In this document: one piece after another, positions 1-11,436 of the stretch
Layout of the letters: the number at the start of each line of letters is the position of its first letter
Position numbering within the stretch: the stretch's first letter is position 1
DNA from: a virus
Length of the DNA: 11,436 nucleotides
Strand: one strand, 5' to 3'
Virus genome (UHGV): UHGV-1406243
Position numbers and translations under genes: made by a program
The notes under the pieces: generated by a model
The model's input: only the letters and a program-made list of their open reading frames with translations
What the model was told of the DNA's origin: nothing
The model's database searches: none

Positions 1-9
1 ATAACAGCA
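1..9. repeat. 9-bp direct repeat ATAACAGCA, identical to 11428..11436; candidate att core or target duplication
   Basis: Exact 9-mer at both window edges. Too short to be significant alone and may reflect how the window was cut. Confidence 0.3.
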
Positions 10-95
10 TTTTATCATTTAGTGTTTTTTGCTGTTTCATAATGTTTCAGGCTGTGCATTATGTTTTTGATTATCAACAGATTTGTGATTTTCCT

Positions 96-161
96 TGTTC
101 CAGCTTGTTTCACGTTGTAGCCCTTTGTGCAACGATCGGTGTAGTCACTGGTGTAGTCACT
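96..161. repeat. attL-side arm region: TTGTTCCA..CACGTTGT followed by tandem 12-mers GGTGTAGTCACT x2 (138..161); imperfect direct copy at 11299..11355
   Basis: CGGTGTAGTCACTGGTGTAGTCA is read directly at 137..159 and again at 11331..11353 in the same orientation, each preceded by a TTGTTCCA/CGTTGT motif. Candidate integrase arm-type binding sites. Confidence 0.5.
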
Positions 162-184
162 TTTTCGTAAAGAGGGGGTAAAAC

Positions 185-1399
185 GTGAGCAGAGCAATGA
201 ACAAACTGAGCGATACCTTGCTAAGGAAACTTCATGGTAAGCCAGCGGAGAAAAACACGTTTTATAGTGATGGCGGAAACCTGAGCGTGAAATATTTAAC
301 ATCAGGGAAATTGACCTGGTATTTCACATACAGGGCCGGAACGGGAAGGGAGACACGACCCGAACGCATTAAGCTGGGAAGTTATCCTGATCTGAGCCTG
401 AAAGCAGCCAGGGAAAAAGCCGCACAGTGTCGCACATGGCTGGCTGAGGGGAAAAATCCACGTCATGAGATGAATTACACCGTACAGGAAGCGTTAAAGC
501 CCGTAACGGTTGGCGATGCGCTCACCTACTGGCTTGAGTATTACGTAAAGGAAAACCGCGTGGATTATATCGCCCTGAAAAGGCGACTTAATAATCACGT
601 AATACAGCAGATTGGTGCTATGCCGCTGGATAAATGCGAGCTACGGCACTGGCTGGCCTGTTTTGACCAGGTGGTAAAGCGAACGCCTGTTACTGCCGGA
701 TTCGTGCTACAGGCGTGCAAACAGGCGCTTAAGTTCTGCCGTAGGCGGCGCTATGCAATCAGCAACGTTCTGGACGATCTGAACGTTGCGGACGTTGGGA
801 AAAAACCGGATATAAGCGAACGTGTCTTAAGTAACAAAGAACTTGGCGAATTATTGCAGGCACTGGACAAAAAAATATTCTCCCCTTACTACGTCGCGTT
901 AATCCGCCTCCTGATTGTCTTCGGAGCCAGAACGGTAGAACTGAGGTTATCGGAGATCGGGGAGTGGGATTTTACGGAAATGCTATGGACCGTTCCGAAG
1001 GAGCACAGCAAAACGAAGGTCGCAATATTCCGGCCCATACCGGAAGCGATCCTGCCGTTCGTCACGCAGCTGGTGGAGCAGAACAGGCACACGGGCTTAT
1101 TGCTGGGGGAAGTGAAACAGGAGGCCAGCGTATCGCAGTATGGAAGATTAGCGCACAGGAGGCTTAATCACCCTCACTGGTCACTGCATGACATCCGGCG
1201 CACCTTTACAACCATGCTGAACGATTTAGGCGTTGATCCGCATGTCGTGGAGCAGCTTACAGGCCACCAGATGCCAGGAATGCAGCGAGTTTATAATCAT
1301 TCCCGTTATCTGTTTTCAGTATGCGCATCTAGCGAATCACTCTTTAAAGAGCGAGAAAAAAGGCATGGAACAATATTTTATGCCTTTGTATTAACATGA
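185..1399 (+). CDS. int: Tyrosine recombinase / site-specific integrase, P4-type
   Basis: 404-aa ORF. The N-terminus (LRKLHGKPAEKNTFYSDGGNLSVKY..LGSYPDLSLKAAREKA) matches the P4-integrase arm-binding domain pattern. The C-terminus carries HDIRRTF..LGH..VYNHSRY catalytic-type motifs (His-x-x-Arg and terminal Tyr). GTG start at 185 is 5 nt after GAGGGGG; an alternative ATG lies at 197. Confidence 0.9.
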   Translation: MSRAMNKLSDTLLRKLHGKPAEKNTFYSDGGNLSVKYLTSGKLTWYFTYRAGTGRETRPERIKLGSYPDLSLKAAREKAAQCRTWLAEGKNPRHEMNYTVQEALKPVTVGDALTYWLEYYVKENRVDYIALKRRLNNHVIQQIGAMPLDKCELRHWLACFDQVVKRTPVTAGFVLQACKQALKFCRRRRYAISNVLDDLNVADVGKKPDISERVLSNKELGELLQALDKKIFSPYYVALIRLLIVFGARTVELRLSEIGEWDFTEMLWTVPKEHSKTKVAIFRPIPEAILPFVTQLVEQNRHTGLLLGEVKQEASVSQYGRLAHRRLNHPHWSLHDIRRTFTTMLNDLGVDPHVVEQLTGHQMPGMQRVYNHSRYLFSVCASSESLFKEREKRHGTIFYAFVLT

Positions 1400-1456
1400 A
1401 TTTAAAAGATTTTATTCTTACTGTTTCATTTTCTGTAAATCATATATCCTCAGTAT

Positions 1457-1486
1457 TTGACATTCATCACTCTAGCGGGAACAATA
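1457..1486 (+). promoter_or_regulatory. Putative sigma70 promoter for alpA (perfect -35 TTGACA at 1457..1462, weak -10 near 1480..1486)
   Basis: Consensus TTGACA hexamer is read directly; the downstream -10 is only approximate (AACAAT/ACAATA). The TTG at 1457 that opens the 89-aa ORF in the track is part of this hexamer. Confidence 0.35.
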
Positions 1487-1537
1487 CGACACAATAAGAC
1501 ACCTGATGACTCTTTAAGAAACGAAAGGGGGGCAATA

Positions 1538-1726
1538 GTGTTAAGCACTGATCGGTTTATACGTGAAAAAGAATGCGAAAAACTAACCGGCCTTAGCCGT
1601 ACGTGTCGCTACCGCCTGGAAAAGGCCGGACAATTCCCATCACGTCGTAAACTTGGCGGTCGTTCCGTTGGCTGGTCTTTATCCGAGGTTCTGGCCTGGA
1701 AGGATAGCTGCAAGGCAGTTCATTAA
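1538..1726 (+). CDS. alpA: AlpA-family excisionase / transcriptional regulator (prophage CP4-57 regulatory protein family)
   Basis: The sequence DRFIREKECEKLTGLSRTCRYRLEKAGQFPSRRKLGGRSVGWSLSEVLAWK fits the AlpA/Xis MerR-like winged-helix pattern (hxxEVxxxTGLSRSTIYRLxxxGxFPxPxKLGxRxVxWxxSEVxxW). Start chosen at GTG 1538, 6 nt after AAAGGGGGG, because the longer ORF start at 1457 lies inside the promoter. Confidence 0.8.
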   Translation: MLSTDRFIREKECEKLTGLSRTCRYRLEKAGQFPSRRKLGGRSVGWSLSEVLAWKDSCKAVH

Positions 1727-1872
1727 TCACGCTGGCGGCACGCAGCCGCCACACATCAATCATCTGAACACAGAGCTATAACCATGAAGATTGAATATAC
1801 GCCAGAACGTGGGCGGGGATTCGTTCGCCCTGGTGAAACTGAAAAACAACAAAATTGGGGTTTTTCAGGTAT

Positions 1873-1901
1873 AAAAAAAGCGGCCCCGAAATGGAGCCGC
1901 C
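1873..1901 (-). terminator. Rho-independent terminator (bidirectional-looking hairpin GCGGCCCC-gaaat-GGAGCCGC flanked by an A-run and a weak T-run)
   Basis: On the minus strand the stem is followed by TTTTTTT (complement of A 1873..1879). It would end leftward transcripts from the repressor-side promoter before they reach alpA and int. Confidence 0.5.
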
Positions 1902-1995
1902 TTTCTGAACAGATAACCCGCTGCGCCGTTTGTGTGTGTGATCCCAAACATAAGCACGGGGATGATAGCCGTTATCAGGCTGGTGGGCAATGCAA

Positions 1996-2184
1996 TCAGT
2001 CTGGTTCAGTTCGTTGCCATACCTGCAATGAGCGCTTTTCCCTGTACTCTTTAAGGAATTGCTCAAGGGCAAAAGCACATGGCGCGAATCTTTCTGATTC
2101 ATGCTCTATCTTTCTGCGCCGTCTTTTCCGTGCCGGTGATAATGTTTTGGTCAATTCTTTATCGGTCATTGTGTTGTCCTGCAT
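1996..2184 (-). CDS. Hypothetical small basic protein (62 aa), possibly co-transcribed with the RHH gene
   Basis: ORF on the same strand and immediately downstream of the RHH gene, upstream of the minus-strand terminator. No convincing Shine-Dalgarno; arginine-rich stretch RKRRRRK. Confidence 0.3.
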   Translation of the reverse strand: MQDNTMTDKELTKTLSPARKRRRRKIEHESERFAPCAFALEQFLKEYREKRSLQVWQRTEPD

Positions 2185-2226
2185 AGCAATGCGCCGTAAT
2201 ACCTTACACCACGGCGCTGATGGTGA

Positions 2227-2406
2227 TTACTCTGGTTCTTTGGCCTTGCGCCGCTGGCGATATTCAACTTCTCGTTTTAATGCCGCAGTAACAAATTGCC
2301 CCGTACTTTCGCCAGGCATTTTTACCGCCTCAACATTGTTCATAACTTCATGCGGAACCCTTGCCGCAACGGTTTGTGATTTTGCGTTTACCGCTTTTGT
2401 CGCCAT
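2227..2406 (-). CDS. Ribbon-helix-helix (Arc/CopG/MetJ-like) transcriptional repressor, 59 aa; absent from the ORF track (below its length cutoff)
   Basis: Hand translation of the minus strand gives MATKAVNAKSQTVAARVPHEVMNNVEAVKMPGESTGQFVTAALKREVEYRQRRKAKEPE. It has an N-terminal beta-strand (VAARVP), helix A, a G-x-S/T turn (PGESTGQ) and helix B. GAGGGG lies 8-9 nt upstream of the ATG. The gene is divergent from the plus-strand operon, with operator palindromes in between. Confidence 0.6.
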   Translation of the reverse strand: MATKAVNAKSQTVAARVPHEVMNNVEAVKMPGESTGQFVTAALKREVEYRQRRKAKEPE

Positions 2407-2456
2407 GTGGTGTACCCCTCATAAAAAACAAATGCAGTATGCAGGAAAAAAAATAA

Positions 2457-2508
2457 GTGTTCAACACTTGACGTGTTTAACACCTGGGTTTAAATTGGTG
2501 TTCAACAC
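2457..2508. promoter_or_regulatory. Divergent promoter/operator region: three copies of the near-palindrome GTGTT(C/T)AACAC (2457..2467, 2473..2483, 2498..2508), overlapping a TTGACG -35 (2468..2473) and TAAATT -10 (2491..2496) for the rightward operon
   Basis: Repeats are read directly. The arms GTGTT/AACAC are inverted repeats, typical of dimeric repressor operators. The position between the divergent RHH gene and the rightward operon fits a genetic switch. Confidence 0.55.
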
Positions 2509-2605
2509 CTTGTTGGCGCAAGGTGCAGAAACGACGAAACCCGGCAGTGCGCTAACACTAACCGGGCTTCTAACCACCAACGATAGCGAAAGTATCGAGG
2601 TAGCT

Positions 2606-2806
2606 ATGAGAAATCATACCACACACCCGCAAGGGCGGGACTCGCACAACCTGAATAAATACATCTGGCGTTTTATCGCCCTGAGCACGGCACAACCGCG
2701 CGTGATTACCATTGAGGCCACCAGCGAACAGGAAGCACGCCAGCAATCTCCGGCTGGCTGCGTGATGGTATTTGCTGCCCGTATTCGTCAGGGGGTAGGC
2801 TTATGA
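2606..2806 (+). CDS. Small protein (66 aa), tentatively Icd-like host cell division inhibitor family; first gene of the rightward operon
   Basis: ATG 2606 follows GAGG by 5 nt. Product: MRNHTTHPQGRDSHNLNKYIWRFIALSTAQPRVITIEATSEQEARQQSPAGCVMVFAARIRQGVGL. The family assignment is from memory of similar satellite and cryptic-prophage proteins and is uncertain. The stop overlaps the next start (ATGA). Confidence 0.6.
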   Translation: MRNHTTHPQGRDSHNLNKYIWRFIALSTAQPRVITIEATSEQEARQQSPAGCVMVFAARIRQGVGL

Positions 2807-3033
2807 GCCAGGAAATCACACTACAACAGGCAGCAGAACGCGCCCACCAAATCGAAGTTATTTGCGCACTGGCAGAGGATTACCCTGGCATGATGACCGA
2901 CAGCGAATCAGGGGCAATCATCGGCTTACTTAAACGCCTTAGCGGTGAGGTCTGCGTATTCCTGAGCGATGAACAGGAAAGAAGAACGCTTATTTCTAAC
3001 GAAAAAAAATGCGGAGGGGTACATGTGCAATAA
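2803..3033 (+). CDS. Hypothetical protein (76 aa)
   Basis: ATGA overlap with the upstream gene (translational coupling); same strand within a compact operon. Confidence 0.6.
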   Translation: MSQEITLQQAAERAHQIEVICALAEDYPGMMTDSESGAIIGLLKRLSGEVCVFLSDEQERRTLISNEKKCGGVHVQ

Positions 3034-3244
3034 AACCACACCGGACGCAGCCGCCGCCGCGCTCACTACGCTGATGCACGCGCTTATTGATATTTCTGTT
3101 ATTGCTGACAGGGCGCATAAACACGCAGCCAGAGAATCAGAATGCATCTTCCATTTAGCATTTGTGCAGCTAAAAGCCGATCAGGCACTGGATAAGGCCG
3201 GAAAAATTATCATGGCTGATGTGCAGGAGGTGCACCATGCATAA
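3023..3244 (+). CDS. Hypothetical protein (73 aa)
   Basis: ATG 3023 is preceded by GGAGGGG (3012..3018). In frame with the 91-aa ORF in the track, whose upstream extension lacks an RBS. Overlaps neighbours on both sides. Confidence 0.55.
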   Translation: MCNKTTPDAAAAALTTLMHALIDISVIADRAHKHAARESECIFHLAFVQLKADQALDKAGKIIMADVQEVHHA

Positions 3245-3602
3245 TCTGTCAATTTCTGACCTTAACAGCATTCAGTTTGATGAGAAATTTACCGGGCAGT
3301 TGCTGGTCAATGTGGAGAACGGGCGCATAGTGCGTAATTATCACCTGCCGGATGGTGCAATTGCCGGAAGCGTTGAAGCATTGCTGGAACTGGCGGAACG
3401 TGCGCGACTGATTAAGCCGTCAACGAGCCATCACGATGATGATCTGCATTTTACCGGATGTATGGTGAGTCACTACGAAAACGGCGTCGAGGTATCCTGT
3501 GAACGGCTGCGTGATGATTGCTGTTTCGGCACACTGCCGGAATTTATCGAGTTGCTGACCAGTTGCGGTTATCAGGTCATTCAGGGGGGTAAACATGCGT
3601 GA
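3237..3602 (+). CDS. Hypothetical protein (121 aa)
   Basis: ATG 3237 is preceded by AGGAGG (3225..3230). The 127-aa ORF start at 3219 lacks an RBS. Confidence 0.65.
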   Translation: MHNLSISDLNSIQFDEKFTGQLLVNVENGRIVRNYHLPDGAIAGSVEALLELAERARLIKPSTSHHDDDLHFTGCMVSHYENGVEVSCERLRDDCCFGTLPEFIELLTSCGYQVIQGGKHA

Positions 3603-3861
3603 TGATCGTTTTAATTCCCTGAAACAGGAATGTGATATTTACCACGAAACAATAGACCGCGCATTTCTTGCACTTTCTCACAGTGAAAACATGCTGGAAA
3701 TATTGCGCATATGGCTTGAAACACTTGGCGACAATGAACGCGACAAACAAAAATCAAGAATTGCCACGGCATTAATAACGCTTCTTGAGCCTGTAATAAT
3801 GGAACTGCAAGAAATAGATCTATTGCACGACAGATATAAAGAACAGCACACCGGAGAATAA
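3595..3861 (+). CDS. Hypothetical protein (88 aa)
   Basis: ATG 3595 is preceded by GGGGGG; 8-nt overlap with the upstream gene. Confidence 0.65.
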   Translation: MRDDRFNSLKQECDIYHETIDRAFLALSHSENMLEILRIWLETLGDNERDKQKSRIATALITLLEPVIMELQEIDLLHDRYKEQHTGE

Positions 3862-3866
3862 AAATA

Positions 3867-4166
3867 ATGAAACTTAAATATTCTGGCTTAACTGCCAGTG
3901 GCAACACTCACCCTAAATTTACGCGCGGCGATATTTACCGCGACCAGTACGGCGGCACGGTAATGATTAAGGGCGTGGAAGAACGGCGCGTAACCTACCG
4001 CCGTGAAGGTTACGAATATGATTGCGTGATGCCTGTTTATCAGTTCCGGCGTGATTTTTCTCTGGTACAGACCGCGCCGCATAACGTGTCCACCAGCAAC
4101 GCCAGGGCACGGGCAAACATCCAGAAGCTGAAAACCATGATTAACGGATTCAGGGGTAAAAAATGA
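3867..4166 (+). CDS. Hypothetical protein (99 aa)
   Basis: ATG 3867 is preceded by GGAG. Its stop overlaps the primase start (ATGA at 4163..4166). Confidence 0.7.
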   Translation: MKLKYSGLTASGNTHPKFTRGDIYRDQYGGTVMIKGVEERRVTYRREGYEYDCVMPVYQFRRDFSLVQTAPHNVSTSNARARANIQKLKTMINGFRGKK

Positions 4167-5917
4167 AACTGGCACCGAACGTAAAACAGCAGTCACGCGG
4201 CATAAAACACAAAGAAACAGAAGTCATTATTTTTGCGGGTAGTGATGCCTGGTCACACGCAAAACAATGGCAGGAACATGACGCGCGTATGGCCGGAGAT
4301 AATGAGCCTCCTGTGTGGCTTGGGGAGCAGCAGTTATCCGAACTGGATAAGCTGCAAATTGTGCCGGAAGGCAGAAAATCCGTGCGCATATTCAGGGCCG
4401 GATATCTTGCGCCAGTAATGATAAAGGCGATTGGTCAGAAGCTGGCGGCGGCAGGCGTACAGGATGCAAATTTTTACCCTGATGGTATGCACGGTCAGAA
4501 GGTGGAGAACTGGCGCGAATATCTGGCCCGTGAGCGCCAGAATCTTTCTGATGGTCTGGTCATTGAGCTTCCGGTAAAGCAAAAGGCGCAACTTTCGCAG
4601 ATGGCGGACAGTGAGCGCGCGCAGCTGCTTGCCGATCGCTTTGATGGCGTTTGCGTACATCCTGAAAGTGAAATCGTTCACGTATGGCGCGGCGGGGTAT
4701 GGTGTCCGGTCAGCACAATGGAACTTAGCCGCGAAATGGTGGCGATCTATTCAGAGCACAGGGCCACTTTCAGCAAGCGCGTAATCAATAACGCCGTGGA
4801 AGCGTTAAAAGTTATTGCCGAACCAATGGGCGAGCCGTCCGGCGATTTGTTGCCGTTCGCCAATGGTGCGCTTGACCTGAAAACGGGGGAATTTTCCCCG
4901 CACACGCCGGAGAACTGGATCACCACGCACAACGGCATTGAGTACACGCCACCAGCACCAGGGGAGAACATCCGCGATAACGCGCCAAACTTTCATAAAT
5001 GGCTTGAGCACGCAGCCGGAAAAGACCCGCGCAAGATGATGCGTATATGTGCCGCGCTGTACATGATTATGGCGAACCGGTACGACTGGCAGATGTTTAT
5101 TGAGGCCACCGGAGACGGCGGGAGCGGTAAAAGTACATTCACACACATAGCCAGCCTTCTGGCAGGGAAACAGAACACGGTAAGCGCTGAAATGACATCG
5201 CTTGATGATGCTGGTGGACGTGCGCAGGTTGTCGGGAGTCGTCTTATCGTCCTGGCTGACCAGCCGAAATATACAGGCGAAGGAACGGGCATCAAGAAAA
5301 TCACGGGCGGTGACCCCGTGGAAATTAACCCGAAATACGAAAAGCGTTTCACGGCGGTAATCAGGGCGGTGGTGCTGGCGACCAACAATAACCCGATGAT
5401 ATTCACCGAACGGGCCGGAGGTGTGGCACGTCGTCGCGTGATTTTCCGTTTCGACAATATCGTCAGTGAGGCCGAAAAAGACAGGGAGCTACCGGAAAAG
5501 ATCGCGGCTGAAATCCCTGTCATTATCCGCCGATTGCTGGCGAACTTTACCGACCCTGAGAAGGCACGGGCTTTACTACTGGAACAGCGTGACGGTGATG
5601 AAGCTCTGGCAATAAAGCAACAGACGGATCCGGTTATTGAGTTTTGCCAGTTCCTGAATTTTCTGGAGGAAGCACGCGGCCTGATGATGGGCGGCGGTGG
5701 CGATTCAGTGAAGTACACGACCAGAAACAGCCTTTACCGCGTCTATCTGGCGTTTATGGCGTACGCAGGCAGGAGCAAACCGCTAAACGTAAATGACTTT
5801 GGCAAGGCTATGAAGCCAGCCGCGAAAGTTTACGGACATGAATATATTACGCGGAAAGTTAAGGGAGTAACGCAGACTAACGCAATAACAACAGACGAGT
5901 GCGACGCGTTTTTATAA
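4163..5917 (+). CDS. Replication initiator: P4 alpha-like primase/helicase (D5-type SF3 NTPase domain)
   Basis: 584-aa ORF. Walker A GDGGSGKST and Walker B-like RLIVLADQ are read directly in the C-terminal half. Gene size and the iteron array immediately downstream match satellite Pri-Rep / P4 alpha proteins. The N-terminal primase domain was not confirmed motif by motif. Confidence 0.85.
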   Translation: MKLAPNVKQQSRGIKHKETEVIIFAGSDAWSHAKQWQEHDARMAGDNEPPVWLGEQQLSELDKLQIVPEGRKSVRIFRAGYLAPVMIKAIGQKLAAAGVQDANFYPDGMHGQKVENWREYLARERQNLSDGLVIELPVKQKAQLSQMADSERAQLLADRFDGVCVHPESEIVHVWRGGVWCPVSTMELSREMVAIYSEHRATFSKRVINNAVEALKVIAEPMGEPSGDLLPFANGALDLKTGEFSPHTPENWITTHNGIEYTPPAPGENIRDNAPNFHKWLEHAAGKDPRKMMRICAALYMIMANRYDWQMFIEATGDGGSGKSTFTHIASLLAGKQNTVSAEMTSLDDAGGRAQVVGSRLIVLADQPKYTGEGTGIKKITGGDPVEINPKYEKRFTAVIRAVVLATNNNPMIFTERAGGVARRRVIFRFDNIVSEAEKDRELPEKIAAEIPVIIRRLLANFTDPEKARALLLEQRDGDEALAIKQQTDPVIEFCQFLNFLEEARGLMMGGGGDSVKYTTRNSLYRVYLAFMAYAGRSKPLNVNDFGKAMKPAAKVYGHEYITRKVKGVTQTNAITTDECDAFL

Positions 5918-5929
5918 TTTTTTGTAATT

Positions 5930-6160
5930 GCTGTCTACCCTGTCTACCTGAGTAAAGAAAAATACATTTAATTCAGTGCATTAAGTTAGGTAGATAGCCT
6001 TTTTTTACTGTCTACCCACTATCTACCCTCTCTACCTGATTTTACCTGAATCAGACAGGGAGGTAGACACGGGGTAGATAGTGGATAAAAGCACTCTACC
6101 CCGCTGAAAGCCGCGCCATTACTGGTATGAGGGCCACTAAGGTAGATAAGGTAGACAAGG
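5930..6160. other. Putative origin of replication: iteron array of YCTACC / GGTAGAY motifs with dyad organisation; duplicated at 6379..6609
   Basis: At least 11 copies of the core (T/C)CTACC. Direct copies lie at 5933..6048 (TGTCTACCCTGTCTACCTG, TGTCTACCC, ATCTACCC, TCTACCTG) and inverted copies at 6061..6160 (GGTAGACAC, GGTAGATAG, GGTAGATAAGGTAGACAAGG), centred near 6055. It sits directly downstream of the primase gene. Confidence 0.55.
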
Positions 6161-6205
6161 GGAGGCACAACTCAAAACTTTTTAAACGAGGGGGTAAAAA
6201 TAAAT

Positions 6206-6262
6206 ATGCACACTTCAGGGAAATTTAATAAATCACTCAAAATGACTTTGGCAAGGCTATGA
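6206..6262 (+). pseudogene. Truncated duplicate of the start of the 92-aa gene (18 codons, then stop), created by the tandem duplication
   Basis: Same RBS and first 12 codons (MHTSGKFNKSLK) as the gene at 6655; the reading frame then runs into the duplicated primase 3' fragment and stops. Confidence 0.4.
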
Positions 6263-6654
6263 AGCCAGCCGCGAAAGTTTACGGACATGAATATATTACG
6301 CGGAAAGTTAAGGGAGTAACGCAGACTAACGCAATAACAACAGACGAGTGCGACGCGTTTTTATAATTTTTTGTAATTGCTGTCTACCCTGTCTACCTGA
6401 GTAAAGAAAAATACATTTAATTCAGTGCATTAAGTTAGGTAGATAGCCTTTTTTTACTGTCTACCCACTATCTACCCTCTCTACCTGATTTTACCTGAAT
6501 CAGACAGGGAGGTAGACACGGGGTAGATAGTGGATAAAAGCACTCTACCCCGCTGAAAGCCGCGCCATTACTGGTATGAGGGCCACTAAGGTAGATAAGG
6601 TAGACAAGGGGAGGCACAACTCAAAACTTTTTAAACGAGGGGGTAAAAATAAAT

Positions 6655-6933
6655 ATGCACACTTCAGGGAAATTTAATAAATCACTCAAAAAACGCAGAG
6701 ACAGAACAGAACCGAAATATCGCGCGTTAGACATGACAGAGCACGCTTTAAAGGTGGCAATCAGAACGATAGACCGCCACGCGGGGGAAGGATACGCGAA
6801 AGCACATCCCGAACTGATAAGCGCATTCATGACCACGACGGCGGCAAATTTTGCCACGCTGACAGAGCGGGAGATTGCCGAAGCGGAACAGGTAACAACC
6901 ATCAACGTTAAAACCGGAGAGGTGGAATCATGA
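6655..6933 (+). CDS. Hypothetical protein (92 aa)
   Basis: Strong RBS GAGGGGGT upstream; stop overlaps the ssb start (ATGA). Confidence 0.65.
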   Translation: MHTSGKFNKSLKKRRDRTEPKYRALDMTEHALKVAIRTIDRHAGEGYAKAHPELISAFMTTTAANFATLTEREIAEAEQVTTINVKTGEVES

Positions 6934-7352
6934 CAGCACAGATAGCAGCTTACGGGCGGCTGGTGGACGACCCGCAGGTAAAACAGACCAGCAAGGGCAC
7001 ACCGATGACGCTGGCGCGTATGGCGGTCCCCCTTCCGTGCAGCCAGGCAGATGACGGAACGGCGACGATGTGGTTATCCGTCCTGGCATTTGGCAGACAG
7101 GCCGAAGCACTGGAAAGGCACCGCAAGGGTGAACTCCTGAGCGTGGCGGGTAACATGCAGATCAGCCAGTGGACTGGGCAGAACGGAGAAACGCGGCAGG
7201 GCTGGCAGGTTATCGCAGACAGTGTAATCAGTGCGCGAACGGCGCGACTGGGCGGCAAAAAAGGTCAACAGGGCCAGGCTACTGACGCGCTGAACAGGGC
7301 AAAACAACAGGCGGGGAATGATGATCCGTACGGGGATAACATACCGTTTTAA
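6930..7352 (+). CDS. ssb: Single-stranded DNA-binding protein (short SSB with acidic C-terminal tip)
   Basis: OB-fold pattern comparable to E. coli SSB (IAAYGRLVDDPQVKQT..WLSVLAFGRQAEALERHRKGELLSVAGNMQISQWTGQNGETRQGWQV) and C-terminal DDPYGDNIPF matching the conserved D-D-D-I-P-F tail. Confidence 0.85.
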   Translation: MTAQIAAYGRLVDDPQVKQTSKGTPMTLARMAVPLPCSQADDGTATMWLSVLAFGRQAEALERHRKGELLSVAGNMQISQWTGQNGETRQGWQVIADSVISARTARLGGKKGQQGQATDALNRAKQQAGNDDPYGDNIPF

Positions 7353-7368
7353 GCGACGAGTGACAGAA

Positions 7369-7390
7369 GCCGGAGCAATCCGGCTTTTTT
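7369..7390 (+). terminator. Rho-independent terminator after ssb (GCCGGA-gcaa-TCCGGC + TTTTTT)
   Basis: Hairpin and T-run are read directly. A near-identical hairpin recurs at 9810..9832. Confidence 0.6.
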
Positions 7391-7470
7391 ACGGGTCCTC
7401 CTGGCGGGGTGGGCCTGAACACGGGGCGGGAAGCGCGGAAAAAAGCGCATTTTTGTGATTTTATCGTCAT
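7388..7470 (+). other. Degenerate cos-like sequence (cosQ-like TTTACGGGTCCT, then ACGGGGCGGGAAGCGCGG in place of the lambda cosN core)
   Basis: Shares TTTACGGGTCCT and ACGGGGCGG with the cos at 9830..9900, but the 12-nt cohesive-end core is disrupted. Likely a relic or a divergent site. Confidence 0.35.
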
Positions 7471-7565
7471 CATCATCATGAGCGTAATTTATTGTTTTTA
7501 ATTGTTTTGATGCAAAAAAGATGATGGTTGTGGTTAATTTTCGTTCGACATCTTTGCAGGCAGAT

Positions 7566-7606
7566 AAAAAAGCCCGATAAGGTCAGAGGTGGCTTATCGG
7601 GCTTTT
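7566..7606. terminator. Bidirectional rho-independent terminator (10-bp perfect stem GCCCGATAAG / CTTATCGGGC, A-run upstream, T-run downstream)
   Basis: Read directly: AAAAAAGCCCGATAAGgtcagaggtggCTTATCGGGCTTTTG. Confidence 0.6.
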
Positions 7607-7683
7607 GCATATGAGGCTTTTTGGTGCACTGACACACATGAGCGGGATCATCATTTCATAATTTGCAACACAACTCAATATCA

Positions 7684-7732
7684 TTGCACAAAACGCAATC
7701 CTGATTATAATCAGAGCTGGATGAACATCCAG
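7684..7732 (+). promoter_or_regulatory. Candidate promoter of the capsid operon (-35 TTGCAC 7684..7689, 16-bp spacer, perfect -10 TATAAT 7706..7711) with a 7-bp inverted repeat CTGGATG-AA-CATCCAG (7717..7732) just downstream
   Basis: Hexamers and palindrome are read directly; the location between the upstream terminator and the RBS of the 68-aa gene fits an operator-controlled promoter. Confidence 0.45.
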
Positions 7733-7767
7733 TTATGATTTTTTAAGTCGAAGAGGAATTTCTTACT

Positions 7768-7974
7768 ATGGCTGAAGAGAAAAAAGGCGGTGTTTCGGTG
7801 TACATAAGCCCCGAAATCGTGGAGGTGCTCAAGCAGCGCCACAAAAAAAACTATGAGGCTGGCGTGGCGGCTGGACTGGATCCGCTGATGACGCCGGAGC
7901 CGTCGATAGGTTCACTTGTACGCTCTTATTTACTTGCGGCGCTTGGGATGCATAAAAATTATGGGGGTGAATAA
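7768..7974 (+). CDS. Hypothetical protein (68 aa), translationally coupled to the major capsid gene
   Basis: RBS AGAGGA upstream; its stop TAA overlaps the capsid ATG (TAATG). No recognisable similarity by eye. Confidence 0.65.
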   Translation: MAEEKKGGVSVYISPEIVEVLKQRHKKNYEAGVAAGLDPLMTPEPSIGSLVRSYLLAALGMHKNYGGE

Positions 7975-9029
7975 TGGCAGGCAAAGCAACGGCACTTAAC
8001 ACTAACCAGCTTTTCATGTACCTGAATCGCGGGGATATTGCGGATTTTAAATTCAGCCCTCTGTTTACTACGCTGTTTTTCCCGAACGTGGCGACATTCA
8101 GCACGCAAAACATCATGCTGGATACCCTGGACATTGAAGAAGTCACCATGTCGGCGTTTTGTTCGCCTATGGTGGGTAGCCAGGTTCAGCGCGATAAAGG
8201 GTACGAAACCAGCACGATTAAACCTGGCTACATGAAGCCAAAGCACGAAATCGATCCAACGAAAACCATCATGCGCATGGCTGGAGAAGATCCGGCACAG
8301 CTTAACGACCCTACCTATCGCCGTATGCGCCTGATTACTGGCAATATGCGCCGCCAGATAAACGCCATAAAAGCGCGCGTGGAATGGCTGGCGGTAAATG
8401 CGGTAACGACCGGAAAAAACATCATTGAGGGCGAAGGCATAGAGCGCTATGAAATCGACTGGAAGATACCGGAAAAAAACATCATAGAGCAGGCCGACGG
8501 GAAAAAATGGTCAGCGCAGGACAAAGAAACCCACGATCCAATCTATGATATCGAACTATACGCCGATCAGGCTGGTTGCCCCGCAAACGTCATGATTATG
8601 GGCGCTGAGGTATGGCGAACGTTACGCAGCTTTAAAAAATTCCGTGAGCTGTACGATCTTTCCCGTGGTTCAGAATCCGCCGCCGAACTGGCCTGTAAAA
8701 ACCTGGGCGAAGTGGTGAGCTTTAAAGGCTATCTTGGTGATCTGGCCCTTATCGTCTATTCCGGCAAATACACTGACAGCGATGGTACCGAAAAATATTT
8801 CCTTGAGCCTGATTTGCTGGTCCTAGGTAACACCAACAATAAAGGGCTGGTGGCCTATGGTGCGATAATGGATCAGGAAGCGGTAAGAACGGGCGCAACA
8901 CAAAACATGTTTTACCCGAAAAACTGGATTGAGGACGGCGATCCGGCGATTGAGTACGTGCAGACACACAGTGCACCGCAGCCGGTACCGGCAGATATTC
9001 GCAAATTTGTTACCGTCAAAATTGGTTAA
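7974..9029 (+). CDS. Major capsid protein, phage lambda gpE family
   Basis: Multiple collinear blocks match lambda gpE as I recall it: FKFSPLFTTLFF vs FKFDPLFLRLFF; PGYMKPKHEIDP vs PGYVKPKHEVNP; EDPAQLNDPTYRRMR vs EDPQNLADPAYRRRR; RGSESAAELACKNLGEVVSFKGYLGDLALIVYSGKY vs RGSNSELETAVKDLGKAVSYKGMYGDVAIVVYSGQY; YPKNWIEDGDPAIEY..SAP vs YPKNWVTTGDPAREF..SAP. Length 351 aa vs 341 aa. Confidence 0.92.
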   Translation: MAGKATALNTNQLFMYLNRGDIADFKFSPLFTTLFFPNVATFSTQNIMLDTLDIEEVTMSAFCSPMVGSQVQRDKGYETSTIKPGYMKPKHEIDPTKTIMRMAGEDPAQLNDPTYRRMRLITGNMRRQINAIKARVEWLAVNAVTTGKNIIEGEGIERYEIDWKIPEKNIIEQADGKKWSAQDKETHDPIYDIELYADQAGCPANVMIMGAEVWRTLRSFKKFRELYDLSRGSESAAELACKNLGEVVSFKGYLGDLALIVYSGKYTDSDGTEKYFLEPDLLVLGNTNNKGLVAYGAIMDQEAVRTGATQNMFYPKNWIEDGDPAIEYVQTHSAPQPVPADIRKFVTVKIG

Positions 9030-9041
9030 CGGGGGGATTCT

Positions 9042-9377
9042 ATGGACACTCCATACATTGAGTTATTTGCAGGCAGTCAGCGGGTCGCCACGACGCTGGT
9101 ACATTTTGCCGCTGATGCTGGCGTTATTCAGGAATTTACCCCGCTGATGCTGGCAGACAATGGCGAGTTTAAGCCGTGGGATGGTCAGGAATCTGGCAAG
9201 GCTGTTTATCTGACCTCGTACCCTGTGGACACGTCAAAGCAGAAATCAGCACAGTGTTACAAGACGGGGATTTTCAATATTGCCGCCGTTAACTGGCCTG
9301 AGAGCGTCGACACCGATGCGAAAAAATGCGCCGCCTTTGCGGGTTCCGGCGTATCCGTTCAGCCGCTGGCCCGATAA
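9042..9377 (+). CDS. Head decoration protein, phage lambda gpD family
   Basis: 111 aa vs 110 aa for lambda D. Blocks TPLMLADNGEFKPWDG vs TPLMLDTSSRKLVAWDG and YKTGIFNIAAVNWPESVDTDAKKCAAFAGSGVSVQ vs [44 protein letters not shown] upstream. Confidence 0.88.
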   Translation: MDTPYIELFAGSQRVATTLVHFAADAGVIQEFTPLMLADNGEFKPWDGQESGKAVYLTSYPVDTSKQKSAQCYKTGIFNIAAVNWPESVDTDAKKCAAFAGSGVSVQPLAR

Positions 9378-9389
9378 GCAGGGGGAACG

Positions 9390-9803
9390 ATGGCAACGAA
9401 TGAAAGCGTCATGACGCTACCGCTGGCGAGTAAATTTAAAGCCGAAGCGCGGGCAATGGCTGACAGAGGTTTATCAACCTACGAGGCCGTATATCAACTC
9501 AACAAACTGGAAGAGCAGGACAAGCCGCGCGCTGATGCGATTATGGCGCTTCATGAACATAACGACTATCAGCCGCTGTTACGTGCAATGGCAAACGTGC
9601 CATGTATTAGCGTCGATAATGCTCGTGAAATCCTGAACATGACCATAGAGCAGGAGCGCCCAAAGGTTGCGCCGGAGCTTACCGCAGCCTTTGAAAACTT
9701 TATGGACATGCACAGCCCGAAAGCCGTATCACCCGGCATGGCATACGACGGCAGAAACCAGGGCGATGAAGGCGACGTCGATCGCATACTGAAAACCATC
9801 TGA
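9390..9803 (+). CDS. Hypothetical protein (137 aa), last gene of the capsid module
   Basis: RBS GGGGG upstream; followed by a terminator. No recognisable motif by eye. Confidence 0.7.
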   Translation: MATNESVMTLPLASKFKAEARAMADRGLSTYEAVYQLNKLEEQDKPRADAIMALHEHNDYQPLLRAMANVPCISVDNAREILNMTIEQERPKVAPELTAAFENFMDMHSPKAVSPGMAYDGRNQGDEGDVDRILKTI

Positions 9804-9809
9804 CATAAG

Positions 9810-9832
9810 GCCGGAGAAATCCGGCTTTTTTT
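9810..9832 (+). terminator. Rho-independent terminator (GCCGGA-gaaa-TCCGGC + TTTTTTT), abutting the cosQ-like sequence
   Basis: Read directly; near-identical to the terminator at 7369..7390. Confidence 0.6.
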
Positions 9833-9912
9833 ACGGGTCCTTTCCGGCATATGGACCCGTTACGGGGCGGCGACCTCGCGGGTTTTCGCTATTTATGACG
9901 TTTTTCCGTGAA
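9830..9912 (+). other. Lambda-type cos site: cosQ-like TTTACGGGTCCTTTCCGG, cosN with the 12-nt cohesive-end sequence GGGCGGCGACCT (9864..9875), and a proximal cosB with one R3-like element
   Basis: 40 contiguous bases at 9858..9897 (GTTACGGGGCGGCGACCTCGCGGGTTTTCGCTATTTATGA) match the junction of the lambda right and left ends as I recall it, and TTTACGGGTCCTTTCCGG matches the lambda right-end sequence. It lies about 90 bp upstream of the Nu1-like gene, as in lambda. Confidence 0.8.
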
Positions 9913-9965
9913 GGTGACACCACCACCACTTGATTAATATTTAACCATGCAGTTAAGGTAACATT

Positions 9966-10400
9966 ATGATTGATAAAGCTTGTTTTGTAAGTCAGCAGGA
10001 AATAGCTGAACATTTCAAGGTTAACAGAACCACTATTCGCGCATGGACCAAACAGGGGATGCCGTATCTTAATGCGGATCGCGGAAAGTCTGGCGGTTAT
10101 CACATCGGGCATACATTGCTTTGGTCTTCAGGTAAAAGCCGTCTTGAGACCATCAGATATCACGTAGAAACCAGTGCGCTGGAAAAAATTATGTTTGCCA
10201 GGCTGCTTTCATCTGAGCGTGACGAGTACTCCAGTGAAGAAACAGAACATCGATTTGATGAAGGTTTGCAGATTTACGGCTATTCACCGGAAGATGTGAG
10301 CAAGGCACGAAATAAAATGGCTGGCTTTCTGGCTGGGTGGCGTCATGCCATAAGCGTTCGCCGTGCCAGCATGGAGCAATCAGCCGATACAGAACAGTAA
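9966..10400 (+). CDS. Terminase small subunit homologue, lambda Nu1-like N-terminal DNA-binding domain with a divergent, shorter C-terminal part
   Basis: VSQQEIAEHFKVNRTTIRAWTKQGMPYLNADRGKSGG aligns with lambda Nu1 VNKKQLADIFGASIRTIQNWQEQGMPVLRGGGKGNEV. 144 aa vs 181 aa; I could not align the C-terminal half to Nu1. Sits directly downstream of the cos site. Confidence 0.8.
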   Translation: MIDKACFVSQQEIAEHFKVNRTTIRAWTKQGMPYLNADRGKSGGYHIGHTLLWSSGKSRLETIRYHVETSALEKIMFARLLSSERDEYSSEETEHRFDEGLQIYGYSPEDVSKARNKMAGFLAGWRHAISVRRASMEQSADTEQ

Positions 10401-10453
10401 AGCCGATAACTTGTTAATCACTCGCAGCAATGCATGTGATTTGTGCACACTTT

Positions 10454-10568
10454 CGGTTAACTGGTTCGATGTCCGGTTTTAGTGTCTGTTTTTTGCGCAT
10501 GTCCGGTTCATGGAAAGCATGTTTTTATATTTTTCATATGGTTAACTTGCAGAGAAACCGGACATGGA
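10454..10568 (-). repeat. cosB-like repeat set belonging to the inverted cos: three ATGTCCGGTT elements (10470..10479 and 10499..10508 direct, 10557..10566 inverted) separated by an AT-rich stretch (10520..10545), plus a GGTTAAC duplication
   Basis: Repeats are read directly. Their spacing from the inverted cosN (about 40, 100 and 135 bp) and the AT-rich spacer resemble the lambda R3-I1-R2-R1 layout, but with a different R sequence (TCCGGTT vs lambda CGTTTCC). Confidence 0.45.
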
Positions 10569-10570
10569 TC

Positions 10571-10654
10571 CCGAAAAATTTTCATAAATAGTGAAAACGC
10601 GCGAGGTCGCCGCCCCGTAACGGGCCATAATTCCAGGAAGGACCCGACGACACC
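10571..10654 (-). other. Second lambda-type cos site in inverted orientation (reverse complement of cosN AGGTCGCCGCCC at 10604..10615, with cosQ-like and proximal cosB flanks)
   Basis: The reverse complement of 10571..10654 reads GGTCCTTCCTGG..GTTACGGGGCGGCGACCTCGCGCGTTTTCACTATTTATGAAAATTTTTCGG, matching the lambda cos junction on both sides of cosN. It is an inverted copy of the cos at 9830..9912. Confidence 0.75.
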
Positions 10655-10679
10655 AGACTATCAGAGCGATGGGGGCACA

Positions 10680-10961
10680 ATGACAGAAGCCGAACTACTG
10701 GGATTAATCCGCCGCGTTACCGGAATCAGCCAGCAGCATGACGAACAGGCCACGCAGCCGGACAGCGTGACCGCCGAAAATTACGCGCGTGTGGTTGCTG
10801 AGGTGATGCGCCGTGATGGTATCCAGCTTAATGATGTGGATATGCGCAACATACGGATCCGCGTTCTTGAAATGCTGGCCTACAATCGCCGCGTGGCACT
10901 GTATCGGGAAACGGAGAAAATTACGTACCACTGGAAGAAGCCGGAGCGGTTACGGCGTTAA
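10680..10961 (+). CDS. Hypothetical protein (93 aa)
   Basis: ATG 10680 follows GGGGG by about 5 nt. It is in frame with the 159-aa ORF in the track, whose upstream extension runs through the inverted cos site and is unlikely to be coding. Confidence 0.55.
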   Translation: MTEAELLGLIRRVTGISQQHDEQATQPDSVTAENYARVVAEVMRRDGIQLNDVDMRNIRIRVLEMLAYNRRVALYRETEKITYHWKKPERLRR

Positions 10962-10967
10962 CGAGTA

Positions 10968-11012
10968 GCGACATACCGTGACGGAGAGTGACAACCAGTG
11001 ACACGCCGTGAC
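10968..11012 (+). repeat. Phased array of GTGAC pentamers at exact 10-bp spacing (10978, 10988, 10998, 11008, plus GCGAC at 10968)
   Basis: Read directly: aGCGACataccGTGACggagaGTGACaaccaGTGACacgccGTGACaaaag. Further GTGACC / GGTCAT motifs and the near-palindrome TGGTCATAATGACCA (11122..11136) follow downstream. Confidence 0.6.
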
Positions 11013-11298
11013 AAAAGACGGTTTAACCGTTAATTAAAAATTGACGGGATTTTGTGCTTTCCGGACGACGTGACCAACGTCATTTTTTAGCGAAAAGTTC
11101 TGATTAAGGTCATTGTCTGAATGGTCATAATGACCACTCCTACAAAACAGGTAAAGCCCACCAGCCTGATTAACAGTTAACCGGAAAAAAAATCCGGTAG
11201 CCCCGTTATGGGGATCCCCATATCAACATTAACGCCCCTCATGAATTAGCGCGCTTCCCCCTGGAAAGATGACCCGCCTGTATATTTCTTGTGTCTAT

Positions 11299-11355
11299 TT
11301 GTTCCACGTTGTTTCATACAGTGCACCGAACGGTGTAGTCACTGGTGTAGTCATT
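11299..11355. repeat. attR-side arm region: TTGTTCCACGTTGTTTCA followed by tandem 12-mers GGTGTAGTCACT / GGTGTAGTCATT (11332..11355); direct copy of 96..161
   Basis: CGGTGTAGTCACTGGTGTAGTCA is read at 11331..11353, identical to 137..159. Confidence 0.5.
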
Positions 11356-11427
11356 TTGCGATTTATGGCACTTTTTGTAGTGCAAATCATTTAATTAAAT
11401 CAATGCGTTAAGTGAAATTAGTTATAT

Positions 11428-11436
11428 ATAACAGCA
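11428..11436. repeat. 9-bp direct repeat ATAACAGCA, partner of 1..9
   Basis: Exact match to positions 1..9 at the opposite window edge. Confidence 0.3.

Follow-up and report, generated by a model that had tools for sequence, protein, structure and literature searches.

Introduction

The Gram-negative PICIs of the EcCICFT073 family share a gene plan of int, alpA, primase and capsid (PMC6092414), and the gene content of islands of the EcCICFT073 type is not that of P4-type elements (PMC6092414). For EcCI042 and EcCIK1516, the att site core was listed as ATAACAGCA and the att gene as tqsA (Table S1 of Fillol-Salom et al. 2018, PMC6092414); tqsA is also among the genes disrupted by prophage integration (Bobay et al. 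2013, PMC3603311). AlpA is an activator of its own promoter, and when it is over-expressed EcCICFT073 excises in an int-dependent manner (PMC6092414). The activity of Pint of EcCICFT073 was left unchanged by AlpA (PMC6092414).

The attP site of satellite P4 was described by Pierson and Kahn in 1987, as cited in PMC7286903. An int promoter that overlaps attL is associated with negative autoregulation in KplE1 (PMC2951348) and in P4 (PMC7286903). RDF sites are typically direct repeats spaced one helical turn apart, and RDFs such as Apl of 186 can bind both att and promoter DNA (PMC7498355). A full-text search of the searchable literature returned no description of arm-type sites of PICIs.

Here we analyse a stretch of 11,436 nt (UHGV-1406243), referred to as the window. 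We are largely confident that it is one complete integrated PICI of the EcCICFT073 family inside E. coli tqsA, and that its ends are attL and attR of a heterobivalent tyrosine integrase of the lambda/P4 type.

Results

Gene content and closest relatives

Pfam searches of the window identified an integrase, an AlpA protein, a D5_N/DUF5906 primase, a major capsid protein of the lambda E type and a gpD-like decoration protein, all encoded on the + strand within 11.4 kb. This is the plan of a Gram-negative PICI: int is leftmost, alpA and pri-rep are present, the genes run rightward, the size falls in the ~8-12 kb range and there are no tail or lysis genes. The att site is likewise PICI-specific, its core and target being identical to those published for EcCI042 and EcCIK1516. 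Among complete genomes, E. coli O18:H1 CFSAN067215 is the closest, with a chromosome that matches the full length of the window; 46 further complete genomes match at a coverage of at least 80%. In CFSAN067215 the element splits tqsA (ydgG): a C-terminal fragment of the gene remains to its left and an N-terminal fragment of 48 codons to its right.

No close DNA relative of the island was found in the phage collection, where only cos-like and short intergenic pieces match; the short matches to lambdoid phages are due to two cos regions in the window. The integrases of the same collection are at most 33% identical to that of the window, one Klebsiella record (50%) excepted. Rfam at gathering thresholds gave no match in the window.

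Several further features of the island were observed. An exact lambda-type cosN, GGGCGGCGACCT, is present at 9865-9876 (+) and 10604-10615 (-), and the surrounding lambda-type cos regions (9834-9911 and 10569-10646) form a 78-nt inverted repeat that is 82% complementary. The pair, which also occurs in the related loci L001 and L002, flanks an ORF (9966-10400) at the place where L002 has its small terminase gene. Indirectly, the cosN sequences and the occurrence of a relative in a viral-contig collection hint that the island may depend on a helper phage. A non-coding segment at 7386-7555, again without an Rfam match, shares 87-90% identity with regions of Stx-converting and VT1-Sakai phages that carry no annotation. 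Directly past the last ORF, ~415 nt left of the attR core, four GTGAC boxes follow one another with an exact 10-nt period (10978-11012; 0 expected in shuffles); this array is conserved in L001, L007, L010, L013 and L014, islands with differing integrase types. Downstream of the primase gene, inverted 16-mers (TACCCACTATCTACCC and GGGTAGATAGTGGATA) lie at 6013-6087 and 6462-6536, inside a duplicated segment. The replication origin probably lies here (about 5.9-6.7 kb), and the window would have it twice.

Compared with its closest RefSeq relative, the window carries three rearrangements and otherwise five substitutions. The first rearrangement (1313-1328) consists of two deletions, 242 nt in total, that left a 16-nt remnant, TTTTCAGTATGCGCAT; it replaces the last 33 residues of the integrase and removes the TTGT array of the int-alpA intergenic region. 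The second is a 193-nt deletion at 3631/3632 and the third (5791-6691) a tandem duplication of 449 nt (452 nt identical) that takes in the 3' end of the primase gene and the sequence downstream of it. The junction of the first rearrangement is present in no complete E. coli genome, and a circular relative from IMG/VR (L013) has none of the three. They may be genuine decay of this copy, or may have arisen as artefacts of assembly or editing. The integrase is identical to the RefSeq integrase at 375 of 376 positions through residue 376 and diverges thereafter, with catalytic Tyr370 retained and the last ~33 residues replaced. Since its C-terminal tail is altered, the window's copy may be inactive. 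An exact-protein look-up returned no record of this variant integrase; since the protein carries a point difference as well, this outcome is uninformative.

Island boundaries, target gene and circular form

The features of both ends are collected in Table 1. The initial annotation, made from the letters of the window alone, had noted the 9-mer ATAACAGCA at both window edges and proposed that the island boundaries lie inside the window. The 9-mer occurs at 1-9 and 11428-11436 and nowhere else in the window (0.17 copies expected per shuffle). Because the window was probably cut at this sequence, its position exactly at the edges is not independent evidence; that evidence comes from an empty-site comparison and from the circular junction.

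For the empty-site comparison, which the annotation had suggested, we built a 609-nt query from the chromosomal sequence on the left, a single ATAACAGCA and the chromosomal sequence on the right. The query matched intact tqsA of CFT073, ATCC 25922, ABU 83972 and others in one piece and at 100% identity. The junctions are therefore located exactly at the two copies of the 9-mer and not elsewhere. The annotation had held that core and chromosomal target could not be named from the window. Both can now be named, as ATAACAGCA in tqsA, and both had already been published. A tRNA was ruled out as the target: the window contains no tRNA or tmRNA, as had been noted for its ends, and the target is a protein-coding gene.

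Among 5426 genomes, tqsA is uninterrupted in 5166 and split in about 256. Integration truncates TqsA, and the gene is not restored; read along the tqsA strand, the junction is followed by in-frame stop codons on either side. A replacement N-terminus supplied by the island was considered and ruled out by an in-frame TGA and TAA directly upstream of the junction on that strand.

The annotation had also suggested PCR across the circular junction. We scanned IMG/VR for the predicted attP junction, TTATATATAACAGCATTTTATCA, and found it in one contig, the virome contig L013 (11,098 nt). The first 119 nt of L013 lead from the island right end through a single ATAACAGCA to the island left end and int, so that the P arm is on one side of the junction and the P' arm with int on the other. 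The same 119 nt recur at the end of L013, so that the contig can be closed into a circle of 10,979 nt. L013 is 97-99.8% identical to the window, and a circular attP with one core has thus been seen for a relative. The junction can be read as the in silico equivalent of the proposed PCR, and it would also arise from a concatemer or a tandem array.

Table 1. Positions of att-site and recombination features in the window
Feature	Position	Strand	Basis
attL core ATAACAGCA	1..9		Empty-site reconstruction; published core for tqsA PICIs; probable overlap 3-9
Candidate core-type Int site C' TTTTATCA, island side of attL	10..17	+	Left-end sequence kept in all relatives as TTTTATCA/TTTTATAA/ATTTATCA
Four TTGT boxes, exact 10-nt period (95, 105, 115, 125), P' arm	95..130	+	Candidate array for an AlpA-type excisionase/regulator, or further Int sites
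Putative P' arm-type sites P'1, P'2: GGTGTAGTCACT x2, 12-nt period	138..161	+	Holds the arm's longest invariant runs; position shared by all relatives; P4 layout
Tyrosine integrase with N-terminal arm-DNA-binding domain	185..1399	+	PF13356 Arm-DNA-bind_3, residues 8-95, E=2e-18; PF00589, residues 214-375, E=3e-16
AlpA-family winged-helix protein: PICI activator, candidate recombination directionality factor	1457..1726	+	PF05930 Phage_AlpA, E=1.5e-16
Three TTGT boxes, exact 10-nt period (11289, 11299, 11309), P arm	11289..11314	+	Phasing; 0.00 expected
Putative P arm-type sites P1, P2: GGTGTAGTCACT GGTGTAGTCATT	11332..11355	+	Longest invariant runs of the arm (6 loci); one pair per island end
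IHF consensus match AATCAATGCGTTA, between P pair and core	11398..11410	+	Sole WATCAANNNNTTR match in the window; at least one hit somewhere in 45% of shuffles
Candidate core-type Int site C TTATATAT, island side of attR	11422..11429	+	Aligns with TTATAAAT / TGATAAAA / CTATAAAT of relatives, immediately left of the probable overlap
attR core ATAACAGCA	11428..11436		Empty-site reconstruction; published core; probable overlap 11430-11436

Probable overlap region and core-type sites

Integrase genes that are 75-91% identical in DNA occur in islands at roxA(ycfD)/phoQ, yifB, abgR/smrA and cspD/clpS, where the terminal direct repeats are GGACATATTT, AATAGCGGAT, AATATCGTGA and ATGATAGTTAT, respectively. 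Three of these four repeats are published cores (GGACATATTT for ycfD-phoQ, ATGATAGTTAT for cspD-clpS and AATATCGTGA for lysR-smrA; Table S1 of PMC6092414). The cores of five target specificities were aligned by anchoring them on the conserved island-side TTTTATCA. Every block of identity covered the same 7 positions, with imperfect inverted repeats on the flanks. The inverted repeat is perfect in L002, where it reads TGATAAAA-GGACATA-TTTTATCA with a 7-bp spacer; that of the window, TTATATAT-7-TTTTATCA, matches at 5 of 8 positions. From this alignment we infer that strand exchange would take place in a 7-bp overlap, AACAGCA (3-9 and 11430-11436), between the candidate core-type sites TTATATAT and TTTTATCA.

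Tandem 12-mers in both arms

A 23-mer, CGGTGTAGTCACTGGTGTAGTCA, had been reported in direct orientation at both ends, and its tandem 12-mers had been labelled arm-type. Both copies are on the + strand (137-159 and 11331-11353); two exact occurrences of a 23-mer within 11.4 kb far exceed what chance would give. Perfect copies of its 10-mer GGTGTAGTCA are located at four places in the window and no others (138, 150, 11332 and 11344), and there is no inverted copy. Both 12-mer pairs are contained in a gapless direct repeat of 76 nt (88-163 and 11282-11357) that is 76% identical. The P' pair lies 128 nt right of the core, and 23 nt separate its end from the int start codon. In the P arm, the perfect 10-mer of P2 extends to 11353, leaving 74 nt to the core, and the 12-mers of both arms share the orientation of int.

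The arrangement is conserved in relatives. The sequence CGGTGTAGTyAnTGGTGTAGTyA is present in exactly one copy per island end in 7/7 loci with both ends in hand; the int-side pair of relatives starts 47-48 nt before the int start codon, and the other pair lies ~75-85 nt left of the right-hand core. Across six loci with five target specificities, 46% of the non-coding columns of the P' arm and 30% of those of the P arm are invariant. The longest invariant runs in both arms are the 9-mers (C/T)GGTGTAGT, i.e. CGGTGTAGT and TGGTGTAGT, spaced 12 nt apart.

L008 (Shigella) was the one locus obtained from a contig search with the integrase, and distant relatives were taken from E. coli and phage collections. 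More distant integrases, with N-domains that are 50-65% identical in amino acid sequence, are accompanied by tandem pairs of 12-nt period in the same place that have another sequence, changed alike at both ends. These are GTGTGGTCAGT x2 at both ends of L010 (N-domain 65% identical), GTGCAGTCAGT x2 at both ends of L012 (63%) and TGTATAAACA x2, found twice, in the Klebsiella record L011 (50%). Joint inheritance of attP and int as a compact module could produce such concerted change as well. Among the close relatives, the last bases of the 12-mer (TCAC vs TTAA) track the N-domain variant in the int-adjacent pair only, which linkage alone could explain; L003 has an N-domain of the TCAC type and a TTAA/TCAA P pair.

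In L011 (Klebsiella phage P12620-1, PQ569648.1, 106 kb), the integrase is preceded at 13725-13981 by two TGTATAAACA tandem pairs ~230 nt apart, and a terminator-like sequence between them resembles the E. coli yhdJ-fis intergenic target. This arrangement may be attP-like, or may represent two elements in tandem.

The tandem 12-mers are most likely docking sites for the island integrase. We consider this the best reading because the integrase has an arm-binding domain (Arm-DNA-bind_3), the repeats are invariant over five specificities, they change in concert in distant relatives and they share the layout of the arm repeats of P4; the earlier arm-type label is thereby supported. A likeness of the 12-mer to the lambda arm consensus (AGTCACT) was rejected, since the bases in question vary among relatives (TCAC/TTAA/TCAA) and the invariant part is GGTGTAGT; the partial resemblance of that consensus to GTAGTCACT is presumably a coincidence. 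A minus-strand ORF at 15-302 was also rejected as the cause of conservation, the second repeat copy having no ORF of at least 50 aa. This 95-aa ORF runs antisense across attL and the int start, where RefSeq has a 60-aa hypothetical protein (15-197). Since it overlaps the conserved binding-site region, the ORF is probably spurious.

For EcCIDI14, the 'att site core' was listed as CGGTGTAGTTAATGGTGTAGTTAATT (Table S1, PMC6092414). This sequence is the arm-type tandem repeat, and the interval published for the island extends from the P' pair to the P pair. In the corresponding locus (L014; E. coli clone D i14, NC_017652.1 249047-259688) the real ends are about 130 nt and 80 nt further out. The junctions of L014 are inside an IS110-family gene and share only GTGA (4 of 7 overlap positions), which points to a secondary integration site. 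The listed cores of the yejM-luxR PICIs and of NmCIFF6 are also tandem repeats, and these entries look like the same arm-for-core mistake.

Phased TTGT boxes, AlpA and IHF

Upstream of each 12-mer pair, the annotation had seen a TTGTTCCA/CGTTGT motif. The motif is present at both sites, with TTGTTCCA at 95-102 and 11299-11306 and CGTTGT at 113-118 and 11307-11312. Both arms carry TTGT boxes of exact 10-nt period (Table 1), and the two arrays are in register, the first box lying 44 nt before GTGTAG of the first 12-mer in either arm. In shuffles, the expectation for three phased TTGT boxes is 0.00, and the window has them in its two arms only. In 14 loci, each with about 20 kb of chromosome, phased TTGT boxes were confined to the att arms and one array beside int. 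This third array is inverted, lies directly downstream of the int stop and upstream of alpA, and is found in L001-L004 and L008; it is a candidate AlpA operator.

The inverted array of L001 (7460-7510) consists of 5-6 TTGT boxes with a 10-nt period and is absent from the window. In L001 and L002 it adjoins a perfect 16-bp palindrome, CAGTATGCGCATACTG. The cspD/clpS-type islands L005-L007 are without an int-alpA TTGT array.

The DNA-binding region of AlpA is conserved across the islands of relatives. Together with the one-turn phasing of the boxes and the excision triggered by AlpA, this leads us to propose, with moderate confidence, that AlpA binds the TTGT arrays. L002 has retained the IHF match that separates P pair and core in the window, and L003 and L004 have it with one mismatch. 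A scan of positions 1-400 for sigma-70 consensus promoters and terminators found none.

Discussion

The results suggest the following working model. Strand exchange would take place in the 7-bp AACAGCA, with the catalytic and core-binding domains of the integrase on the imperfect inverted repeat formed by TTATATAT and TTTTATCA. The N-terminal domain would bind the GGTGTAGTCA 12-mers in the P and P' arms and thus bridge the arms to the cores in an intasome, probably helped by IHF bending at 11398-11410. For excision, the AlpA-type winged-helix protein would most likely act as the excisionase on the phased TTGT boxes upstream of each pair. The int promoter would have to lie within attL, and integrase bound to the P' pair would probably also repress int, as in P4 and KplE1.

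The roles of the two motif classes might be swapped, the TTGT boxes serving as integrase arm sites and the 12-mers being bound by AlpA, another RDF or an int repressor. Both classes are conserved in both arms, the 12-mer pair just before the int start is in an operator position and TTGT boxes were present in every lineage examined, all of which would fit such a swap. However, it is the 12-mers that vary with the integrase lineage, whereas the TTGT boxes and the DNA-binding region of AlpA stay conserved. The annotated arm repeats of P4 are tandem pairs of 12-nt period at the same positions, arrays with a one-turn period are the signature of RDFs (PMC7498355), and a TTGT array without 12-mers between int and alpA fits a regulator rather than an intasome. 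We therefore consider a swap unlikely and retain the assignment of the 12-mers to the integrase.

It is much less probable still that the 76-nt repeat is a passive duplication, or merely a promoter or regulatory element of int, and that the 9-bp core suffices for recombination. One copy does lie directly upstream of int, and arm sites are dispensable for some tyrosine recombinases; but in the integrated state 11 kb separate the second copy from int, and no gene follows it. Every relative, over five or more target sites, has retained the repeat at both ends, while the spacers around it diverge. The dedicated arm-binding domain of the integrase also argues against a core-only system. Being short, direct and helically phased, the repeats resemble iterons, yet the likely origin, with inverted repeats of its own, is downstream of the primase gene (about 5.9-6.7 kb), the lambda-type cos sites are elsewhere (9865-9876 and 10604-10615), and the repeats flank the recombination core symmetrically in attP. 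A function as replication iterons or packaging signals is thus the least probable of the explanations, and the arm-site reading of the 12-mers is kept.

A more far-reaching possibility, which we put forward tentatively and judge rather doubtful, is that AlpA, as the helper-induced master activator, occupies all three TTGT arrays and is itself the excisionase, acting on both arms and on its own promoter, with the corollary that several published PICI cores are arm sites. If so, helper-phage sensing would be wired directly to excision, and the crossover sites and boundaries of EcCIDI14, the yejM-luxR islands and NmCIFF6 would need to be re-mapped. The conserved 12-mers and TTGT arrays are ready targets for testing how AlpA and integrase control PICI excision.

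The analysis sets the exact boundaries, the core, the probable overlap and the probable protein-binding sites of the tqsA satellite, and its value is mostly one of annotation. This satellite is common in E. coli and disables the AI-2 exporter gene tqsA in about 4-5% of complete genomes. Moreover, tandem repeats at island ends can pass for the crossover site, as in the published PICI table, where coordinates were shifted by roughly 80-130 nt.

Of the systems described before, EcCI042, EcCIK1516 and the EcCICFT073 family are the closest: they share the core ATAACAGCA and tqsA, the size class of ~11.4 kb and the rightward order int-alpA-primase-capsid (PMC6092414). The table of Fillol-Salom et al. 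2018 (PMC6092414) gives cores only and does not describe arm-type sites, and the three rearrangements of the window are absent from the relatives.

The integrase of P4 (NC_001609) has the same domain pair, PF13356 and PF00589, as that of the window. In the P4 record, 12-bp 'attP arm sequence repeats' are annotated on the int strand, in tandem pairs to either side of the core, which is the layout found here. The distances are similar: the P' pair ends 15 nt before the ATG of int in P4 and 23-25 nt before the start here, the core and the P' pair are 112 nt apart in P4 and 128 nt here, and the core and the P pair 53 and 74 nt. P4 Int represses its own promoter (PMC7286903). The two integrases, however, are only 20-26% identical, and the repeats differ (TGGGGGCATA in P4, GGTGTAGTCA in the window). 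P4 uses a 20-bp core in a tRNA-Leu gene and has extra inverted repeat copies at and within int, whereas the window has a 9-bp core in a protein-coding gene and no inverted copy.

In KplE1 and HK620 (IntS, TorI; Panis et al. 2010, PMC2951348), int is transcribed away from attL and its promoter overlaps arm-type and RDF sites, as would be the case here. The RDF gene of KplE1 is separate from int, like the candidate RDF gene of the window, and negative autoregulation is predicted for such a layout (PMC2951348). KplE1 differs in that it inserts in the tRNA gene argW, has an arm consensus containing TAAA and has had its sites mapped experimentally, whereas those of the window come from sequence comparison.

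Lambda attP (PMC2951348) has in common with the proposed organization a heterobivalent integrase, a 7-bp overlap between inverted core sites and arm sites in both arms, as well as IHF sites between arm and core and an RDF on phased direct repeats. Lambda has a different number and orientation of arm sites, and its Xis sites are confined to the P arm; placing RDF sites in both arms would depart from the lambda pattern. The locus raises no new principle of site-specific recombination: core, target and element family were already published, the arm architecture is that of P4, and the whole is an ordinary, well-formed att site of the lambda/P4 type.

Follow-up and report, generated by a model that had tools for sequence, protein, structure and literature searches.

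A probable immunity and induction switch on a P4 eta/kil-like scaffold in an EcCICFT073-type phage satellite

The window analyzed here, the whole 11,436-nt stretch of the virus genome UHGV-1406243, was identified as a Gram-negative PICI of the EcCICFT073 type on the basis of int, alpA, a primase-type replication module and ori iterons, their conserved order, and its small size. The CFT073 island showed an identical organization, consisting of int, alpA, a small minus-strand gene, a YlcI/YnfO gene, an Icd-like gene, a DUF4222 gene, and a primase. The activator gene alpA (1538-1726, plus strand) was assigned by Pfam (Phage_AlpA) and PGAP, and a promoter, TTGACA-17-AACAAT, was predicted at 1457-1485. 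In the prototype EcCICFT073, induction proceeds via AlpA, over-expressed AlpA alone suffices, and the expression of genes downstream of alpA is AlpA-dependent (PMC6092414). Rfam matches to microRNA families at approximately 6000-6530 were attributed to the palindromic ori iterons and were discarded.

Two small minus-strand genes constitute a leftward operon. The first, rhh (2227-2406, minus strand), encodes a 59-aa protein of the YlcI/YnfO family (MATKAVNAKSQTVAARVPHEVMNNVEAVKMPGESTGQFVTAALKREVEYRQRRKAKEPE) and has its own Shine-Dalgarno sequence, GAGGGG (2415-2420), 8 nt upstream of the ATG. The NCBIfam model NF041551 (YlcI_YnfO_N) matched residues 9-50 over all of its 42 positions with 59.7 bits (cutoff 30, E 2e-16), and in near-identical genomes PGAP/RefSeq places the YlcI/YnfO family protein WP_000201461.1 at the same coordinates. 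The family match, the PGAP annotation and the ribosome-binding site together established that the minus-strand gene proposed in the initial annotation is real; it had been unlisted only relative to the length cutoff of that first stage, as RefSeq already annotates it. No functional study of the protein turned up in the literature on YlcI, YnfO, DUF3950, or PICI repressors. The second gene of the operon (1996-2169, minus strand) encodes a basic protein of 57 aa from the ATG at 2169, or 62 aa from the ATG at 2184, with the conserved motif ERFAPCAFALEQFLKEY, and is labeled 'hypothetical protein' by PGAP in several related genomes. It was the only protein-conserved ORF in its neighborhood; a 108-aa minus-strand ORF (1776-2102) and other small ORFs within 1727-2226 were rejected as shadows.

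The 59-aa protein displays a ribbon-helix-helix (RHH) pattern, with a strand at residues ~10-17, P18, a helix at 19-28, a G32-E-S34 turn, and a second helix at 35-56. In the strand (S10-V17), positions 13, 15, and 17 are hydrophobic in alternation and positions 12 and 14 are variable, while N7, K9, S10, R16, H19, G32-E-S34, and F38 were invariant across at least 10 genera. Proteins of the RHH superfamily (Arc/MetJ/CopG) are dimers whose two-stranded antiparallel sheet enters the major groove of repeated sites. The signature noted in the initial annotation was seen again, but the statistical support for the fold was modest. A distant family member (P0151) matched Pfam RHH_1 at the gathering score. 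For the 59-aa protein itself, Pfam returned no RHH match and a single, spurious match to Med10, its profile found nothing among PDB sequences at E up to 10, and a Foldseek search of its model against the PDB found nothing. Alignment to Arc and CopG with hhalign gave the right register with a non-significant probability under 5%, and the AF2 monomer formed short helices and no strand at the N-terminus.

Three exact copies of GTGTTYAACAC (Y, C or T) were found by a repeat scan between rhh and the rightward operon, at the coordinates given in the initial annotation. The unit is an 11-bp GTG-N5-CAC sequence, and the copies are spaced by 16 and 25 bp. When one mismatch was allowed on both strands, 7 matches were found versus 0.47 expected, and none of 200 shuffled controls reached 7. 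The rightward internal promoter PR (2468-2496, plus strand) was predicted by a promoter scan as a sigma-70-like element, with TTGACG (2468-2473), a 17-nt spacer, and TAAATT (2491-2496); TTGAC(G/A) was conserved among relatives. Operator O1 (GTGTTCAACAC, 2457-2467) abuts the -35 element of PR, and O2 (GTGTTTAACAC, 2473-2483) begins on the last base of TTGACG and lies in the PR spacer, so that the operators do sit at this hexamer as had been described. O3 (GTGTTCAACAC, 2498-2508) directly follows the PR -10 element, over the expected transcription start. Since O2 occupies the spacer and O3 the start site, occupancy of these sites should block RNA polymerase. O1 additionally overlaps the -35 element of a putative leftward promoter, PL (2436-2464, minus strand), recognized by eye as TTGAAC (2464-2459), 17 nt, and CATACT (2441-2436). 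PL fits 8 of 12 consensus positions, which is below the threshold of the promoter scan, and was not found by it; in relatives the -10 element is TATACT at the identical position. A sequence close to the operator at the start codon of alpA (1538-1548) was not accepted as an additional site, as it differs from the exact operator at two positions and relatives carried their own operators nowhere but in the intergenic region.

A comparison of ~40 related loci spanning over 10 genera showed that each variant of the beta-strand was paired with its own 11-bp site; the positions of the sites were kept, and their sequence changed in step with residues 12 and 14 of the strand. Measured from the rhh ATG, the lineage-specific sites were located at +22 or +51, at +67 (the position of O2, in all lineages), and at +89 to +93 (the conserved position of O3), and in most relatives one site directly followed the -10 element of the leftward promoter. 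The strand KSKKLEARV was paired with the operator GTGGCTGACAC in E. coli, Xenorhabdus, and Pectobacterium, and the strand KSQT[VIL]AARV with GTGTTCAACAC in E. coli, Edwardsiella, Kosakonia, and Pectobacterium. When 22 loci of 5-13 kb were scanned, each held its own operator solely in this intergenic region. A Mantel test of beta-strand versus operator gave r 0.46 (p 0.003), with a partial r of 0.42 when the rest of the protein was controlled for. The co-variation also speaks indirectly for an RHH-type contact, in which the strands of a dimer would enter the major groove. Judged from these comparisons, specific binding of the 59-aa protein to the three operators is strongly supported, and operator specificity appears to be determined by residues 12 and 14 of the beta-strand. 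From the placement of O2 and O3, the protein would repress PR. If these two residues fix specificity, the system exists as many immunity types, as the many protein/operator classes suggest. The initial annotation had named the protein the likely master repressor. Its character as a sequence-specific DNA-binding protein with operators at divergent promoters is borne out by the co-variation across the ~40 loci, whereas the 'master' role is not, in that AlpA alone induces EcCICFT073 (PMC6092414); the repressor therefore probably controls the internal promoter only.

On the plus strand, a long ORF of 340 aa (ORF340; 1784-2806) runs antisense to both small minus-strand genes, crosses the operators, and continues in frame into a short Icd-like gene of 66 aa (2606-2806, plus strand), a homologue of P4 Kil with a Shine-Dalgarno sequence GAGG (2597-2600) and a stop codon overlapping the ATG of the next gene (2803). 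The family model NF033153 matched the 66-aa form with 69.9 bits, residues 293-336 of ORF340 with 66.3 bits, and residues 161-208 of the P4 ORF at 8168-8812 (eta) with 73.1 bits. The frame of ORF340 is open from the alpA stop codon onwards. In all 11 E. coli loci the icd frame was open for 612-1302 nt upstream, and across genera one frame was open for 600-1250 nt and neither of the others for more than 240 nt. The 190-nt AT-rich operator region was open in the icd frame in 30 of the 36 informative loci, at a chance of ~0.01-0.05 per locus. In nearly all relatives the frame is likewise open opposite rhh, but that stretch would escape stops by chance in ~40-50% of synonymous recodings, so the case for conservation draws its force from the intergenic stretch and from how many lineages show it, the lineages being in part dependent on one another. 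Among relatives, the long ORF usually begins within -7 to +20 of the upstream gene's stop, at an ATG with its own Shine-Dalgarno sequence; in the window, the ORF340 start lies 58 nt after alpA and has a weak Shine-Dalgarno sequence only. Stops interrupted the frame in six relatives, one of them (L012) 7 codons before the icd ATG. PGAP divides the long ORF into a 'pseudogene' and an over-long 'Icd-like protein'. The view that the 340-aa ORF is almost certainly not a gene was contradicted by the frequency of the open frame, by start codons coupled to the upstream gene, and by a C-terminus shared with P4 Eta/Kil. From these features, ORF340 is probably a translated bypass ORF like P4 eta.

The module is carried by the prototype EcCICFT073 and was matched in roughly one in three complete E. 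coli genomes (1813 of 5426), with up to 6 matches per genome, as at 6 places in NZ_CP122620.1. When the RHH and Icd-like proteins were searched by tblastn against 50,697 phage records, a single match was obtained, to an induced 16.5-kb element; P4 and P1 were unmatched.

A cis-antisense RNA of the SymR family, ~76 nt in length, was predicted opposite the start of the Icd-like gene (2530-2605, minus strand). It comprises a 5' hairpin (2597-2581), the single-stranded segment UUGGUGGUUAGA, a terminator hairpin (2569-2537), and a U-rich tail, and complements the Shine-Dalgarno sequence and start region of the icd-like gene. Its predicted promoter is an extended -10 element, TGgTATGAT (2613-2621, minus strand), within icd-like codons 3-6, which aligns with the -10 of symR; TAnnnT was conserved in 33 of 33 aligned relatives and reads TATAAT in L002 and L005. 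RNAalifold returned -29.2 for the minus strand versus -5.2 for the plus strand. In the antisense structure, 95.9% of cells were paired, both-sided changes occurred in 15 of the 18 pairs, and covariation reached 0.40 versus at most 0.09 in slid controls. G-U cells numbered 47 on the minus strand and 2 on the plus strand, and this asymmetry ruled out leader hairpins acting in the plus-strand mRNA. The Rfam SymR model (RF01809) matched the minus strand over its full length with 33.3 bits (E 0.0035), below the gathering score of 61. Conversely, a model built from the island RNAs (R1) matched the annotated K-12 symR exactly (L045, 4821-4924; 31.2 bits, E 2e-4). The presence of a SymR-family antisense RNA in the island is thus well supported by structure and conservation, and its pairing would act on the icd-like gene. 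A P4-type CI/C4 or IsrK RNA in the region was rejected, since the Rfam models C4, isrK, and c4-a1b1 had no match with an E of 1 or below anywhere in the window; all three were found in P4. The antisense RNA layer lies just outside the feature described in the initial annotation and was absent from it.

We consider it likely, with a probability of about 0.6, that the region from alpA to the replication genes serves as an immunity and induction switch that uses the scaffold of P4 eta/kil with other effectors, in a PICI of the EcCICFT073 type. In the quiescent island, the RHH protein would bind the three 11-bp sites and shut PR. It would also regulate its own expression, as O1 lies on the -35 of PL, and either this placement or that of the site following the -10 in relatives would serve. 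The antisense RNA, transcribed from the extended -10 within the first icd-like codons, would pair with the Shine-Dalgarno sequence and AUG, and transcripts leaking from PR would be left untranslated and, if the analogy with P4 kil/timm and P1 icd/ant holds, would be terminated or degraded. For induction, a helper phage would switch on alpA, and AlpA would activate its own promoter, the presumed source of the read-through transcript. This transcript would run rightwards, and the long ORF (1784-2806) would be translated from its start near the upstream gene, such that ribosomes would cross the repressor genes in antisense, then the operators and the leader, before entering icd-like in frame. Judging from P4, from which Rho dependence is taken, such bypass translation would prevent Rho-dependent termination and make the blocked ribosome-binding site dispensable. 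Read-through would probably interfere with repressor expression as well. A broader proposition is tentative and, on balance, doubtful: that this is an undescribed three-layer PICI switch, in which RHH repressors of interchangeable specificity are overprinted antisense in an eta-like ORF, a SymR-family RNA guards a Kil/Icd-like gene, and AlpA read-through bypasses both blocks and silences the repressor by convergent transcription, making induction a one-way commitment, with SymR/SymE as a domesticated relative of a satellite immunity RNA.

The same region could be read as a simple divergent repressor/operator switch, with the RHH protein as the single master repressor lifted by a helper signal and ORF340 without meaning. 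The gene, its ribosome-binding site, the operators, and the promoter are all as that reading describes, the operator and protein co-vary, and the ORF340 translation is of low complexity and unconserved outside its Icd-like C-terminus. However, the operator regions through which the frame stays open are unrelated in sequence, each at the low chance given above, the long ORF has coupled start codons and is homologous to P4 eta/kil, and an additional RNA layer is present. Moreover, since AlpA alone induces EcCICFT073, a helper-sensitive master repressor is not required. We therefore regard the simple switch as unlikely. It is quite unlikely that the leftward operon, consisting of the RHH protein and the 57-aa basic protein, is merely an autoregulated module, perhaps a toxin-antitoxin or addiction pair, whose rightward effect is incidental. 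The two best-conserved sites lie in the PR spacer and on the PR +1, not on PL. The 57-aa gene was missing from most other genera, with Xenorhabdus, Proteus, and Serratia among those that nonetheless retained the RHH gene, the operators, and the icd-like gene, and its product matched no Pfam or NCBIfam family, toxin families included. That the minus-strand ORF is a shadow of the plus-strand ORF, with the repeats bound by AlpA, a Bro-N/Ant protein, or a host factor, is very improbable: codon-position periodicity does not separate the two, because the rhh and ORF340 frames share wobble positions, and the YlcI/YnfO family has no established function, but the ORF strongly matches a curated family model, keeps invariant residues in an RHH pattern across genera, and has its own ribosome-binding site, the site sequence tracks the residues of the beta-strand rather than the remainder of the protein, and in loci sharing their operators the AlpA and Bro-type genes change without regard to site type.

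The immunity and induction switch favored here would provide a candidate specific repressor and its operators for the E. coli phage-satellite (PICI) group, together with an antisense RNA and a bypass ORF, and the bypass ORF, a mechanism drawn by analogy, would explain how the island is induced by AlpA alone. The immunity types could let several islands share one cell, and the switch offers ready-made orthogonal repressor/operator pairs. SymR, until now an isolated chromosomal RNA, would be linked to mobile-element immunity. A practical consequence concerns annotation, namely the PGAP treatment of the long ORF as a 'pseudogene' and an over-long Icd-like protein.

Among known systems, the ribbon-helix-helix proteins Arc/Mnt of P22 immI and the CopG/omega-type plasmid repressors had no significant sequence similarity to the 59-aa protein. 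The Stl/Rpr repressors of Gram-positive PICIs (SaPIs) are likewise island-encoded and act in a divergent region between the int and replication sides (PMC6092414). They differ in being larger HTH proteins whose repression is relieved when a helper protein binds them directly, whereas the known inducer here is AlpA. Like SymR of the SymR/SymE pair in E. coli K-12, the predicted island RNA is an antisense RNA of ~77 nt that begins opposite the start codon of its target. The two share a 5' hairpin, the unpaired sequence UUGUG(A/G)UUAG, and the terminator loop GUGUU(G/A)GCGCAC, and their covariance models match reciprocally. The target of the island RNA is different: an Icd-like/Kil-like gene heading the replication operon of a satellite, not the SOS-induced SymE.

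In the immI region of P1 (c4 RNA, icd, ant), the ribosome-binding site of an Icd-family first gene is blocked by an antisense-type RNA, and the downstream genes are not expressed. The island likewise has an Icd-family first gene with its ribosome-binding site covered by a predicted antisense-type RNA, which would act similarly. Whereas P1 C4 arises by processing of the same transcript and works in trans, the island RNA, which has no Rfam C4 match, is a predicted cis-antisense RNA from the opposite strand.

Parallels were also found with the immunity region of P4, which Forti et al. in 1999 reportedly described as comprising vis, nested eta/kil, an internal promoter PLE, and an upstream promoter PLL. 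Nonsense mutations in P4 eta lead to premature termination. Both regions share the order of alpA/vis, a coupled long ORF, an internal promoter, a short in-frame form, and replication genes, and in both the Icd-like domain makes up the short form and recurs at the C-terminus of the long one. PR, predicted inside the long ORF, is the positional analogue of PLE. P4 eta overlaps vis by 49 nt; the ATG of ORF340 is at 1784, in a frame open from the alpA stop. In P4, translation of the long form of nested eta/kil prevents termination, and upstream transcripts thereby escape immunity (PMC10111431). The effectors are distinct, in that P4 immunity relies on a sense-encoded, trans-acting CI RNA (Rfam C4) on seqA/seqC, neither of which the window contains, and P4 has neither an RHH gene nor a SymR-like RNA. 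Of the two, the island alone carries a repressor gene antisense inside the long ORF and operators flanking the internal promoter.

The window carried int (185-1399), alpA on the plus strand (1538-1726; Pfam Phage_AlpA, 60 bits), and capsid-like and decoration-like genes; a 584-aa primase was encoded at 4163-5917. Across 1400-3300 it was 99.9% identical to an E. coli O18:H1 island inserted in tqsA, and its organisation matched that of EcCICFT073, the CFT073 island adjoining phoQ that serves as prototype for Gram-negative phage-inducible chromosomal islands (PMC6092414). Of 5426 complete E. coli genomes, 1813 contained relatives of 1727-2620, with as many as 6 places in one genome. Two perfect head-to-tail copies of a 449-bp unit occupied 5791-6691 (copy 1, 5791-6242; copy 2, 6240-6691; 452 nt identical). 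Since the unit takes in an iteron field (five GTCTACC/GGTAGAC per copy) along with the 3' end of the primase gene, the replication origin of the island is duplicated; the CP028320 and CFT073 islands have just ~289 nt from primase to the next gene. MicroRNA-family matches in the window (Rfam search) were rejected as palindromic iterons of the origin.

The minus-strand ORF at 2227-2406 (rhh) encoded a 59-aa product and was preceded by GAGGGG 8 nt upstream of its ATG, bearing out the small gene with a good ribosome-binding site proposed in the initial annotation. It is not unlisted, as had been stated, since PGAP already names a YlcI/YnfO family protein at identical coordinates in public data. 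The product scored 59.7 bits against NCBIfam NF041551 (cutoff 30), and homologues were found throughout Enterobacterales (Edwardsiella, Pectobacterium, Kosakonia, Yokenella, Serratia, Xenorhabdus, Proteus, Klebsiella, and others). N7, K9, S10, R16, H19, G32-E33-S34, Q37, F38, E46, and R50 were invariant in their alignment. Within the N-terminal stretch, residues 12 and 14 were variable and residues 13, 15, and 17 hydrophobic or small, the alternation expected of a DNA-reading β-strand; next came P18 and two helices joined by a G-x-S turn. The earlier claim of a ribbon-helix-helix (RHH) signature was upheld by this conserved strand/helix/G-x-S/helix pattern but not by comparison with known structures and families: hhalign against Arc and CopG gave the right register at a probability below 5%, and searches of Pfam, of PDB sequences, and with Foldseek returned no match to the 59-aa protein. 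The family is small, clustering at 50% into 82 representatives, and one distant member scored exactly the gathering score of Pfam RHH_1. The statistical backing for the fold is modest, and an RHH protein is likely rather than proven. The namesake ylcI of the K-12 prophage DLP12 (L047 4752-5880) is divergent from nohD (terminase small subunit), ~390 bp apart, and the family may also regulate packaging or late regions of lambdoid prophages.

Three exact copies of GTGTTYAACAC, the candidate operators O1 (2457-2467), O2 (2473-2483), and O3 (2498-2508), were located where the initial annotation had placed near-palindromes. With one-mismatch matches included, 0.47 occurrences were expected, and none of 200 shuffles reached the observed count. 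A promoter scan predicted a rightward promoter, PR, on the plus strand (TTGACG 2468-2473, 17 nt, TAAATT 2491-2496); O1 adjoins its -35, O2 fills the spacer from the last -35 base, and O3 overlies the expected point of transcription start. A putative leftward promoter, PL, read by eye on the minus strand (TTGAAC 2464-2459, 17 nt, CATACT 2441-2436), matched 8 of 12 consensus positions, had its -35 within O1, and was not listed by the scan. From this placement we infer that the RHH protein would repress the rightward promoter and its own gene. One operator-like sequence at the alpA start codon (GTGTTAAGCAC, 1538-1548; one mismatch to the degenerate pattern) was discarded as probably due to chance, there being no relative with its own operator copy at that place. 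The predicted PR transcript would open with an inverted repeat, CACCTTG...CAAGGTG (2501-2530), which could be a 5' stabilising hairpin; in most lineages a hairpin of other sequence occupied its place.

We compared 11 divergent E. coli loci, CFT073, and 31 loci of other genera. The layout was the same in every locus, with the rhh gene, an intergenic region of ~200 bp, and a rightward icd-like gene. Every intergenic region held 2-4 copies of an 11-bp GTG-N5-CAC unit. Positions relative to the rhh ATG were constant: +22 (for the lineage of the window, +51), +67 next to TTGAC[G/A], and +89 to +93 beyond the -10. The central bases of the site varied by lineage and tracked the β-strand sequence. KSQT[VIL]AARV was paired with GTGTTCAACAC in E. 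coli, Edwardsiella, Kosakonia, and Pectobacterium, and KS[KR]KLEARV with GTGGCTGACAC in E. coli, ten Xenorhabdus species, and Pectobacterium; KSQALKARV or KSQSLKSRV occurred with GTGG[GA]CCACAC (CFT073 included), KSQKMSARV with TGGGTGCCAGT (Xenorhabdus, Proteus), KSQK[LIV]Q[AT]RA with GTGGA[GA]TCCAC, KSKRFDVRV with GTGTCCGACAC, and KSQSVTARI with GTGTAAGACAC, the third copy being inverted. No copy of a locus's own site (up to one mismatch) was found outside the intergenic region in 22 loci of 5-13 kb. A Mantel test of β-strand versus site distances gave r = 0.46 (p = 0.003), and the partial correlation was 0.42 with the rest of the protein controlled for, versus -0.14 for the rest of the protein, figures that are conservative because two loci were mis-extracted. 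This co-variation provided strong indirect evidence, drawn from sequence comparison, that the RHH protein binds the GTG-N5-CAC sites via its N-terminal strand. The C-terminal tail RRQRRKAKE(P/Q)E (2227-2260; compared loci L002-L011) was near-invariant among E. coli lineages though strand and helices differed widely, and was kept even where RHH variants carried a 40-aa insertion; the right flank (the leader and the first 55 nt of the icd-like gene) was likewise near-invariant. The specificity cassette looks like a module exchanged by recombination between conserved flanks.

Downstream of rhh, the leftward operon contains a second small minus-strand gene (1996-2169; 57 aa, 'hypothetical' in PGAP) that is conserved in E. 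coli islands; its product has a basic N-terminus and the motif ERFAPCAFALEQFLKEY, and matched no family. A toxin-antitoxin reading of this operon is weakened by the distribution of the conserved 57-aa partner, which was confined to E. coli lineages and absent from the other genera compared.

The 340-aa plus-strand ORF (1784-2806) had been dismissed as spurious, a view that the comparison contradicted. Only its last 48 residues matched a family (NF033153, Icd-like, 66 bits), and the in-frame 66-aa form from ATG 2606, behind GAGG, scored 69.9 bits. The icd frame was open for 612-1302 nt upstream in each of the 11 E. coli loci, crossing the AT-rich operator region, running antisense over rhh and the second small gene, and reaching or entering the end of the plus-strand gene that precedes it; the stop that closes it in the window is that of alpA. 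Across genera, one plus frame spanning the rhh ATG was typically open for 600-1250 nt, and the other two frames for at most 240 nt. The part antisense to rhh stayed open in ~40-50% of synonymous recodings, so openness over rhh alone says little. The 190-nt intergenic part was open in only ~1-5% of dinucleotide shuffles, and the intergenic icd frame was open in 30 of 36 informative loci, with 2-12 stops in the other frames. For the long ORF, most lineages offered an ATG behind a good SD, between -7 and +20 relative to the stop of the upstream gene (for example TGGAGGnnnnnnATG overlapping the antA or BRO-N stop, or AAAGGGGnG 11 nt past alpA); the window and CFT073 had theirs at +58 and +53, behind a weak SD. 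Its translation was conserved in sequence at the C-terminus only. A remnant resembling BRO-N (…ISESGFYKLIKTKSAP…), deleted from the window, survives in the EcCICFT073 long ORF (L044 6767-7243), in keeping with the description of eta in PMC10111431 as a gene of the 'Bro network'. Third codon positions of the long ORF and rhh coincide in their antiparallel overlap, so that synonymous change is possible in both and codon periodicity cannot separate them. At L001 9385-10407, the locus equivalent to 1784-2806, PGAP makes two calls: at 1784-2231 an 'Icd-like pseudogene, missing C-terminus', and then an 'Icd-like protein' of 133 aa whose ATG (2405) stands back to back with the rhh start codon; both look like artefacts of the nested, overlapping arrangement. 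Right after the alpA stop and before the long-ORF start lies a GC-rich hairpin (TGGCGGC-acgca-GCCGCCA, 1733-1751), which is not a typical intrinsic terminator because it has no T-run.

A full-length Rfam SymR match was found on the minus strand at 2605-2533 (33.3 bits, E 0.0035; gathering score 61). Thirty-three distinct leaders aligned well and supported a minus-strand structure consisting of a 5' hairpin, the conserved single strand UUGUGGUUAGA, a GC-rich hairpin, and a U-rich tail. Of the alignment cells 95.9% were paired, both sides changed in 15 of 18 pairs, and the covariation score was 0.40 versus at most 0.09 with slid partners. The asymmetry of G-U cells (47 on the minus strand versus 2 would-be on the plus strand) and the RNAalifold energies (-29.2 versus -5.2 kcal/mol) assigned the structured RNA to the minus strand. 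A TAnnnT hexamer was kept upstream (TGgTATGAT, 2621-2613, in the window; TATAAT in two lineages), and this extended -10, which falls inside icd-like codons 3-6, would put the RNA 5' end at ~2605, opposite the icd-like start codon; RNA and promoter together span 2530-2621. A covariance model built from island sequences alone matched annotated K-12 symR exactly, scoring 31.2 bits (E 2e-4, 83 kb searched), and the matches were reciprocal. We conclude from these alignments that a predicted SymR-family cis-antisense RNA covers the icd-like SD and AUG; SymR would then have relatives on phage satellites.

By analogy with SymR, P1 c4/icd, and P4 kil, the antisense RNA would block translation of the PR transcript that escapes the RHH protein, leading to polarity or decay, possibly with the involvement of Rho; convergent read-through would silence rhh. 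In P4, translation of eta from the upstream late promoter reportedly keeps termination away. Each component is of a known kind (an RHH repressor/operator pair, nested genes as in P4, and a SymR-type RNA), and in the literature we found no study giving the YlcI/YnfO gene a function or describing this combination. When these islands were described in 2018, the question of their repressor was not settled (PMC6092414), and the arrangement should interest those studying phage satellites.

The long ORF and icd-like gene have the arrangement of P4 eta and kil. PMC10111431 (citing Forti 1999) describes eta as a long gene coupled to the alpA homologue vis, with a constitutive promoter and the short in-frame form Kil inside it; eta is reportedly translated solely from the upstream late promoter, its translation preventing termination. 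The 214-aa P4 ORF at 8168-8812 overlapped the end of vis by 49 nt, matched the same Icd-like model at residues 161-208 (73.1 bits), and aligned through its last 65 residues with the window's 66-aa protein, confirming by sequence the homology of icd-like/long ORF to kil/eta. In EcCICFT073, a reporter downstream of alpA is AlpA-dependent, and AlpA by itself induces excision and replication (PMC6092414); this dependence fits read-through from the alpA promoter. Unlike P4, the island has its putative repressor gene antisense within the long ORF. P4 carries its CI RNA (Rfam C4, 74.9 bits) and seqA-type targets (isrK, 60.8 bits; c4-a1b1, 44.1 bits) inside eta, whereas an Rfam search of the window (E up to 1) returned no C4, isrK, or c4-a1b1, and P4 had no homologue of the RHH protein. 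These differences suggested that the island keeps the P4 scaffold, with a protein repressor in place of RNA immunity.

Follow-up and report, generated by a model that had tools for sequence, protein, structure and literature searches.

The six small open reading frames (ORFs) at positions 2606–4166 of the UHGV virus genome UHGV-1406243 form, with a probability that we put at roughly three in four, the promoter-proximal part of a single early operon of a phage-inducible chromosomal island (PICI), the expression of which would be gated by a repressor, an antisense RNA and translational coupling. The original prediction described them as tightly coupled genes of unknown function located in a satellite, between its switch and its primase. 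Their position and tight coupling are borne out by the analysis of the window (i.e., the whole stretch of 11,436 nucleotides), and the description “of unknown function” stands only in part, as it fails for ORF1, a homologue of phage P1 Icd, and for ORF6, a member of the RgdR/DUF4222 family.

In the mechanism that we propose, transcription would run from a sigma-70 promoter at 2468–2496 through ORF1–6 into the primase gene. The resting island would be kept silent at the level of transcription by three palindromes, presumably bound by a YlcI/YnfO-family protein, and at the level of translation by a SymR-like RNA which would issue from ORF1 codons 3–6 and pair with the Shine-Dalgarno sequence (SD) and 5′ UTR of ORF1. 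Once a helper phage turns the island on, ribosomes would load at ORF1 and be passed along through stop/start overlaps of 4–11 nt, so that translation of ORF1 would meter all downstream genes, the replicase included. If gate and coupling operate in this way, they would explain how a lethal gene and a replicase are kept silent yet quickly inducible, and how a phage accessory protein triggers growth arrest at such a locus. Operons of this type encode RgdR, a co-regulator of virulence, as well as an Icd-like protein that is probably a toxic effector, and parts of them occur in about one third of complete E. coli genomes, including EHEC O157:H7, UPEC and Nissle 1917 (1821 of 5426 genomes match the region 2400–4300).

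By its genes the window is an EcCICFT073-type E. coli PICI. Integrase, AlpA, primase, SSB, and capsid and decoration genes follow the EcCICFT073 arrangement (Fillol-Salom et al., 2018; PMC6092414). The ORF map, Pfam matches, RefSeq annotation of a twin island and ori repeats together show that int and alpA occupy one end, that an operon with pri-rep as its last gene precedes a repeat-containing ori, that lysis and tail genes are absent and that the size falls in the range of ~10–15 kb. This assignment is made from the genes, and helper-dependent induction, replication and packaging are predicted. The twin island, carried by E. coli EcPF5, is inserted at tqsA. The backbone of the window—int, alpA, small ORFs in a chain with rgdR last, pri-rep then ori, SSB, and capsid and head-decoration homologues—is shared by EcCICFT073 and other Gram-negative PICIs related to it (Fillol-Salom et al., 2018) and by O-island 51 (OI-51)/CP-933C of O157:H7, whereas the set of middle cassettes varies from island to island. 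From its nearest relative the window differs in a fusion within the block (5a::5b, the ORF5 of Table 1), a 449-bp duplication in ori and a changed 3′ end of int.

Table 1. Features of the putative early operon and its upstream switch; coordinates are those of the window.
Feature	Coordinates	Strand	Product	Assignment or evidence
ORF behind the YlcI/YnfO gene	1996-2184	-	62 aa	
YlcI/YnfO-family gene	2227-2406	-	59 aa	NCBIfam NF041551, 59.7 bits (cut-off 30)
Early rightward promoter and palindromes (predicted)	2457-2508	+		Promoter scan, palindrome search
SymR-like cis-antisense RNA and its promoter (predicted)	2527-2621	-		Rfam SymR match, covariation, terminator, conserved -10
ORF1	2606-2806	+	66 aa, pI 10.7	Icd-like, first gene of the operon
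ORF2	2803-3033	+	76 aa, acidic	Accessory cassette, phrog_1478/ECs1579 family
ORF3	3023-3244	+	73 aa	Accessory cassette, phrog_5146
ORF4	3237-3602	+	121 aa	Two-module accessory protein, phrog_340 + phrog_2512
ORF5	3595-3861	+	88 aa	In-frame 5a::5b fusion, 5b = phrog_2196
ORF6	3867-4166	+	99 aa, pI 10.2	RgdR/DUF4222
Primase-helicase, D5/P4-type	4163-5917	+	584 aa	Pfam D5_N, DUF5906, Pox_D5; TIGR01613

All six ORFs lie on the plus strand at the places and with the lengths first proposed (Table 1); a blind start-to-stop walk beginning at ORF1 recovers every one of them, and the same coding sequences appear in the RefSeq annotation of the near-identical EcPF5 island. Neighbours overlap by 4, 11, 8 and 8 nt in turn from ORF1 through ORF5, in agreement with the original prediction, ORF5 and ORF6 are separated by a gap of 5 nt, and ORF6 overlaps the primase gene by 4 nt (ATGA). 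The predicted ribosome-binding sites (RBS) are likewise present, each start being preceded at 4–9 nt by a purine-rich SD (GAGG, GGGGGT, GGAGGGG, AGGAGG, GGGGGG and GGAGAA for ORF1 to ORF6, and AGGGG for the primase); since each downstream ORF has an SD of its own, coupling may be partial. A scan of the plus strand of 2606–4166 for terminator-like sites found none. On this arrangement the primase is the distal gene of the same predicted operon as ORF1–6.

The same architecture recurs in 85 related loci, which were gathered by scanning viral contigs for the leader motif and are biased towards islands that carry this motif because it was itself the query; a scan of genome contigs with ORF6 gave two loci. 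The order shared by the 85 loci is Icd, (f14), ORF2, ORF3, ORF4, 5a, 5b or f11, RgdR, replicase. Among 188 distinct junctions, 129 are overlaps (8 nt in 50, 4 nt in 37 and 11 nt in 31) and 42 are gaps of ≤10 nt, such that 171 are tight in one way or the other. The block is thus conserved across islands: ORF1 and ORF6 are near-universal, ORF2–5 recur, and the order is fixed. Median dN/dS values from related islands range from 0.16 to 0.43 for all six protein families, by which measure purifying selection acts on every family of the block.

Upstream of ORF1 the promoter scan identified a sigma-70-type promoter with a -35 element TTGACG at 2468–2473 and a -10 element TAAATT at 2491–2496. Around it stand three perfect matches to an 11-bp palindrome, GTGTTnAACAC (2457–2467, 2473–2483 and 2498–2508); the palindrome search returned four matches where 0.41 were expected, a count reached by none of 200 shuffles. 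Other islands have the same leader with different palindromes at the same place. The three copies are presumed to be operators of a divergently encoded repressor, for which the YlcI/YnfO-family protein, encoded divergently from the operon and annotated at the same place in related islands, is the candidate by position. Counting against such a repressor switch, the demonstrated master regulator of EcCICFT073 is the activator AlpA, not a repressor. An ORF of 340 codons (1784–2806) also traverses this region; we set it aside as a shadow of the minus-strand genes, because a family match exists only for the minus-strand product, and the periodicity test cannot separate the two since their third codon positions coincide.

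Translation of ORF1 appears to be controlled by a conserved cis-antisense RNA that lies across its RBS and that is new here, its expression and effect being predicted. The RNA would run on the minus strand from about 2605 (start predicted at about 2605–2607) to 2527, a length of ~78 nt, and is complementary to the ORF1 SD (GAGG, 2597–2600). It comprises hairpin 1 (2597–2581), the invariant single-stranded segment GUUGGUGGUUAGA, a terminator hairpin (2570–2536) and a U-rich tail to ~2527. Its putative promoter has an extended -10 element, TGgTATGAT at 2621–2613 within ORF1 codons 3–6, and no recognisable -35 element; in 62 of 69 distinct sequences the distance of the -10 is constant, and third-position entropy is low at ORF1 codons 2–20. 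In the covariation analysis 98.2% of cells are paired, against 86.1% in shuffles and 34–52% in slid controls, and 13 of the 18 pairs of the structure have double changes.

The same leader structure might conceivably work in the plus-strand mRNA, as a 5′ stabiliser, a protein site or an attenuator, with no antisense RNA in existence. A hairpin in DNA folds on either strand, some related islands encode a ProQ/FinO-family protein, and the invariant 13-nt single-stranded motif is superfluous for pairing in cis, which suggests that a protein or some partner acting in trans recognises it. We nevertheless consider a plus-strand role improbable. Counts of 63 G.U against 2 A.C favour the minus strand; read on the plus strand, these G.U pairs would turn into A.C mismatches, and pairing there falls to 87.5% of cells; the 10 nt after the hairpin hold 4.9 U on the minus strand versus 1.0, so that a U-rich tract follows the hairpin on that strand only; and the conserved -10 at its fixed distance, with synonymous variation suppressed, is also a minus-strand signal. 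The similarity to K-12 symR, described below, is likewise in register on the strand of the RNA itself.

An antisense RNA over ORF1 is further supported by its kinship with SymR, the antisense RNA of the E. coli K-12 symE gene. The full-length Rfam SymR model (RF01809) matches 2605–2533 on the minus strand with 33.3 bits (E 0.0035), a score below the SymR gathering score of 61. In the reverse direction, a covariance model built from the islands alone finds K-12 symR (29.4 bits, E 2.5e-7), with a hit that spans the 84 positions of the model in full, in register and on the right strand. The island RNA, as predicted, agrees with SymR in length and layout: the 5′ end falls at the start codon and is followed by hairpin 1, the single-stranded UUG(G)UG(A/G)UUAG and then a terminator hairpin with the loop GUGUUnGCGCAC. 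Like SymR, it would lie antisense to the SD and 5′ UTR, with its putative promoter within the first codons. Their partners differ, however: SymR faces the SymE protein and the island RNA an Icd-like one, and symE is a solitary SOS-induced gene whereas ORF1 is the first of seven genes in an operon of a mobile island. Neither the antisense RNA nor the operators are mentioned in the accessible parts of PMC6092414 and PMC3378721, and literature searches for the RNA, its motif, and SymR together with PICI or Icd returned nothing relevant (the “icd” of PMC10111431 is isocitrate dehydrogenase). A kinship of the leader RNA with P1 c4 was also considered and rejected, the Rfam C4 model finding no match and the island model missing the P1 immI region.

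The guess that ORF1 is Icd-like proved right. Residues 19–62 match NCBIfam NF033153 with 69.9 bits (cut-off 25), a higher score than the 52.6 bits of P1 Icd itself, and a single BLASTP comparison of ORF1 with P1 Icd gives 35% identity over 43 aa (E 2e-6). This direct comparison carries the homology, because tblastn with ORF1 as query, run over the phage collection as a whole, gave one record only and did not reach P1. The Icd-like gene comes first in 68 of the 85 related operons (dN/dS 0.32), and by homology ORF1 is likely an Icd-type division inhibitor and toxic effector.

The precedent for the proposed gate is the P1 immI operon (c4 RNA, icd, ant1/ant2), whose Icd domain is homologous to that of ORF1. 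P1 icd is, like ORF1, the first ORF. An antisense RNA acts on its RBS, there is a 4-nt overlap between its stop and the following start, and its annotation names it as necessary for expressing ant, which lies downstream. The two systems differ in that c4 acts in trans and is co-transcribed with, and processed from, the same strand upstream, whereas the island RNA is cis-encoded on the opposite strand; what follows icd is an antirepressor in P1 and accessory ORFs and a replicase in the island.

A second line of comparison comes from E. coli ECOR61, where a prophage-encoded superinfection exclusion/PCD locus causes growth arrest when triggered by the phage accessory protein orf24, where suppressor insertions fall in an Icd-like gene and in the adjacent 186-nt and 192-nt genes, and where the effect needs all six linked genes, the primase among them, and is abolished by removal of the Icd-like gene (Silas et al., bioRxiv 10.1101/2023.04.06.535777). 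The sizes and order of these genes fit two of the related islands (L010 and L021: Icd, 61 aa, 63 aa of the ORF2 family, 5b-like, RgdR, primase), a correspondence drawn from gene sizes, order and annotation, not from sequence alignment. Unlike these islands, the window has no 61-aa gene but ORF3 and ORF4. We infer that the 63-aa suppressor gene of ECOR61 belongs to the ORF2 family, which makes it the sole functional lead for ORF2–5.

These parallels raise the alternative that ORF1 and its antisense RNA are a self-contained type I toxin-antitoxin (TA) or abortive-infection module of the SymE/SymR kind, next to which the downstream genes are independent. The reciprocal similarity to SymR and the likely role of the Icd-like gene as effector of the phage-triggered arrest in ECOR61 favour it, as does the mobility of the parts: one cassette, made up of the leader, the antisense promoter and the first 18 codons, moves as a unit and is joined to varied first genes, among them a version of Icd that contains an insertion and a 169-aa ORF that is unrelated and, by eye, HNH-like. 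Such independence is nonetheless unlikely in our judgement, because the ORF1 stop overlaps the ORF2 start (ATGA) at a junction whose tightness is conserved, the homologous P1 icd is annotated as needed by its downstream gene, and reconstitution at ECOR61 called for the whole set of linked genes. We tentatively suggest, as a possibility and not as our expectation, that the Icd-like gene and the SymR-like RNA are a portable, type I TA-like gate cassette serving PICI induction and phage-provoked arrest, of which K-12 SymE/SymR would be a domesticated copy, and that RgdR is a satellite KOW/Tudor-type RNA-polymerase-binding factor whose virulence effect in EHEC is a side effect. The antisense RNA would then silence the toxic first cistron and, via coupling, the replicase until helper-driven transcription outruns it.

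The left operon of satellite P4 (kil, CI RNA, eta, epsilon, alpha) has a comparable plan, with small early genes, one of them lethal, and the primase last. P4 immunity depends on a small RNA acting on the leader, as is proposed for the island; unlike the island RNA, the CI RNA is encoded on the same strand and causes transcription termination. We know of no sequence similarity between the P4 and island genes beyond the primase class.

At the other end of the block, the original prediction had left every ORF but the first without a family, which proved incorrect for ORF6. Its residues 16–68 match PF13973 (DUF4222) with 85.7 bits (gathering score 27), and it is 79.8% identical over 99 aa to a protein of O157:H7 PA20, with RGD at residues 20–22. 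The PA20 protein corresponds to ECs1581 by its mass (11.70 kDa), pI (10.09) and residues D10, R20, Q27, K35 and H45. Orthologues of RgdR (ECs1581) are characterised by Flockhart et al. (2012; PMC3378721) by a length of 99 aa, >77% similarity to ECs1581 and RGD at 20–22, all of which hold for ORF6, and RgdR itself is there described as a pleiotropic transcription co-regulator of EHEC that activates LEE1/T3S and represses motility. Both proteins are 99 aa long with a pI of ~10 and DUF4222, and both are encoded directly upstream of an island replicase; ORF6 differs from ECs1581 (D10, H45) in having A10 and R45, like the RgdR variants of uropathogenic and commensal strains. By sequence ORF6 is an RgdR orthologue, with putative activity on LEE and motility.

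The family is found in 73 of the 85 operons, where in the recurrent gene orders it always stands directly before the replicase, be it any of three types, and rgdR was reported in every E. coli PICI analysed (PMC6092414). AlphaFold models the core of ORF6 (residues 23–68, pLDDT ~90) as a five-strand barrel, with a C-terminal helix at 78–96; the nearest folds are Spt5 KOW, the C-terminal Tudor domain of UvrD/PcrA, and CarD. This predicted KOW/Tudor-like barrel, which is new within the literature searched, assigns a putative fold class to RgdR, described in 2012. In the island it probably links replication with transcription or with DNA, or reprograms the host.

Between these two near-constant ends, ORF2–5 behave as accessory cassettes, with a fixed order, variable presence and dN/dS values that suggest purifying selection (0.16–0.43). 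ORF2 (PHROG match 2.9e-28) occurs in 13 of the 85 operons (dN/dS 0.16). It shares 52–55% identity with the 63-aa gene found where islands have a gene order of the ECOR61 type, and 41% with a gene that Salmonella phage Fels-1 carries in its early-left operon, and belongs to a family of only 34 clusters at 50% identity among 1.84 billion proteins. ORF3, seemingly helical when judged by eye, occurs in 38 operons (dN/dS 0.43) and is fused to 5a in a 154-aa protein of O157:H7 OI-51 and other islands. ORF4 (16 operons, dN/dS 0.19) consists of module A (~residues 1–58) and module B (~59–121), each predicted to be a beta-hairpin plus helix, which is as far as the AlphaFold model can be read because its confidence (pLDDT 55) is too low for a fold search. 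Module A stands alone as proteins of 66–70 aa, module B is found fused to an AntA antirepressor domain (P0173), and in-frame deletion variants of ORF4 are many. ORF5 consists of 12 codons of 5a, one junction codon, and 5b from codon 3; the parent genes, of 77 aa each, were joined by a 193-bp deletion without microhomology. The junction is absent from 134 other loci, and all of the best 12 of 902 matching complete E. coli genomes have the two-gene form, in view of which ORF5 is not an ancestral gene but a fusion specific to the window. Its components have wider distributions (5b in 49 of the 85 operons, dN/dS 0.36; 5a in 23, dN/dS 0.25).

Frequent fusions, in-frame deletions and absences, a deletion product in the window's own ORF5 and the lack of recognisable domains in ORF2–5 might be read as signs of decaying or spurious frames devoid of function. 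This is very improbable, given dN/dS well below 1 in every family, conserved SDs, overlaps and gene order, PHROG E values of 1e-28 to 1e-41 for the ORF2–5 families and deletions that keep the reading frame. The many islands that lack ORF2–5, and the frequency of fusions and internal deletions among them, do indicate that these genes are not essential to the satellite life cycle; their products, small and mostly acidic, most likely act in takeover by binding to proteins of the host or the helper.

Another reading takes the block to consist in the main of factors for helper interference, derepression or anti-defence, each hitting a helper or defence protein, with regulation incidental; the original prediction had raised helper-interference or anti-defence roles for some of the ORFs. 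This is a serious possibility, though one we would not bet on. In its favour, the block occupies a position like that of early accessory regions in phages, as the Fels-1 homologue of ORF2 illustrates, module B of ORF4 occurs in fusion with an AntA antirepressor domain, the ECOR61 locus answers to a phage accessory protein, and menu-like presence and absence with mosaicism is typical of arms-race genes. Reportedly, the known interference function of EcCICFT073 (Rpp) sits in the packaging module, which counts against it, and the dN/dS range is that of purifying, not diversifying, selection. PADLOC-DB defence models (no family matching any of ORF1–6 at E ≤0.1), Pfam (ORF1–5 without a match above thresholds) and the PDB (sequence searches with ORF1, ORF4, ORF6 and profiles of ORF3 and 5b giving only weak armadillo repeat, DesK and Cenp-K matches) offer it no counterpart. 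For ORF2–5 it is compatible with the mechanism that we propose, but it leaves ORF1, ORF6 and the antisense RNA unexplained. ORF2–5 now constitute a defined menu of fixed order that can serve as a target list for helper-interaction screens.

Comparison of the cassette families with one another by hhalign uncovered no hidden paralogy: the links found are fusions (f13, ORF3 + 5a; f12, Icd with insert) and the family of ORF4 module A, while an apparent similarity between 5a and 5b is an artefact of the window's fusion protein being the first row.

The block of six small genes ahead of the primase is the early operon of a PICI of the EcCICFT073 type, and both of its core genes already carry names. 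The gene layout of the window is that of EcCICFT073 and O157:H7 O-island 51 (OI-51), which are Gram-negative PICIs (PMC6092414): the window also carries alpA (PF05930), two small minus-strand genes, one of them of the YlcI/YnfO family, precede ORF1, and the primase is followed by an ori region with repeats, SSB, a major-capsid homologue and a head-decoration homologue. The original prediction described six small, mostly overlapping genes, each with a ribosome-binding site, and this description is accurate, as judged from the coordinates, the purine-rich Shine-Dalgarno (SD) sequences upstream of all starts from ORF1 to the primase, the identical gene set annotated by RefSeq in E. coli EcPF5, whose island is nearly identical and sits inside tqsA, and the lack of any terminator-like site found on the plus strand within the block. 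From ORF1 to ORF5 the stop/start overlaps are, in turn, 4, 11, 8 and 8 nt; ORF5 and ORF6 are separated by 5 nt, and ORF6 overlaps the primase by 4 nt.

Coordinates of the features, with the recurrence and median dN/dS of each gene family among 85 related operons gathered through the leader motif
Feature	Position	Strand	Size or basis	Operons	Median dN/dS
int	185-1399				
Predicted SymR-like RNA and promoter	2527-2621	minus	covariation, reciprocal covariance-model matches; promoter in ORF1 codons 3-6		
ORF1 (Icd-like)	2606-2806	plus	66 aa	68/85	0.32
ORF2	2803-3033	plus	76 aa	13/85	0.16
ORF3	3023-3244	plus	73 aa	38/85	0.43
ORF4	3237-3602	plus	121 aa	16/85	0.19
ORF5	3595-3861	plus	88 aa		
5a (part of ORF5)				23/85	0.25
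5b (part of ORF5)				49/85	0.36
ORF6 (DUF4222)	3867-4166	plus	99 aa	73/85	0.41
Primase, D5/P4-type	4163-5917	plus	584 aa	41/85	0.17

Parts of the 2400-4300 region are matched in 1821 of 5426 complete E. coli genomes, and because the match extends over at least 80% of its length in only 125 of them, the region is mosaic. We compared gene content among 85 related operons, of which IMG/VR contigs supplied 74, and the window together with annotated E. coli genomes the other 11; the leader motif was used to gather them, so the frequencies hold for leader-bearing islands. A start-to-stop walk recovered the six ORFs of the window exactly and found similar chains in the other operons. All six families recur, and clustering gives a fixed order: Icd-like, an optional 61-aa family (f14), ORF2, ORF3 and ORF4 families, 5a, 5b or family f11, DUF4222 and replicase. 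In the recurrent gene orders DUF4222 lies immediately 5' of the replicase, be it a D5 primase, a RepA helicase or a DUF927 protein. Genes overlap at 129 of the 188 distinct junctions and are at most 10 nt apart at another 42. Order and counts together identify ORF1 and ORF6 as the core and the four middle genes as conserved, optional cassettes. At the level of sequence, ORF1 is homologous to Icd and ORF6 to RgdR, and the dN/dS values indicate purifying selection on every gene.

The earlier tentative guess that ORF1 is Icd-like holds: it scores 69.9 bits against the NCBIfam model phage_ICD_like (cut-off 25), which also matches P1 Icd, and aligns with P1 Icd itself (35% identity over 43 residues, E 2e-6). 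According to its annotation, P1 has C4 antisense RNA target sites upstream of icd, a 4-nt overlap of the icd stop with the ant1 start, and ant expression that requires icd. A 340-codon open frame (1784-2806, plus strand) runs from just 3' of alpA across the switch into ORF1, antisense to the YlcI/YnfO gene and a 62-aa gene. This frame corresponds to what Silas et al. call the "long N-terminal extension"; part of it is an Icd-like pseudogene in PGAP annotation, and long "Icd-like" proteins are present in databases. Substitution periodicity cannot assign its coding strand, because the third codon positions of both strands coincide.

A phenotype has been published for what appears to be the same arrangement. 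In E. coli ECOR61, growth is arrested by the phage accessory protein orf24; suppressors carried insertions in an Icd-like gene or in one of two neighbouring hypothetical genes (QOYT01000045.1 9309-9675, 9131-9317 and 8940-9132, from the supplement), and the effect was reconstituted only with all six linked genes, primase included, and lost without the Icd-like gene (Silas et al., bioRxiv 10.1101/2023.04.06.535777). The Icd-like gene is followed by genes of 186 nt and 192 nt, sizes and an order that fit three of the related islands (L010, L021, L044), in which Icd is followed by a 61-aa protein, a 63-aa protein of the ORF2 family, a 5b-like protein, RgdR and the primase. On the strength of these gene sizes and their order, we infer the ECOR61 "prophage" system to be a PICI operon of this type.

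Promoter-like and operator-like sequences stand ahead of this tightly joined gene series. A sigma-70-like promoter (2468-2496: TTGACG, 17-nt spacer, TAAATT), with a predicted transcript start near 2503, is flanked by the palindrome GTGTTnAACAC, present in three exact copies (2457, 2473 and 2498); the window holds four matches to this palindrome against 0.41 expected. The palindromes at the position of 2457-2508 differ by island (L002, L004, L007, L010-L012), being GTGTTCAACAC in the window and GGTAATTACC, GGTGGCCACC and others elsewhere, and the leader of about 100 nt downstream stays conserved between islands with different promoters. Differing palindromes at one place recall heteroimmune phages and suggest a series of immunity types; the most evident repressor candidate is the divergent gene of the YlcI/YnfO family.

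The conserved leader carries, on its minus strand, a predicted SymR-like antisense RNA of about 78 nt (about 2605 to 2527). The only Rfam match is sub-threshold (SymR, minus strand 2605-2533, 33.3 bits, the gathering score being 61). RNAalifold, run on an alignment (A1) of 33 distinct leader variants, predicts a hairpin of 13 bp with compensatory double changes in 10 of its pairs. This and a second, 5-bp hairpin have 98.2% of their cells paired, compared with 86.1% in shuffles and 34-52% in slid controls, and double changes occur in 13 of the 18 pairs where 4.2 are expected; none of five covariation measures was reached in any shuffle (0/500). Strand is indicated by 63 G.U against 2 A.C pairs, with pairing falling to 87.5% if read on the plus strand, and by the 10 nt 3' of the hairpin, which hold 4.9 U on the minus strand and 1.0 on the plus strand, a bias that identifies the hairpin as a minus-strand terminator. 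Of 69 distinct sequences, 62 have an extended -10 element (TGnTATGAT or TATAAT) at a distance of 4 nt from the start-codon complement of ORF1, and third-position entropy of ORF1 is about 0.2 in codons 2-20 and about 0.6 beyond. Reciprocally, a covariance model built from the islands alone finds the annotated K-12 symR at full length and on the right strand (29.4 bits, E 2.5e-7), with no match in the P1 immI region or Fels-1. In K-12, a TAGAAT box lies 7 nt ahead of the SymR start, which itself precedes the symE start-codon complement by 3 nt; equal spacing in the island would put the start of its RNA at A2605. Comparative sequence evidence thus supports a structured element on the minus strand that has a promoter-like box and a terminator of its own; the RefSeq records examined annotate no RNA at this position, and a literature search found no description of one.

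The leader and antisense promoter, whether or not the first 18 Icd codons come with them, also behave as a cassette that precedes unrelated first genes (in L018, L028, L089, L098, L022, L045 and other loci), among them a 169-aa ORF that looks HNH-like by eye, a 214-aa protein and an Icd variant of about 180 aa with an inserted segment. In some related islands, a gene for an RNA chaperone of the ProQ/FinO family lies downstream of ori (L002 8068-8585, L008 7882-8412); its product could act on the conserved leader or the antisense RNA. Elsewhere in the window, a GC-rich hairpin with a U-tract after the SSB gene (7549-7617, plus strand; weak RNA-model match, 9.3 bits) looks like an intrinsic terminator.

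ORF6 (pI 10.2, RGD at residues 20-22) matches DUF4222 with 85.7 bits and is 79.8% identical to the DUF4222 protein of O157:H7 PA20, which has the published values of ECs1581, or RgdR (11.70 kDa, pI 10.09, D10, R20, Q27, K35, H45; PMC3378721). RgdR is an activator of LEE1 and type III secretion and a repressor of motility that binds DNA non-specifically (PMC3378721), and it is reported in every E. coli PICI analysed (PMC6092414). Across the family the GD of RGD is conserved and the arginine varies. AlphaFold models ORF6 (mean pLDDT 76, about 90 for residues 23-68) as a barrel of five strands plus a short helix, with an amphipathic basic helix at the C-terminal end (78-96), and Foldseek ranks Spt5 KOW domains first for this model, with E at least 0.013. 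Several of these domains dock on RNA polymerase. Similar docking by the modelled ORF6 would fit the pleiotropic "co-factor" behaviour of RgdR; because the fold is common, we treat the match as a lead rather than a finding.

ORF2-ORF5 matched no Pfam family above threshold, no PADLOC model and no solved structure; each matches PHROGs of unknown function, and they are mostly acidic (pI 4.8-6.3). ORF2 is 52-55% identical to 63-aa genes of two related islands (L010, L011) and 41% identical to STM0898.6n of the early-left operon of Salmonella phage Fels-1, annotated as similar to ECs1579 of O157 Sakai; its family is narrow, with 34 clusters at 50% identity among 1.84 billion proteins. ORF3, helical in appearance as judged by eye on the sequence, forms one 154-aa fusion protein with 5a in OI-51 and elsewhere. 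ORF4 consists of two modules, the first of which also occurs as stand-alone proteins of 66-70 aa (families f18 and f11) and the second joined to an AntA antirepressor domain in P0173; its family shows numerous in-frame internal deletions, and its AlphaFold model is unreliable (pLDDT 55), with a secondary structure of two beta-hairpin-plus-helix units. ORF5 is a derived fusion, in which a 193-bp deletion has linked 5a, up to codon 12, with 5b from codon 3 onward; the junction shows no microhomology and is absent from the other 134 loci, and 5a and 5b are two genes in all of the best 12 of 902 matching genomes (12/12). Given their small size, mostly acidic character, early position, phage early-region homologues and the module fused to AntA, ORF2-ORF5 would be expected to bind host or helper factors by protein-protein interactions.

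We propose that ORF1-ORF6 and the primase form a single early operon kept under two blocks, a repressor bound to the palindromes and the antisense RNA, which would block the ORF1 SD (GAGG, 2597-2600). Translation of ORF1 would set the flux into ORF2-ORF6 and the primase, a role that icd plays for ant in P1, and both blocks would give way to helper induction, exerted either through AlpA (the EcCICFT073 route) or through a phage protein (the ECOR61 route). On induction the Icd-like protein would be expected to cause division arrest or toxicity, the accessory proteins and RgdR to be expressed, and the island to replicate. As far as we have checked, the proposed SymR-like antisense gate with its portable-cassette behaviour, the accessory genes as a fixed-order menu and the predicted KOW/Tudor-like fold of RgdR are new. 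The six-ORF block is largely ordinary, yet it leads to a testable regulatory element and a published phenotype.

The window departs from the EcPF5 island, otherwise 99.96% identical, at two places. A perfect 449-bp tandem duplication (5791-6239 and 6240-6688), absent from EcPF5, extends over the final 127 nt of the primase gene and over the ori region, including the 16-nt inverted repeats of the ori, TACCCACTATCTACCC; its effect could be a change in origin dosage, or it could have arisen recently or in assembly. At 1312-1329, 17 nt stand in place of about 258 bp of EcPF5 (the last 33 or so int codons and sequence downstream), so that the C-terminal tail of the integrase differs past YNHSRYL.

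Follow-up and report, generated by a model that had tools for sequence, protein, structure and literature searches.

The 11,436-nucleotide contig analyzed here in full (the window) is an entire EcCICFT073-type PICI, a phage-satellite island of E. coli, in which the whole replication origin lies within a 449-bp segment that occurs twice, head to tail. The explanation that we consider probable is a real and recent tandem duplication of the complete origin, mediated by microhomology, in a single EcCICFT073-type lineage. Because both copies derive from one collapsed edge of the assembly graph that was traversed twice, the observation concerns the contig and not DNA molecules, and raw reads are needed to confirm the duplication before any functional claim is made.

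Structure of the duplicated segment

Tandem Repeats Finder (TRF) reports a single array at positions 5791-6691 (period 449, 2.0 copies, 100% matches, 0% indels, score 1802), and self-BLAST aligns 5791-6242 with 6240-6691 at 100% identity over 452 nt; the two methods agree on the perfect tandem duplication described in the initial annotation. The array comprises two perfect head-to-tail units plus 3 nt, an AAA microhomology that is found at 5791-5793, 6240-6242, and 6689-6691 (Table 1). A perfect repeat of 449 nt cannot arise by chance. Window positions 3632-6242 match L001 positions 7067-9677 at 100% identity, and window positions 6240-11436 match L001 positions 9226-14422 at 99.96% identity. 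At the junction, AATCACTCAAAA is joined to TGACTTTGGC (also written as AATAAATCACTCAAAA joined to TGACTTTGGCAAGG), and the sequence presents the arrangement expected of a genuine duplication, that is, identical head-to-tail units with a novel junction.

The complete 288-bp origin lies within each unit, preceded by the final 42 codons of the primase-helicase gene and followed by the opening 11 codons of the gene downstream. With the primase ORF terminating at 5917, the first unit starts 127 nt before the end of that gene. Coordinates and iteron counts bear out the earlier description of the unit as containing the primase 3′ end, the whole iteron array, and the start of the downstream gene. Both genes that flank the duplication remain intact, each keeping one complete copy despite breakpoints that lie inside both, because the repeats are in tandem. 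The additional copy of the downstream-gene start, with its ATG at 6206, translates into 18 sense codons (MHTSGKFNKSLKMTLARL) followed by a stop, precisely the truncated copy that had been noted. The ATG of a possible 35-codon ORF overlaps the TGA of this short frame (ATGA), an arrangement that, speculatively, would allow translational coupling.

Table 1. Positions in the window of the features discussed in the text
Feature	Positions	Strand	Evidence
att core ATAACAGCA, left contig end	1..9		Sequence and simulation
Pair of unique deletion junctions (115 nt and 127 nt, compared with CFSAN067215) flanking a 16-nt remnant	1312..1329		Alignment
Unique 193-nt in-frame deletion junction	3631..3632		Alignment
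Pri-Rep primase/SF3-helicase initiator, 584 aa, intact	4163..5917	+	Pfam D5_N, DUF5906, Pox_D5; PHROG DNA primase
Tandem unit 1, 449 bp, native left context (primase 3′ end, origin, downstream gene start)	5791..6239		TRF, self-BLAST
Origin copy 1, 288-bp intergenic region	5918..6205		Iteron scan; ~96% identity to EcCICFT073 origin region
New 18-codon ORF: native RBS and first 11 downstream-gene codons, then primase fragment out of frame	6206..6262	+	Translation
Tandem unit 2, 449 bp, identical to unit 1, native right context	6240..6688		TRF
Novel junction, AAA microhomology common to both parental breakpoints (ACTCA-AAA-TGACTT)	6240..6242		Sequence, simulation
Orphan primase tail, last 42 codons and stop, C-terminal part of origin-binding domain	6240..6366	+	Sequence, homology
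Possible 35-codon ORF in frame with primase residues 550-584	6259..6366	+	Translation
Origin copy 2, identical to copy 1, iterons 6381-6606, directly upstream of intact downstream gene	6367..6654		TRF, iteron scan
Intact downstream gene, 92 aa, phrog_1231 (family without assigned function)	6655..6933	+	PHROG
ssb, next after downstream gene	6930-7352

Two copies of a PICI-type origin

In the first origin copy, opposed sets totaling 10 GGTAGANA sites (11 GGTAGA) occupy 5932-6157; the copy also has an AT-rich stretch at ~5949-5988 (GC 0.30-0.33 at 5940-5999) and nested dyad symmetry. All 20 matches to GGTAGANA in the 11.4-kb window reside within the two units, against 0.68 expected by chance; each unit carries 10, five on the minus strand and five on the plus strand, and 10-11 GGTAGA. 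Each unit thereby displays the features of PICI/SaPI-type origins, which have 6-12 iterons after the initiator gene, at least two of them on each side in opposed orientation, and an AT-rich center (PMC9371898, PMC6092414). The unit is ~96% identical to the region 3′ of the primase gene in EcCICFT073, has the same 288-bp intergenic length, and conserves all iterons.

The EcCICFT073 replicon drives plasmid maintenance (PMC6092414), and replication from its origin also proceeds when the primase is provided in trans (PMC11338833). The ~96% identity to this functionally tested pri-rep-ori region upholds the assignment of the array as a putative origin. Judged by this homology, each origin copy is complete, and since the homologous origin works with the primase in trans, both copies would be expected to be able to load the initiator helicase; presumably, both also fire. 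Binding and melting by the cognate initiator, and its support of replication, are predicted here from the 96%-identical EcCICFT073 origin, for which alone they have been shown (PMC6092414, PMC11338833). Residues 488-579 of Pri-Rep are homologous to the origin-binding domain of the phage P4 alpha protein (PDB 1KA8, E=7e-7), while its helicase core is homologous to SaPI5 PriRep5 (PDB 7OLA, E=4e-15), and it is probably the C-terminal winged-helix domain of the initiator that recognizes the origin. In distant relatives, the iteron sequences differ, but two opposed sets are retained 3′ of the primase gene.

Identity and boundaries of the island

The window is the whole of a SPAdes-style short-read metagenome contig (ENA ERZ1742075 NODE_1020, coverage 244) from one assembly, listed under ENA and JGI as one contig; a literature search found no paper on ERZ1742075. 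It is bounded exactly by the 9-bp att core ATAACAGCA, which also flanks the island in tqsA, its insertion site, in CFSAN067215. The order of genes is int, alpA, small ORFs, the Pri-Rep primase-helicase, the iteron origin, ssb, lambda-like capsid and decoration homologues, and Rpp with cos sites.

The sequence features that define a Gram-negative PICI of the EcCICFT073 type are represented. An integrase with Arm-DNA-bind_3 and Phage_integrase domains lies at one end, inside the att direct-repeat core, followed by AlpA (Phage_AlpA domain at 1457-1726) and a rightward, unidirectional order in which the assigned genes are all on the + strand, in synteny with EcCICFT073. The island has its own replicon, pri-rep with an iteron origin directly 3′, as well as cos sites and Rpp, which redirects the helper TerS (PMC6739421): a 144-aa protein matches RppC (PDB 6HLK, E=4.5e-31), and exact lambda cosN 12-mers are present at 9865 and 10604. 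Induction, replication, packaging, and transfer via a helper phage would be expected of such an island; the evidence is indirect and consists of the contig ends, which agree with integrated and excised forms being present together. An Rfam scan returned no match, a terminator scan found none, promoter-like matches were at chance level, and an exact-protein look-up of the integrase, whose called gene starts at a different codon, gave no match.

Related loci carry a single origin

The junction, searched as an exact 37-mer and 44-mer, has no match in 5,426 complete E. coli genomes, GTDB representatives, IMG/VR, JGI metagenomes, or PLSDB plasmids, while the native-boundary 44-mer, used as a positive control, matches 290 genomes. 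No independent assembly or isolate with the duplication was found in the collections searched. Comparison with related islands, a check proposed in the initial annotation, returned single-copy versions at all 79 loci, as judged by marker spacing (428-488 nt, versus 901 nt in the window) and self-BLAST. Similarly, none of the 100 listed E. coli matches has an origin duplication, and all listed matches with at least 96% query coverage are single-copy. One longer match, UTAK-14, has an extra gene rather than a duplication. These single-copy loci and listed matches therefore provide neither independent confirmation nor a sign of recurrent selection, and the duplication is a one-off variant, present in no other genome searched. 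A literature search yielded no report of a duplicated PICI origin and, as precedents for reiterated origins, nothing usable beyond mitochondrial control-region duplications.

Further deletions and island length

Three other junctions in the same contig are also novel, and none is associated with a repeat, which argues that the lineage truly carries rearrangements. The two deletions at 1312..1329 replace the C-terminal 34 codons of the integrase and remove int-alpA intergenic sequence, and this junction has no match in 5,426 genomes. Through the 193-nt deletion, one small ORF is lost except for its first 12 codons, which are now fused to the following ORF; the deletion junction likewise has no match in 5,426 genomes, and the fusion protein is found in 1 contig among ~15 billion proteins. 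Compared with the nearest genome, the contig shows four unique structural changes and only 5 substitutions.

Together, the three deletions amount to 435 nt. The 449-bp gain behind the suggestion that the duplication lengthens the genome is offset by the deletions, leaving a net difference of +14 nt from the nearest relative. Natural relatives span ~10,985 to 11,625 bp, most close ones being 11,355-11,522 bp, and tight length compensation is rejected because the shortest of them, CP025903, is a natural island of 10,985 bp. The proposed relevance to headful packaging falls away, since cos packaging is used by this island family, which has exact lambda cosN sites and an Rpp gene (PMC6739421).

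Assembly graph and competing explanations

The initial annotation posed a recent event and an assembly artefact as alternatives, and these are the right ones. In a de Bruijn-graph simulation at k=55, the repeat becomes one 452-nt unitig and a 105-nt junction unitig, and two copies, three copies, and a mixture of one and two copies give identical k-mer sets. It follows that neither the copy number nor the perfect identity of the units can be trusted, and the earlier deduction that perfect identity implies a recent event does not stand, because the graph reads a single 452-nt unitig twice. On the other hand, the simulated loop requires 51 junction-specific 55-mers, and by this model the junction must be present in the reads. 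Contig ends at the att core were reproduced in simulation only when integrated and excised (circular) forms coexist; such ends, together with a coverage of 244, point to an excising or replicating population. End overlap of a circular contig is rejected, as the contig terminates in the att core and the repeat lies in its interior, and a whole-genome concatemer is rejected because the repeated segment is only 449 bp.

The identical k-mer sets leave room for a copy number that is an assembly artefact, with the junction present in the reads and the double traversal of the 452-nt loop being unrepresentative of a population that is mainly single-copy with a duplicated minority, or that carries at least three copies. 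The contig name follows the SPAdes short-read convention, and the junction appears in no other assembly searched, both of which suit this reading. SPAdes, however, derives its loop traversal count from coverage or read pairs; a low-frequency junction edge would normally be pruned beside a 244x path, and repeat collapse leaves the three other unique junctions in the contig unexplained. We regard this account as possible yet unlikely, and we infer that most molecules carry exactly two copies. Far less credible is a junction that comes from outside the island, either from library or amplification chimeras or from a separate 449-bp origin circle replicated in trans by the island primase. Such a circle would share its junction and graph with a tandem duplication, and the EcCICFT073 origin does replicate with the primase in trans (PMC11338833), but chimeras are scattered and individually rare and should not survive in a 244x contig, whereas a high-copy origin-only circle would push a coverage-based loop count above two. 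Moreover, the simplest route to such a circle would be recombination within an already existing duplication, and the literature search found no precedent for it.

It could also be that the duplication is adaptive, conferring a replicative edge in induced intracellular competition or, by adding 449 bp where 435 bp were lost, keeping the cos-to-cos length. In keeping with this, four unique structural changes accompany 5 substitutions and sum to +14 nt, most close relatives fall in a narrow range of length (11,355-11,522 bp), the island seems to undergo excision or replication, a duplicated iteron block has become fixed in P4, and the SV40 evolutionary variants and f1 mini-phage offer a parallel. 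Selection on length should nonetheless be weak, because the CP025903 relative is only 10,985 bp and four copies of either length fit the lambda packaging range, and no recurrence is seen in any of the 79 related loci or of the listed genomes. Copy number in iteron plasmids usually falls when iterons are added. An adaptive origin is accordingly improbable in our estimation. A still more doubtful extension would have this excising, highly covered satellite evolving like a defective or “evolutionary” variant, with 435 bp shed in three deletions and the complete origin reiterated for replicative gain or for a cos-to-cos length held within 14 bp.

Under the favored explanation, a real microhomology-mediated duplication, the 449-bp segment with the entire Pri-Rep-dependent origin would have been duplicated head to tail in the sampled population, probably through RecA-independent illegitimate recombination or replication slippage across the 3-nt AAA microhomology. 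This would leave the island with a pair of complete origins spaced by 449 bp, an orphan primase tail, and an 18-codon ORF. Our best guess is that the variant is near-neutral or mildly replication-favoring and prone to collapse by homologous recombination. The effects proposed for the doubled iterons, on initiation, copy number, or initiator titration, are plausible candidate consequences.

Significance

The replication level of a PICI affects its competition with the helper phage for packaging, and a natural two-origin island, if real, would make it easy to test whether origin dosage is limiting for satellite replication or the initiator is titrated by the added iterons. PICI primase-origin modules already serve as conditional replicons in phage-derived delivery vectors (PMC11338833). 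If the defective-variant reading were true, it would provide the first natural case of a PICI whose origin was reiterated under intracellular selection. If, instead, only the copy number is in error, the lesson is that, where a short-read metagenome contig has perfect internal repeats exceeding the read length, the reads should be consulted before those repeats are interpreted.

Comparison with known systems

The closest counterpart is EcCICFT073, which has the same gene order across the whole island, a primase-origin region that is 96.7% identical, a 288-bp intergenic origin with conserved iteron positions, an Rpp homologue, and lambda cosN sites. Both also place the origin on the 3′ side of the initiator gene and have iteron sets flanking an AT-rich region (PMC6092414). 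EcCICFT073 and all other relatives examined have one origin copy, whereas this contig has two; in addition, the attachment site is tqsA here but lies between roxA and phoQ in CFT073, and the present island has an altered integrase tail and lacks one small ORF.

Similar comparisons can be made with the SaPIs. Like Pri-Rep, the SaPI Rep/PriRep proteins are self-loading SF3 helicase initiators with a C-terminal winged helix, and SaPI origins consist of 6-12 short iterons right after rep, with an AT-rich center and at least two opposed iterons on each side (PMC9371898). The helicase core of PriRep5 is homologous to that of the window initiator, while host clade and iteron sequences differ, and no report of a tandemly doubled SaPI origin was found in the literature.

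Tandem reiteration of origins combined with deletions elsewhere is known from the SV40 variants, the f1 mini-phage, and duplicated mitochondrial control regions, an analogy that involves a size limit and intracellular competition. In the SV40 evolutionary variants and the f1 mini-phage, reiterated origins and deletions accumulate under a packaging-size limit.

A precedent for a doubled iteron block is found in phage P4, whose alpha protein shares the C-terminal origin-binding domain (1KA8, E=7e-7) and whose crr, a fixed and diverged iteron-block duplication, is located directly 3′ of the homologous primase-helicase gene, as is the array here. The two-origin island parallels crr, which is a direct duplication of 2 x 120 bp with 5 type-1 iterons in each repeat; the iterons are GGTAGA here and TGTTCACC in P4, and a Serratia relative of the window primase uses P4-type TGTTCAC iterons. 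A fixed duplication of the crr kind would be conserved in relatives and have diverged copies, whereas that of the island occurs in 0 of 79 relatives and its copies are 100% identical. The crr repeats are old (82% identical), lie 60 bp apart, are fixed in the species, and act with a separate origin 4.7 kb away, while the copies in the island abut one another, include coding fragments, and are known from one contig only.

Structure of the tandem duplication

Tandem Repeats Finder detects one array in the window (5791-6691, period 449, 2.0 copies, 100% matches, no indels, score 1802), and self-BLAST aligns 5791-6242 with 6240-6691 at 100% identity, so that the perfect 449-bp duplication described in the initial annotation is reproduced in position and form. 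The 3 further matching bases are AAA, which is common to both parental breakpoints; the native sequences are ...ACTCAAAAAACGC at the right breakpoint and ...CGTAAATGAC at the left. From the anatomy of the initiator gene and the iteron origin, it follows that each unit contains the last 42 initiator codons, one complete origin, and the ribosome-binding site and first 11 codons of the downstream gene. The tandem arrangement leaves one intact copy of the primase gene and one of the downstream gene. Mapping of ORFs and iterons likewise bears out the anatomy first proposed, namely the primase 3′ end, the whole iteron array, the start of the next gene and an 18-codon copy of that gene. The stop of the 18-codon ORF overlaps the ATG (ATGA) opening the 35-codon primase-tail ORF, from which translational coupling could yield a free C-terminal primase peptide. 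Within the duplicated region, a terminator scan found no terminator-like site and an Rfam search found no Rfam family.

Coordinates of features in the window and in related loci
Feature	Position	Strand	Remarks
Primase/SF3-helicase initiator, 584 aa	4163-5917		Pfam D5_N, DUF5906, Pox_D5
Origin, 288-bp intergenic region	5918-6205		10 GGTAGANA sites, or 11 GGTAGA hexamers
Unit 1	5791-6239		449 bp
Unit 2	6240-6688		449 bp
Orphan primase tail, new	6240-6366
New 18-codon ORF			MHTSGKFNKSLKMTLARL, then stop; truncated copy of downstream gene
Possible 35-codon ORF	6259-6366		in frame with primase residues 550-584, which belong to the origin-binding domain
Downstream gene, intact	6655-6933		phrog_1231
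Lambda cosN exact 12-mer	9865-9876	+	GGGCGGCGACCT
Lambda cosN exact 12-mer	10604-10615	-	GGGCGGCGACCT
Deletions of 115 and 127 nt	1312-1329		L001 (CFSAN067215 island) 4313-4427 and 4444-4570; 16-nt remnant at 1313-1328 between
193-nt in-frame deletion	3631/3632 (ORF 3595-3861)		removes one 77-aa ORF
Serratia aquatilis iteron region	L084 5802-6015		iterons contain TGTTCAC
Morganella morganii iteron region	L085 5386-5598

The initiator and its origin

The initiator ORF is placed in the DNA primase families of PHROGs; residues 194-432 match the SaPI5 PriRep5 helicase (PDB 7OLA, E=4e-15), and residues 488-579 match the origin-binding domain of phage P4 alpha (PDB 1KA8, E=7e-7). The GGTAGANA sites of the adjoining intergenic region are divided evenly between the two strands, five on each, and form nested inverted sets that flank an AT-rich stretch. 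All 20 such sites of the 11.4-kb window fall inside the two units, and 0.68 would be expected by chance. The origins of PICIs and SaPIs share this architecture, having 6-12 opposed iterons with an AT-rich centre directly after the initiator gene, bound by the C-terminal winged helix of the initiator (PMC9371898; PMC6092414). The primase-origin segment of EcCICFT073 is 96.7% identical to that of the window, with equal intergenic length and conserved iteron positions. In EcCICFT073, the pri-rep-ori segment sustains plasmid maintenance (PMC6092414), and the origin replicates with primase given in trans (PMC11338833). Thus, the origin assignment made in the initial annotation holds, resting on close homology to a functionally tested origin. 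More distant primase relatives from Serratia and Morganella (52-53% identity) have two opposed sets of other iterons directly after the gene, and the motif in the Serratia iterons is also the core of the type-1 iterons of phage P4. The architecture of the origin is conserved, with an iteron sequence that varies with the initiator.

Source of the contig and behavior of the repeat in assembly

Exact-protein look-up identified the window as the whole contig ena:ERZ1742075:NODE_1020_length_11436_cov_244.506, a SPAdes-style short-read metagenome contig that appears as one contig under ENA and JGI listings. It starts and ends with ATAACAGCA (1-9, 11428-11436), the 9-bp att core flanking the CFSAN067215 island. 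De Bruijn graphs (k=55) were simulated for four states of the island. Unitigs run on into the flanks when the island is only integrated, reach 45 nt into each flank when an empty site is added, and show no break at att when circular and empty-site forms are combined; only the mixture of integrated and circular forms gives unitigs ending at window 1 and 11436, which is the observed pattern. Indirectly but strongly, this simulation indicates that the sample contained island-core-island junctions alongside attL and attR; the sources of such junctions are excised circles, concatemers or tandemly integrated copies.

In the simulated graph, the duplication is a loop composed of a 452-nt unitig and a 105-nt junction unitig. 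The loop requires 51 junction-specific 55-mers, so the junction must have occurred in the reads. Two copies, three copies and a mixture of one and two copies give identical k-mer sets. Since both copies are one graph edge traversed twice, neither copy number nor perfect identity is independent evidence, and the recency part of the earlier argument, in which perfect identity implied either a very recent event or an assembly artefact, needs correction.

Uniqueness of the junction

The duplication junction has no match in 5,426 complete E. coli genomes, GTDB species representatives, IMG/VR, JGI metagenome contigs or PLSDB plasmids; as a positive control, the native left-boundary 44-mer matches 290 genomes. 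Comparison with related islands, suggested at the outset as a check, found a single copy in all 79 loci with both flanking markers, where the markers lie 428-488 nt apart and 6-11 GGTAGA hexamers are present, as against 901 nt and 22 hexamers in the window. Each of the best 40 E. coli matches spans 1,451-1,452 bp, and spread-sampled matches with at least 96% of the query covered all span 1,431-1,485 bp, the sole longer span among the matches listed being due to an extra gene. Single-copy relatives and the absent junction thus provide no independent confirmation, and no sign of recurrent origin duplication in the EcCICFT073-type family.

Island context and other rearrangements

The window is ~99.95% identical over aligned parts to the island in tqsA of E. 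coli O18:H1 CFSAN067215, and its gene order is syntenic with EcCICFT073, which lies between roxA and phoQ in CFT073. Further genes encode AlpA, a DUF4222 protein, SSB, homologues of lambda E-type capsid and D-type decoration proteins, and a 144-aa Rpp protein matching RppC (PDB 6HLK, E=4.5e-31). The Rpp gene (9966-10400) is flanked by the two inverted cosN 12-mers, which probably represent the pair of cos sites known from EcCICFT073. Separately, window 7386-7555 resembles the cos region that lies between Rz and terminase in Stx and VT1-Sakai phages (~87-90% identity) and may be an additional cos-like site for another helper type; at roughly the corresponding place, EcCICFT073 instead carries a PerC-family gene. 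In several IMG/VR relatives (L015, L022, L055, L060, L067, L078), two direct repeats of 81-101 bp lie downstream of the primase gene, separated by ~2.5 kb and placed roughly at the equivalents of window 7360-7460 and 9900-9990; a pair of this kind was not detected in the window itself. A 340-aa ORF at 1784-2806 is almost certainly spurious; in the annotated relative, this stretch is occupied by a disrupted Icd-like gene, an opposite-strand YlcI/YnfO gene and a second Icd-like gene.

Relative to the CFSAN067215 island (L001 3001-14422), the window has only 5 substitutions and four structural changes, including the duplication. The 115- and 127-nt deletions replace the last 34 integrase codons, after the catalytic-Tyr motif, and take out int-alpA intergenic sequence that is rich in CAACAA-type repeats and may be regulatory. 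The 193-nt deletion joins the first 12 codons of the removed ORF to the next paralogous ORF, giving an 88-aa product found, among ~15 billion proteins, in the window's contig only. Neither deletion-junction region occurs in the 5,426 E. coli genomes or in the 83 loci. Because these junctions are not repeat-associated, assembler artefacts are unlikely, which raises confidence that the lineage really carries the rearrangements.

Probable origin and possible consequences of the duplication

The account that we favor, and consider reasonably probable, is a real and recent tandem duplication of the complete origin in this island. It would have arisen by microhomology-mediated illegitimate recombination or slippage while the island was excising or replicating, leaving two origins, each expected to be able to load the initiator helicase, at no loss-of-function cost. 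That the copy number is an artefact, or that the population is heterogeneous, would fit the identical k-mer sets equally well and is a secondary possibility that we regard as rather doubtful; it is highly improbable that the junction stems from chimeras or an origin-only mini-circle.

Nested within the reading of a real duplication is an adaptive one, origin reiteration or length compensation, which seems unlikely. The initial annotation had argued that the repeat lengthens the genome and so bears on packaging; the 449-nt gain stands, but it is offset by 435 nt deleted, for a net change of +14 nt. This near-cancellation could reflect coincidence or a length constraint. Four copies of either island length fit the lambda head, given lambda genome size and packaging limits. 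EcCICFT073 is packaged as multimers in full-size capsids (PMC6092414). Close relatives are mostly 11,355-11,522 bp, but a natural relative of 10,985 bp disfavors a tight constraint. Length compensation is thus possible, if weakly supported.

The window's island belongs to a well-known satellite replicon, of which it is a one-off structural variant, and the support for it comes from one short-read contig. By analogy, a real doubled origin could possibly increase initiation per molecule, or possibly have the opposite outcome through the initiator titration or handcuffing known from iteron plasmids. The analogy for increased initiation is phage P4, which tolerates, and indeed requires, crr; its GenBank record annotates this element as two 120-bp direct repeats that lie immediately 3′ of alpha and carry five type-1 iterons apiece, and the repeats were measured as 98/120 identical.

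Follow-up and report, generated by a model that had tools for sequence, protein, structure and literature searches.

The iteron-rich region found directly 3' of the initiator gene in the 11,436-nt stretch of DNA analysed here in full (virus genome UHGV-1406243, hereafter the window) in all probability serves a phage-inducible chromosomal island (PICI) of Escherichia coli, of the EcCICFT073 type, as its vegetative replication origin, and is present here twice as the result of a 449-bp tandem duplication. This type of origin has already been described and experimentally validated and, as an origin, there is nothing new in it. The replicon is found in roughly one quarter of the complete E. coli genomes (the origin module matched 1,367 out of 5,426, with 80% or more of the query covered in 460 of these) and is already being used as a conditional origin in biotechnology. 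The added value of our analysis is modest, and consists of a precise map of the sites, a corrected centre for their dyad symmetry, an iteron specificity that appears to track the P4-alpha-type domain of the initiator, two conserved elements that are not iterons (6102-6124 and 6173-6182) and a structural link between the origins of PICIs and the ori and crr sites of phage P4.

The window is a PICI and its genes are unidirectional. An integrase gene (185-1399) is followed by the gene of an AlpA-like excisionase or regulator (1457-1726), and between the latter and the initiator gene, pri-rep, there are Icd-like and small unknown genes together with a DUF4222 gene. The first intact gene downstream of the origin codes for a hypothetical protein of 92 aa (PHROG 1231; 6655-6933, plus strand) and is followed by an SSB gene (6930-7352); further island genes code for a major capsid protein of the lambda-E-like kind and for a head decoration protein. 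The sequence GGGCGGCGACCT, an exact lambda-type cosN, is found twice, in opposite orientation, at 9865-9876 (plus strand) and 10604-10615 (minus strand), and two cos sites were also reported for EcCICFT073. In the closest complete genome, that of E. coli CFSAN067215, the island is located between the two halves of tqsA. A megablast search of the phage database INPHARED gave no match. There are also some sequences missing from the window when it is compared with the closest genome (NZ_CP028320.1). At 1312-1329 two fragments of 116 and 126 nt are absent around a 16-nt island that has been kept, TTTTCAGTATGCGCAT, with replacement of the last ca. 34 residues of the integrase and loss of part of the int-alpA intergenic region, and another 193 nt are missing at 3631/3632, within a row of small paralogous genes. 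None of these three private deletions has microhomology, and their junctions are absent from the 5,426 complete E. coli genomes.

By enumerating the motif on both strands we found exactly 11 TCTACC/GGTAGA hexamers between 5934 and 6155, six of them on the plus strand (TCTACC, starting at 5934, 5943, 6011, 6022, 6031 and 6095) and five on the minus strand (GGTAGA, starting at 5989, 6062, 6073, 6141 and 6150). The preliminary description of this DNA, made from the letters alone, had counted at least eleven YCTACC elements, and the number stands, with the Y being a T at every site of the array; when the flanks are included the consensus becomes CTRTCTACCY. It had also been left to be seen whether such a frequency exceeds the compositional background, and it clearly does: 5000 dinucleotide-preserving shuffles of the 231-nt region 5930-6160 contained on average 0.24 copies of TCTACC and never more than 3, and in 2000 shuffles of the same region no hexamer of any sequence exceeded 6 copies. 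Outside the repeated block there is a single TCTACC in the remaining 10.5 kb of the window. The distances between neighbouring cores are 9, 46, 22, 11, 9, 31, 11, 22, 46 and 9 bp, and five plus/minus pairs of cores share a common centre at 6044.5; in none of 20,000 random placements did as many as five pairs coincide in this way. The dyad proposed in the preliminary description is thus real, with five mirror pairs, but its centre had been misplaced near 6055. The arrangement of direct copies on the left and inverted ones on the right also holds in broad terms, the two halves being mirror images, but they are not pure, as each contains one copy in the opposite orientation (+ + - + + + / - - + - -). 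Finally, the region that had been delimited, 5930-6160, covers only the first of two origin copies; a second block at 6383-6604 brings the number of cores in the window to 22. The mirror iterons also produce a long hairpin upon single-strand folding (z -3.96). We have set it aside as a functional cruciform or ssDNA structure, since the folding is a by-product of the dyad. An Rfam scan of 5700-6800 gave only miRNA-precursor matches far below the gathering scores, and these sub-threshold matches are due to the palindrome.

The first copy of the origin spans 5918-6198 (no strand is assigned to it), which is the stretch matching a published 284-nt primase-dependent origin fragment, 'Crep', and it is built of two units. 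The left unit (5934-6036) begins with two direct iterons (5934 and 5943). A 40-nt AT-rich spacer separates these from a single inverted iteron (5989), and after a T-rich gap of 16 nt come three more direct iterons (6011, 6022 and 6031), with a degenerate TTTACC located beside the unit (6041-6046). The spacer (5949-5988) reaches 75-80% AT in the composition profile and is a candidate DNA-unwinding element; an AT-rich spacer appears at the equivalent place in the relatives and in the P4 ori. The right unit (6062-6155) mirrors the left, with two inverted iterons (6062 and 6073), a direct one (6095), a 40-nt spacer, in this case GC-rich, and two final inverted iterons (6141 and 6150). Inside this GC-rich spacer there is a conserved 23-nt element that is not an iteron, GCTGAAAGCCGCGCCATTACTGG (6102-6124), the columns of which are 90-100% conserved in 46 distinct alleles and which can still be recognised in the related loci L055, L069, L071 and L080. 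After the last pair of iterons comes an A/T palindrome, AAAACTTTTT (6173-6182), within a conserved block that reaches the ribosome-binding site of the next gene, and similar A-run/T-run motifs follow the terminal iteron pair in the relatives and each of the crr units of P4. The block itself (6171-6204, CAAAACTTTTTAAACGAGGGGGTAAAAATAAAT), located before the next gene, is nearly invariant across the 46 origin alleles. Another sequence that attracted our attention was TTATCCACT, at 6080-6088 on the minus strand, between two iterons of the right unit, that coincides with the DnaA box consensus at 8 of its 9 positions. We dropped the reading of this site as a DnaA box because it is not conserved in other alleles, and the match is probably fortuitous; as it was the only one detected, no DnaA box conserved across alleles was found in the origin.

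The initiator gene pri-rep (4163-5917, plus strand) codes for a 584-aa protein of the 'DNA primase family', Pri-Rep, with a Toprim-like N-terminal domain, a D5_N domain, an SF3 helicase (DUF5906) and, at the C-terminus, an origin-binding domain of the Pox_D5 / P4-alpha type, the Pox_D5 family being found by Pfam. Residues 194-432 match the SF3 helicase core of PriRep5 of SaPI5 (7OLA, E 3.8e-15), and residues 488-579 (5624-5899, plus strand), the winged-helix domain that presumably reads the iterons, match the origin-binding domain of phage P4 alpha (1KA8, E 7e-7 with phmmer). With the end of the gene at 5917 and the first iteron at 5934, the origin is immediately 3' of pri-rep, and the proposal of a candidate origin directly downstream of the initiator gene is borne out. 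The designation of this gene as a primase/helicase can be maintained only in part. The helicase and the origin-binding domain are clear, but to call the protein a primase goes beyond the evidence, since the N-terminal domain displays only a divergent Toprim-like fold in which no zinc ribbon was detected, and no sequence-detectable primase motifs were found in this domain. In the protein database the same N-terminal domain is also present on fragments annotated as RepA/AAA_25 helicase, SSB or PerC, and some of these may be gene-call fusions.

The resemblance to EcCICFT073, the island of E. coli CFT073, is extensive. Both have the same initiator (581 of 584 aa identical, 99.5%), with the origin in the same position 3' of the gene, and the intergenic DNA has the same length (288 nt) and is ca. 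95% identical. The 11 iteron cores and the AT-rich spacer are common to both and all 11 cores are unchanged, the ca. 15 substitutions falling, every one of them, outside the cores. Further downstream they also share the hypothetical gene, the SSB, the lambda-E-like capsid protein, the decoration protein and the two cosN. The differences are that the island in the window is inserted in tqsA, not at the CFT073 site, and that its origin is tandemly duplicated. In E. coli PICIs the iterons were described as forming two sets that flank an AT-rich region 3' of pri-rep (Fillol-Salom 2018, ISME J, PMC6092414), an organization that was then considered unique to PICIs (PMC6092414). The location 3' of pri-rep, the two sets of iterons with an AT-rich region, the homology and the island context all place the window within this EcCICFT073 type. 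In the same work, a plasmid carrying pri and ori was kept at the restrictive temperature of a thermosensitive vector and was lost when either ori or pri was missing (PMC6092414). In a more recent study the origin of a plasmid was swapped for a 'primase-ori', the replication of which needs the CFT073 primase in trans (Brödel 2024, Nature, PMC11338833), and the 284-nt fragment provided in the supplement of that article aligns to 5918-6198 of the window with 90% identity and 10 of the 11 cores. In other words, the experiment suggested in the preliminary description, primase-dependent replication of the fragment, was already in the literature, done with the nearly identical allele of CFT073, and the result is in favour of an origin (PMC6092414, PMC11338833). 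For that allele it is established that both the ori fragment and Pri-Rep are needed for plasmid replication and that Pri-Rep works in trans. The interpretation of the array as a satellite origin is supported by all this, the window carrying an allele of the EcCICFT073 PICI origin.

Other functions can be imagined for an array of this kind. It is located directly upstream of the next gene, the strongly conserved block with the ribosome-binding site (6171-6204) comes after it and such origins are often autoregulatory too, all of which would fit with its being mainly a transcriptional operator or enhancer for the downstream operon (the hypothetical gene, SSB and the capsid genes) and not an origin. 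However, the near-identical fragment gives primase-dependent replication, the iterons switch together with the DNA-binding domain of the initiator (see below), and the plus strand contained no sigma-70 promoter or terminator above the expectation from shuffles (two weak promoter-like sites were found on the minus strand). We consider it very improbable that this is the main function of the array, which may still have a secondary regulatory role besides that of origin. The sites recognised by the small subunit of terminases or by integrases are made of short oriented repeats as well, and the array could be read as a packaging (cos/pac) or a recombination site. This we rejected, with hardly any weight left for it: the two exact cosN sequences are elsewhere (9865-9876 and 10604-10615), the attachment sites are at the ends of the island in tqsA, and the replication function of the fragment has been demonstrated with the CFT073 allele.

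To the replication origin, then, we could compare those of 83 related loci, 80 of them from IMG/VR and 3 from species genomes (the search of genome contigs with a single protein yielded the latter 3, the scan of IMG/VR with an alignment of three proteins being far more productive). Among 46 distinct alleles of the TCTACC type, conservation was 0.915 in the columns of the cores versus 0.74 in the non-core intergenic columns (Mann-Whitney p 4e-9). The loci with initiators down to 70% identity retain 10-12 copies of TCTACC, and those with initiators at 52-55% identity have an equal number of sites in the same layout, with cores that are now GTTCAC(C), GTTCAT or GTATAC. All the copies of the iteron change together, as expected for sites that are read by one protein. 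When the comparison is made domain by domain, origin-binding domains with at least 57% identity go with TCTACC, and those with 37% or less go with GTTCAY. Two of the loci are particularly informative: L075, with an N-terminus 89% identical and an origin-binding domain only 35% identical, has the iteron GTTCACC, and L055, in which the N-terminus is 48% and the origin-binding domain 80% identical, has TCTACC. Judging from these sequences, the type of iteron follows the P4-alpha-type origin-binding domain and not the N-terminal domain. The comparison supports the suggestion of the preliminary description that the iterons define the specificity of the replicon, inasmuch as they change along with the domain that binds the origin at the C-terminus of the initiator. 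Linkage contributes to this co-variation, because the coding region of the domain adjoins the origin.

The initiator family is itself a mosaic of domains, with discordant identities when L055, L069 and L075 are compared with the gene of the window (4163-5917). In L075, for example, they are 89% (N-terminal domain), 33% (D5_N), 55% (helicase) and 35% (origin-binding domain). Mixed iterons were also detected. L084 (4262-4600) and L082 (4262-4600) both contain GTATAC, GTGTAC and GTTCAT, in different proportions, and their origin-binding domains are ca. 93% identical, with the differences clustered in the presumed wing (RKERKTRGVV vs. RKERRARGMV), which suggests either a relaxed reading (GTRTWCAT) or a shift of specificity in progress. 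In three other loci, L069 (4250-4650), L071 (4247-4650) and L080 (4271-4670), the halves of the origin are permuted, with the right unit first, then ca. 90 nt and then the left unit, indicating that the units are separable modules. A tandem duplication followed by the loss of the outer units would yield this permuted order. In addition, a Morganella relative (L007, 4460-4540) has an internal direct duplication in its origin, of ca. 27 nt and with an offset of 42, that adds two iterons.

A feature of the window that had been missed in the preliminary description is the perfect head-to-tail duplication of 449 bp that contains the origin. The first unit (5791-6239) and the second (6240-6688) are 100% identical, and the run of identity at an offset of 449 extends over 452 nt (5791-6242), as it includes a 3-nt microhomology, AAA, at the junction. 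Besides the whole origin, the duplicated unit takes in 127 nt from the 3' end of the initiator gene and 34 nt from the start of the next one. The second copy of the origin (6367-6647; left unit, 6383-6485; right unit, 6511-6604) provides 11 further TCTACC cores, so that the window has two complete iteron blocks. Despite the duplication, the genes on either side, that of the initiator (4163-5917) and the one downstream (6655-6933), are intact, and what is left between the two origins is a remnant ORF of 18 codons (6206-6262, plus strand; MHTSGKFNKSLKMTLARL followed by the stop), in which the start of the downstream gene is fused out of frame to the 3' fragment of the initiator gene.

The close relatives are all single-copy at the origin, and the duplication may be either a private variant or an artefact. 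We give substantial weight, albeit somewhat short of even, to the second copy having been created by assembly or editing, like the other private rearrangements, in an island that truly has a single origin. The two copies are 100% identical, a 45-nt probe of the junction found no match in the 5,426 complete E. coli genomes and a 30-nt probe found none in IMG/VR (2.9 M contigs) or in the JGI metagenomes. Along similar lines, a long direct repeat near the origin was found in none of the 83 related loci (0/83), and the window contains the three private deletions mentioned above, which have no microhomology and junctions found nowhere. On the other hand, the usual error of assemblers is to collapse tandem repeats and not to create them, the AAA microhomology and the intact flanking genes are what would be expected of a tolerated slippage event, and there are natural precedents for the duplication of units, namely the two 120-nt crr units of P4 and the short duplication of L007. 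Our preferred reading, an EcCICFT073-type origin present twice through tandem duplication, can be taken one step further. If the duplication is real, with two identical origins 449 bp apart, four units and 22 sites, the origins of the P4-alpha/PICI type might evolve by duplicating, permuting and separating one module of ca. 100 bp with six iterons. We advance this only tentatively and regard the combination as rather unlikely; it is suggested by the permuted forms of L069, L071 and L080 and by the similarity of the left unit to the P4 ori and of the right unit to crr. If true, the compact PICI origin and the split ori and crr of P4 would be two arrangements of the same parts, and a doubled origin might have an effect on copy number or on how the initiator is titrated. 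A real duplication would also be a natural two-origin construct for iteron dosage in satellite replication.

As for how such an origin might work, after induction Pri-Rep would use its C-terminal winged-helix domain, of the P4-alpha type, to bind the CTRTCTACCY iterons; that this is the domain reading the TCTACC iterons we infer from the sequence comparisons above. As an SF3 helicase Pri-Rep would load itself, and the mirror-image units, with 6 and 5 iterons, would probably receive one helicase hexamer each, resulting in a head-to-head pair. The duplex would probably begin to open in the left unit, at its 40-bp AT-rich spacer (5949-5988), and the primers might come from the Toprim-like N-terminal domain or from the host. 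In the large T antigen of SV40 and in E1 of the papillomaviruses, inverted pairs of 5-6-nt sites located beside an AT-rich tract lead to the assembly of two head-to-head SF3 hexamers. The double-hexamer picture is proposed by analogy only, because in the window the AT-rich stretch is inside the left unit and not at the centre of the dyad. The core origins of SV40 and the papillomaviruses differ also in their unrelated origin-binding domains and in their eukaryotic viral setting.

The comparison with phage P4, for which we used the annotation of GenBank NC_001609, our own sequence analysis and general knowledge, reveals a similar architecture. The P4 ori contains six type I repeats, TGTTCACC, that follow the order + + (AT spacer) - + + + when read in the direction of alpha. 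The left unit of the window has the same layout, with two direct iterons, an AT spacer of ca. 40 nt, one inverted iteron and 16 nt before three direct ones, and the offsets of its iterons (0, 9, 55, 77, 88 and 97) agree within 2 bp with those of the P4 ori (0, 10, 53, 75, 86 and 96). The second site of P4, crr, is directly 3' of alpha and consists of two direct 120-nt units. Each of them closes with an inverted iteron and, after a spacer of ca. 35 nt, a pair of iterons followed by an A-run/T-run motif. The right unit of the window has the same ending, in the same order and in the same position 3' of the initiator gene, and an A-run/T-run motif comes after it. Moreover, the C-terminal origin-binding domain of the initiator is homologous to that of alpha (1KA8). 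There are also differences. The iteron here is TGTCTACC versus the type I repeat TGTTCACC, with 2 of 8 positions differing, so that the sites of the window are not type I repeats, and the P4-type GTTCAC(C) appears only in relatives with initiators 53-55% identical. In P4 the units are apart, with ori located upstream of the alpha operon, whereas in the window they abut head to head; both are contiguous, with one further TCTACC elsewhere in the window, and do not make up separate ori and crr sites. The P4 alpha protein is longer, 777 aa compared with the 584 aa of Pri-Rep, and combines a zinc ribbon with a Toprim primase domain; in Pri-Rep the Toprim-like N-terminus seems divergent and no zinc ribbon was detected. 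From its architecture, the PICI origin resembles a head-to-head junction of two units, one similar to the P4 ori and the other to crr.

The classical iteron plasmids offer another comparison. In R6K, RK2, pPS10 or F the repeated sites of the initiator also have as their neighbour an AT-rich element for unwinding, and the specificity of the replicon is determined by the sequence of the iterons. Their iterons are direct repeats of 17-22 bp, and a Rep protein with two winged-helix domains recruits DnaA, DnaB and DnaC of the host. The window differs from them in having cores of 6-10 bp in both orientations and an initiator that is itself the SF3 helicase, and it does not belong among the iteron plasmid origins.

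A further comparison is with the SaPIs of Staphylococcus aureus. Like that of the window, their origins are located immediately 3' of rep, and have 6-12 short iterons (5-6 nt), in sets of opposed orientation on the two sides of an AT-rich region (PMC9371898). PriRep5 and its relatives are self-loading SF3 helicases, with a C-terminal winged-helix domain that binds the iterons 3' of rep (PMC9371898), and the helicase core of SaPI Rep/PriRep5 is homologous to that of Pri-Rep (7OLA), the initiators being alike also in the C-terminal winged helix. The SaPIs differ from the window in the sequence of the iterons, in the host and in a primase domain that is unrelated, and the AT-rich tract, instead of being central, is in the window inside one of the units. 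What the island analysed here has in common with the SaPI type of origin is a shared mode of working, and not the same sequence family.

Follow-up and report, generated by a model that had tools for sequence, protein, structure and literature searches.

Sequence comparison and structural modeling identified a 140-aa protein, encoded in a viral stretch of 11,436 nucleotides (UHGV-1406243; the whole stretch is called the window here), as a genuine member of the single-stranded-DNA-binding protein (SSB) family, with a conserved OB fold, a variable and apparently disordered linker, and a conserved C-terminal tip. Its sequence marks the window as a Gram-negative PICI, 11 kb in length and of the EcCICFT073 type, and the SSB is probably (at roughly 70%) an accessory replication protein of this island. 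The gene context favors an SSB that serves the island's own replication, and the protein is probably of use to the island without being essential.

The assignment of the element was based on comparison with known islands. The window was ∼94% identical to EcCICFT073 over 86% of the window length, and the primases of the two were 99% identical. It was ∼100% identical to sequence in E. coli O18:H1 CFSAN067215, where the island splits tqsA; EcCICFT073, in contrast, has its site between roxA and phoQ. The sequence-only reading had called the gene satellite-encoded, and that description is correct. All but two of the annotated island genes were on the + strand, and small ORFs encoding Icd-like and DUF4222 proteins were among them. 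The features that define the element were as follows:

127-164 and 11321-11357: 38-nt direct repeat, att sites
185-1399: int, integrase
1538-1726: alpA
4163..5917, + strand: pri/rep, P4/D5-type primase-helicase (Pfam D5_N, DUF5906, Pox_D5; TIGR01613)
5918..6654, no strand: replication origin, GTCTACC/GGTAGAC iterons in inverted sets around an AT-rich core (repeat analysis)
9865-9876, + strand: exact lambda cosN GGGCGGCGACCT
9966-10400: orf144, in the RppA position, 99% identical to a 144-aa CFT073 protein
10604-10615, − strand: exact lambda cosN GGGCGGCGACCT

[quoted passage not shown] RppA has a length of 144 residues (PMC6739421). Helper induction, replication, and high-frequency transfer have been shown experimentally for EcCICFT073 only (PMC6092414, PMC6739421). 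The two cosN copies flanked orf144 in inverted orientation, as with the two cos sites described for EcCICFT073.

A self-BLAST of the window showed that the origin was present twice, within a 449-bp tandem duplication (5791-6239 and 6240-6688). The duplication was absent from an otherwise identical genome, and no contiguous copy of its junction was present among the matches listed in a search of 5426 complete E. coli genomes.

The ssb gene directly followed the origin and a small ORF, orf92. The 140-aa ORF that had been proposed at 6930-7352 was recovered exactly, on the + strand, from an ATG start to a TAA stop, with the protein ending in ...GNDDPYGDNIPF. The gene and its neighborhood comprised the following features:

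6655..6933, + strand: orf92, small helical protein of 92 aa, translationally coupled to ssb (ORF list)
6916..6925, + strand: ribosome binding site of ssb, purine-rich GGAGAGGTGG (read from sequence)
6930..7352, + strand: ssb, 140-aa single-stranded-DNA-binding protein (ORF list, sequence; identical to RefSeq WP_000126681.1)
6930..7238, + strand: OB-fold ssDNA-binding domain, residues 1-103 (AlphaFold, Foldseek, alignment with E. coli SSB)
7239..7319, + strand: linker, residues 104-130, short, basic, and predicted to be disordered (pLDDT, family alignment)
7320..7349, + strand: C-terminal tip DDPYGDNIPF, residues 131-140 (sequence, family alignment)
7366..7390, + strand: intrinsic-terminator-like hairpin AGCCGGA-GCAA-TCCGGCT followed by a T-run (folding of 7345-7400)

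The start codon of ssb overlapped the stop codon of orf92 (ATGA, 6930-6933), and purine-rich sequences resembling ribosome binding sites also preceded the ssb ATG in related loci. A scan of the + strand for promoter- or terminator-like sites found none between pri and ssb. The ssb gene was the last cistron of a pri-ori-orf92-ssb unit, with the terminator directly after it: the GC-rich hairpin lay 14 bases 3' of the ssb stop codon and, being terminator-like, would close the replication operon. Although a consensus terminator scan did not report the hairpin 3' of ssb, probably owing to a possible extension of its stem into the T-run, direct folding supported it. Folding of positions 7345-7400 gave −23.3 kcal/mol (z = −3.4), and 0 of 200 shuffled sequences were as stable. 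A 90% copy of this terminator region recurred at 9801-9841. A scan of the window against Rfam at gathering thresholds gave no match. On the 3' side of ssb lay a 415-bp noncoding gap, where EcCICFT073 has perC, and then genes for a lambda-E-type major capsid protein and a lambda-D-type decoration protein and three further ORFs.

The product of orf92 was 72% identical to an 85-aa protein at the equivalent position in EcCICFT073. Its sole profile match was PHROG 1231 (function unknown), and searches of Pfam and NCBIfam gave no match. Its AlphaFold model was mediocre (pLDDT of 66), and Foldseek returned no match with an E value below 7.8. The family was a narrow one of E. coli, Shigella, and Citrobacter.

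The SSB assignment was examined with profile, structure, and alignment methods. The ssb product scored 55.9 bits against Pfam PF00436 (cutoff, 26; E = 4.9e-15) and 59.4 bits against TIGR00621 (cutoff, 53.95), and it matched PHROG 44 ("single strand DNA binding protein") at E = 3e-37. A profile search that could point to a non-SSB fold thus pointed to SSB with all three collections (Pfam, TIGR, and PHROG). Sequence comparison with solved structures returned 26 distinct SSBs and nothing else, the best being 1z9f (E = 3.9e-11). By tblastn, the SSB annotated in E. coli CFSAN067215 matched the window protein at 100%. With 37 family members as input, AlphaFold gave a model with the five-strand-plus-helix OB topology over residues 1 to 100 (block-mean pLDDT of 78 to 92). 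Residues 104 to 140 were modeled at a pLDDT of <50, with a low-confidence helix at residues 116 to 127. The best 50 matches of the model in a Foldseek search of the PDB were all bacterial SSBs (target-normalized TM scores of 0.65 to 0.82). The OB fold that the sequence-only reading had assigned to the protein was therefore upheld by passage of both the PF00436 and the TIGR00621 thresholds, by the 26 solved SSBs, and by these 50 structural matches. In the family alignment, the linker was the variable, indel-rich, cassette-like part of the protein. Binding of ssDNA, tetramer formation, and partner binding would follow from membership in the family. The protein is presumably a homotetramer, since each chain carries one OB fold.

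Next, the window SSB was aligned with the E. coli chromosomal SSB (178 aa; PDB 1EQQ/1EYG), using a reference sequence identical to that of 1EQQ chain A. The two proteins have a single N-terminal OB fold in common and were 29% identical; at 140 aa, the window protein is indeed short, as had been said of it. Three of the four aromatic residues that stack on ssDNA in E. coli SSB were kept: W54, F60, and W88 correspond to W48, F54, and W81 of the window protein, and these were invariant in the satellite family. The fourth, W40, was replaced by Gln39. H55, a tetramer interface residue of E. coli SSB, was replaced by Leu49, a change that says little about tetramer formation, and a 5-residue stretch just before the W54 equivalent (in the L23 loop) was missing. 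The linkers differed as well, with ∼27 residues of basic character in the window SSB versus ∼55 residues rich in Gly, Gln, and Pro in E. coli SSB. In both proteins, a disordered linker (predicted for the window SSB) is followed by D-x-I-P-F with an aromatic residue at −7, and the window tip has fewer acidic residues.

The best match among solved structures, the Thermotoga maritima SSB (1Z9F; about 141 to 153 aa), is of similar length and also has a short linker. It is, however, a cellular housekeeping SSB from an unrelated phylum, and the likeness reflects shared family membership only. A much closer relative was the SSB of EcCICFT073 (WP_000126698.1; 136 aa), which was 72% identical to the window SSB. 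EcCICFT073 shares with the window the order pri, ori, small ORF, ssb and the ATGA coupling, and its SSB matches the window SSB in OB fold and in tip (DDPYGDDIPF). It differs in having another linker cassette and in having Asp at −4, where the window SSB has Asn.

The C terminus of SSB had been singled out as a canonical acidic tip. In the tails of 120 relatives, D-x-[IV]-P-F was nearly always present in full-length members, with N, G, D, E, or S at position −4; other tip alleles included DDIPF, DEIPF, and DGIPF. In the family alignment, D136, P139, and F140 were invariant and I138 was nearly invariant. In relatives from other genera, the C terminus consisted of an acidic stretch followed by P-F. 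The window protein does end in DDPYGDNIPF, as read from the sequence, and this is a tip of the SSB type. The word "canonical" is fair but slightly generous for this allele. The window tip (G-D-N-I-P-F) has I-P-F, Asp at −5, and an aromatic residue at −7, as in E. coli DFDDDIPF, but Asn and Gly replace the Asp residues that E. coli has at −4 and −6, and the acidity of the window tip is reduced accordingly. With these two substitutions, the partner affinity of the window tip may differ from that of the E. coli tip.

The distribution of the gene was surveyed in bacterial, phage, and plasmid collections. With the gene alone as a blastn query, the ssb family was found in 1819 of the 5426 complete E. 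coli genomes (about a third). A single genome carried as many as six copies, and nearly all copies were chromosomal. When 50,697 phage records were searched with tblastn, no match exceeded 32% identity, and no enterobacterial phage was matched at E ≤ 1e-5. Given this maximum of 32% identity, a recent capture of ssb from a known phage was rejected. Within this set of phage records, the ssb clade looks like a satellite/island lineage.

Plasmid records gave a similar picture. Only a handful of records in PLSDB carried the ssb family, and one match above 80% identity was a 4.9-Mb record, evidently a chromosome. A 22.9-kb record from Klebsiella pneumoniae carried int, antA, genes for DUF4222 and Icd-like proteins, a primase-helicase gene, a small ORF, ssb, and perC, and it looks like a circularized island. 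A 10.6-kb Enterobacter record held a truncated ssb relative. A relationship to plasmid SSBs was rejected, the PLSDB matches being few and those inspected being chromosome- or island-like. Conjugative plasmid SSBs (F Ssb and its relatives) are extra SSBs of mobile elements that have a host-like tip, are dispensable, and can substitute for the host SSB. They are close homologues of the chromosomal SSB, are encoded in the leading region, and are expressed upon entry of single-stranded DNA. The satellite family, in contrast, is distant from the host SSB and adjoins a theta-type replicase and an origin.

The linkage of ssb to a replicase extended beyond E. coli. A scan of GTDB with one genome per species yielded 17 Enterobacterales loci and two oddly labeled records, and a distantly related integrase lay 4 to 10 kb upstream of ssb in all but one of the loci. 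The large ORF directly 5' of ssb encoded a primase-helicase in 10 of 10 loci examined in other Enterobacterales, and a primase-helicase was likewise found 5' of ssb in E. coli and Shigella islands and in the circular Klebsiella element. Four replicase architectures were distinguished: (i) D5_N, DUF5906, and Pox_D5, as in the window (with Toprim in L018); (ii) DUF927 alone; (iii) Zn-ribbon, Toprim, and DUF927; and (iv) Zn-ribbon, Toprim, and DUF5906. In E. coli and Shigella islands in which a DUF927-type helicase replaced the D5/P4 type, the replicase gene was followed directly by ssb and then by genes for ProQ/FinO-like and PerC proteins. The window SSB was 82% identical to an SSB adjoining a DUF927 helicase, yet it was 72% identical to the EcCICFT073 SSB despite the near identity of the primases. 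SSB alleles thus reassort independently of the replicase. This independent shuffling argues for host proteins, and not a given island replicase, as the targets of the conserved tip. Since the clade is absent from sequenced phages and reassorts freely among the four replicase architectures, it marks the PICI replication module cleanly, and satellite-finding tools could make use of it.

A role in island replication would proceed as follows. A lambdoid helper would induce the island, and a rightward transcript would cover pri, the origin, orf92, and ssb and end at the hairpin, such that SSB production would coincide with induction and replication of the island. SSB would then coat the ssDNA exposed by the island primase-helicase during opening of the iteron origin and fork movement. 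The D-x-I-P-F tip would dock host proteins that interact with SSB, such as Pol III chi, PriA, and DnaG, and the host replisome would thereby work on satellite DNA while helper and satellite replication strain the host SSB pool. We infer that the partners of the tip are host proteins and not the island replicase, since four unrelated replicase architectures are all served by this kind of SSB and tip.

Some points weigh against this role. The host has an SSB of its own, which is both essential and abundant, and the window protein departs from it at the W40 and H55 equivalents and at −4 and −6 of the tip. A pri-ori segment of EcCICFT073 reportedly enables a plasmid to replicate in DH5alpha (PMC6092414), and the SSB thus seems dispensable for initiation. 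A 2023 survey of Gram-negative PICIs placed Primase, SSB, and DUF5906 in a "Replication" zone because these genes colocalize with mapped origins (PMC10111431). The window protein is already named SSB in RefSeq, and SSB is already listed as a PICI replication component. No functional experiment on the window SSB or on any PICI SSB was found in the searchable literature, including PMC6092414 and PMC6739421 (with supplements), PMC10530653, and PMC10085698. Satellites of the EcCICFT073 type carry a primase-helicase, an origin, and an SSB of their own, a replication set that fits reliance on the host replisome, and not that of the helper, for DNA synthesis. In this setting, ssb is a routine component, and its significance lies mainly in correct annotation.

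The conserved tip is close to the host motif, and the family, with no close relative in the 50,697 phage records, looks satellite-associated. Both observations would also suit a competitor or decoy that mainly uses its tip to titrate the host partners of SSB or that takes the place of host SSB on helper DNA; helper replication or host repair/SOS would then be handicapped, rather than satellite replication being served. PICIs do interfere with their helpers (PMC6092414, PMC6739421). The known interference factor, however, is RppA, which acts on TerS; its expression had no effect on phage replication, and its deletion restored lambda plaques, with titers nearly as high as those in an island-free host (PMC6739421). 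The pBAD18 clones used for lambda interference in that study begin at c1499, the capsid gene, and apparently did not include ssb (PMC6739421). Moreover, ssb is tied to the replicase/ori module and not to the interference or late zone. We therefore regard competition as rather unlikely.

A related proposal would make the satellite SSB clade a specialized hijacking factor instead of a spare SSB. It starts from the lack of a close relative among sequenced phages and from the finding that the clade travels with every replicase type. If it were true, the host-like tip, divergent OB fold, and short basic linker might preferentially capture host replisome and repair partners onto satellite DNA. The island would then out-replicate a lambdoid helper that encodes no such protein, or it would blunt host nucleases and SSB-sensing immunity. 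We consider this idea unlikely as well.

Mobile-element SSBs have been linked to defense sensing and to plasmid establishment. By analogy with the SSBs of plasmid leading regions, the window SSB could shield satellite intermediates from nucleases or could act as a decoy or trigger for immunity that senses SSB or ssDNA. Many islands have accessory genes (ProQ/FinO-like and PerC) after ssb, marking a spot at which cargo accumulates. Satellites, however, enter cells as double-stranded cos DNA and not as single strands, and no defense genes were evident in the window by Pfam, NCBIfam, or PHROG. A simpler explanation is available for the tight coupling of ssb to the replicase and origin, and an antidefense role appears improbable.

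Even less probable is a role as the cognate partner of a single-strand annealing protein. The model for such a role is the SSB of HK620, a virus of E. coli, which stimulates Sak4; the C-terminal tails of phage SSBs can mediate cooperation with recombinases (PMC5928155). Searches of the window with Pfam, NCBIfam, and PHROGs revealed no RecT, Erf, Sak, Sak4, or Rad52-like gene, and no annealing-protein gene was listed in the related islands examined. The gene coupled to ssb, orf92, encodes a helical protein of 92 aa without a fold match, and no Escherichia or Salmonella phage was among the tblastn matches at E ≤ 1e-5, which further sets the window SSB apart from that of HK620.

Finally, truncated or fused ssb variants do occur in databases, but a decaying passenger gene with no current function is extremely improbable for the window ssb, in which the OB fold and tip are conserved and the ribosome binding site and translational coupling are intact, and whose family occurs in 1819 of the 5426 complete E. 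coli genomes. Pairwise dN/dS values of ssb against relatives from E. coli, E. albertii, Leclercia, Buttiauxella, Pectobacterium, and Rosenbergiella were 0.11 to 0.21. On these values, a pseudogene was rejected; ssb is under purifying selection in E. coli and across the other genera.

The window contains a perfect 449-bp tandem duplication (5791-6239 and 6240-6688). The duplicated unit runs from the final 127 nt of the primase gene through the complete iteron origin into orf92, of which it includes the first 34 nt; because the duplication takes in the entire origin, the window carries two identical origins. The otherwise identical island of E. coli O18:H1 strain CFSAN067215, in contrast, has a single copy of the unit. 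When a 101-nt probe across the duplication junction was used, the contiguous junction was absent among the listed E. coli genomes matched, and the probe instead matched these genomes as two pieces ~450 bp apart. The duplication may reflect rare natural variation, an artefact of assembly, or an edit, and the doubled origin might change replication or incompatibility.

Two further differences from the CFSAN067215 island were located. At the 3' end of the integrase gene (1313-1328), 16 unrelated bases stand in place of 258 bp of CFSAN067215, comprising the last ~100 nt of int and ~156 nt of intergenic DNA. The C-terminal ~28 residues of the window integrase therefore differ from those of CFSAN067215, and the protein is 404 rather than 409 aa long. 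The RVYNHSRY motif, which is probably the catalytic-Tyr motif, sits ahead of the breakpoint. At 3631/3632, a clean loss of 193 bp takes out the greater part of a small gene (WP_135801352.1, 77 aa) and joins its start to the next gene, resulting in an 88-aa ORF (3595-3861).

The gene that begins in the duplicated unit, orf92 (6655-6933, + strand), is translationally coupled to ssb, and the two genes are kept together in the model island EcCICFT073, where orf92 identity is 72%. The orf92 family is narrow (E. coli, Shigella, and Citrobacter; PHROG 1231), and no match to orf92 was found in Pfam or NCBIfam. Its predicted structure is a helical bundle of low confidence, for which no structural match was found. 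Islands with a DUF927-type replicase have a different, larger ORF at the coupled position. Among the compared loci (L003-L031), these replicases share 50 to 62% identity with the first ~160 residues of the window primase (4163-5917; PHROG 2850 region) but differ in their remaining domains. This sequence pattern suggests that a common N-terminal module has been swapped onto different helicase cores; perhaps the module functions in origin or iteron binding.

Downstream of ssb, a terminator-like hairpin region (7361-7399) has a second copy just after orf137 (9801-9841), with 90% identity over ~40 nt. Two operons apparently end in the same terminator module. The 415 bp between ssb and the capsid operon (7353-7767) contain no convincing ORF, and an Rfam scan of the window, this interval included, gave no match. 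In EcCICFT073, a gene for a PerC-family regulator occupies this position, as do ProQ/FinO-like plus PerC genes in other islands. In the window, the interval resembles an unfilled cargo slot.

The RppA gene (9966-10400), whose product is 99% identical to the EcCICFT073 protein, is bracketed by two oppositely oriented cosN copies:

9865-9876, + strand, exact copy of lambda cosN (GGGCGGCGACCT), within the inverted repeat 9834-9898 / 10582-10646
10604-10615, - strand, exact copy of lambda cosN (GGGCGGCGACCT), within the same inverted repeat

The layout of this pair agrees with that of cos1/cos2 in published descriptions of EcCICFT073 and points to helpers of the lambda/phi80 type.

The few plasmid-database records with a relative of ssb include two from other genera. 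In the E. cloacae record (OW969629.1, 10.6 kb), a truncated SSB relative comes after a large ORF. The Klebsiella pneumoniae record (NZ_CP033626.1, 22.9 kb), deposited as a non-mobilizable plasmid, has an island architecture (int, HTH, antA, DUF4222, Icd-like, primase-helicase, small ORF, ssb, and perC). It may represent a circular or concatemeric satellite form that was assembled as a plasmid, and it has a terminal redundancy of ~4 kb.

Follow-up and report, generated by a model that had tools for sequence, protein, structure and literature searches.

The stretch of DNA analysed here (the window; 11,436 nucleotides, UHGV virus genome UHGV-1406243) is, judging from its sequence, a phage-inducible chromosomal island (PICI) of the EcCICFT073 type from E. 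coli. It carries an integrase gene and att repeats, a primase/ori module and an rpp gene with an adjacent cos, and its att-to-att span of ~11.2 kb lies within the ~10-20 kb size range of this type of island (Table 1). EcCICFT073 serves as the model for Gram-negative PICIs and has two cos sites and RppA (PMC6092414, PMC6739421, PMC9026076); RppA redirects the small terminase of the helper phage (PMC6739421), both cos sites are functional by experiment (PMC6092414, PMC6739421), and helper-phage induction and transfer have been demonstrated for EcCICFT073, which is a different island from the window (PMC6092414). The two islands share ~96% identity from 7566 to 10962, the capsid operon included, and the same gene order: int, alpA region, primase, ssb, 68-aa ORF, gpE-like capsid gene, gpD-like decoration gene, 137-aa gene, cos, rppA, inverted cos and 93-aa gene. 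EcCICFT073 also has the terminator-like hairpin described below, hairpin T, on either side of its capsid module, but it differs in carrying perC between ssb and the hairpin and in lacking a cos between hairpin T and hairpin 2, whereas the window has a third, heterologous cos there (7391-7565, hereafter cosU) as well as a 449-bp tandem duplication in the ori region. Relatives were drawn from complete E. coli genomes and IMG/VR contigs; among the GTDB species-representative genomes, a capsid-protein scan found zero relatives and a scan for the exact hairpin-plus-cosQ pattern zero matches.

Table 1. Features of the window, with the evidence for each assignment.
Feature	Coordinates	Strand	Evidence or description
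att repeats	88-163 and 11282-11357		
Integrase	185-1399		
Primase	4163-5917		
ssb, final gene of the replication arm	6930-7352	+	Pfam SSB, phrog_44
Hairpin T, upstream copy	7369-7390	+	GCCGGA-GCAA-TCCGGC then T6; exact pattern match
cosU, extra cos of the DUF1441-TerS (Stx phage/mEp460) class	7391-7565	+	Homology to phage Rz-terS interval
cosU: cosQ	7393-7399	+	GGGTCCT
cosU: predicted 12-nt cohesive end	7424-7435	+	GGGCGGGAAGCG, CG on either side
cosU: cosB-like part	~7441-7555	+	Inverted CATCATC/GATGATG elements
Hairpin 2, where the lambda-type capsid module has its left mosaic boundary	7566-7612	+	AAAAAAGCCCGATAAG...CTTATCGGGCTTTT; fold and start of homology
68-aa ORF	7768-7974	+	
Major capsid protein, gpE family	7974-9029	+	Pfam Phage_cap_E
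Decoration protein, gpD family	9042-9377	+	Pfam HDPD
137-aa scaffold-like protein	9390-9803	+	
Hairpin T, downstream copy	9810-9832	+	GCCGGA-GAAA-TCCGGC then T7; pattern match
Lambda-type cos adjoining rppA, taken to be EcCICFT073 cos1	9833-9960	+	99.4% identity to EcCICFT073; aligns with lambda cosQ and cosN
rppA-proximal cos: cosQ	9835-9841	+	Followed by 23-nt spacer
rppA-proximal cos: cohesive end	9865-9876	+	GGGCGGCGACCT
rppA	9966-10400	+	142/144 residues identical to EcCICFT073 protein; N-terminal HTH matches small terminase family phrog_57
Inverted lambda-type cos, taken to be EcCICFT073 cos2	10469-10646	-	99.7% identity to EcCICFT073
Inverted cos: cohesive end	10604-10615	-	
Inverted cos: cosQ	10639-10645	-	

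The initial annotation had described a direct repeat, GCCGGAG(c/a)AATCCGGC-T6/7-ACGGGTCCT, on both sides of a segment encoding the 68-aa ORF, the capsid and decoration proteins and the 137-aa protein, and had related this repeat to cos. All of this holds: the copies lie at 7369-7399 and 9810-9841, both on the plus strand and at most one base from where they had been placed, the genes between them are as described, and both copies run into cos sites. The copies are identical at 30/31 positions apart from one indel (an extra T before ACGGGTCCT in the downstream copy), and the longest exact run common to both is ~15 nt. The hairpin pattern GCCGGAGNAATCCGGCTTTTTT has exactly two matches in the window (7369-7390 and 9810-9831, both plus) and none in any of 200 shuffles, and CGGGTCCT occurs three times (7392-7399 and 9834-9841 on the plus strand, 10639-10646 on the minus strand) against 0.2 expected. 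Past the repeated unit, the two plus-strand copies can still be aligned across a core resembling cosN, which reads ACGGGGCGGGAAGCGCGG in the upstream copy and ACGGGGCGGCGACCTCGCGG in the downstream copy. The unit has two components: a predicted Rho-independent terminator hairpin makes up the first 22-23 nt, and the remaining 9 nt are the conserved cosQ belonging to a cos that abuts the U-tract. The repeat is the standard terminator of the island family joined to the 7-bp cosQ of two different packaging sites.

Both copies of hairpin T show the sequence features of a Rho-independent terminator, namely a 6-bp GC-rich stem with a GNRA loop, a T6-T7 tract, a position shortly past a stop codon (16 nt after that of ssb for the upstream copy, 6 nt for the downstream copy) and location on the gene strand. 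Their predicted RNA folds reach -22.3 kcal/mol (z = -4.1) upstream and -17.4 kcal/mol (z = -3.2) downstream. A simple consensus terminator scan listed neither copy; the call is based on folding together with family-wide conservation, which suggest that hairpin T probably terminates transcription. In the island family, 82 loci yielded 171 copies, every one on the gene strand; the loops are GCAA, GAAA or GTAA only, and each island has 2-3 copies, which close successive gene cassettes (ssb, perC, a 74-aa gene and the capsid operon) and in relatives lie 3' of at least five different genes. The bracketing of the capsid module is likewise common to most relatives, with hairpin T upstream in 67/75 loci and downstream, at the same offset, in every sufficiently long locus. 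The alternative that the repeat is a generic terminator spread through the host genome was rejected for the host because hairpin T occurs in only 1,277 of 5,426 complete E. coli genomes (median 2 places each, range 1-10 copies), and it is true only within the island family. A phage origin of hairpin T was rejected because no real match was found among 50,697 phage records.

That the upstream copy continues into a cos-like sequence was also recognized in the initial annotation, but the description of this sequence as a disrupted, degenerate lambda cos has to be revised: by sequence comparison, cosU is a complete cos of a second specificity class. Its 175 bp are 87-90% identical over ~170 bp to the Rz-to-terminase interval of VT1-Sakai (Sp15) and Stx2 phages (Stx2_112808), compared with ~77% over ~110 bp for mEp460, and the small terminase encoded directly after the matching phage site belongs to the DUF1441 family, not to Nu1. 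The homology spans cosQ to CATCATCAT and the GATGATG elements, and the segment at the cosB position is 87-90% identical to the phage segment preceding the DUF1441 terS. In the phages, Rz precedes the site and terS and then terL follow it, and its cosQ comes after the AT-rich palindrome GATAAnCATTATC; in the island the site follows a GC-rich terminator and is itself followed by a hairpin and the capsid operon, with no terminase gene after it. The genome record of mEp460_4F5 begins 5 nt before the predicted nick of its cosU-type site, the one indirect hint of cleavage.

All three cos sites of the window share with lambda the cosQ GGGTCCT, the cosN pattern CG-GGGCGG......-CG and a segment at the cosB position downstream (for the cos classes, see Feiss and colleagues, PMC4669245). 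Of the elements of a lambda-like cos, cosU has a 7-bp cosQ upstream of cosN and a cosN comprising a 12-nt cohesive-end segment, the GGGCGG left half and both nick-flanking CG pairs (CACG-GGGCGGGAAGCG-CG, 7420-7437), where cleavage would be predicted. Selection on cosN has been reported for the pattern CG-GGGCGG......-CG, positions 7-12 are reported to vary naturally, and cosQ has been defined and its conservation described in the same work (PMC4669245); cosU departs from the lambda cohesive end at positions 7, 8, 10 and 12 only, within this naturally variable half. The distance from cosQ to the nick is 24 nt in cosU, one more than the 23 nt of lambda and of both lambda-type sites in the window; the phage homologues of cosU have a spacer of similar length, and among relatives the length between CACG and CGGAAA, the cosN centre of the cosU type, ranges from 11 to 14 nt. 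Inspection by eye of the AT-rich spacer in the cosB-like part for an IHF consensus gave a nearest candidate that is one base out of register.

Each of the three cos sites in the window has a different cosB region. The inverted site contains an inverted repeat of 78 nt that is 82% complementary to 9834-9911; its cosB is phage-like, and the site matches the Rz-Nu1 interval of phage PhiR12_1 at 93% identity across 179 bp. One phage-like cos of the window matches the Nu1-TerS class and one, cosU, the DUF1441-TerS class of Stx phages.

Among relatives, cosU is a precise present/absent block between hairpin T and hairpin 2 (fold of 7555-7620, -25.6 kcal/mol, z = -4.0), present in 20/75 surveyed loci and in 162/591 genomes (~27% of related islands). 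The remaining ~73%, including the transferable island EcCICFT073, have only the hairpin at this position together with the same capsid module, and cosU is therefore dispensable. Homology to EcCICFT073 and to an O157 island starts exactly at 7566, after cosU and 167 bp beyond the upstream repeat, so that the upstream repeat, contrary to the earlier proposal, is not the boundary of the module; the right boundary lies at ~9904 or 10661, varying with the relative compared. The mosaic breakpoints in this region, ~7234 and 7566, do not coincide with the repeats. The capsid operon itself (7768-9803) matches phrog_3255, phrog_29, phrog_49, phrog_1999 and phrog_53.

To the left of this boundary the window resembles a sister group of PICIs that carry a gene for a ClpP-protease/major-capsid fusion (L006, L007, L092 and the IMG/VR loci L093-L172) and have the primase-ssb backbone and the 93-aa gene in common with it. 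In these islands the ssb-hairpin-cos arrangement is standard and 92-96% identical to that of the window, as seen in L092 across ssb and the hairpin up to the cos core. On the basis of these sequence relationships, the window is a mosaic of EcCICFT073-type and protease-capsid-type islands. About 45/80 of the sister PICIs have a direct cos on each side of the capsid gene; both sites belong to the DUF1441-phage type, with a different hairpin, GGCGGCnnnnGCCGCC-T6/7, ahead of the downstream site, and some of these islands encode their own DUF1441 homologue instead of Rpp. The idea that cosU is a recombination hybrid of the upstream and downstream cos of a sister island was considered but not substantiated: only the two leftmost sites, 7391 A and 7405 C, look upstream-like, the rest is of the downstream/phage subtype, and the upstream copies are themselves variable. 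Separately, E. coli Nissle 1917 has an exact match to the hairpin-cosQ junction, and such an island is therefore probably carried there. A functional analogy is offered by the cos-type staphylococcal islands SaPIbov4 and SaPIbov5, likewise satellites with helper-type cos, which differ in host, sequence (both unrelated) and terminase family; two putative cos sites have been reported for SaPIbov4 (PMC6092414).

Starting from the observed sequence anatomy, homologies, mosaic boundaries and population distribution, we lean towards the explanation that the repeat is a terminator-plus-cosQ composite and that cosU may give a second class of helper an additional site for packaging. The downstream copy leads into the known lambda-type cos of the island before rppA, and the upstream copy forms the left edge of a complete 175-bp cos of the second class, which has the terminator of ssb on one side and, on the other, the hairpin at which the capsid module begins. 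A helper of the second class could then begin packaging the island directly at cosU through the phage-like cosB, without Rpp, and the island, with three cos sites and three cosB regions, would have a widened helper range. The 24-nt spacer of cosU, the varying length of the cosN centre among relatives and the dispensability of the site speak against this explanation. A rather doubtful but serious alternative is that cosU is a non-functional recombination scar, left by exchange between protease-capsid-type and EcCICFT073-type islands and kept by hitch-hiking. The mosaic structure around cosU and its absence from most relatives agree with a scar, as does the state of its cosQ, the most variable part of the block: upstream cosQ is altered in 3/19 copies in the EcCICFT073-type family and in 19/50 in the sister islands, compared with 0/126 downstream copies, and the upstream termination function is therefore under relaxed constraint. 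A scar would hardly be expected, however, to remain complete from cosQ through cosN to cosB and to keep 87-90% identity to the cos sites of live phages, and its cosB-like columns, the best-conserved part of the block, are only 5.8% variable and free of indels over 120 bp (17 unique island sequences), compared with 28-42% in adjacent genes. This low diversity could reflect recent spread instead of selection.

It is improbable, in our opinion, that cosU acts on the existing lambda-type helper of the island, whether by offering another place for termination or by acting as a decoy that alters the packaged length or interferes with the helper. Such a role would suit its cosQ, the conserved left half of its cosN, the partly lambda-like segment past cosN and its location 2.44 kb ahead of the rppA-proximal cos in the same orientation, and in lambda-like phages termination is independent of cosB and the lambda and N15 terminases have no cosN specificity (PMC4669245). 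Termination at cosU would, however, give cohesive ends with 4/12 mismatches, as read from the two sequences, and conservation runs the wrong way, with cosQ, the termination element, the least conserved part of the block and the phage-like cosB, unneeded for termination, the best conserved. We regard as very improbable the model first put forward, in which the capsid cassette was taken from a lambdoid head region with its own cos, Nu1 to Nu3 having been lost, and the repeats let homologous recombination remove or exchange the module. In its favour, the module does have direct repeats on either side, sister islands commonly carry a pair of direct cos sites enclosing the capsid gene, and capsid and cos modules reassort among islands. 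Nevertheless, a search for variants missing the segment precisely between the repeats found the predicted deletion junction in 0/5,426 complete E. coli genomes, and the analogous junction of the sister island L092 was likewise found in 0/5,426. The exact run shared by the repeats is shorter than RecA-dependent recombination usually requires. The hairpin loops remain distinct, GCAA upstream and GAAA downstream, and there is thus no sign of continuing exchange between the copies. The left boundary of the module lies away from the repeat, and the loss of Nu1 to Nu3 does not fit because islands with the same module have no upstream cos and because the cosU type belongs to phages with other head genes and a different small terminase. 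The terminator-plus-cosQ repeat is therefore not the boundary of a recombination cassette, and a tempting but unsupported model is removed.

Two of the three cos sites in the window closely resemble those of two live phage groups, one of which includes Stx-converting phages. As a tentative extension, for which we claim less than even confidence, PICIs of this family may be equipped with several cos sites that differ in specificity, combining a private, Rpp-dependent cos with phage-mimicking cos copied from different lambdoid helper classes, each keyed to the packaging machine of one helper, with cosU serving initiation only; such specialization would explain why its cosQ is dispensable. Nothing relevant to a third cos site in PICIs, or to Stx phages as their helpers, turned up in the literature searched. 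If true, this reading would answer why some PICIs hold several different cos sites, a question left by the EcCICFT073 papers, and would imply that Stx-converting phages can mobilize these islands. If cosU works, about a quarter of EcCICFT073-like islands could be packaged by helpers of a second class, which would change what is predicted of island spread and helper range and would matter for designing delivery vehicles from PICIs.

The initial annotation had proposed that a terminator joined to a cosQ-like motif is directly repeated on either side of the capsid module, and this repeat was confirmed. Across the 11,436 bases of the window, the 22-nt hairpin pattern GCCGGAGNAATCCGGCTTTTTT is matched exactly at two places, 7369-7390 (+) and 9810-9831 (+), and 200 shuffles yielded no match; each copy is followed by ACGGGTCCT, with one extra T before it in the downstream copy, and the two units are identical at 30 of 31 positions apart from one indel. 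The window contains three occurrences of CGGGTCCT, the third at 10639-10646 (-), against an expectation of 0.2. In both hairpins, a GC-rich stem of 6 bp is capped by a GNRA loop (GCAA or GAAA), and a U-tract comes next; the fold energies are -22.3 kcal/mol (z = -4.1) upstream and -17.4 kcal/mol (z = -3.2) downstream, and the hairpins lie 16 nt past the stop codon of ssb and 6 nt past that of the 137-aa gene, respectively. Across 82 related loci, 171 copies were found, every one on the gene strand and with a GCAA, GAAA or GTAA loop. The copy just 5' of the capsid module is preceded by at least five different gene ends (the 74-aa gene, several PerC variants and SSB), and the O157:H7 island carries the hairpin 3' of perC, the 74-aa gene and the capsid operon. 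A 40-mer spanning the hairpin and cosQ has matches in only 1,277 of 5,426 complete E. coli genomes, at a median of two places and a maximum of ten, and we therefore rejected a generic host terminator, which would have undermined the original proposal. No real match to the hairpin was found among 50,697 phage records, and the exact hairpin-plus-cosQ pattern was absent from the GTDB species representatives. From the family-wide copies on the gene strand, the varied gene ends and the restricted distribution, we conclude that the hairpin most likely acts as the standard terminator of this island family, one closing each cassette. In lambda (48440-48472) and the Stx phage VT1-Sakai, an AT-rich palindrome and T-run common to both (GATAAnCATTATCAyTTT, then A or G, then CGGGTCCT) are located before cosQ; the islands have the GC-rich terminator in place of this palindrome, and the phage homology begins at the T-run.

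The window holds a phage-inducible chromosomal island of the EcCICFT073 type, approximately 11.2 kb in length and bounded by imperfect att repeats (88-163 and 11282-11357). EcCICFT073, the island of strain CFT073, shows 96% identity to the window across 7566-10962; its RppA shares 142 of 144 residues with the 144-aa protein, and identity reaches 99.4% at the lambda-type cos before rppA and 99.7% at the inverted lambda-type cos. In EcCICFT073, cos1 and cos2 are both reported to be functional, the former being dependent on RppA, which redirects the small terminase of the helper (PMC6092414, PMC6739421, PMC9026076). The window also contains a perfect 449-bp tandem duplication (5791-6239 and 6240-6688), which spans the 3'-terminal part of the primase gene plus a downstream region with inverted TACCCACTATCTACCC repeats that is probably the ori; EcCICFT073 and the related island L092 have one copy of this segment. 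A further hairpin with a T-run after it (AGCTGGATGAACATCCAGTT ATGATTTTTT) is present at 7715-7734, 3' of a promoter-like site (7655-7684) and 5' of the 68-aa gene, where it could serve the capsid operon as an attenuator.

Genes and cos elements of the island
Feature	Coordinates	Remark
Integrase	185-1399	
D5-type primase	4163-5917	
SSB	6930-7352	
Upstream cos	7391-7565	homologous to phages whose small terminase is of the DUF1441 family
cosQ, GGGTCCT	7393-7399	upstream site
Spacer, 24 nt		upstream site, between cosQ and nick
Predicted 12-nt cohesive end with flanking CG pairs, CG-GGGCGGGAAGCG-CG	7422-7437	upstream site
68-aa ORF	7768-7974	
gpE-family capsid protein	7974-9029	
gpD-family decoration protein	9042-9377	
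137-aa scaffold-like protein	9390-9803	
cos before rppA	9833-9960	private site
144-aa HTH protein (RppA)	9966-10400	
Inverted cos	10469-10646 (-)	between rppA and the 93-aa gene; 93% identity (179 bp) to the interval between Rz and Nu1 in Escherichia phage PhiR12_1
93-aa protein	10680-10961	

The cosN core of the upstream site, previously regarded as disrupted and degenerate, does not fit that description. Cohesive-end bases 1-6 and the CG pairs on either side are the same as in lambda, and the differences are limited to positions 7, 8, 10 and 12. Feiss and colleagues described natural cos variation in which cosQ, positions 1-6 and the flanking CG are conserved and positions 7-12 are free to vary (PMC4669245); because the differences observed here fit this pattern, we consider the core to be intact, and the site appears to belong to another natural class rather than to be a broken lambda core. 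The spacer is one base longer than that of lambda, and the centre of this cosN class differs in length among relatives. Segment 7386-7555 shows 87-90% identity to a segment in Stx1- and Stx2-converting phages and approximately 77% identity to phage mEp460. In VT1-Sakai, the homologous segment lies between Rz and the gene for a 158-aa protein, a gene that overlaps a lambda-A-like terL, and this protein and its counterpart in mEp460_4F5 are members of the DUF1441 family, not of the Nu1 family. This gene placement indicates that the segment sits where cos lies in a lambdoid group that has another type of small terminase. The record for mEp460_4F5 has ...GACGGGTCCTCCCGGTGGGGTGGCCTG as its end and CCACGGGGCGGGAGCGCGG as its start, and was thus linearised 5 nt from the predicted nick.

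A related arrangement is found in sister islands (L006, L007 and L092), which have the primase-ssb backbone and the 93-aa gene in common with the window and carry a ClpP-protease/major-capsid fusion gene instead. Here, the same hairpin and then a cos of the DUF1441-phage class come after ssb, and a second direct cos of this class is located 3' of the capsid gene, after a different hairpin; approximately 45 of 80 IMG/VR loci of the sister type have both direct sites. L092 shows 95.7% identity to window positions 6901-7475 (ssb, hairpin and cos core), and its downstream cos shows 89% identity to 7380-7555. With its sister-type left arm and EcCICFT073-type right arm, the window is a mosaic. Along its length, the upstream cos corresponds to the downstream/phage subtype of the sister islands; we do not claim a hybrid origin for it, since only the two leftmost sites point that way. 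Some sister loci (L135-L137, L144, L154, L159 and L162) have a lambda-type cosN, not the DUF1441-phage type, directly 3' of the fusion gene, and capsid type and cos type therefore reassort. L006 (NZ_CP027454.1; locus 1-312 and 10508-11626) is inserted in a resident prophage, inside the gene for the large terminase, a helper-embedded arrangement described previously (PMC10111431). L007 encodes its own DUF1441-family protein (9852-10337) directly 3' of the downstream cos, with 49% identity to the VT1-Sakai small terminase, and this protein may be an Rpp counterpart for the DUF1441 phage class.

In the O157 island and EcCICFT073, a 6-nt linker (GCGCCC) joins the hairpin to hairpin 2, the left start of the capsid module; the window has 175 bp (7391-7565) in its place, and capsid-module homology to both islands begins at 7566. 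We surveyed the region upstream of the module in 75 loci that share the window's capsid gene: 29 have only the hairpin, at -437, 20 have hairpins at -801 and -437, 20 have the window arrangement (cos core at -554; most of these also show the hairpin, at -605, and cosQ, at -582), and six have no recognisable element. The downstream hairpin and lambda-type cos are present in every surveyed locus long enough to show them. The full ssb-hairpin-cos-hairpin 2 arrangement occurs in 162 of the 591 complete E. coli genomes (~27%) that contain at least 80% of 7300-10000, and strain Nissle 1917 has an exact match to the hairpin-cosQ junction. A copy of the island with 99.9% identity is present in strain CFSAN067215.

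These data do not favour the view of the initial annotation that the repeats bound the capsid module and provide a recombination route for its deletion or exchange. The mosaic boundaries of the module do not fall at the repeats, whose longest identical run is approximately 15 consecutive bases at most. No deletion product between the two repeats was found in the 5,426 genomes, where no match covered more than 56% of the query, and no analogous capsid-less product was found for L092. The upstream and downstream hairpin loops stay distinct across the family, and there is therefore no sign of exchange between them.

The upstream and downstream sites differ in the fate of cosQ. Downstream, cosQ is intact in all 76 sites of EcCICFT073-type islands and all 50 sites of sister islands; upstream, it is altered in 3 of 19 EcCICFT073-type (L008-L087) and 19 of 50 sister (L093-L172) sequences, counted without correction for shared ancestry, through at least three different changes (GGGTTCT, GGGGCCT and AGGTACT). 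This loss upstream, yet never downstream, suggests that termination at the upstream site would be dispensable, with cosN and cosB kept. Among 17 unique window-type sequences, variable columns make up 5.8% of the cosB-like part (120 bp), 42% of the neighbouring ssb 3' end and 28% of the neighbouring 68-aa gene, and cosQ is the most variable portion of the upstream cos block. The main rival to a packaging role of the upstream site, in an island of mosaic origin, is that the site may be a well-preserved scar of module exchange. The island has three cos sites, each with a different cosB region; the identity to PhiR12_1 indicates that the inverted cos has a phage-like cosB, unlike the cos before rppA.

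Previous work covers EcCICFT073 as well as Rpp and the two cos sites of that island; in the literature searched, neither a third, heterologous cos in such islands nor the flanking of the sister-island capsid gene by a direct cos pair is described. We infer that a second helper class would start packaging at the upstream site via its own small terminase.

Follow-up and report, generated by a model that had tools for sequence, protein, structure and literature searches.

The consensus of the E. coli SOS box is TACTG(TA)5CAGTA (PMC6590174). Eighteen LexA boxes, among them those of ruvA and cho, have been published together (PMC3009722, Table 4), and in tightly LexA-controlled genes the boxes overlap the start site (PMC8072944). 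Among phage satellites, operon I of the staphylococcal pathogenicity islands (SaPIs), which is a packaging and interference module, is under LexA according to Ubeda et al. (2007), cited in PMC5052747. Islands of the type considered here are EcCICFT073 and the related phage-inducible chromosomal islands (PICIs) (Fillol-Salom et al., 2018, 2019). In EcCICFT073, c1499 and c1500 are the capsid and decoration homologues, and AlpA activates the early genes, with induction of alpA being dependent on the helper and not on SOS (PMC6092414). The EcCICFT073 and Rpp papers describe no capsid-module promoter, operator or SOS control, and LexA occurs in them in the reference lists only. A literature search found no paper that combines PICI, LexA and SOS box, and no such report for Gram-negative PICIs.

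The locus described here shares its gene order, and its capsid, decoration and Rpp-like genes, with EcCICFT073 and the related PICIs. In front of its capsid module it carries a predicted LexA box, which has the same 20-bp CTG-N10-CAG form at a promoter as the boxes of ruvAB and cho, and a similar score. It differs from these in being located on a mobile satellite, with predicted control of capsid homologues rather than DNA-repair genes, and in lying inside a longer inverted repeat of 32 bp that is followed by a T-run. The parallel with SaPI operon I is that a late morphogenesis and interference module downstream of the ori would in both cases be placed under the host SOS repressor, and not under the island's own master regulator. 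However, the host, island lineage and gene content are unrelated, control in the present case is predicted from sequence alone, and the rest of the E. coli island is activated by AlpA, not by relief of Stl repression.

The window, by which is meant the whole stretch of 11,436 nucleotides that was analysed, is an EcCICFT073-type PICI of E. coli. This identification is made because its int, alpA, D5-type primase, ssb, and gpE and gpD homologues match the published description. All of the genes listed are on the + strand:

185-1399, + strand: tyrosine integrase (int)
1538-1726, + strand: regulator of the Phage_AlpA family (alpA; 62 aa, PF05930)
4163-5917, + strand: D5-type primase
6930-7352, + strand: SSB, followed by an intergenic gap and then the capsid module
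7768-7974, + strand: orf68, first gene of the unit, coding for a 68-aa protein of unknown function (phrog_3255)
7974-9029, + strand: major capsid protein homologue of the lambda gpE family, c1499-like (PF03864, E 4.8e-52; phrog_29)
9042-9377, + strand: head decoration protein homologue of the lambda gpD family, c1500-like (PF02924, E 2.9e-17)
9390-9803, + strand: scaffold-like 137-aa protein (phrog_1999; positions 495-567 of the 583 of the phrog_53 profile)
9966-10400, + strand: HTH protein resembling a small terminase subunit or Rpp

The 137-aa protein resembles the C-terminal scaffold part of head maturation proteases, and its gene is the last one clearly within the capsid unit. A query of 561 bp (7440-8000) was 100% identical to an island inserted at tqsA in E. 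coli O18:H1 CFSAN067215, and the region 7600-7990 is carried by about 600 of 5,426 complete E. coli genomes.

The intergenic region in front of orf68 has a G+C content of 37%, and contains the following elements of a transcription unit:

7561-7613, both strands: bidirectional intrinsic terminator (inverted repeat I1), with an A-run before the stem and a U-run after it
7684-7689, + strand: −35 element TTGCAC, matching TTGACA at three of six positions (TTG)
7690-7705, + strand: spacer of 16 bp
7706-7711, + strand: −10 element TATAAT, matching at six of six positions, with a predicted start at about 7716-7720
7701-7714: perfect 14-bp palindrome CTGATTA/TAATCAG around the −10 element (inverted repeat I7; CTG-N8-CAG)
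7717-7723, 7724-7725 and 7726-7732: CTGGATG, AA and CATCCAG, the parts of a second palindrome
7751-7757, + strand: Shine-Dalgarno sequence AAGAGGA of orf68, the same in all relatives including group B

A first-pass annotation of this DNA had described a strong bidirectional terminator, a near-consensus promoter and, immediately behind it, a 7-bp inverted repeat operator. The TTGCAC, the 16-bp spacer, the TATAAT and CTGGATG-AA-CATCCAG are indeed all present at these positions, between the terminator and the start of orf68 at 7768. The strength of the terminator was also borne out: its folding energies are −25.6 kcal/mol (+ strand) and −20.8 kcal/mol (− strand), with z scores of −4.1 and −4.2, and none of 200 shuffled sequences folded as well. 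It would close the replication/ssb unit and insulate the capsid module. Two of the descriptions were too generous, in that a −35 element matching at three of six positions can hardly be called near consensus, and that a gap of 5 nt separates the palindrome from the −10 element. The promoter lies below the threshold of the promoter scan and is therefore not listed there, because its −35 element matches at only these three positions.

When the window was simulated with a Markov model, 29% of the simulations contained the pattern TTGNNN-16..18-TATAAT at some place, so that it is the position and the conservation, and not the pattern, on which the promoter call is based. Between about 7644 and 7714 the sequence is nearly constant across E. 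coli, the divergent group B and Salmonella, while further upstream it is unrelated; in each lineage there is a terminator-like hairpin just upstream of the conserved block. The 16-bp spacing, the TTGC of the −35 element and the −10 element are kept across lineages. The −35 element varies among relatives as TTGCAT, TTGCGC, TTGCAA and TTGCGA; TATAAT is the same throughout group A and in Salmonella, and is TAAAAT in group B, in which the stretch between the −10 element and the ribosome-binding site is also different. The first-pass annotation's assignment of the capsid module to a transcription unit of its own is thus supported, since there is a strong terminator upstream and a −35/−10 block that is conserved between diverged flanks. 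The start site near 7718 is predicted from the promoter elements.

Other candidates for the promoter region were considered and set aside. Judged by eye, the spacings do not fit sigma-54, lambda CII or IHF. LexA can be dismissed as a ligand of the palindrome around the −10 element, where CTG-N8-CAG has the wrong spacing; the 12-bp core of this palindrome (TGATTATAATCA) is nearly constant among relatives, and the pair 7701/7714 is seen in all four combinations. The region may also resemble a CytR half-site. A search of 7400-7800 against Rfam gave no match, and neither the alpA promoter nor any other part of the island was found to have noteworthy k-mers in common with the capsid promoter.

The palindrome behind the −10 element has the geometry of an SOS box:

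7715-7734: predicted LexA (SOS) box AGCTGGATGAACATCCAGTT, with the core CTG-N10-CAG at 7717-7732

Both triplets of the core (CTGGATGAACATCCAG) are intact, and 13 of the 20 positions of the 20-mer agree with the consensus. The ruvA box (CGCTGGATATCTATCCAGCA) has the same arms, CTGGAT..ATCCAG, and those of the cho box (CACTGGATAGATAACCAGCA) are close. The predicted box begins 4 nt past the −10 hexamer and occupies the positions 34-53 nt ahead of the orf68 ATG, so that it spans about −4 to +17 relative to the predicted start. Both arms have CTGG/CCAG in place of the preferred CTGT/ACAG, and because of this the predicted affinity for LexA is intermediate.

A heterology-type index was calculated with a symmetrised count matrix, rebuilt from the 18 published boxes (PMC3009722, Table 4) and not identical to the original Lewis matrix. 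With this rebuilt matrix the site at 7715-7734 has a score of 8.44. When the 18 published boxes were each scored with the leave-one-out procedure, the median was 7.3 and the range 2.0-17.0, with 8.6 for ruvA and 8.0 for cho. The second-best LexA-type site in the window scored 17.0. A site as good as 8.44 was found in one of 300 first-order Markov simulations, and 817 kb of unrelated viral contigs contained four sites with scores of 10.2 or less, none of them as low as 8.44. The first-pass annotation had suggested looking for the palindrome elsewhere in the island; the perfect 16-mer proved to be unique in the window, where 0.29 chance matches with up to three mismatches would be expected.

Relatives of the locus were collected in four ways: from complete E. 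coli genomes; from IMG/VR and metagenomes, using a DNA pattern upstream of the promoter; with the capsid protein alone as query, which is independent of the promoter; and from Salmonella, via homologues of orf68. A species-representative genome collection gave no match to the capsid-protein query or to a DNA pattern. Of the 80 capsid-anchored loci, 79 keep the box; in these it precedes the capsid ATG by 259-260 nt and scores 6.1-10.2. The remaining locus has an insertion of 1 nt and belongs to a contig in which there are further indels. In the Salmonella relatives, whose orf68 is only 54-56% identical and whose flanks have diverged, the promoter is kept as TTGCGA-16-TATAAT, and it is followed, at the same distance from TATAAT as in the window, by the box GACTGGATGAAAATCCAGTA (score 7.45). 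Group B, exemplified by L006, a PICI embedded among prophage late genes, keeps the promoter block; its loci contain no LexA-type box, the scores being 29-33.

The variation within the box is informative. CTG and CAG are constant in all 24 distinct E. coli variants and in the two Salmonella loci, and CTGGAT, CAT and CAG are constant across the 24 variants. The positions that vary in E. coli are 7 (G/A), 8-9 (AA/TT) and 13 (C/A), to which Salmonella adds position 10 (C/A). The substitutions G7A and C13A both weaken the hairpin that the palindrome could form as RNA, neither is compensated, and each puts the LexA consensus base in place of one that departs from it: the score falls to 6.4 with C13A, and by about 1.3 with G7A when like-for-like flanks are compared. 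This is what would be expected of a LexA site, and not of a structure selected for pairing. The pattern of natural variation DISCRIMINATES between the LexA and the hairpin models, because the variants that break the hairpin approach the LexA consensus.

It is concluded that 7684-7734 is probably a sigma-70 promoter for the capsid module that is repressed by host LexA over its start. LexA is the likeliest ligand because of the CTG-N10-CAG arrangement, the score, which is like that of validated boxes (8.4, compared to 8.6 and 8.0 for ruvAB and cho), and the LexA-like natural variation. The operator of the first-pass annotation is in the right position, but the repressor would be supplied by the host, and would not be an immunity repressor of the island or, as was suggested there, a factor encoded by the helper. 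The weak −35 element and the statistically ordinary promoter pattern have to be counted against this conclusion.

The palindrome is also part of a longer structure:

7709-7744, + strand: extended inverted repeat and T-run (arms 7709-7723 and 7726-7740; TTTTTT at 7739-7744)

The inverted repeat extends to arms of 15 nt that are 87% complementary. This extension, the TTTTTT and the palindrome around TATAAT do not appear in the first-pass annotation. As RNA, the repeat would form a stem (7709-7740) running into a U-run (7739-7744), and it is listed as a terminator in the terminator scan. The segment 7700-7750 folds with −14.6 kcal/mol (z −3.5). By these features 7709-7744 looks like a terminator for any RNA begun upstream of 7709. 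An RNA begun at the predicted start (about 7718) has no significant structure (z 0.24).

Could the palindrome then be mainly an RNA hairpin, acting as a second intrinsic terminator or a leader attenuator, with its likeness to a LexA box incidental? The transcripts affected would come from upstream, or from a candidate promoter TTCATA-18-TATCAT at 7655-7684, which scores 9 of 12 in the promoter scan. The hairpin 7709-7740 has a free energy of −13.4 kcal/mol in the window, and reaches −17.7 to −17.8 kcal/mol in variants whose 14-bp stem pairs perfectly. Salmonella, in spite of an indel, still has the T-run and the outer arms AATCAT/ATGATT, and the complementarity outside the 20-mer (7709-7714 with 7735-7740) is left unexplained by LexA binding. 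The covariation is weak: two of the 14 pairs are changed on both sides, a count attained by 11 of 500 shuffles. The pair 7714/7735 occurs as T-A, G-C or C-G, and A-to-G changes lead to G-U pairs, but 7714/7735 is mismatched in 11 of the 24 variants, and it is the left arm that drifts, the right one being nearly constant. Complementary changes can moreover arise in quasipalindromes by template switching, without selection. The uncompensated substitutions G7A and C13A count against a selected stem, as does the absence of the hairpin from group B (about −5 kcal/mol), and a strong terminator is already present 100 nt upstream. Constant CTG and CAG would not be expected of a hairpin, and neither would such close agreement with the boxes of ruvA and cho. 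We therefore regard a mainly structural role as unlikely. A hairpin is compatible with LexA binding, however, and it is reasonable to combine the two, such that the DNA would be a LexA operator and the same sequence would stop read-through transcripts.

The conserved block contains a further pair of symmetrical elements, which are related 17-bp dyads, 30 bp apart:

7653-7669: degenerate dyad site 1, ATTTCA-TAATT-TGCAAC, centred at about −57 (ATTGCA-N5-TGCAAT with two mismatches)
7683-7699: dyad site 2, ATTGCA-CAAAA-CGCAAT, overlapping the −35 element and the spacer

Both are conserved in group A, group B and Salmonella. Site 2 is perfect in most relatives (ATTGCA-YAAAA-TGCAAT). In Salmonella it is GTTGCG-AAAAA-TGCAAC, in which the outer A..T has become G..C with the symmetry kept; in L005 it is GTTGCG-CAAAA-TGCAAT, with the left side alone changed. 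The presence of two conserved TTGCA dyads suggests a second DNA-binding regulator as a candidate. The motif was not found elsewhere in the island, where the lone other TTGC..GCAA dyad, at 2013, lies in a terminator-like hairpin. Among the matches listed from IMG/VR, it occurs outside PICIs only in coding DNA of unrelated low-GC contigs, and in no enterobacterial phage context.

These dyads bear on two further explanations. The palindrome at the start could be the operator of a dimeric regulator other than LexA, encoded by the island (AlpA, or orf68 as a ribbon-helix-helix autorepressor) or by the helper. It has perfect dyad symmetry at the start site, and the nearby conserved dyads imply that some non-LexA factor probably binds the promoter. 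The AlphaFold2 model of orf68 has an extended N-terminal segment, which is conserved, followed by two helices (pLDDT 74), and this is compatible with a ribbon-helix-helix fold; a Foldseek comparison with the PDB gave no significant fold match, however (best E 0.65), and the sequence had no Pfam match and no PDB sequence match. In addition the palindrome is found nowhere else in the island, and blastn of 7640-7770 against a phage collection returned nothing meaningful, only short matches with E of about 1 or worse. Outside PICIs, the ATTGCA dyad is confined, among the matches listed, to unrelated low-GC coding DNA, and AlpA alleles differ among islands that have the same box (L005 compared to L002-L004). 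The natural variants drift toward the LexA consensus and not toward a private one, and a non-LexA operator is accordingly judged quite improbable. Another suggestion is a Q-type antitermination cassette, in which transcription would start at the 7655-7684 promoter, TATAAT would cause a sigma-dependent pause, loading would take place at the TTGCA dyads, and a helper Q protein or an island factor would allow the terminator formed by the hairpin and U-run to be bypassed. Such cassettes of lambdoid Q and P. aeruginosa AlpA likewise have a promoter, a −10-like element and a hairpin with U-run in a short stretch (PMC9371919); here they follow in this order within 90 bp, and the spacer and upstream sequence are conserved beyond the needs of a plain promoter. 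On the other side, comparison of the island AlpA with the PDB revealed no antiterminator homologue, the hairpin is missing in group B, and the spacing is atypical, with the −10-like element at about +15 to +20 compared to −1 to +5 at the P. aeruginosa alpB promoter. The likeness to lambda PR' and the 6S region consists of one 13-mer (CAAAATGCAATCC), which is present in most PICI variants but not in the window, and was treated as chance. Antitermination of this kind is therefore considered very unlikely.

The island AlpA was itself rejected as an antiterminator of the P. aeruginosa AlpA type. The two have a name in common, and at E values up to 1 the sole PDB match of the 62-aa island protein (Phage_AlpA) is a small AlpA-family chain of 73 aa (8c3t). 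P. aeruginosa AlpA must be far larger, because its DNA-reading residues extend up to position 142 (PMC9371919). A compound switch of 130 bp, in place of a plain LexA operator, would combine several of these elements: a dyad-binding factor, possibly supplied by the helper, would load on polymerase coming from the 7655-7684 promoter, the polymerase would pause at TATAAT, the hairpin and U-run would then be read through, and LexA would be a second lock. If this were true, the satellite would have captured Q-like antitermination for its capsid module, but we give it only a very slim chance. That the palindrome and the hexamers arose by chance in AT-rich intergenic DNA and have no regulatory role is hardly credible: the promoter pattern is expected in 29% of random sequences of this size, and the region is 37% G+C, but E. 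coli, the helper-embedded lineage and Salmonella all keep the whole block between flanks that have diverged, and the LexA-type score is far outside the background.

The LexA-repressed promoter that we prefer would function as follows. The promoter at 7684-7711 would drive orf68 and the genes for the gpE-like capsid, gpD-like decoration and scaffold-like proteins. In an undamaged cell, a host LexA dimer on 7715-7734 would cover the start and block RNA polymerase. DNA damage would activate RecA, leading to self-cleavage of LexA and opening of the capsid promoter, so that this promoter would respond to the same signal that induces lambdoid helper prophages. The hairpin and T-run (7709-7744) may also stop read-through transcripts, while RNAs from the promoter itself would be without the 5′ arm of the hairpin. 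SOS is not the master switch of the island, because the published induction of alpA is helper-dependent and not SOS-dependent (PMC6092414).

The one published SOS RNA-seq experiment that was found, on the O157:H7 strain PA20, covers a Sakai-type Sp7, which has an HK97-type capsid module and is without this promoter. Islands of the Sp7 type (at roxA-phoQ in Sakai-type strains) have the left half in common with the islands discussed here, and a different region upstream of the capsid module. The experiment is therefore uninformative for the present module, given that both the capsid module and its upstream region are different.

LexA-regulated promoters are well known as a kind, and what is new is the predicted location of one on a Gram-negative PICI. 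The prediction is relevant mainly to research on phage satellites and on the SOS regulon. It provides a handle on the capsid module, in which no phenotype has as yet been seen after deletion of the c1499 capsid homologue (PMC6092414). Provided that the box is functional, the module of capsid homologues in Gram-negative PICIs would be coupled to SOS repression by the host, with the remainder of the island waiting for helper-induced AlpA. The unrelated SaPIs, with operon I under LexA, have the same split logic, so that regulation would have converged. SOS-inducing antibiotics would then also switch on satellite genes in any strain that carries such an island, whether or not a helper is present.

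Two related islands occupy the same chromosomal site, roxA-phoQ, namely Sakai Sp7 of E. coli O157:H7 (L085:34712-50000) and the PICI relative L002, and the segment between int and ssb, both genes included, is common to the two, together with a PerC-family gene. Beyond this segment, L002 carries a gpE/gpD-type module with the capsid promoter of the window, whereas Sakai Sp7 carries an HK97-type capsid/portal/protease/terminase module, preceded by an unrelated upstream region. The promoter block (about 7644-7714 in the window) is immediately preceded by the boundary of the swap between the two capsid modules.

Within and upstream of the -35 element of this promoter are two conserved TTGCA-type dyads, at window 7653-7669 and 7683-7699, spaced by 30 bp. 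In Salmonella the outer pair of the second dyad is changed from A..T to G..C, with the symmetry retained. The half-site is similar to the CytR octamer, AATGCAAC. A 13-mer, CAAAATGCAATCC, is common to most PICI spacer variants and to lambda (L084:917-935, where the 6S RNA is encoded, a short distance upstream of tR'), and the window departs from it by a C for T at 7693. The sharing between lambda and the PICIs is probably a matter of chance.

The sole other TTGC..GCAA dyad of the island is in a hairpin at window 2009-2033, GTTCGTTGCCATACCTGCAATGAGC, which is followed by GCTTTTCC and is kept in three PICI relatives (L001, L002 and L004). This hairpin, within the Icd-like region, looks like a terminator. 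In the Icd-like/long-ORF region Rfam also gives a weak hit for the antitoxin RNA SymR (window 2533-2605, minus strand; 33.3 bits, E 0.0035), which does not reach the gathering score of 61.

A sequence similar to lambda cosN (GGGCGGCGACCT) is present at window 7420-7440. It reads ACGGGGCGGGAAGCGCGG, and counting from GGGCGG it agrees with cosN at 8 of 12 positions; two cos sites have been reported for EcCICFT073. The segment at 7440-7556 is found as a separate module at other places in other E. coli genomes. The region that follows the primase gene, the presumed ori, contains a tandem duplication whose copies are 100% identical and repeat with a period of 449 bp (window 5791-6149 and 6240-6598). 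In the closest genome, L001 (NZ_CP028320.1), this sequence occurs once, and pri is separated from the next gene by 289 bp there as against 738 bp in the window.

Four related islands contain LexA-like boxes elsewhere, as listed here.

LexA-like boxes elsewhere in related PICIs (a lower score is better)
L002:2422-2441, LexA-like box between int and alpA, score 8.2, right arm CAC, not CAG
L085:36261-36280 (Sakai Sp7), LexA-like box between int and alpA, score 8.2, right arm CAC, not CAG
L010:2317-2336, strong LexA-like box upstream of the capsid promoter (distance about 5 kb), score 5.8
L023:8857-8876, strong LexA-like box upstream of the capsid promoter (distance about 5 kb), score 7.0

The window, in contrast to these four, has no such additional box, and compared with L002 the spacer between its int and alpA genes is shorter by about 227 bp. 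In the published RNA-seq of strain PA20, the Sp7 alpA-region genes ECs1575-1577 were up by log2 1.2-1.9 after 5 h with an SOS-inducing drug; alpA induction has been described as independent of SOS (PMC6092414).

The divergent relative L006 (NZ_CP076279.1) retains the promoter block, while the LexA box (7715-7734 in the window) and the hairpin (7709-7744) are absent. This island (locus 1300-11600) is flanked by prophage head-tail joining and baseplate/tail genes, and is embedded in a helper.

Follow-up and report, generated by a model that had tools for sequence, protein, structure and literature searches.

Why would a phage satellite encode the shell of a virus head and the protein that cements it, but neither the portal nor the enzymes needed to complete and fill that head? 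The question is raised by an 11,436-nucleotide stretch of DNA recorded as UHGV virus genome UHGV-1406243 (hereafter the window), in which four open reading frames on the same strand, coding for 68, 351, 111 and 137 residues, occupy positions 7768 to 9803. We identify the window, with a probability of about 95%, as a classical Gram-negative cos-PICI of the EcCICFT073 type, a phage satellite inserted in tqsA, and positions 7768 to 9803 as the known capsid block of such elements. The way in which the block acts is a much more tentative matter. For identity and mode of action combined, our confidence is a compromise between the two and lies slightly above even odds.

The island spans 11.2 kb between its att cores. 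The cores are embedded in direct repeats of 76 nt (family D2) at 88-163 on the attL side and at 11282-11357 on the attR side, and consist of the same exact 23 bp at 137-159 and 11331-11353, respectively. From the left end, the plus strand encodes a tyrosine integrase (185-1399; Pfam Arm-DNA-bind_3, 2.1e-18, and Phage_integrase, 3e-16), whose C terminus past residue 375 is replaced relative to the reference copy, the AlpA regulator (1538-1726; Phage_AlpA, 5.4e-17) and the primase-replicase Pri-Rep (4163-5917; D5_N, DUF5906 and Pox_D5), 99.5% identical to that of EcCICFT073. The origin region (5791-6688) is an exact tandem duplication of 449 bp (5791-6239 and 6240-6688, 0 mismatches), with iteron-like inverted repeats at 6013-6087 and 6462-6536. 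A single-strand DNA-binding protein is encoded at 6930-7352 (plus strand; Pfam SSB, 4.9e-15), and the last gene of the island (10680-10961, plus strand; PHROG 1561, 5.9e-56) codes for a conserved 93-residue protein, 91.4% identical to the CFT073 copy.

Two cos sites were found downstream of the capsid block. The first, cos1 of EcCICFT073 (9834-9911, plus strand; inverted repeat I1), contains an exact GGGCGGCGACCT as cosN at 9865-9876, and its region matches the cos region of the helper prophage. The second, cos2, is inverted (10569-10646, minus strand), with an exact lambda cosN at 10604-10615. Both sites have been described in EcCICFT073 (PMC6739421). The product of the gene at 9966-10400 (plus strand) had been taken for a small terminase in the preliminary description of the window. 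We rejected a TerS assignment because this product is 98.6% identical to the CFT073 protein and matches RppC (PDB 6HLK, 4.5e-31). It is an orthologue of RppA, the redirecting phage packaging protein encoded by c1503 (PMC6739421). The remainder of the proposed satellite backbone, i.e., integrase, AlpA, primase and cos, stands.

The arrangement is that of a classical Gram-negative PICI: the integrase gene comes first, and att repeats flank the element at a specific site; alpA and a co-directional pri-rep gene with a downstream origin containing repeats are present, as are helper-type cos sites and an Rpp protein; and the size is in the range of about 10 to 15 kb, genes for lysis, tail, portal and large terminase being absent. 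For portal, protease, large terminase and tail alike, the ORF list and the Pfam and PHROG scans yielded no gene in the window, and the PGAP annotation of a 100%-identical genome copy has none of the four. As initially proposed, the island must borrow these functions from a helper. Other types of satellite fit less well. We rejected a P4-like satellite, as the sid, psu and delta families were absent from the Pfam, PHROG and NCBIfam scans of those ORFs that were run through them and from the PGAP names; cosN is of the lambda type and not of the P2 type, and the resemblance to P4 alpha is confined to the D5-type primase. The cf-PICIs, such as EcCIEDL933, share with the island a related int-alpA-rep left arm and a capsid protein of their own. 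However, they encode capsid, protease, portal, connectors, HNH, TerS and TerL and take only tails from the helper, whereas the window has no portal, prohead protease, connector, HNH or large-terminase gene. Finally, in contrast to the helper-embedded PICIs (11capE; PMC10111431), the island is located in chromosomal tqsA and not in a prophage. Relatives with the same capsid and decoration pair do occur within the late genes of prophages, the capsid gene of the helper itself among them (loci L092, L008 and L095).

Could the unusual gene content stem from a chimeric assembly, or from the decayed head region of a prophage? Three indels aside, the window matches a single chromosomal site of E. coli CFSAN067215 at 99.9-100% identity, and tqsA is split by the island in that genome copy. 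The indels, two deletions and the exact 449-bp tandem duplication, distinguish the window from every complete genome and might in principle be assembly artefacts, but all of them lie outside 7768-9803. Moreover, the block and its flanks are collinear with that one site, and islands of this architecture are found at many integration sites. With an intact, selected block and hundreds of islands of the same size, the element is a satellite, as first described, and we regard the chance of a chimera or a degraded prophage as close to nil.

The second gene of the block (7974-9029, plus strand) encodes a 351-residue major capsid protein of the lambda gpE family, which is the orthologue of c1499 (97.7% identity). 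The Pfam profile Phage_cap_E (PF03864) covers residues 28-349 of 351 at 4.8e-52, and PHROG 29 (major head protein) matches at 4.4e-108. Among solved structures, the protein matches the crystal structure of c1499 itself (PDB 3BQW, 5.2e-235, about 98% identity) and a lambda structure (7VI9, 2.1e-82). The full-length profile match and the solved gpE-fold structures place it in the gpE family, at only 44-46% identity to the capsid proteins of lambda, Gifsy-1 and the CFT073 helper. The next gene (9042-9377, plus strand) encodes a 111-residue head decoration protein, 98.2% identical to c1500, its orthologue. The matches to Pfam HDPD (PF02924, 2.9e-17), to PHROG 49 (head decoration, 5.6e-27) and to the structures of phage 21 SHP (1TD0, 1.9e-13) and lambda gpD (1C5E, 3.5e-9) assign it to the gpD/SHP family of trimeric cement proteins; trimer formation and capsid binding are predicted. 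The E-like and D-like genes noticed at the outset are thus both encoded by the island.

Sequence comparisons indicate that this pair is a satellite-only lineage under strong purifying selection, with dN/dS values of about 0.1. In phage records, identity to the capsid protein reaches at most 46.5%. Its relatives in Salmonella, E. coli and Serratia that share 52-68% identity with it are all encoded in islands of the int-alpA-rep-capsid-HDPD type, which have no portal, protease or TerL, and satellite capsids are 50-73% identical among themselves versus 39-46% to phage capsids. The preliminary description had left it to a search for homologous islands whether the pair is a conserved part of the family, and in these three genera it is. 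Across genera, and in islands with differing integrase, replication and packaging modules, the pair is kept even where identity falls to 52%. An intact capsid block is present in 592 of 5426 complete E. coli genomes, about one in nine, the carriers including O157:H7, O26, O145 and Nissle 1917 strains. Its ORFs are intact in 78 to 80 of 80 related IMG/VR loci; helper head proteins have matches in only 1 to 3 of the 80, which are islands adjoining or inside prophages. The dN/dS ratio is about 0.09 for the capsid gene, 0.10-0.13 for the decoration gene and 0.2-0.35 for the 137-residue protein gene (dS 0.3-1.0). Purifying selection on the genes of the block argues that they are functional. A functionless relic, i.e., a neutrally carried remnant from a lambdoid head region or from an ancestor that formed capsids, would agree with the missing partner genes (portal, protease and TerL) and with the failure to find a phenotype for c1499 or c1500. 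It is nevertheless strongly disfavored, and we consider it very improbable, in view of dN/dS ratios of about 0.1 at dS values up to 1.0, the number of genomes and viral-database loci with intact ORFs, and the retention of the pair among such divergent islands.

The preliminary description had also listed a scaffold among the missing head genes. While the absence of portal, protease, large terminase and tail was confirmed, this part has to be revised. The last gene of the block (9390-9803, plus strand) encodes a 137-residue protein, 89.8% identical to its orthologue c1501, whose function was left blank in the 2018 description of EcCICFT073 (Fillol-Salom et al. 2018). Judging from its sequence, this protein, hereafter the mini-scaffold, reproduces as a separate polypeptide the C-terminal repeat and tail of the lambdoid gpC/Nu3 protease-scaffold. 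It matches PHROG 1999 at 1.4e-61, a profile that also hits the CFT073 helper gpC, at residues 365-501 (1.5e-68). It also matches positions 495-567 of 583 in PHROG 53 (head maturation protease, 2.3e-9). BLASTP gave 36% identity to residues 416-493 of helper gpC, and hhalign against the gpC tail gave a probability of 97.6% (E 3.9e-12). In a library-wide profile search, a 195-residue protein was matched at 3e-8 that is a head scaffolding or capsid assembly protein according to PHROGs; the exhaustive profile search returned 12 proteins in total, and word-indexed protein searches with the 137- and 68-residue queries returned close relatives only. The mini-scaffold therefore has a gpC/Nu3-type scaffold C-terminal domain, and the protease domain itself is absent. 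The similarity is to the tail type of 21, Gifsy and the CFT073 helper, with no significant match in direct comparison with lambda gpC/Nu3. An F-x-x-F-M-x-x-H-S-P motif is common to c1501 and its native helper, while the lambda Nu3 tail lacks it. Pfam and PDB sequence searches gave no match, and the one NCBIfam match was spurious (E 0.11, 10.5 bits versus a cut-off of 625 bits). We rejected an assignment as lambda FI, to which the protein has no similarity, and the NCBI name of c1501 orthologues, "phage head-tail connector protein," as the significant relatives are only scaffold and protease tails. We propose that the mini-scaffold may bind the shell protein and direct its assembly. In more distant islands it is missing, and an AlpA-like HTH protein comes after the decoration gene; the mini-scaffold is therefore not essential to the job of the capsid and decoration pair.

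What the block does can be judged against EcCICFT073 of E. coli CFT073, the model element of this type (Fillol-Salom et al. 2018, 2019). Window positions 7566-10962 are 96% identical to it at the DNA level, gene order is the same from the primase to the right end, and both islands have two inverted lambda-type cos sites and a similar size. In contrast, EcCICFT073 adjoins phoQ and has a different integrase, and the island in tqsA has no perC upstream of the block, another allele of the 68-residue protein (67.6% identical) and the 449-bp origin duplication. Induction by a helper phage, replication and high-frequency transfer have been demonstrated for the near-identical EcCICFT073 only (PMC6092414). 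The architecture itself has already been described (PMC6092414; PMC6893505; PMC10111431), with a capsid gene in "21 of 29 reference PICIs" (PMC10111431). As the architecture, the two named genes, the crystal structure and the negative knock-outs have been public since 2008-2018, it carries little weight as a discovery. What keeps it of interest is a strongly selected, satellite-only pair, present in about one in nine complete E. coli genomes; our literature searches turned up no later work on the function of capsid genes in PICIs.

In EcCICFT073, c1499 and c1500 have been deleted (Fillol-Salom et al. 2018, PMC6092414). Loss of c1499 or of c1500 left both transfer by the resident helper and interference with lambda unchanged (PMC6092414). 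Dispensability of the capsid genes for transfer, which the preliminary description had named beforehand as speaking against it, is thus what was observed. Its suggestion that a satellite shell protein builds a smaller capsid fared no better: EcCICFT073 DNA packaged with lambda, the only helper for which packaged-DNA size was reported, was all phage-sized (PMC6092414). Phage-sized heads take up the island in the form of concatemers (PMC6092414, PMC6739421), and induction of CFT073 gave no PICI-monomer band (PMC6092414). The block is thus redundant with the helpers tested so far. One worry was that the c1501::tetA insertion had left every published test without a functional third gene. We rejected it, since primer mapping placed the tetA cassette immediately 3' of the c1501 stop codon; the block was therefore intact in those tests. 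The size-neutral island lacked c1499 and the island with an intact module was enlarged by tetA, so that natural island size and an intact block did not come together in any of the published constructs.

These observations bear on whether the shell protein, alone or with the mini-scaffold, makes or imposes a smaller capsid, with room for one or two island genomes and none for the helper genome. SaPIbov5 and its protein Ccm offer a precedent. SaPIbov5 is a cos satellite that has, like the island here, a homologue of the helper major capsid protein and no portal or terminase (PMC8569155, PMC6092414). Ccm is needed for small isometric capsids and for interference, whereas c1499 is needed for neither with the helpers tested (PMC6092414); unlike in SaPIbov5, decoration and scaffold-tail proteins accompany the capsid gene. 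PmCI172 of Pasteurella multocida, which we liken to the island by its description, is a Gram-negative PICI with a capsid homologue that makes small heads with a Mu-like helper (PMC6092414). A change of capsid size would also suit a satellite-specific capsid lineage under strong selection and the presence of a scaffold-tail mimic. Reportedly, CpmB of SaPI1 is an alternative internal scaffold that shares the capsid-binding C terminus of the helper scaffold, and its logic is said to be scaffold-tail mimicry. The mini-scaffold is likewise a small satellite copy of the C-terminal part of a helper scaffold. Unlike CpmB, it comes together with a shell protein encoded by the satellite and is homologous to the lambdoid protease/Nu3 tail, and a change of capsid size is unsupported in its case. 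The tests leave a gap, with islands either devoid of c1499 or enlarged by tetA, and DNA sized only with lambda, whose Nu3 tail is without the shared motif. Nevertheless, the phage-sized DNA, the missing monomer band and the unchanged transfer and interference of the mutants all count against a smaller capsid, RppA fully accounts for interference, and four copies of islands of 10.5-11.4 kb would, by simple arithmetic, fit a lambda-size head. We therefore judge size redirection unlikely.

Might the block serve against other phages instead? The shell, cement and scaffold-tail proteins could poison the head assembly of non-helper lambdoid phages, or the block proteins could interact with capsid-sensing host systems, the gain being to host or island and not to transfer. 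Purifying selection yet no transfer phenotype would be expected in that case, 44-46% identity to helper capsids could permit faulty co-assembly, and the 68-residue protein gene, an allelic hot spot (68% identity versus 98% for the capsid), would fit a specificity determinant. However, interference with lambda was not relieved by deletion of c1499 or c1500. Deletion of rppA restored lambda plaques, with titers nearly at island-free levels (PMC6092414, PMC6739421), and the cloned post-ori genes, expressed singly, did not inhibit lambda or reduce its plaques, c1503 excepted (PMC6739421). Even taken jointly, the two variants are improbable.

We tentatively propose that the block proteins would co-assemble into helper-driven proheads, a mode of action that we hold with low confidence. 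A lambdoid cos helper would induce the island, and the four block proteins would be made as one late unit. A hairpin upstream of the block (7561-7613, plus strand; inverted repeat I3, 21-nt arms, 86% complementary) is a possible terminator that would isolate the block as its own transcription unit, and a GC-rich hairpin followed by a T run directly 3' of it (9810-9831, plus strand; repeat D8) is a likely one. The block proteins would then join prohead assembly driven by the helper. The mini-scaffold would dock on the inner face of the shell protein like the helper Nu3 tail, and the satellite shell and cement proteins would co-assemble with helper gpE and gpD, or replace them. The helper would provide portal, protease and tails, as well as terminase redirected by RppA to cos1 of the island. 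Several points weigh against co-assembly. Loss of c1499 or c1500 was without measured effect, and the cloned post-ori genes besides c1503 did not inhibit lambda, as described above. The mini-scaffold, absent from the more distant islands, has an all-helical AlphaFold model of low confidence (pLDDT 46), and its docking is a prediction. In a consensus scan, neither promoters nor terminators were in excess, and the predicted limits of the transcription unit rest on the hairpins.

A further, doubtful reading is that the capsid and decoration genes, joined in some islands by that of the mini-scaffold, are a working, satellite-specific head-building kit, which with the right helper would yield the island's own, possibly smaller, shell on a stolen portal. 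The effect would have been missed because no test paired a natural-size island with an intact block with a helper whose scaffold tail matches c1501. If so, these elements would represent a half-way stage between classical and capsid-forming PICIs. The recognition of c1501 as a scaffold-tail copy, together with the gap in the published constructs, may guide the design of the next experiment.

The first gene of the block (7768-7974, plus strand; PHROG 3255, 8.5e-46) has a stop codon that overlaps the capsid start codon. The 68-residue protein and its CFT073 counterpart share 67.6% identity, compared with 97.7% between the capsid proteins, and the sequence of the 68-residue protein is far more variable than those of its block neighbors (dN/dS 0.15-0.39). 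The AlphaFold model has two helices (pLDDT 72), and a fold search with it against the PDB returned nothing significant (best E 2.9; a NikA fragment ranked third, E 4.1). Hence, a by-eye impression of a ribbon-helix-helix DNA-binding protein was dropped. Identity with lambda gpW, of the same length, was rejected for want of similarity, and so was a PerC-like assignment, as the protein itself has no PerC match; one relative named PerC is a fusion whose PerC domain lies outside the similar region. In islands of E. coli and Salmonella, homologues of the 68-residue protein are likewise encoded upstream of the capsid gene.

In the capsid block (window 7768-9803), four ORFs of 68, 351, 111 and 137 codons follow one another closely on the same strand. 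The 351-aa protein is in the same family as lambda gpE over its full length (Pfam Phage_cap_E, 4.8e-52; PHROG 29, 4.4e-108), and the 111-aa protein belongs with the gpD/SHP decoration proteins (Pfam HDPD, 2.9e-17; PHROG 49, 5.6e-27), so the preliminary description had correctly placed E-like and D-like genes in a satellite backbone and had given the right coordinates for them. The flanking DNA has the make-up of a phage satellite, with an integrase (185-1399), AlpA (1538-1726; 5.4e-17), a D5-type primase (4163-5917), an origin region bearing iteron-like repeats, SSB (6930-7352), a pair of exact lambda cosN in inverted orientation (9865-9876 and 10604-10615) and att repeats with an exact 23-bp core (137-159 and 11331-11353). 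ORF and family scans and the annotation of the genome copy revealed no portal, protease, large-terminase, tail or lysis genes in the window, in agreement with the earlier view that portal, protease, large terminase and tail are missing.

The possibility that the window is a chimera or a decayed prophage, raised beforehand as a refutation, was countered by a single collinear match, 99.9-100% identical, in the tqsA gene of the E. coli O18:H1 CFSAN067215 chromosome. The window is neither. Relative to that copy it has two deletions and carries an exact 449-bp tandem duplication; none of these changes touches the capsid block. At 1313-1399, 16 bp replace 258 bp of the otherwise identical copy; as a result the integrase retains the catalytic region as far as RVYNHSRYL, and its last 33 residues are swapped for 28 unrelated ones. 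The second deletion, of 193 bp at 3631/3632, joins two short paralogous ORFs into one. The duplication (5791-6239 = 6240-6688, 0 mismatches; span 5791-6688) includes the primase 3′ end and origin repeats and is missing from all of the closest complete genomes; it could be a natural origin amplification or an assembly artefact.

The gene order is that of EcCICFT073, the model Gram-negative cos-PICI of E. coli CFT073, whose DNA is 96% identical to window 7566-10962. The capsid, decoration and 137-aa proteins are 97.7%, 98.2% and 89.8% identical to c1499, c1500 and c1501, respectively, and PDB 3BQW (“putative capsid protein of prophage”) matches the capsid protein (5.2e-235, ~98% identity). A perC-family regulator gene lies between SSB and the capsid block in EcCICFT073 and other relatives, but not in the window (7259-7565, versus 4868-5260 in the related island L002). 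A satellite with its own capsid and decoration genes is therefore an architecture already known: c1499 and c1500 were annotated as putative capsid protein and head decoration protein by Fillol-Salom et al. 2018 (PMC6092414), a capsid homologue was noted together with packaging into normal-size heads (PMC6893505), and 21 of 29 reference Gram-negative PICIs carry a major capsid gene, which transfer does not require (PMC10111431).

The 144-aa protein, taken for a small terminase in the preliminary description, is RppA (98.6% identity to that of EcCICFT073; 4.5e-31 to the RppC structure 6HLK). RppA binds helper TerS and diverts packaging to cos1 of the island (PMC6739421). The rppA gene is flanked by two inverted lambda-type cos sites (9834-9911 and 10569-10646), each with an exact GGGCGGCGACCT and already described as cos1 and cos2 of EcCICFT073. 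Through RppA and these sites the island depends on helper TerS/TerL.

The function of c1501 was left blank in the 2018 supplement of Fillol-Salom et al., and for the 137-aa protein neither Pfam nor the PDB gave a sequence match and NCBIfam gave no meaningful one. Its family, PHROG 1999 (own match 1.4e-61), also covers, over the whole profile, residues 365-501 of the 501-aa gpC-type S49 protease/scaffold of the CFT073 helper prophage (1.5e-68). A further match of the protein, at 2.3e-9, falls at the C-terminus of the “head maturation protease” profile PHROG 53, and residues 49-131 of the protein align with helper gpC 416-493 at 36% identity (BLASTP); profile-profile comparison with the helper scaffold tail gave 97.6% probability (E 3.9e-12). 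Only 12 proteins were recovered when the 137-aa profile was run exhaustively against 1.84 billion representatives; a 195-aa protein among the distant matches (3e-8) scores as a head scaffolding/capsid assembly protein. Read directly, the helper tail holds three copies of a repeat, …I-M-A-L-x-E-x-x-G/Y-x-x-L-x-x-x-L-A-x-x-P-x-M/I-T/S-V-x-x-A-R-x-I-L…, and c1501 one clear and one degenerate copy followed by a conserved F-E-x-F-M-x-x-H-S-P-x-A-V motif. Lambda Nu3 lacks this motif, and its comparison with c1501 was not significant. These homologies indicate that the block encodes a shell, a cement and a mini-scaffold, and the earlier claim that the island has no scaffold does not hold. A literature search found no published statement of c1501 as a mini-scaffold beside shell and cement. 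The NCBI name “phage head-tail connector protein” (also given to L007 10622-11035, in a related island) has no family, structure or profile support, the only significant relatives being protease/scaffold tails. In E. coli, some copies of the 137-aa gene encode just 93 aa (P0027, P0030 and P0031); residues 21-64 are missing, exactly between the two E-A-R-A-M-A repeat starts, as recombination of the internal repeats would predict.

Intact copies of all four genes were found in 592 of 5426 complete E. coli genomes, O157:H7, O26:H11, O145 and Nissle 1917 among them. Homologous islands carry the E/D-like pair as a conserved part of a satellite family: at 80 IMG/VR loci, nearly all satellite-sized, full-length copies were found of the capsid gene in 80/80, the decoration gene in 78, the 68-aa gene in 79 and the 137-aa gene in 69 of the 74 loci that extend far enough. 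The block occurs with various integrases and replication genes (D5 primase or RepA-type helicase); the packaging gene encodes Rpp at 20 loci and a TerS of Nu1 type at 39. Pairwise Nei-Gojobori dN/dS was ~0.09 for the capsid (dS 0.3-1.0), 0.10-0.13 for the decoration protein (high divergence), 0.2-0.35 for the 137-aa and 0.15-0.39 for the 68-aa protein. Because of these selection data, it is very unlikely that the block is a pure relic.

Satellite capsids are 50-73% identical among themselves and 39-46% to phage proteins; in 50,697 phage genomes no capsid protein exceeded 46.5% identity to the window capsid. Those of lambda, Gifsy-1 and the CFT073 helper share 60-84% with one another and 44-46% with the window capsid. 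Distant relatives in Salmonella, E. coli and Serratia (68, 64, 56, 55 and 52% identity) all lie in int-alpA-rep-capsid-HDPD islands devoid of portal, protease and TerL. The capsid-block genes are real, selected and satellite-specific. The more distant islands have an AlpA-like HTH protein as third gene, no mini-scaffold and no 68-aa gene, indicating that the capsid/decoration pair is the conserved core.

The preliminary description proposed that the satellite shell protein builds a smaller capsid, a reading now weakened, as it fails the dispensability test with the helpers used. Deletion of c1499 or c1500, made to ask whether they act like Ccm of SaPIbov5, altered neither lambda interference nor transfer by the resident prophage, DNA packaged with lambda was all phage-sized, and the authors report finding no phenotype for c1499 (PMC6092414); by arithmetic only, a lambda-size head would hold four island copies at 10.5-11.4 kb. 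However, the size-neutral construct had cat in place of c1499, the intact-block construct, with tetA exactly after the c1501 stop codon, was above natural size, and the reported DNA sizing used lambda, a helper with a scaffold tail different from c1501. We propose instead that the block forms its own late unit, bounded by hairpins at 7561-7613 and 9810-9831, whose products would join helper-driven prohead assembly. In the manner of the helper's scaffold tail, the mini-scaffold would dock inside the shell protein, and the satellite shell and cement proteins would co-assemble with gpE and gpD or replace them. This tentative reading would agree with redundancy in the laboratory. Interest now centres on the strongly conserved function and on the new interpretation of c1501.

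Some part of the island backbone was matched in 4449 of the 5426 complete genomes (median 2 places per genome, maximum 15) and the capsid block in just 598 of these 4449 (592 at ≥80% coverage), so backbone modules are far more widespread than the block. The 68-aa gene (7768-7974) is an allelic hot spot with two main alleles in circulation, 67.6% identical to the CFT073 copy versus 97.7% for the adjoining capsid gene; it may lie at a recombination boundary or determine specificity. In three distant islands, a second AlpA-like HTH protein of 114-145 aa, of DNA-binding type, lies within the block directly 3′ of the decoration gene (L091 10402-10746, L094 10403-10756 and L095 10375-10812). Related islands also occur within prophage late regions (L008 1777-12000, L092 1511-13073 and L095 3292-13000), a placement that agrees with the helper-embedded PICI class (PMC10111431): in L008 and L095 the neighbours are tail and baseplate genes of myovirus-type prophages, and in L092 the island interrupts capsid gene E of the helper itself, leaving pieces of 91 and 254 aa.

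Follow-up and report, generated by a model that had tools for sequence, protein, structure and literature searches.

Facing cos sites in an EcCICFT073-type phage-inducible chromosomal island: a predicted Rpp-dependent cos1 and an inverted cos2 resembling a common phage cos

EcCICFT073 is the prototype Gram-negative phage-inducible chromosomal island (PICI) and sits between roxA and phoQ in CFT073. Two packaging sites, 'CFT073 cos.1' and 'CFT073 cos.2', are printed in Fig. S5 of Fillol-Salom et al. 2018 (PMC6092414). Each is functional when cloned on a plasmid. Deletion of cos1 strongly reduces lambda- and phi80-mediated transfer, deletion of cos2 slightly increases transfer, and deletion of both abolishes it (PMC6092414). 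The capsid and decoration genes of the island are dispensable for interference, and the packaged DNA is phage-sized (PMC6092414). The reason for the presence of two cos sites per island is a question that was raised in the original papers.

Recognition of cos1 involves the product of c1503, RppA (redirecting phage packaging protein A), a 144-residue protein in which cos recognition depends on R21 and T22 (Fillol-Salom et al. 2019, PMC6739421). RppA has to pair with the helper TerS as a heterodimer, which Rpp does by mimicking the lambda-type DNA-binding domain (PMC6739421). The RppA-TerS heterodimer no longer recognises the phage cosB and recognises the cosB of cos1, as mapped by cosB swaps, an R21A/T22A mutant and a phi80 chimera; RppA increases the transfer of a cos1 plasmid and decreases that of phage-cos plasmids (PMC6739421). 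Even in the absence of Rpp, lambda and phi80 move a cos1 plasmid at a low level (PMC6739421, PMC6092414). Murialdo & Feiss 2022 (PMC9026076) described in these islands an N15-like, single-R cosB with the element R3-PICI at bp 48-65, including an identical 55-63 segment, and an rpp start at +102 for PICI-C. The evidence for binding of Rpp-TerS to R3-PICI is genetic rather than from footprinting.

The island, its first cos site and rppA

The DNA analysed here (the window; all 11,436 nt of UHGV virus genome UHGV-1406243) occurs in its entirety, with 100% identity, in E. coli O18:H1 CFSAN067215. The island that lies between roxA and phoQ of CFT073 matches 86% of the window length at 94% identity. 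Comparison with relatives gives an island span of approximately 11.4 kb (window 9-11405). The island carries an integrase, a primase/ori module and unidirectional genes, is within the range of about 10-15 kb and is without terL or tail genes; no large terminase, portal, tail or protease gene was found among the window ORFs. The genes at 7974-9803 are the c1499/c1500-type genes of EcCICFT073. Based on this gene content and similarity, the window can be classified as a PICI of the EcCICFT073 family. Its features are listed in Table 1.

Table 1. Features of the window. Positions with a sign are counted from the first base of the cohesive end of the respective cos site.
Feature	Position	Strand	Remarks
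Tyrosine integrase	185-1399	+	Pfam Arm-DNA-bind_3, Phage_integrase; phrog_1 (E=1.6e-66)
D5/P4-type primase-helicase (PICI replication module)	4163-5917	+	Pfam D5_N, DUF5906, Pox_D5; phrog_864 (E=1.2e-175)
SSB	6930-7352		ORF annotation
gpE-like major capsid homolog	7974-9029	+	Pfam Phage_cap_E (4.8e-52); phrog_1999/phrog_53 in the group of three genes at 7974-9803
gpD-like decoration homolog	9042-9377	+	Pfam HDPD (2.9e-17)
Scaffold-like ORF	9390-9803	+	
Terminator-like hairpin and T-run	9807-9835	+	GGCCGGAGAAATCCGGCC-type stem; RNA fold -14.4 kcal/mol, z = -4.67
cos1, cosQ	9830-9847	+	18/18 to lambda; core GGGTCCT at 9835-9841 (-30 to -24), also by pattern search
cos1, cosN	9859-9898	+	40/40 to lambda; cohesive end GGGCGGCGACCT at 9865-9876; 'CFT073 cos.1' (Fig. 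S5, PMC6092414)
CGTTTTTCCGTGAAG, earlier called R3-like	9899-9913	+	Homologue of lambda +35 to +49; I2/spacer position
R3-PICI, AGGTGACACCACCACCAC	9912-9929	+	+48 to +65, core +55 to +63; proposed RppA-TerS binding site
rppA (144 aa)	9966-10400	+	142/144 identical to CFT073 WP_000565609.1
cos2, complete	10469-10647	-	cosQ core, cosN and three R boxes
cos2, cosB	10469-10565	-	Three exact ATGTCCGGTT R boxes
R1' of cos2	10469-10478	-	+138 to +147; exact ATGTCCGGTT
R2' of cos2	10499-10508		+108 to +117; inverted; exact ATGTCCGGTT
R3' of cos2	10556-10565	-	+51 to +60; exact ATGTCCGGTT
cos2, cosN cohesive end GGGCGGCGACCT	10604-10615	-	Exact; 'CFT073 cos.2' (Fig. S5, PMC6092414)
cos2, cosQ core GGGTCCT	10639-10645	-	-30 to -24; spacing to cosN as in cos1
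Conserved 93-aa ORF downstream of cos2	10680-10961	+	phrog_1561 (E=1.1e-56); hypothetical protein in CFT073 and relatives

Two further elements flank this region. The hairpin at 9807-9828 closes the capsid-decoration-scaffold operon, and its T-run forms the 5' flank of cosQ; it is not listed by a consensus terminator scan of the window, and folding supports it. Just 3' of the 93-aa ORF, approximately 400 bp short of the island's right end, four GTGAC motifs are found at 10978-11012 with an exact 10-bp spacing (CCGTGACGGAGAGTGACAACCAGTGACACGCCGTGACAAA; TRF period 10). These repeats may be phased protein-binding sites, such as recombination arm sites.

The initial annotation of this DNA placed a lambda-type cos site with the exact 12-nt cohesive-end sequence upstream of the gene at 9966, and a pattern search of the window recovered GGGCGGCGACCT at 9865-9876 on the plus strand. 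In shuffled sequences, approximately 0.05 matches to GGGCGGCGACCT are expected by chance at one mismatch or fewer, and the window has two; even for the 12-mer alone, the match to the lambda cos is therefore not fortuitous. The lambda reference was NC_001416, and the comparison was ungapped and anchored at cosN. Window 9830-9847 is identical to lambda 48468-48485 at 18 of 18 nt (TTTACGGGTCCTTTCCGG, which includes the cosQ core GGGTCCT), and window 9859-9898 is identical to lambda 48497-34 at 40 of 40 nt, covering cosN and both flanks. The 12 bases separating these runs differ from lambda, and 68 of the 83 nt of 9830-9912 are identical overall. The alignment to the lambda cos that had been proposed as a check thus returned the match lengths given in the initial annotation, namely 40 contiguous bases around cosN and a cosQ-like stretch of 18 nt. 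The likeness of cos1 to lambda ends after about +45, and matches to the phage collection end at about +45 to +52, short of the R3 position. With respect to the features of a lambda-like cos, a cosN with symmetric flanks and a cosQ core approximately 30 bp upstream of it are present in cos1, while the R3-I1-R2-R1 cosB and a downstream full-length terS with terL are missing.

The cosB side had been described as truncated, with a single R3-like element, CGTTTTTCCGTGAAG. Neither part of this description holds. CGTTTTTCCGTGAAG aligns to lambda +35 to +49, which is the I2 position, whereas R3 occupies +49/50 to +64/65. It was ruled out as R3 by the anchored lambda alignment, by the annotated record of phage 21 (I2 +30 to +44, R3 +50 to +65, I1 +72 to +86, R2 +107 to +122, R1 +150 to +165) and by the PICI alignment. 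The sequence found at +48 to +65 is instead the PICI-specific R3-PICI (AGGTGACACCACCACCAC), identical to CFT073 at 9912-9929 and conserved among Rpp islands from E. coli, Klebsiella and Phytobacter; 25 of 27 E. coli elements contain its core CACCACCAC. No further copy of R3-PICI was found in the window, and cos1 has no recognisable I1, R2 or R1 and none of the R boxes of lambda, 21 or PhiR12. From +46 to +150, its cosB is 23-30% identical to those of lambda, 21 and PhiR12, which corresponds to random sequence. Cos1 consists of a lambda-identical cosQ and cosN, on which the helper's large terminase acts, joined to a non-phage cosB with one R3 equivalent, and this cosB is replaced rather than truncated. 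The R3-PICI assignment was reached independently here, but it was proposed earlier by Murialdo & Feiss 2022 (PMC9026076), and the window agrees with both of their values (R3-PICI at +48 to +65, rpp start at +102).

The gene downstream of cos1 had been called Nu1-like and placed about 90 bp from the site. The distance is correct, as the gene starts 90 bp past the cohesive end (9966, or +102 from its first base). The name is apt for the N-terminal winged helix of the product, which resembles Nu1, but not for the gene, which is rppA and not a small terminase gene. The protein is 98.6% identical (142/144) to the CFT073 protein and matches the RppC crystal-structure sequence (PDB 6HLK/6HN7; E=4.5e-31 with 6HLK). 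Its likeness to lambda Nu1 and phage 21 gp1 (about 30-39% identity) does not extend past the first ~70 residues: the BLASTP match to Nu1 covers residues 8-71, and Pfam Phage_Nu1 aligns to residues 8-40 alone, below the cutoff. In the annotation of the window ORFs, the protein gave no more than a weak helix-turn-helix match at its N-terminus. RppA has 144 aa, compared to 181 aa for TerS, and the C-terminal TerL-binding region is absent. The alpha2 residues R21 and T22 and the wing lysines are present in the window protein, and R21, T22, R25, K29, R39 and K41 are invariant in 13 homologs. A small terminase was ruled out by the RppC match, the identity to CFT073 RppA and the restriction of the Nu1 likeness to the N-terminus; the 144-aa protein is accordingly an Rpp.

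The site described in the initial annotation is the one printed as 'CFT073 cos.1', and the window sequences of cos1 and cos2 from -45 to +170 are the same as in the CFT073 genome with the exception of one base at -31. Outside of the cos region, the window allele is 94% identical to EcCICFT073. By this similarity, the site can be equated with the published cos1 of EcCICFT073, and 9830-9929 is likely to be cos1, the Rpp-dependent packaging site of an EcCICFT073-family PICI (probability of roughly 90%). Nothing in the window sequence speaks against this explanation.

The proposed model for packaging from cos1 is as follows. Upon induction of a lambda-, phi80- or 21-type helper, RppA would heterodimerise with the helper TerS. 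The hybrid DNA-binding domain would ignore the phage cosB and bind R3-PICI of the island, after which the TerS C-terminus would recruit TerL and cosN would be nicked to leave 12-nt GGGCGGCGACCT ends. Packaging would proceed rightwards from a concatemer, with rpp entering first, and a later cos1 (the cosQ/cosN of a later unit) would be cut once the phage-sized head was full. About four 11.4-kb units (a unit count that is itself inferred) would amount to 45.6 kb, or 94% of lambda, in agreement with the phage-sized packaged DNA that has been reported (PMC6092414). For EcCICFT073, experiments have demonstrated the steps up to nicking and the need for cos1 (PMC6092414, PMC6739421), and both would be expected to apply to the window allele. 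Because the near-identical EcCICFT073 sequence has already been studied, the prediction of packaging by a lambdoid helper terminase that was made from the window sequence was already established (PMC6092414, PMC6739421).

A second, inverted cos site and its phage counterpart

The initial annotation made no mention of a second cos site and took the first to define the ends of the packaged DNA. A second exact copy of GGGCGGCGACCT is found on the minus strand at 10604-10615, 740 bp from cos1. A 78-nt inverted repeat (82%; 9834-9911 and 10569-10646) spans both cohesive ends, and the two sites face each other across rppA. The second site is the published cos2: 'CFT073 cos.2' is the reverse complement of window ~10350-10650, with some machine-reading errors in the text version of the figure. 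As the island has this inverted and complete site (10469-10647), cos1 need not be the only site that sets the ends of particle DNA.

The cosB of cos2 contains three exact copies of ATGTCCGGTT, compared to 0.65 matches (at one mismatch or fewer) expected in the whole window. These boxes fall on the R3, R2 and R1 positions of phage 21. Cos2 was searched against the phage collection and matched Escherichia phages PhiR12_1 to PhiR12_5 at 93% over -32 to +147; in their genomes, as well as in a prophage of E. coli M3, the cos2-like sequence immediately precedes terS and terL. The similarity to PhiR12_1 is sharply bounded. The cosN-cosB module (+1 to +147) is identical at 143 of 147 positions. By segment, identity is 19/27 from -32 to -6, 37/39 from -5 to +34, 111/113 from +35 to +147 and 9/53 from +148 to +200, such that homology ends right after R1. 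The cosQ-side arm of cos2 is unlike the phage and resembles other island cos sites, being paralogous to cos1. In addition, R1' of the island is without the second half of the phage's palindromic R1. Cos2 is thus a mosaic: its left arm is of the island type, and it is joined to a phage cosN-cosB module whose boundary falls exactly after R1.

The papers describing cos2 reported no recognisable phage cosB in either island site, and compared only lambda, phi80 and CFT073 phage 4 (PMC6739421, PMC6092414). A literature search found no later paper treating cos2 and, as far as it reached, no description of cos2 as derived by copying from a common phage cos. PhiR12-type cosB and terS are found together in 1141 of 5426 complete E. 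coli genomes (21%). The PhiR12-type TerS has a Nu1-like C-terminal part (46% identity; Pfam profile positions 62-163), while the first 50-60 residues show no sequence relationship to Nu1, phage 21 gp1 or Rpp.

Related islands and the presence of two sites

Rpp relatives were taken from exact-protein look-ups, IMG/VR and E. coli genomes; scans of one-genome-per-species contigs, with a single protein and then with an alignment, returned none. The 27 E. coli elements compared are the window, CFT073, two other genomes and 23 IMG/VR contigs. All 27 have the layout of cos1 (plus strand), a central rpp or terS gene and cos2 (minus strand), with 806-939 bp between the two cosQ cores. The central gene is a full-length terS homolog in one element and rpp in the others. 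The Rpp islands of Klebsiella and Phytobacter have cos1 only.

While the cosB of cos1 is conserved in the 27 elements, that of cos2 belongs to one of three unrelated modules. Type A (motif ATGTCCGG; 13 elements, including the window) is 97% identical to the PhiR12-type phages. Type B (motif GGTTGTTGT; 13 elements) has the lambda arrangement of R3 forward, R2 inverted and R1 forward, and matches from end to end, at about 78% identity, a cosB that immediately precedes terS in an O111:NM prophage; here too, the homology stops after R1. Type C (one element) is phage 21-like, with 84% identity to PhiR5_1 and 66% (ungapped) to phage 21. For type B, the phage collection gave no match beyond cosN and megablast against a spread of E. 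coli genomes gave no informative match; the ~78% sequences were returned by a more sensitive search.

Several related elements differ from the window in their cohesive ends or central gene. In the RppB-type islands (L013, 2560-2640 and 3290-3366; L034; L035; L036), the layout and R3-PICI are kept and the flanks are conserved, but the cohesive-end position differs in sequence. Cos1 and cos2 of one such element have GTACGTGTACGC and GTAGCCATACGC, respectively, and the cos1 ends also vary between elements (GGCGGGAGCGGC, GTCTGTGGATGC). The IMG/VR contig L033 has the same variant cohesive end, GGGCGTCGACCT, at both cos1 and cos2, which suggests either that the inverted sites have undergone gene conversion or that both have adapted to one helper. 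In L019 and L021, a G-to-A change is confined to cos2. In E. coli SSGNw2 (L012, 1935-2885), rpp is replaced by a gene for a 180-aa full-length TerS homolog (35% identity to Nu1 over its whole length); the cosB of cos1 in this element has three R-like repeats (GGTGGTTTTGTTGTTTGC, GCAAACAATACACCAACC and GTTGGTGTATT), and that of cos2 is phage 21/PhiR5-like.

Outside of E. coli, three Klebsiella loci (L006-L008; 4048-8641, 8850-9614) are Rpp satellites with a single cos1. They adjoin a truncated capsid-E gene of a prophage, beyond which are lambda-like genes for head completion and tails. These satellites appear to be embedded in helpers in the manner described in bioRxiv 10.1101/2022.07.18.500453. 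A Salmonella enterica locus (L009, 758-1608) encodes an Rpp homolog (59% identity) whose gene overlaps the upstream gene and is followed by a hok/gef-type gene; no recognisable lambda-type cos was found within 200 bp upstream of it.

These comparisons suggest a possible answer to the question of why there are two cos sites. Cos1 would be the Rpp-dependent site, while cos2 would be a complete phage cos captured for a second class of helper and used independently of Rpp. This reading of a dual origin is tentative, and is given slightly less than an even chance of being correct. If so, cos2 would derive from a terminase-specificity group whose TerS binds DNA through a domain unlike that mimicked by Rpp. 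Cos1 would exploit lambda-, phi80- and 21-type helpers and cos2 of the window PhiR12-type helpers, whose TerS Rpp may be unable to capture. Rather than being a degenerate duplicate of cos1, cos2 would carry a cosB cassette that is exchanged between islands. Its origin as a neutral recombination scar appears unlikely because the layout is present in all 27 elements, every cos2 keeps cosQ, cosN and three R boxes, and there are three phage-type modules.

A consequence for packaging is that a PhiR12-type helper could use cos2 as the operative site in place of cos1. The helper would act through its own TerS without Rpp, cos2 would be cut with ends at 10604-10615, and packaging would run leftwards, in the opposite direction to that from cos1. 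The 143/147 identity to the PhiR12_1 cos followed by 9/53 right after R1, the three exact R boxes at the phage R3/R2/R1 positions and the intact cosQ core are consistent with this explanation. So are the prevalence of PhiR12-type cosB and terS (1141/5426 complete E. coli genomes), the PhiR12 TerS N-terminal domain that is unrelated in sequence to Nu1 and Rpp, and the variation of cosB modules among similar islands, each like a prophage cosB directly upstream of terS. Cos2 is also known to work on a plasmid, and both sites must be removed to abolish transfer (PMC6092414). However, the data obtained with lambda are compatible with this explanation rather than demonstrative, as deletion of cos2 raised transfer and its response to RppA was unlike that of cos1 (PMC6739421, PMC6092414), and R1' of the island does not have the second half of the palindromic phage R1. 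Use of cos2 by a PhiR12-type helper is therefore considered possible, at a little under one chance in two. If the helper were lambda, cos2 would do no more than compete weakly as a cut site within the DNA packaged from cos1, which would fit the higher transfer observed after cos2 deletion (PMC6092414).

The other alternatives to an Rpp-dependent cos1 fare far worse. If cos1 were a plain copy of a helper cos in the style of a cosmid or SaPIbov5, an unmodified terminase would suffice and the adjacent gene would be irrelevant. This would account for a cosQ and cosN identical to phage and for the low-level movement of a cos1 plasmid that lambda and phi80 support without Rpp, but it is very improbable given that phage likeness stops at about +45 to +52, before the R3 position, and that the cosB from +46 to +150 is at the random level (23-30%) with no lambda-type R boxes. 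RppA is also needed for efficient and specific packaging (PMC6739421), and the RppA and cosB-swap data have already largely refuted this explanation. That cos1 is a functionless remnant of a lambdoid prophage that has decayed, comprising a cos and a truncated Nu1 gene, would fit the dispensability of the lambda-like capsid, decoration and scaffold homologs for transfer and interference and the sharing of the Nu1 N-terminus only, but is even less probable in view of a layout and R3-PICI kept in 27 E. coli elements, Klebsiella and Phytobacter despite divergence elsewhere, the invariant DNA-contacting Rpp residues and the strong loss-of-function phenotype published for the identical sequence (PMC6092414, PMC6739421).

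With respect to cos1, the analysis rediscovers a characterised element, including the corrected position of the R3 equivalent. Its identity shows the window to be an EcCICFT073-type island that can be mobilised, and predicts both the helpers and the ends of particle DNA. Cos2 proves to be a copy, with sharp boundaries, of the cos from another lambdoid packaging module that is very common, and in related islands this position is occupied by other modules of phage type. Although the field is narrow, this result suggests a testable answer to the two-cos question, as well as a helper range and potential for spread that are broader than the lambda and phi80 experiments indicate.

Comparison with known systems

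EcCICFT073 (Fillol-Salom et al. 2018 ISME J; 2019 Mol Cell) belongs to the same family as the window, and nothing is different at cos1. The cos1-rppA-cos2 segment is identical except for 1 nt at -31 and two RppA residues, and the gene order (int, primase, SSB, capsid, decoration, rpp) is shared. The two islands are allelic variants (94% over 86%) that differ in their regulatory and accessory regions.

Lambda (cosQ-cosN-I2-R3-I1-R2-R1, with the Nu1/A terminase) shares with cos1 the 18 nt of cosQ, the 40 nt of cosN and its flanks and the spacing between them, and in both cases a gene encoding a Nu1-type winged helix lies downstream of the cos site. In contrast to lambda, cos1 is without the lambda R boxes and I1, and the downstream gene starts at +102 rather than at +191. 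RppA is without the C-terminal TerL-binding part of Nu1, and the island is without terL. By its description, the cos of phage N15 is similar to cos1 in organization, with a single R at the R3 position, no I1, R2 or R1, and a short gap to the gene (PMC9026076). The R sequence of N15 is a different one, however, and is read by the phage's own TerS and not by a satellite-helper heterodimer.

The Staphylococcus islands SaPIbov5 and SaPIbov4 are likened to the window by their description in the literature, as satellites that are packaged through a copy of the helper cos. SaPIbov4 also has two putative cos sites (PMC6092414). These islands are unrelated to the window in sequence and host, and are described without an Rpp-type specificity switch.

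The PhiR12-type phages (PV340549-PV340554) and the matching E. coli prophages have the closest known counterparts of cos2, with 97% identity in the cosN-cosB module and R3, spacer, R2 and R1 in register. In the phages, this module is followed by terS and terL, whereas in the island cos2 faces the 3' end of rppA and has an island-type cosQ-side arm.

Follow-up and report, generated by a model that had tools for sequence, protein, structure and literature searches.

The window, that is, the whole 11,436-nt stretch of virus genome UHGV-1406243, carries an ATG-to-stop open reading frame (ORF) of 144 aa at exactly 9966..10400 on the + strand, as given by the ORF list of the window, which we assign below to rppA. 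Its genomic setting consists of the genes and att repeats of a phage-inducible chromosomal island (PICI), with a cosQ-cosN segment and then a non-phage cosB containing the R3-PICI core. The genes along the island are as follows:

185-1399: integrase
1457-1726: AlpA-like regulator
4163-5917: D5/primase-type replicase
6930-7352: SSB
7974-9029: gpE-like major capsid gene, 44% identical to lambda E
9042-9377: gpD-like decoration gene, 36% identical to lambda D
9390-9803: 137-aa ORF (phrog_1999), with a weak C-terminal match to phrog_53, the head-protease PHROG
[quoted passage not shown]
10680-10961: 93-aa ORF (phrog_1561)

We also considered the ORF at 9390-9803 as a Nu3-like scaffold and rejected it, given that BLASTP against lambda Nu3 returned an E-value of about 1. 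Deletions of c1499 and c1500 (gpE-like, gpD-like) have been found to give no phenotype. The att repeats have identical 22-nt cores (138-159 and 11332-11353, GGTGTAGTCACTGGTGTAGTCA) within 76-nt repeats (88-163 and 11282-11357), and in E. coli O18:H1 CFSAN067215, which matches the window at 100% identity over the aligned segments, the island splits tqsA, which encodes an AI-2 transporter.

Other repeated sequences were noticed across the window. A perfect tandem duplication of 449 bp (5791-6239 and 6240-6688) takes in the 3' end of the primase gene, the iteron-rich (GTCTACC / GGTAGA) presumed origin of replication and the beginning of the ORF that follows. The corresponding gap measures 289 nt in CFSAN067215 and 738 nt in the window, so the duplication is absent from CFSAN067215; it may be real and recent, or an assembly artefact. 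A terminator-like hairpin followed by a T-run, GCCGGAG(A/C)AATCCGGCTTTTTT, occurs twice (9810-9831 and 7369-7390), and one copy ends exactly at the start of the cos1 cosQ, which puts a late-operon terminator right against the packaging site. Three direct 16-nt repeats (AGCGACATACCGTGAC, AGTGACAACCAGTGAC and AGTGACACGCCGTGAC) occupy 10967-11012, immediately past the 93-aa ORF.

RefSeq calls the same ORF in both E. coli CFT073 and CFSAN067215, under the name 'hypothetical protein'. The product of the window ORF is identical at 142 of 144 residues (99%) to CFT073 c1503 (C_RS07025, WP_000565609.1, 144 aa), the two substitutions being T62 and I129 (A and V, respectively, in CFT073). CFT073 c1503 was named RppA ('redirecting phage packaging'), of the island EcCICFT073, by Fillol-Salom et al. 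2019 (Mol Cell 75:1020, PMC6739421). A phmmer search against the PDB returned RppC as the best match (6hlk_A / 6hn7, E=4.5e-31) over residues 2-125 of 144, and RppB-type proteins are 81-83% identical to the window protein. Residues R21, T22, L51 and F121, which were mutated in PMC6739421, are all present in the translated ORF, the first three being invariant in an alignment of RppA, RppB and RppC; mutagenesis in that study assigned R21/T22 to DNA reading, L51 to the TerS contact and F121 to homodimerisation. We conclude, at a probability of about 0.95, that the product of ORF 9966-10400 is RppA, by which a PICI of the EcCICFT073 family redirects packaging, and that it works by the mechanism published for the 99%-identical protein; none of our results speaks against this. 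AlphaFold2, run on the single sequence without an alignment, gave a mean pLDDT of 44.3, which is too poor for a fold search, with a helix order compatible with alpha1-alpha6 that does not count as evidence; the fold that we propose for the window protein is taken from its homology to the crystallised RppC. A scan of species-level genome contigs with the RppA/B/C alignment had a single match, at 2501-2776 of the Dokdonella sp. (Xanthomonadales) MAG JBDSNK010000172.1 (L007). The protein there is 33% identical to RppA residues 1-93 and could be a distant Rpp or merely a TerS-like HTH.

The original prediction, made from the nucleotide sequence, had described a Nu1-like small terminase that keeps the DNA-binding N-terminus and has a shorter C-terminal part. 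Its N-terminal assignment is borne out, with a similarity above chance, both in pairwise alignment and against a profile: BLASTP against full-length lambda Nu1 (181 aa) aligned residues 8-71 with Nu1 3-55 (19/64 identities, 30%; pairwise E=2e-6), and the PHROG small-terminase profile phrog_57 matched residues 7-46 (E=4.2e-8). Moreover, phmmer against the PDB recovered the Nu1 DNA-binding-domain structures 6hn7_B and 1j9i (E=0.06-0.1). The lengths that it compared (144 aa for the ORF, 181 aa for Nu1) are correct, and the C-terminal part indeed resists alignment, with a best BLASTP E-value of 31 for residues 69-144 against Nu1. RppA covers only positions 12-51 of the 199 in phrog_57, compared with 12-189 for a true TerS, that of PhiR12. 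Judging from BLASTP and the phrog_57 coverage, RppA has no counterpart of the central oligomerisation and C-terminal TerL-binding domains of Nu1, and the comparison with full-length Nu1 showed no conserved gpA-binding C-terminus. No terL occurs anywhere in the window; rppA is followed by cos2 and then by the 93-aa ORF, whereas terS overlaps terL in lambda, PhiR12 and the prophages considered below.

These results bear on a reading in which the gene is a bona fide island small terminase, in effect a shortened Nu1, that binds cosB, recruits helper gpA alone and replaces helper TerS. In its favour, the N-terminal winged-HTH resembles that of Nu1, and rppA lies just downstream of cosQ-cosN, as Nu1 does in lambda. 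However, the oligomerisation and TerL-binding regions of Nu1 are unmatched and no terL comes after rppA. Deletion of terS from a phi80 helper abolishes transfer of the island (PMC6092414), so Rpp is no substitute for TerS, and the reading is refuted for the 99%-identical protein. In addition, the escape mutations lie in terS and RppA binds TerS (PMC6739421). We consider it very improbable. An HTH transcription regulator of the island, of MerR, BldC or excisionase type and with no packaging role, appears even slightly less probable. Pfam and NCBIfam scans of the ORF did produce matches to generic HTH families, yet all were sub-threshold and far under the family cutoffs (17-18 bits vs 21-77); the Rpp family is in neither library, the full-length match is to Rpp, and genetic results show a role in packaging (PMC6739421).

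Returning to RppA, the activity of the 99%-identical CFT073 protein has been established experimentally. Lambda and phi80 are blocked when RppA is expressed, HK97 is not, and deletion of rppA restores plaque formation by lambda; phage escape mutations fall in terS (E65K and others); both RppA and RppC bind TerS and form homodimers, the published experiments including two-hybrid and pull-down assays; and island transfer is lower with an rppA deletion or with TerS escape mutants (all PMC6739421). Thus the gene-deletion and TerS co-binding tests suggested by the original prediction were already published for RppA. Its proposal of a packaging-redirection factor was correct, as the function was shown experimentally in 2019 for the 99%-identical RppA (PMC6739421) and reanalysed in 2022 (PMC9026076). 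Its picture of a small terminase contacting gpA differently was wrong: the TerL-binding part is absent, and RppA heterodimerises with helper TerS. The RppC structure has a winged-HTH at its N-terminus (residues 1-64), with an RMSD of 1.6 Å to Nu1 1J9I, and three C-terminal helices for dimerisation. In the crystal of RppC with TerS(1-98), the DNA-binding domain of Rpp replaces the second TerS domain, giving TerS-Rpp2-TerS (PMC6739421). Murialdo and Feiss 2022 noted that TerS exceeds Rpps in length by 30-40 residues and that Rpps have no TerL-binding domain, and proposed that TerS in the complex carries TerL to the island cosN (PMC9026076).

We next consider the DNA on which RppA acts. The gene begins 89 nt downstream of a lambda-type cosQ-cosN and lies between the two arms of a 78-nt inverted repeat (9834-9911 and 10569-10646, 82% complementary). 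Each arm contains a cosQ of lambda type together with GGGCGGCGACCT, the cohesive-end sequence (9865-9876 on the + strand, 10604-10615 on the - strand). The upstream copy is cos1 and the downstream, inverted copy is cos2 (Fig. S1A, PMC6739421). The parts of cos1 are:

9830..9845, + strand: cosQ of cos1, TTTACGGGTCCTTTCC, equal to the cosQ of lambda and of EcCICFT073 cos1 (Fig. S1A, PMC6739421) and conserved in all rpp loci
9865..9876, + strand: cosN of cos1, the lambda-type 12-nt cohesive end GGGCGGCGACCT, read from the sequence, in the inverted-repeat arm
9902..10046, + strand: cosB of cos1, placed by phi80 chimera primer positions and overlapping the first 27 codons of rppA
9908..9945, + strand: conserved cos1 cosB core, GTGAAGGTGACACCACCACCACTTGATTAATATTTAAC, near-invariant in 23 distinct rpp loci and containing the TTGATTAATATTTAA segment
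9912-9929, + strand: proposed R3-PICI, bp 48-65 as counted from the cohesive end, with the invariant bp 55-63 at 9919-9927, ACCACCACC (PMC9026076)

The published phi80 cosB chimera primers map exactly to 9902-9927 and 10025-10046, so the functional cos1 cosB spans 9902-10046 and runs into rppA. In plasmid transfer experiments, RppA raised the transfer of a cos1 plasmid and lowered that of phage-cos or cos2 plasmids; when cosB segments were swapped, only the cos1 cosB gave RppA-dependent transfer, in either a cos2 or a phi80 context, and R21A/T22A abolished the stimulation of transfer by RppA (all PMC6739421). Transfer of the island itself was lower for delta-cos1 and higher for delta-cos2 (PMC6092414). 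The support is genetic, and it shows that RppA acts through the cos1 cosB (9902-10046).

When compared with phages, cos1 matched over cosQ-cosN only (~85 nt), the cos1 cosB being without a phage match. For a comparison we gathered 25 rpp loci in IMG/VR and three more in E. coli genomes, which yielded 23 distinct upstream sequences. The block GAAGG(T/G)(G/T)ACACCACCACCACTTGATTAATATT(T/C)AA, at about 9908-9945 of the window, is near-invariant in all 23, including the RppC-type locus L032 (protein 44% identical), and the 38-nt core (…ACACCACCACCACTTGATTAATATTTAA…) is common to RppA, RppB and RppC islands (L001, L005, L006, L008-L032). The adjacent cosN core falls into at least five sequence types across the rpp loci, and the spacer and coding sequence diverge as well. 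Against four diverged loci, identity is 89-92% over the core and 66-77% over the cosQ-cosN segment. The three RppB-type loci are as conserved over the first 30 rpp codons as over the core (90-93%), and RppC-type L032 alone has a core (89%) clearly above its coding sequence (74% and 61%). The conservation of the core agrees with, and slightly extends, the R3-PICI proposal (PMC9026076), and is not a new idea; it also suggests that cosN is matched to different helper TerL proteins with the Rpp site held fixed. AAGGT-AAC-like direct repeats (~9911, 9955 and 10016) were considered as R elements as well; the third was dropped, not being conserved in the RppC-type locus, and within this repeat region only the block 9908-9945 is conserved.

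Combining the published mechanism with these positions, window RppA would dimerise via its C-terminal helices, as shown for the 99%-identical protein, and the Nu1-like winged-HTH of each protomer would displace one partner of the helper TerS DNA-binding-domain dimer to form TerS-Rpp2-TerS. Such a complex would no longer recognise the phage cosB, so that the phage would be blocked, and would instead recognise the island cosB at cos1, immediately upstream of rppA, so that the island would be packaged. We infer that helix alpha-2 of RppA (R21, T22, R25, K29) reads the ACCACCACC-containing core at 9908-9945. Because RppA is without a TerL-binding tail, TerS would supply TerL (gpA), which would then cut the lambda-type cosN at 9865-9876.

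The second, inverted cos comprises the following elements:

10420..10651, - strand: cos2 ('EcCICFT073 cos2', Fig. S1A, PMC6739421), with cosQ at 10637-10651, cosN at 10604-10615 and cosB at ~10420-10575
10469..10566, - strand: three R-like repeats of the cos2 cosB, in minus-strand reading CATGTCCGGTT (10556-10566, the R3 position), AACCGGACATG (10498-10508) and AACCGGACAT (10469-10478)

These repeats are present as ATGTCCGGTT at 10469 and 10499, with an inverted copy AACCGGACATG at 10556-10566. The original prediction had offered the repeats at 10470..10566 as a possible target of the protein; they do exist, but they are not the RppA target, since they belong to the cosB of cos2 while the published swaps need the cos1 cosB.

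The minus-strand sequence of cos2 aligns over 179 nt, at 93.3% identity, with the cos region found in Escherichia phages PhiR12_1 to _5, and the identity spans cosQ, cosN and all three CCGGACATG-type repeats. In PhiR12_1 the same block sits directly upstream (~50 nt) of the phage's own Nu1 (TerS) gene; in E. coli prophages it lies ~50 nt upstream of terS (WP_000235436.1), which is followed by terL, gpW and portal genes. The prophage TerS is identical to the PhiR12 TerS and shares with lambda Nu1 its C-terminal half only (46% identity), the DNA-binding half being unrelated. We also tried the cos2 repeats as phage-21 R boxes and rejected this: the alignment with phage 21 extends only through cosN/I2, and all that its annotated R boxes have in common with the repeats is a GTC(C)GG-like core, so cos2 is not of the phage-21 type. 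Taken together, cos2 looks like a complete captured phage cos with a packaging specificity unlike those of lambda and phage 21.

An inverted cos2 was present in every rpp locus with enough sequence (L005, L006, L008-L032), and the cosB of cos2 is modular, occurring in at least three versions that are told apart by their repeats (CATGTCCGG, GGTTGTTGT and CACTTCCGG) across rpp islands. Several islands have different cosN cores in cos1 and cos2. Neither the GGTTGTTGT nor the CACTTCCGG type matched deposited phages beyond cosQ-cosN; the captured phage cos holds for the type found in the window. A joint reading of both sites, which these comparisons lead us to put forward only tentatively and which we hold to be somewhat less than an even bet, is that the constant cos1 cosB serves the Rpp route (lambda-, phi80- or 21-type TerS), that cos2 derives from a PhiR12-type lineage and serves Rpp-independent packaging, and that the cos2 cosB (and some cosN) may be swapped to match local helpers. 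A captured phage cos fits the published inhibition of cos2 by RppA as a phage-like site (PMC6739421). The PICI packaging papers examined describe both PICI cosB regions as 'completely divergent' from phage, and do not discuss cos2 as a captured cos. If true, an unmodified PhiR12-type terminase would package the island via cos2, and the helper range may widen. We regard the cos2 observation as a modest lead, and possibly the only new angle here.

The literature already covers the protein with its structure and mechanism, both cos sites and the absence of a TerL-binding tail, and the window, which carries a near-identical allele of the characterised RppA, adds nothing new on the protein; its practical value lies in annotation. 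RefSeq lists WP_000565610.1 and WP_000565609.1 as 'hypothetical protein' despite the 2019 crystal structures and functional data. Because an Rpp model is in neither Pfam nor NCBIfam and the RefSeq label is 'hypothetical', sequence-only readers will keep rediscovering RppA. The family bears on how virulence islands spread and on delivery vehicles engineered from PICIs, and Rpp represents the textbook one-protein strategy of Gram-negative cos-type PICIs, which blocks the helper and secures their own packaging.

Among known systems, the closest is EcCICFT073 RppA. Its neighbours are the same (gpE-like, gpD-like, 137-aa ORF, cos1, rppA, inverted cos2, 93-aa ORF), and the DNA of the region around the ORF is 97.9% identical to the window. 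In contrast, the CFT073 island lies between roxA and phoQ and the window island in tqsA, the att core of the window is absent at the CFT073 locus, and the window has the 449-bp origin duplication. Given the two integration sites, the window is an EcCICFT073-family PICI with a different integration module, that is, a distinct island with the packaging module in common. RppC of EcCIEC2733.1 (6HLK; with lambda TerS 1-98, 6HN7) likewise has an N-terminal winged-HTH and C-terminal helices, is 38% identical to RppA in the RppA/B/C alignment and conserves the DNA-reading residues and L51. Unlike RppA, it has 153 aa, and it binds TerS more tightly; the alpha-6 dimerisation helix is poorly conserved between the two proteins, which do not cross-dimerise (PMC6739421). 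Lambda gpNu1 (TerS, 181 aa, 1J9I) differs from RppA in having central oligomerisation and C-terminal TerL-binding domains; the DNA-reading residues and target sequence of RppA are different, and RppA dimerises through its C-terminal part rather than through the DNA-binding domain. Finally, SaPI TerS and Ppi, of Gram-positive pac PICIs, resemble Rpp in that helper packaging is blocked and island packaging favoured (PMC6739421), although SaPIs divide the task between a TerS of their own and a second protein that inhibits phage TerS, whereas Rpp is one protein that keeps the helper TerS in the complex.
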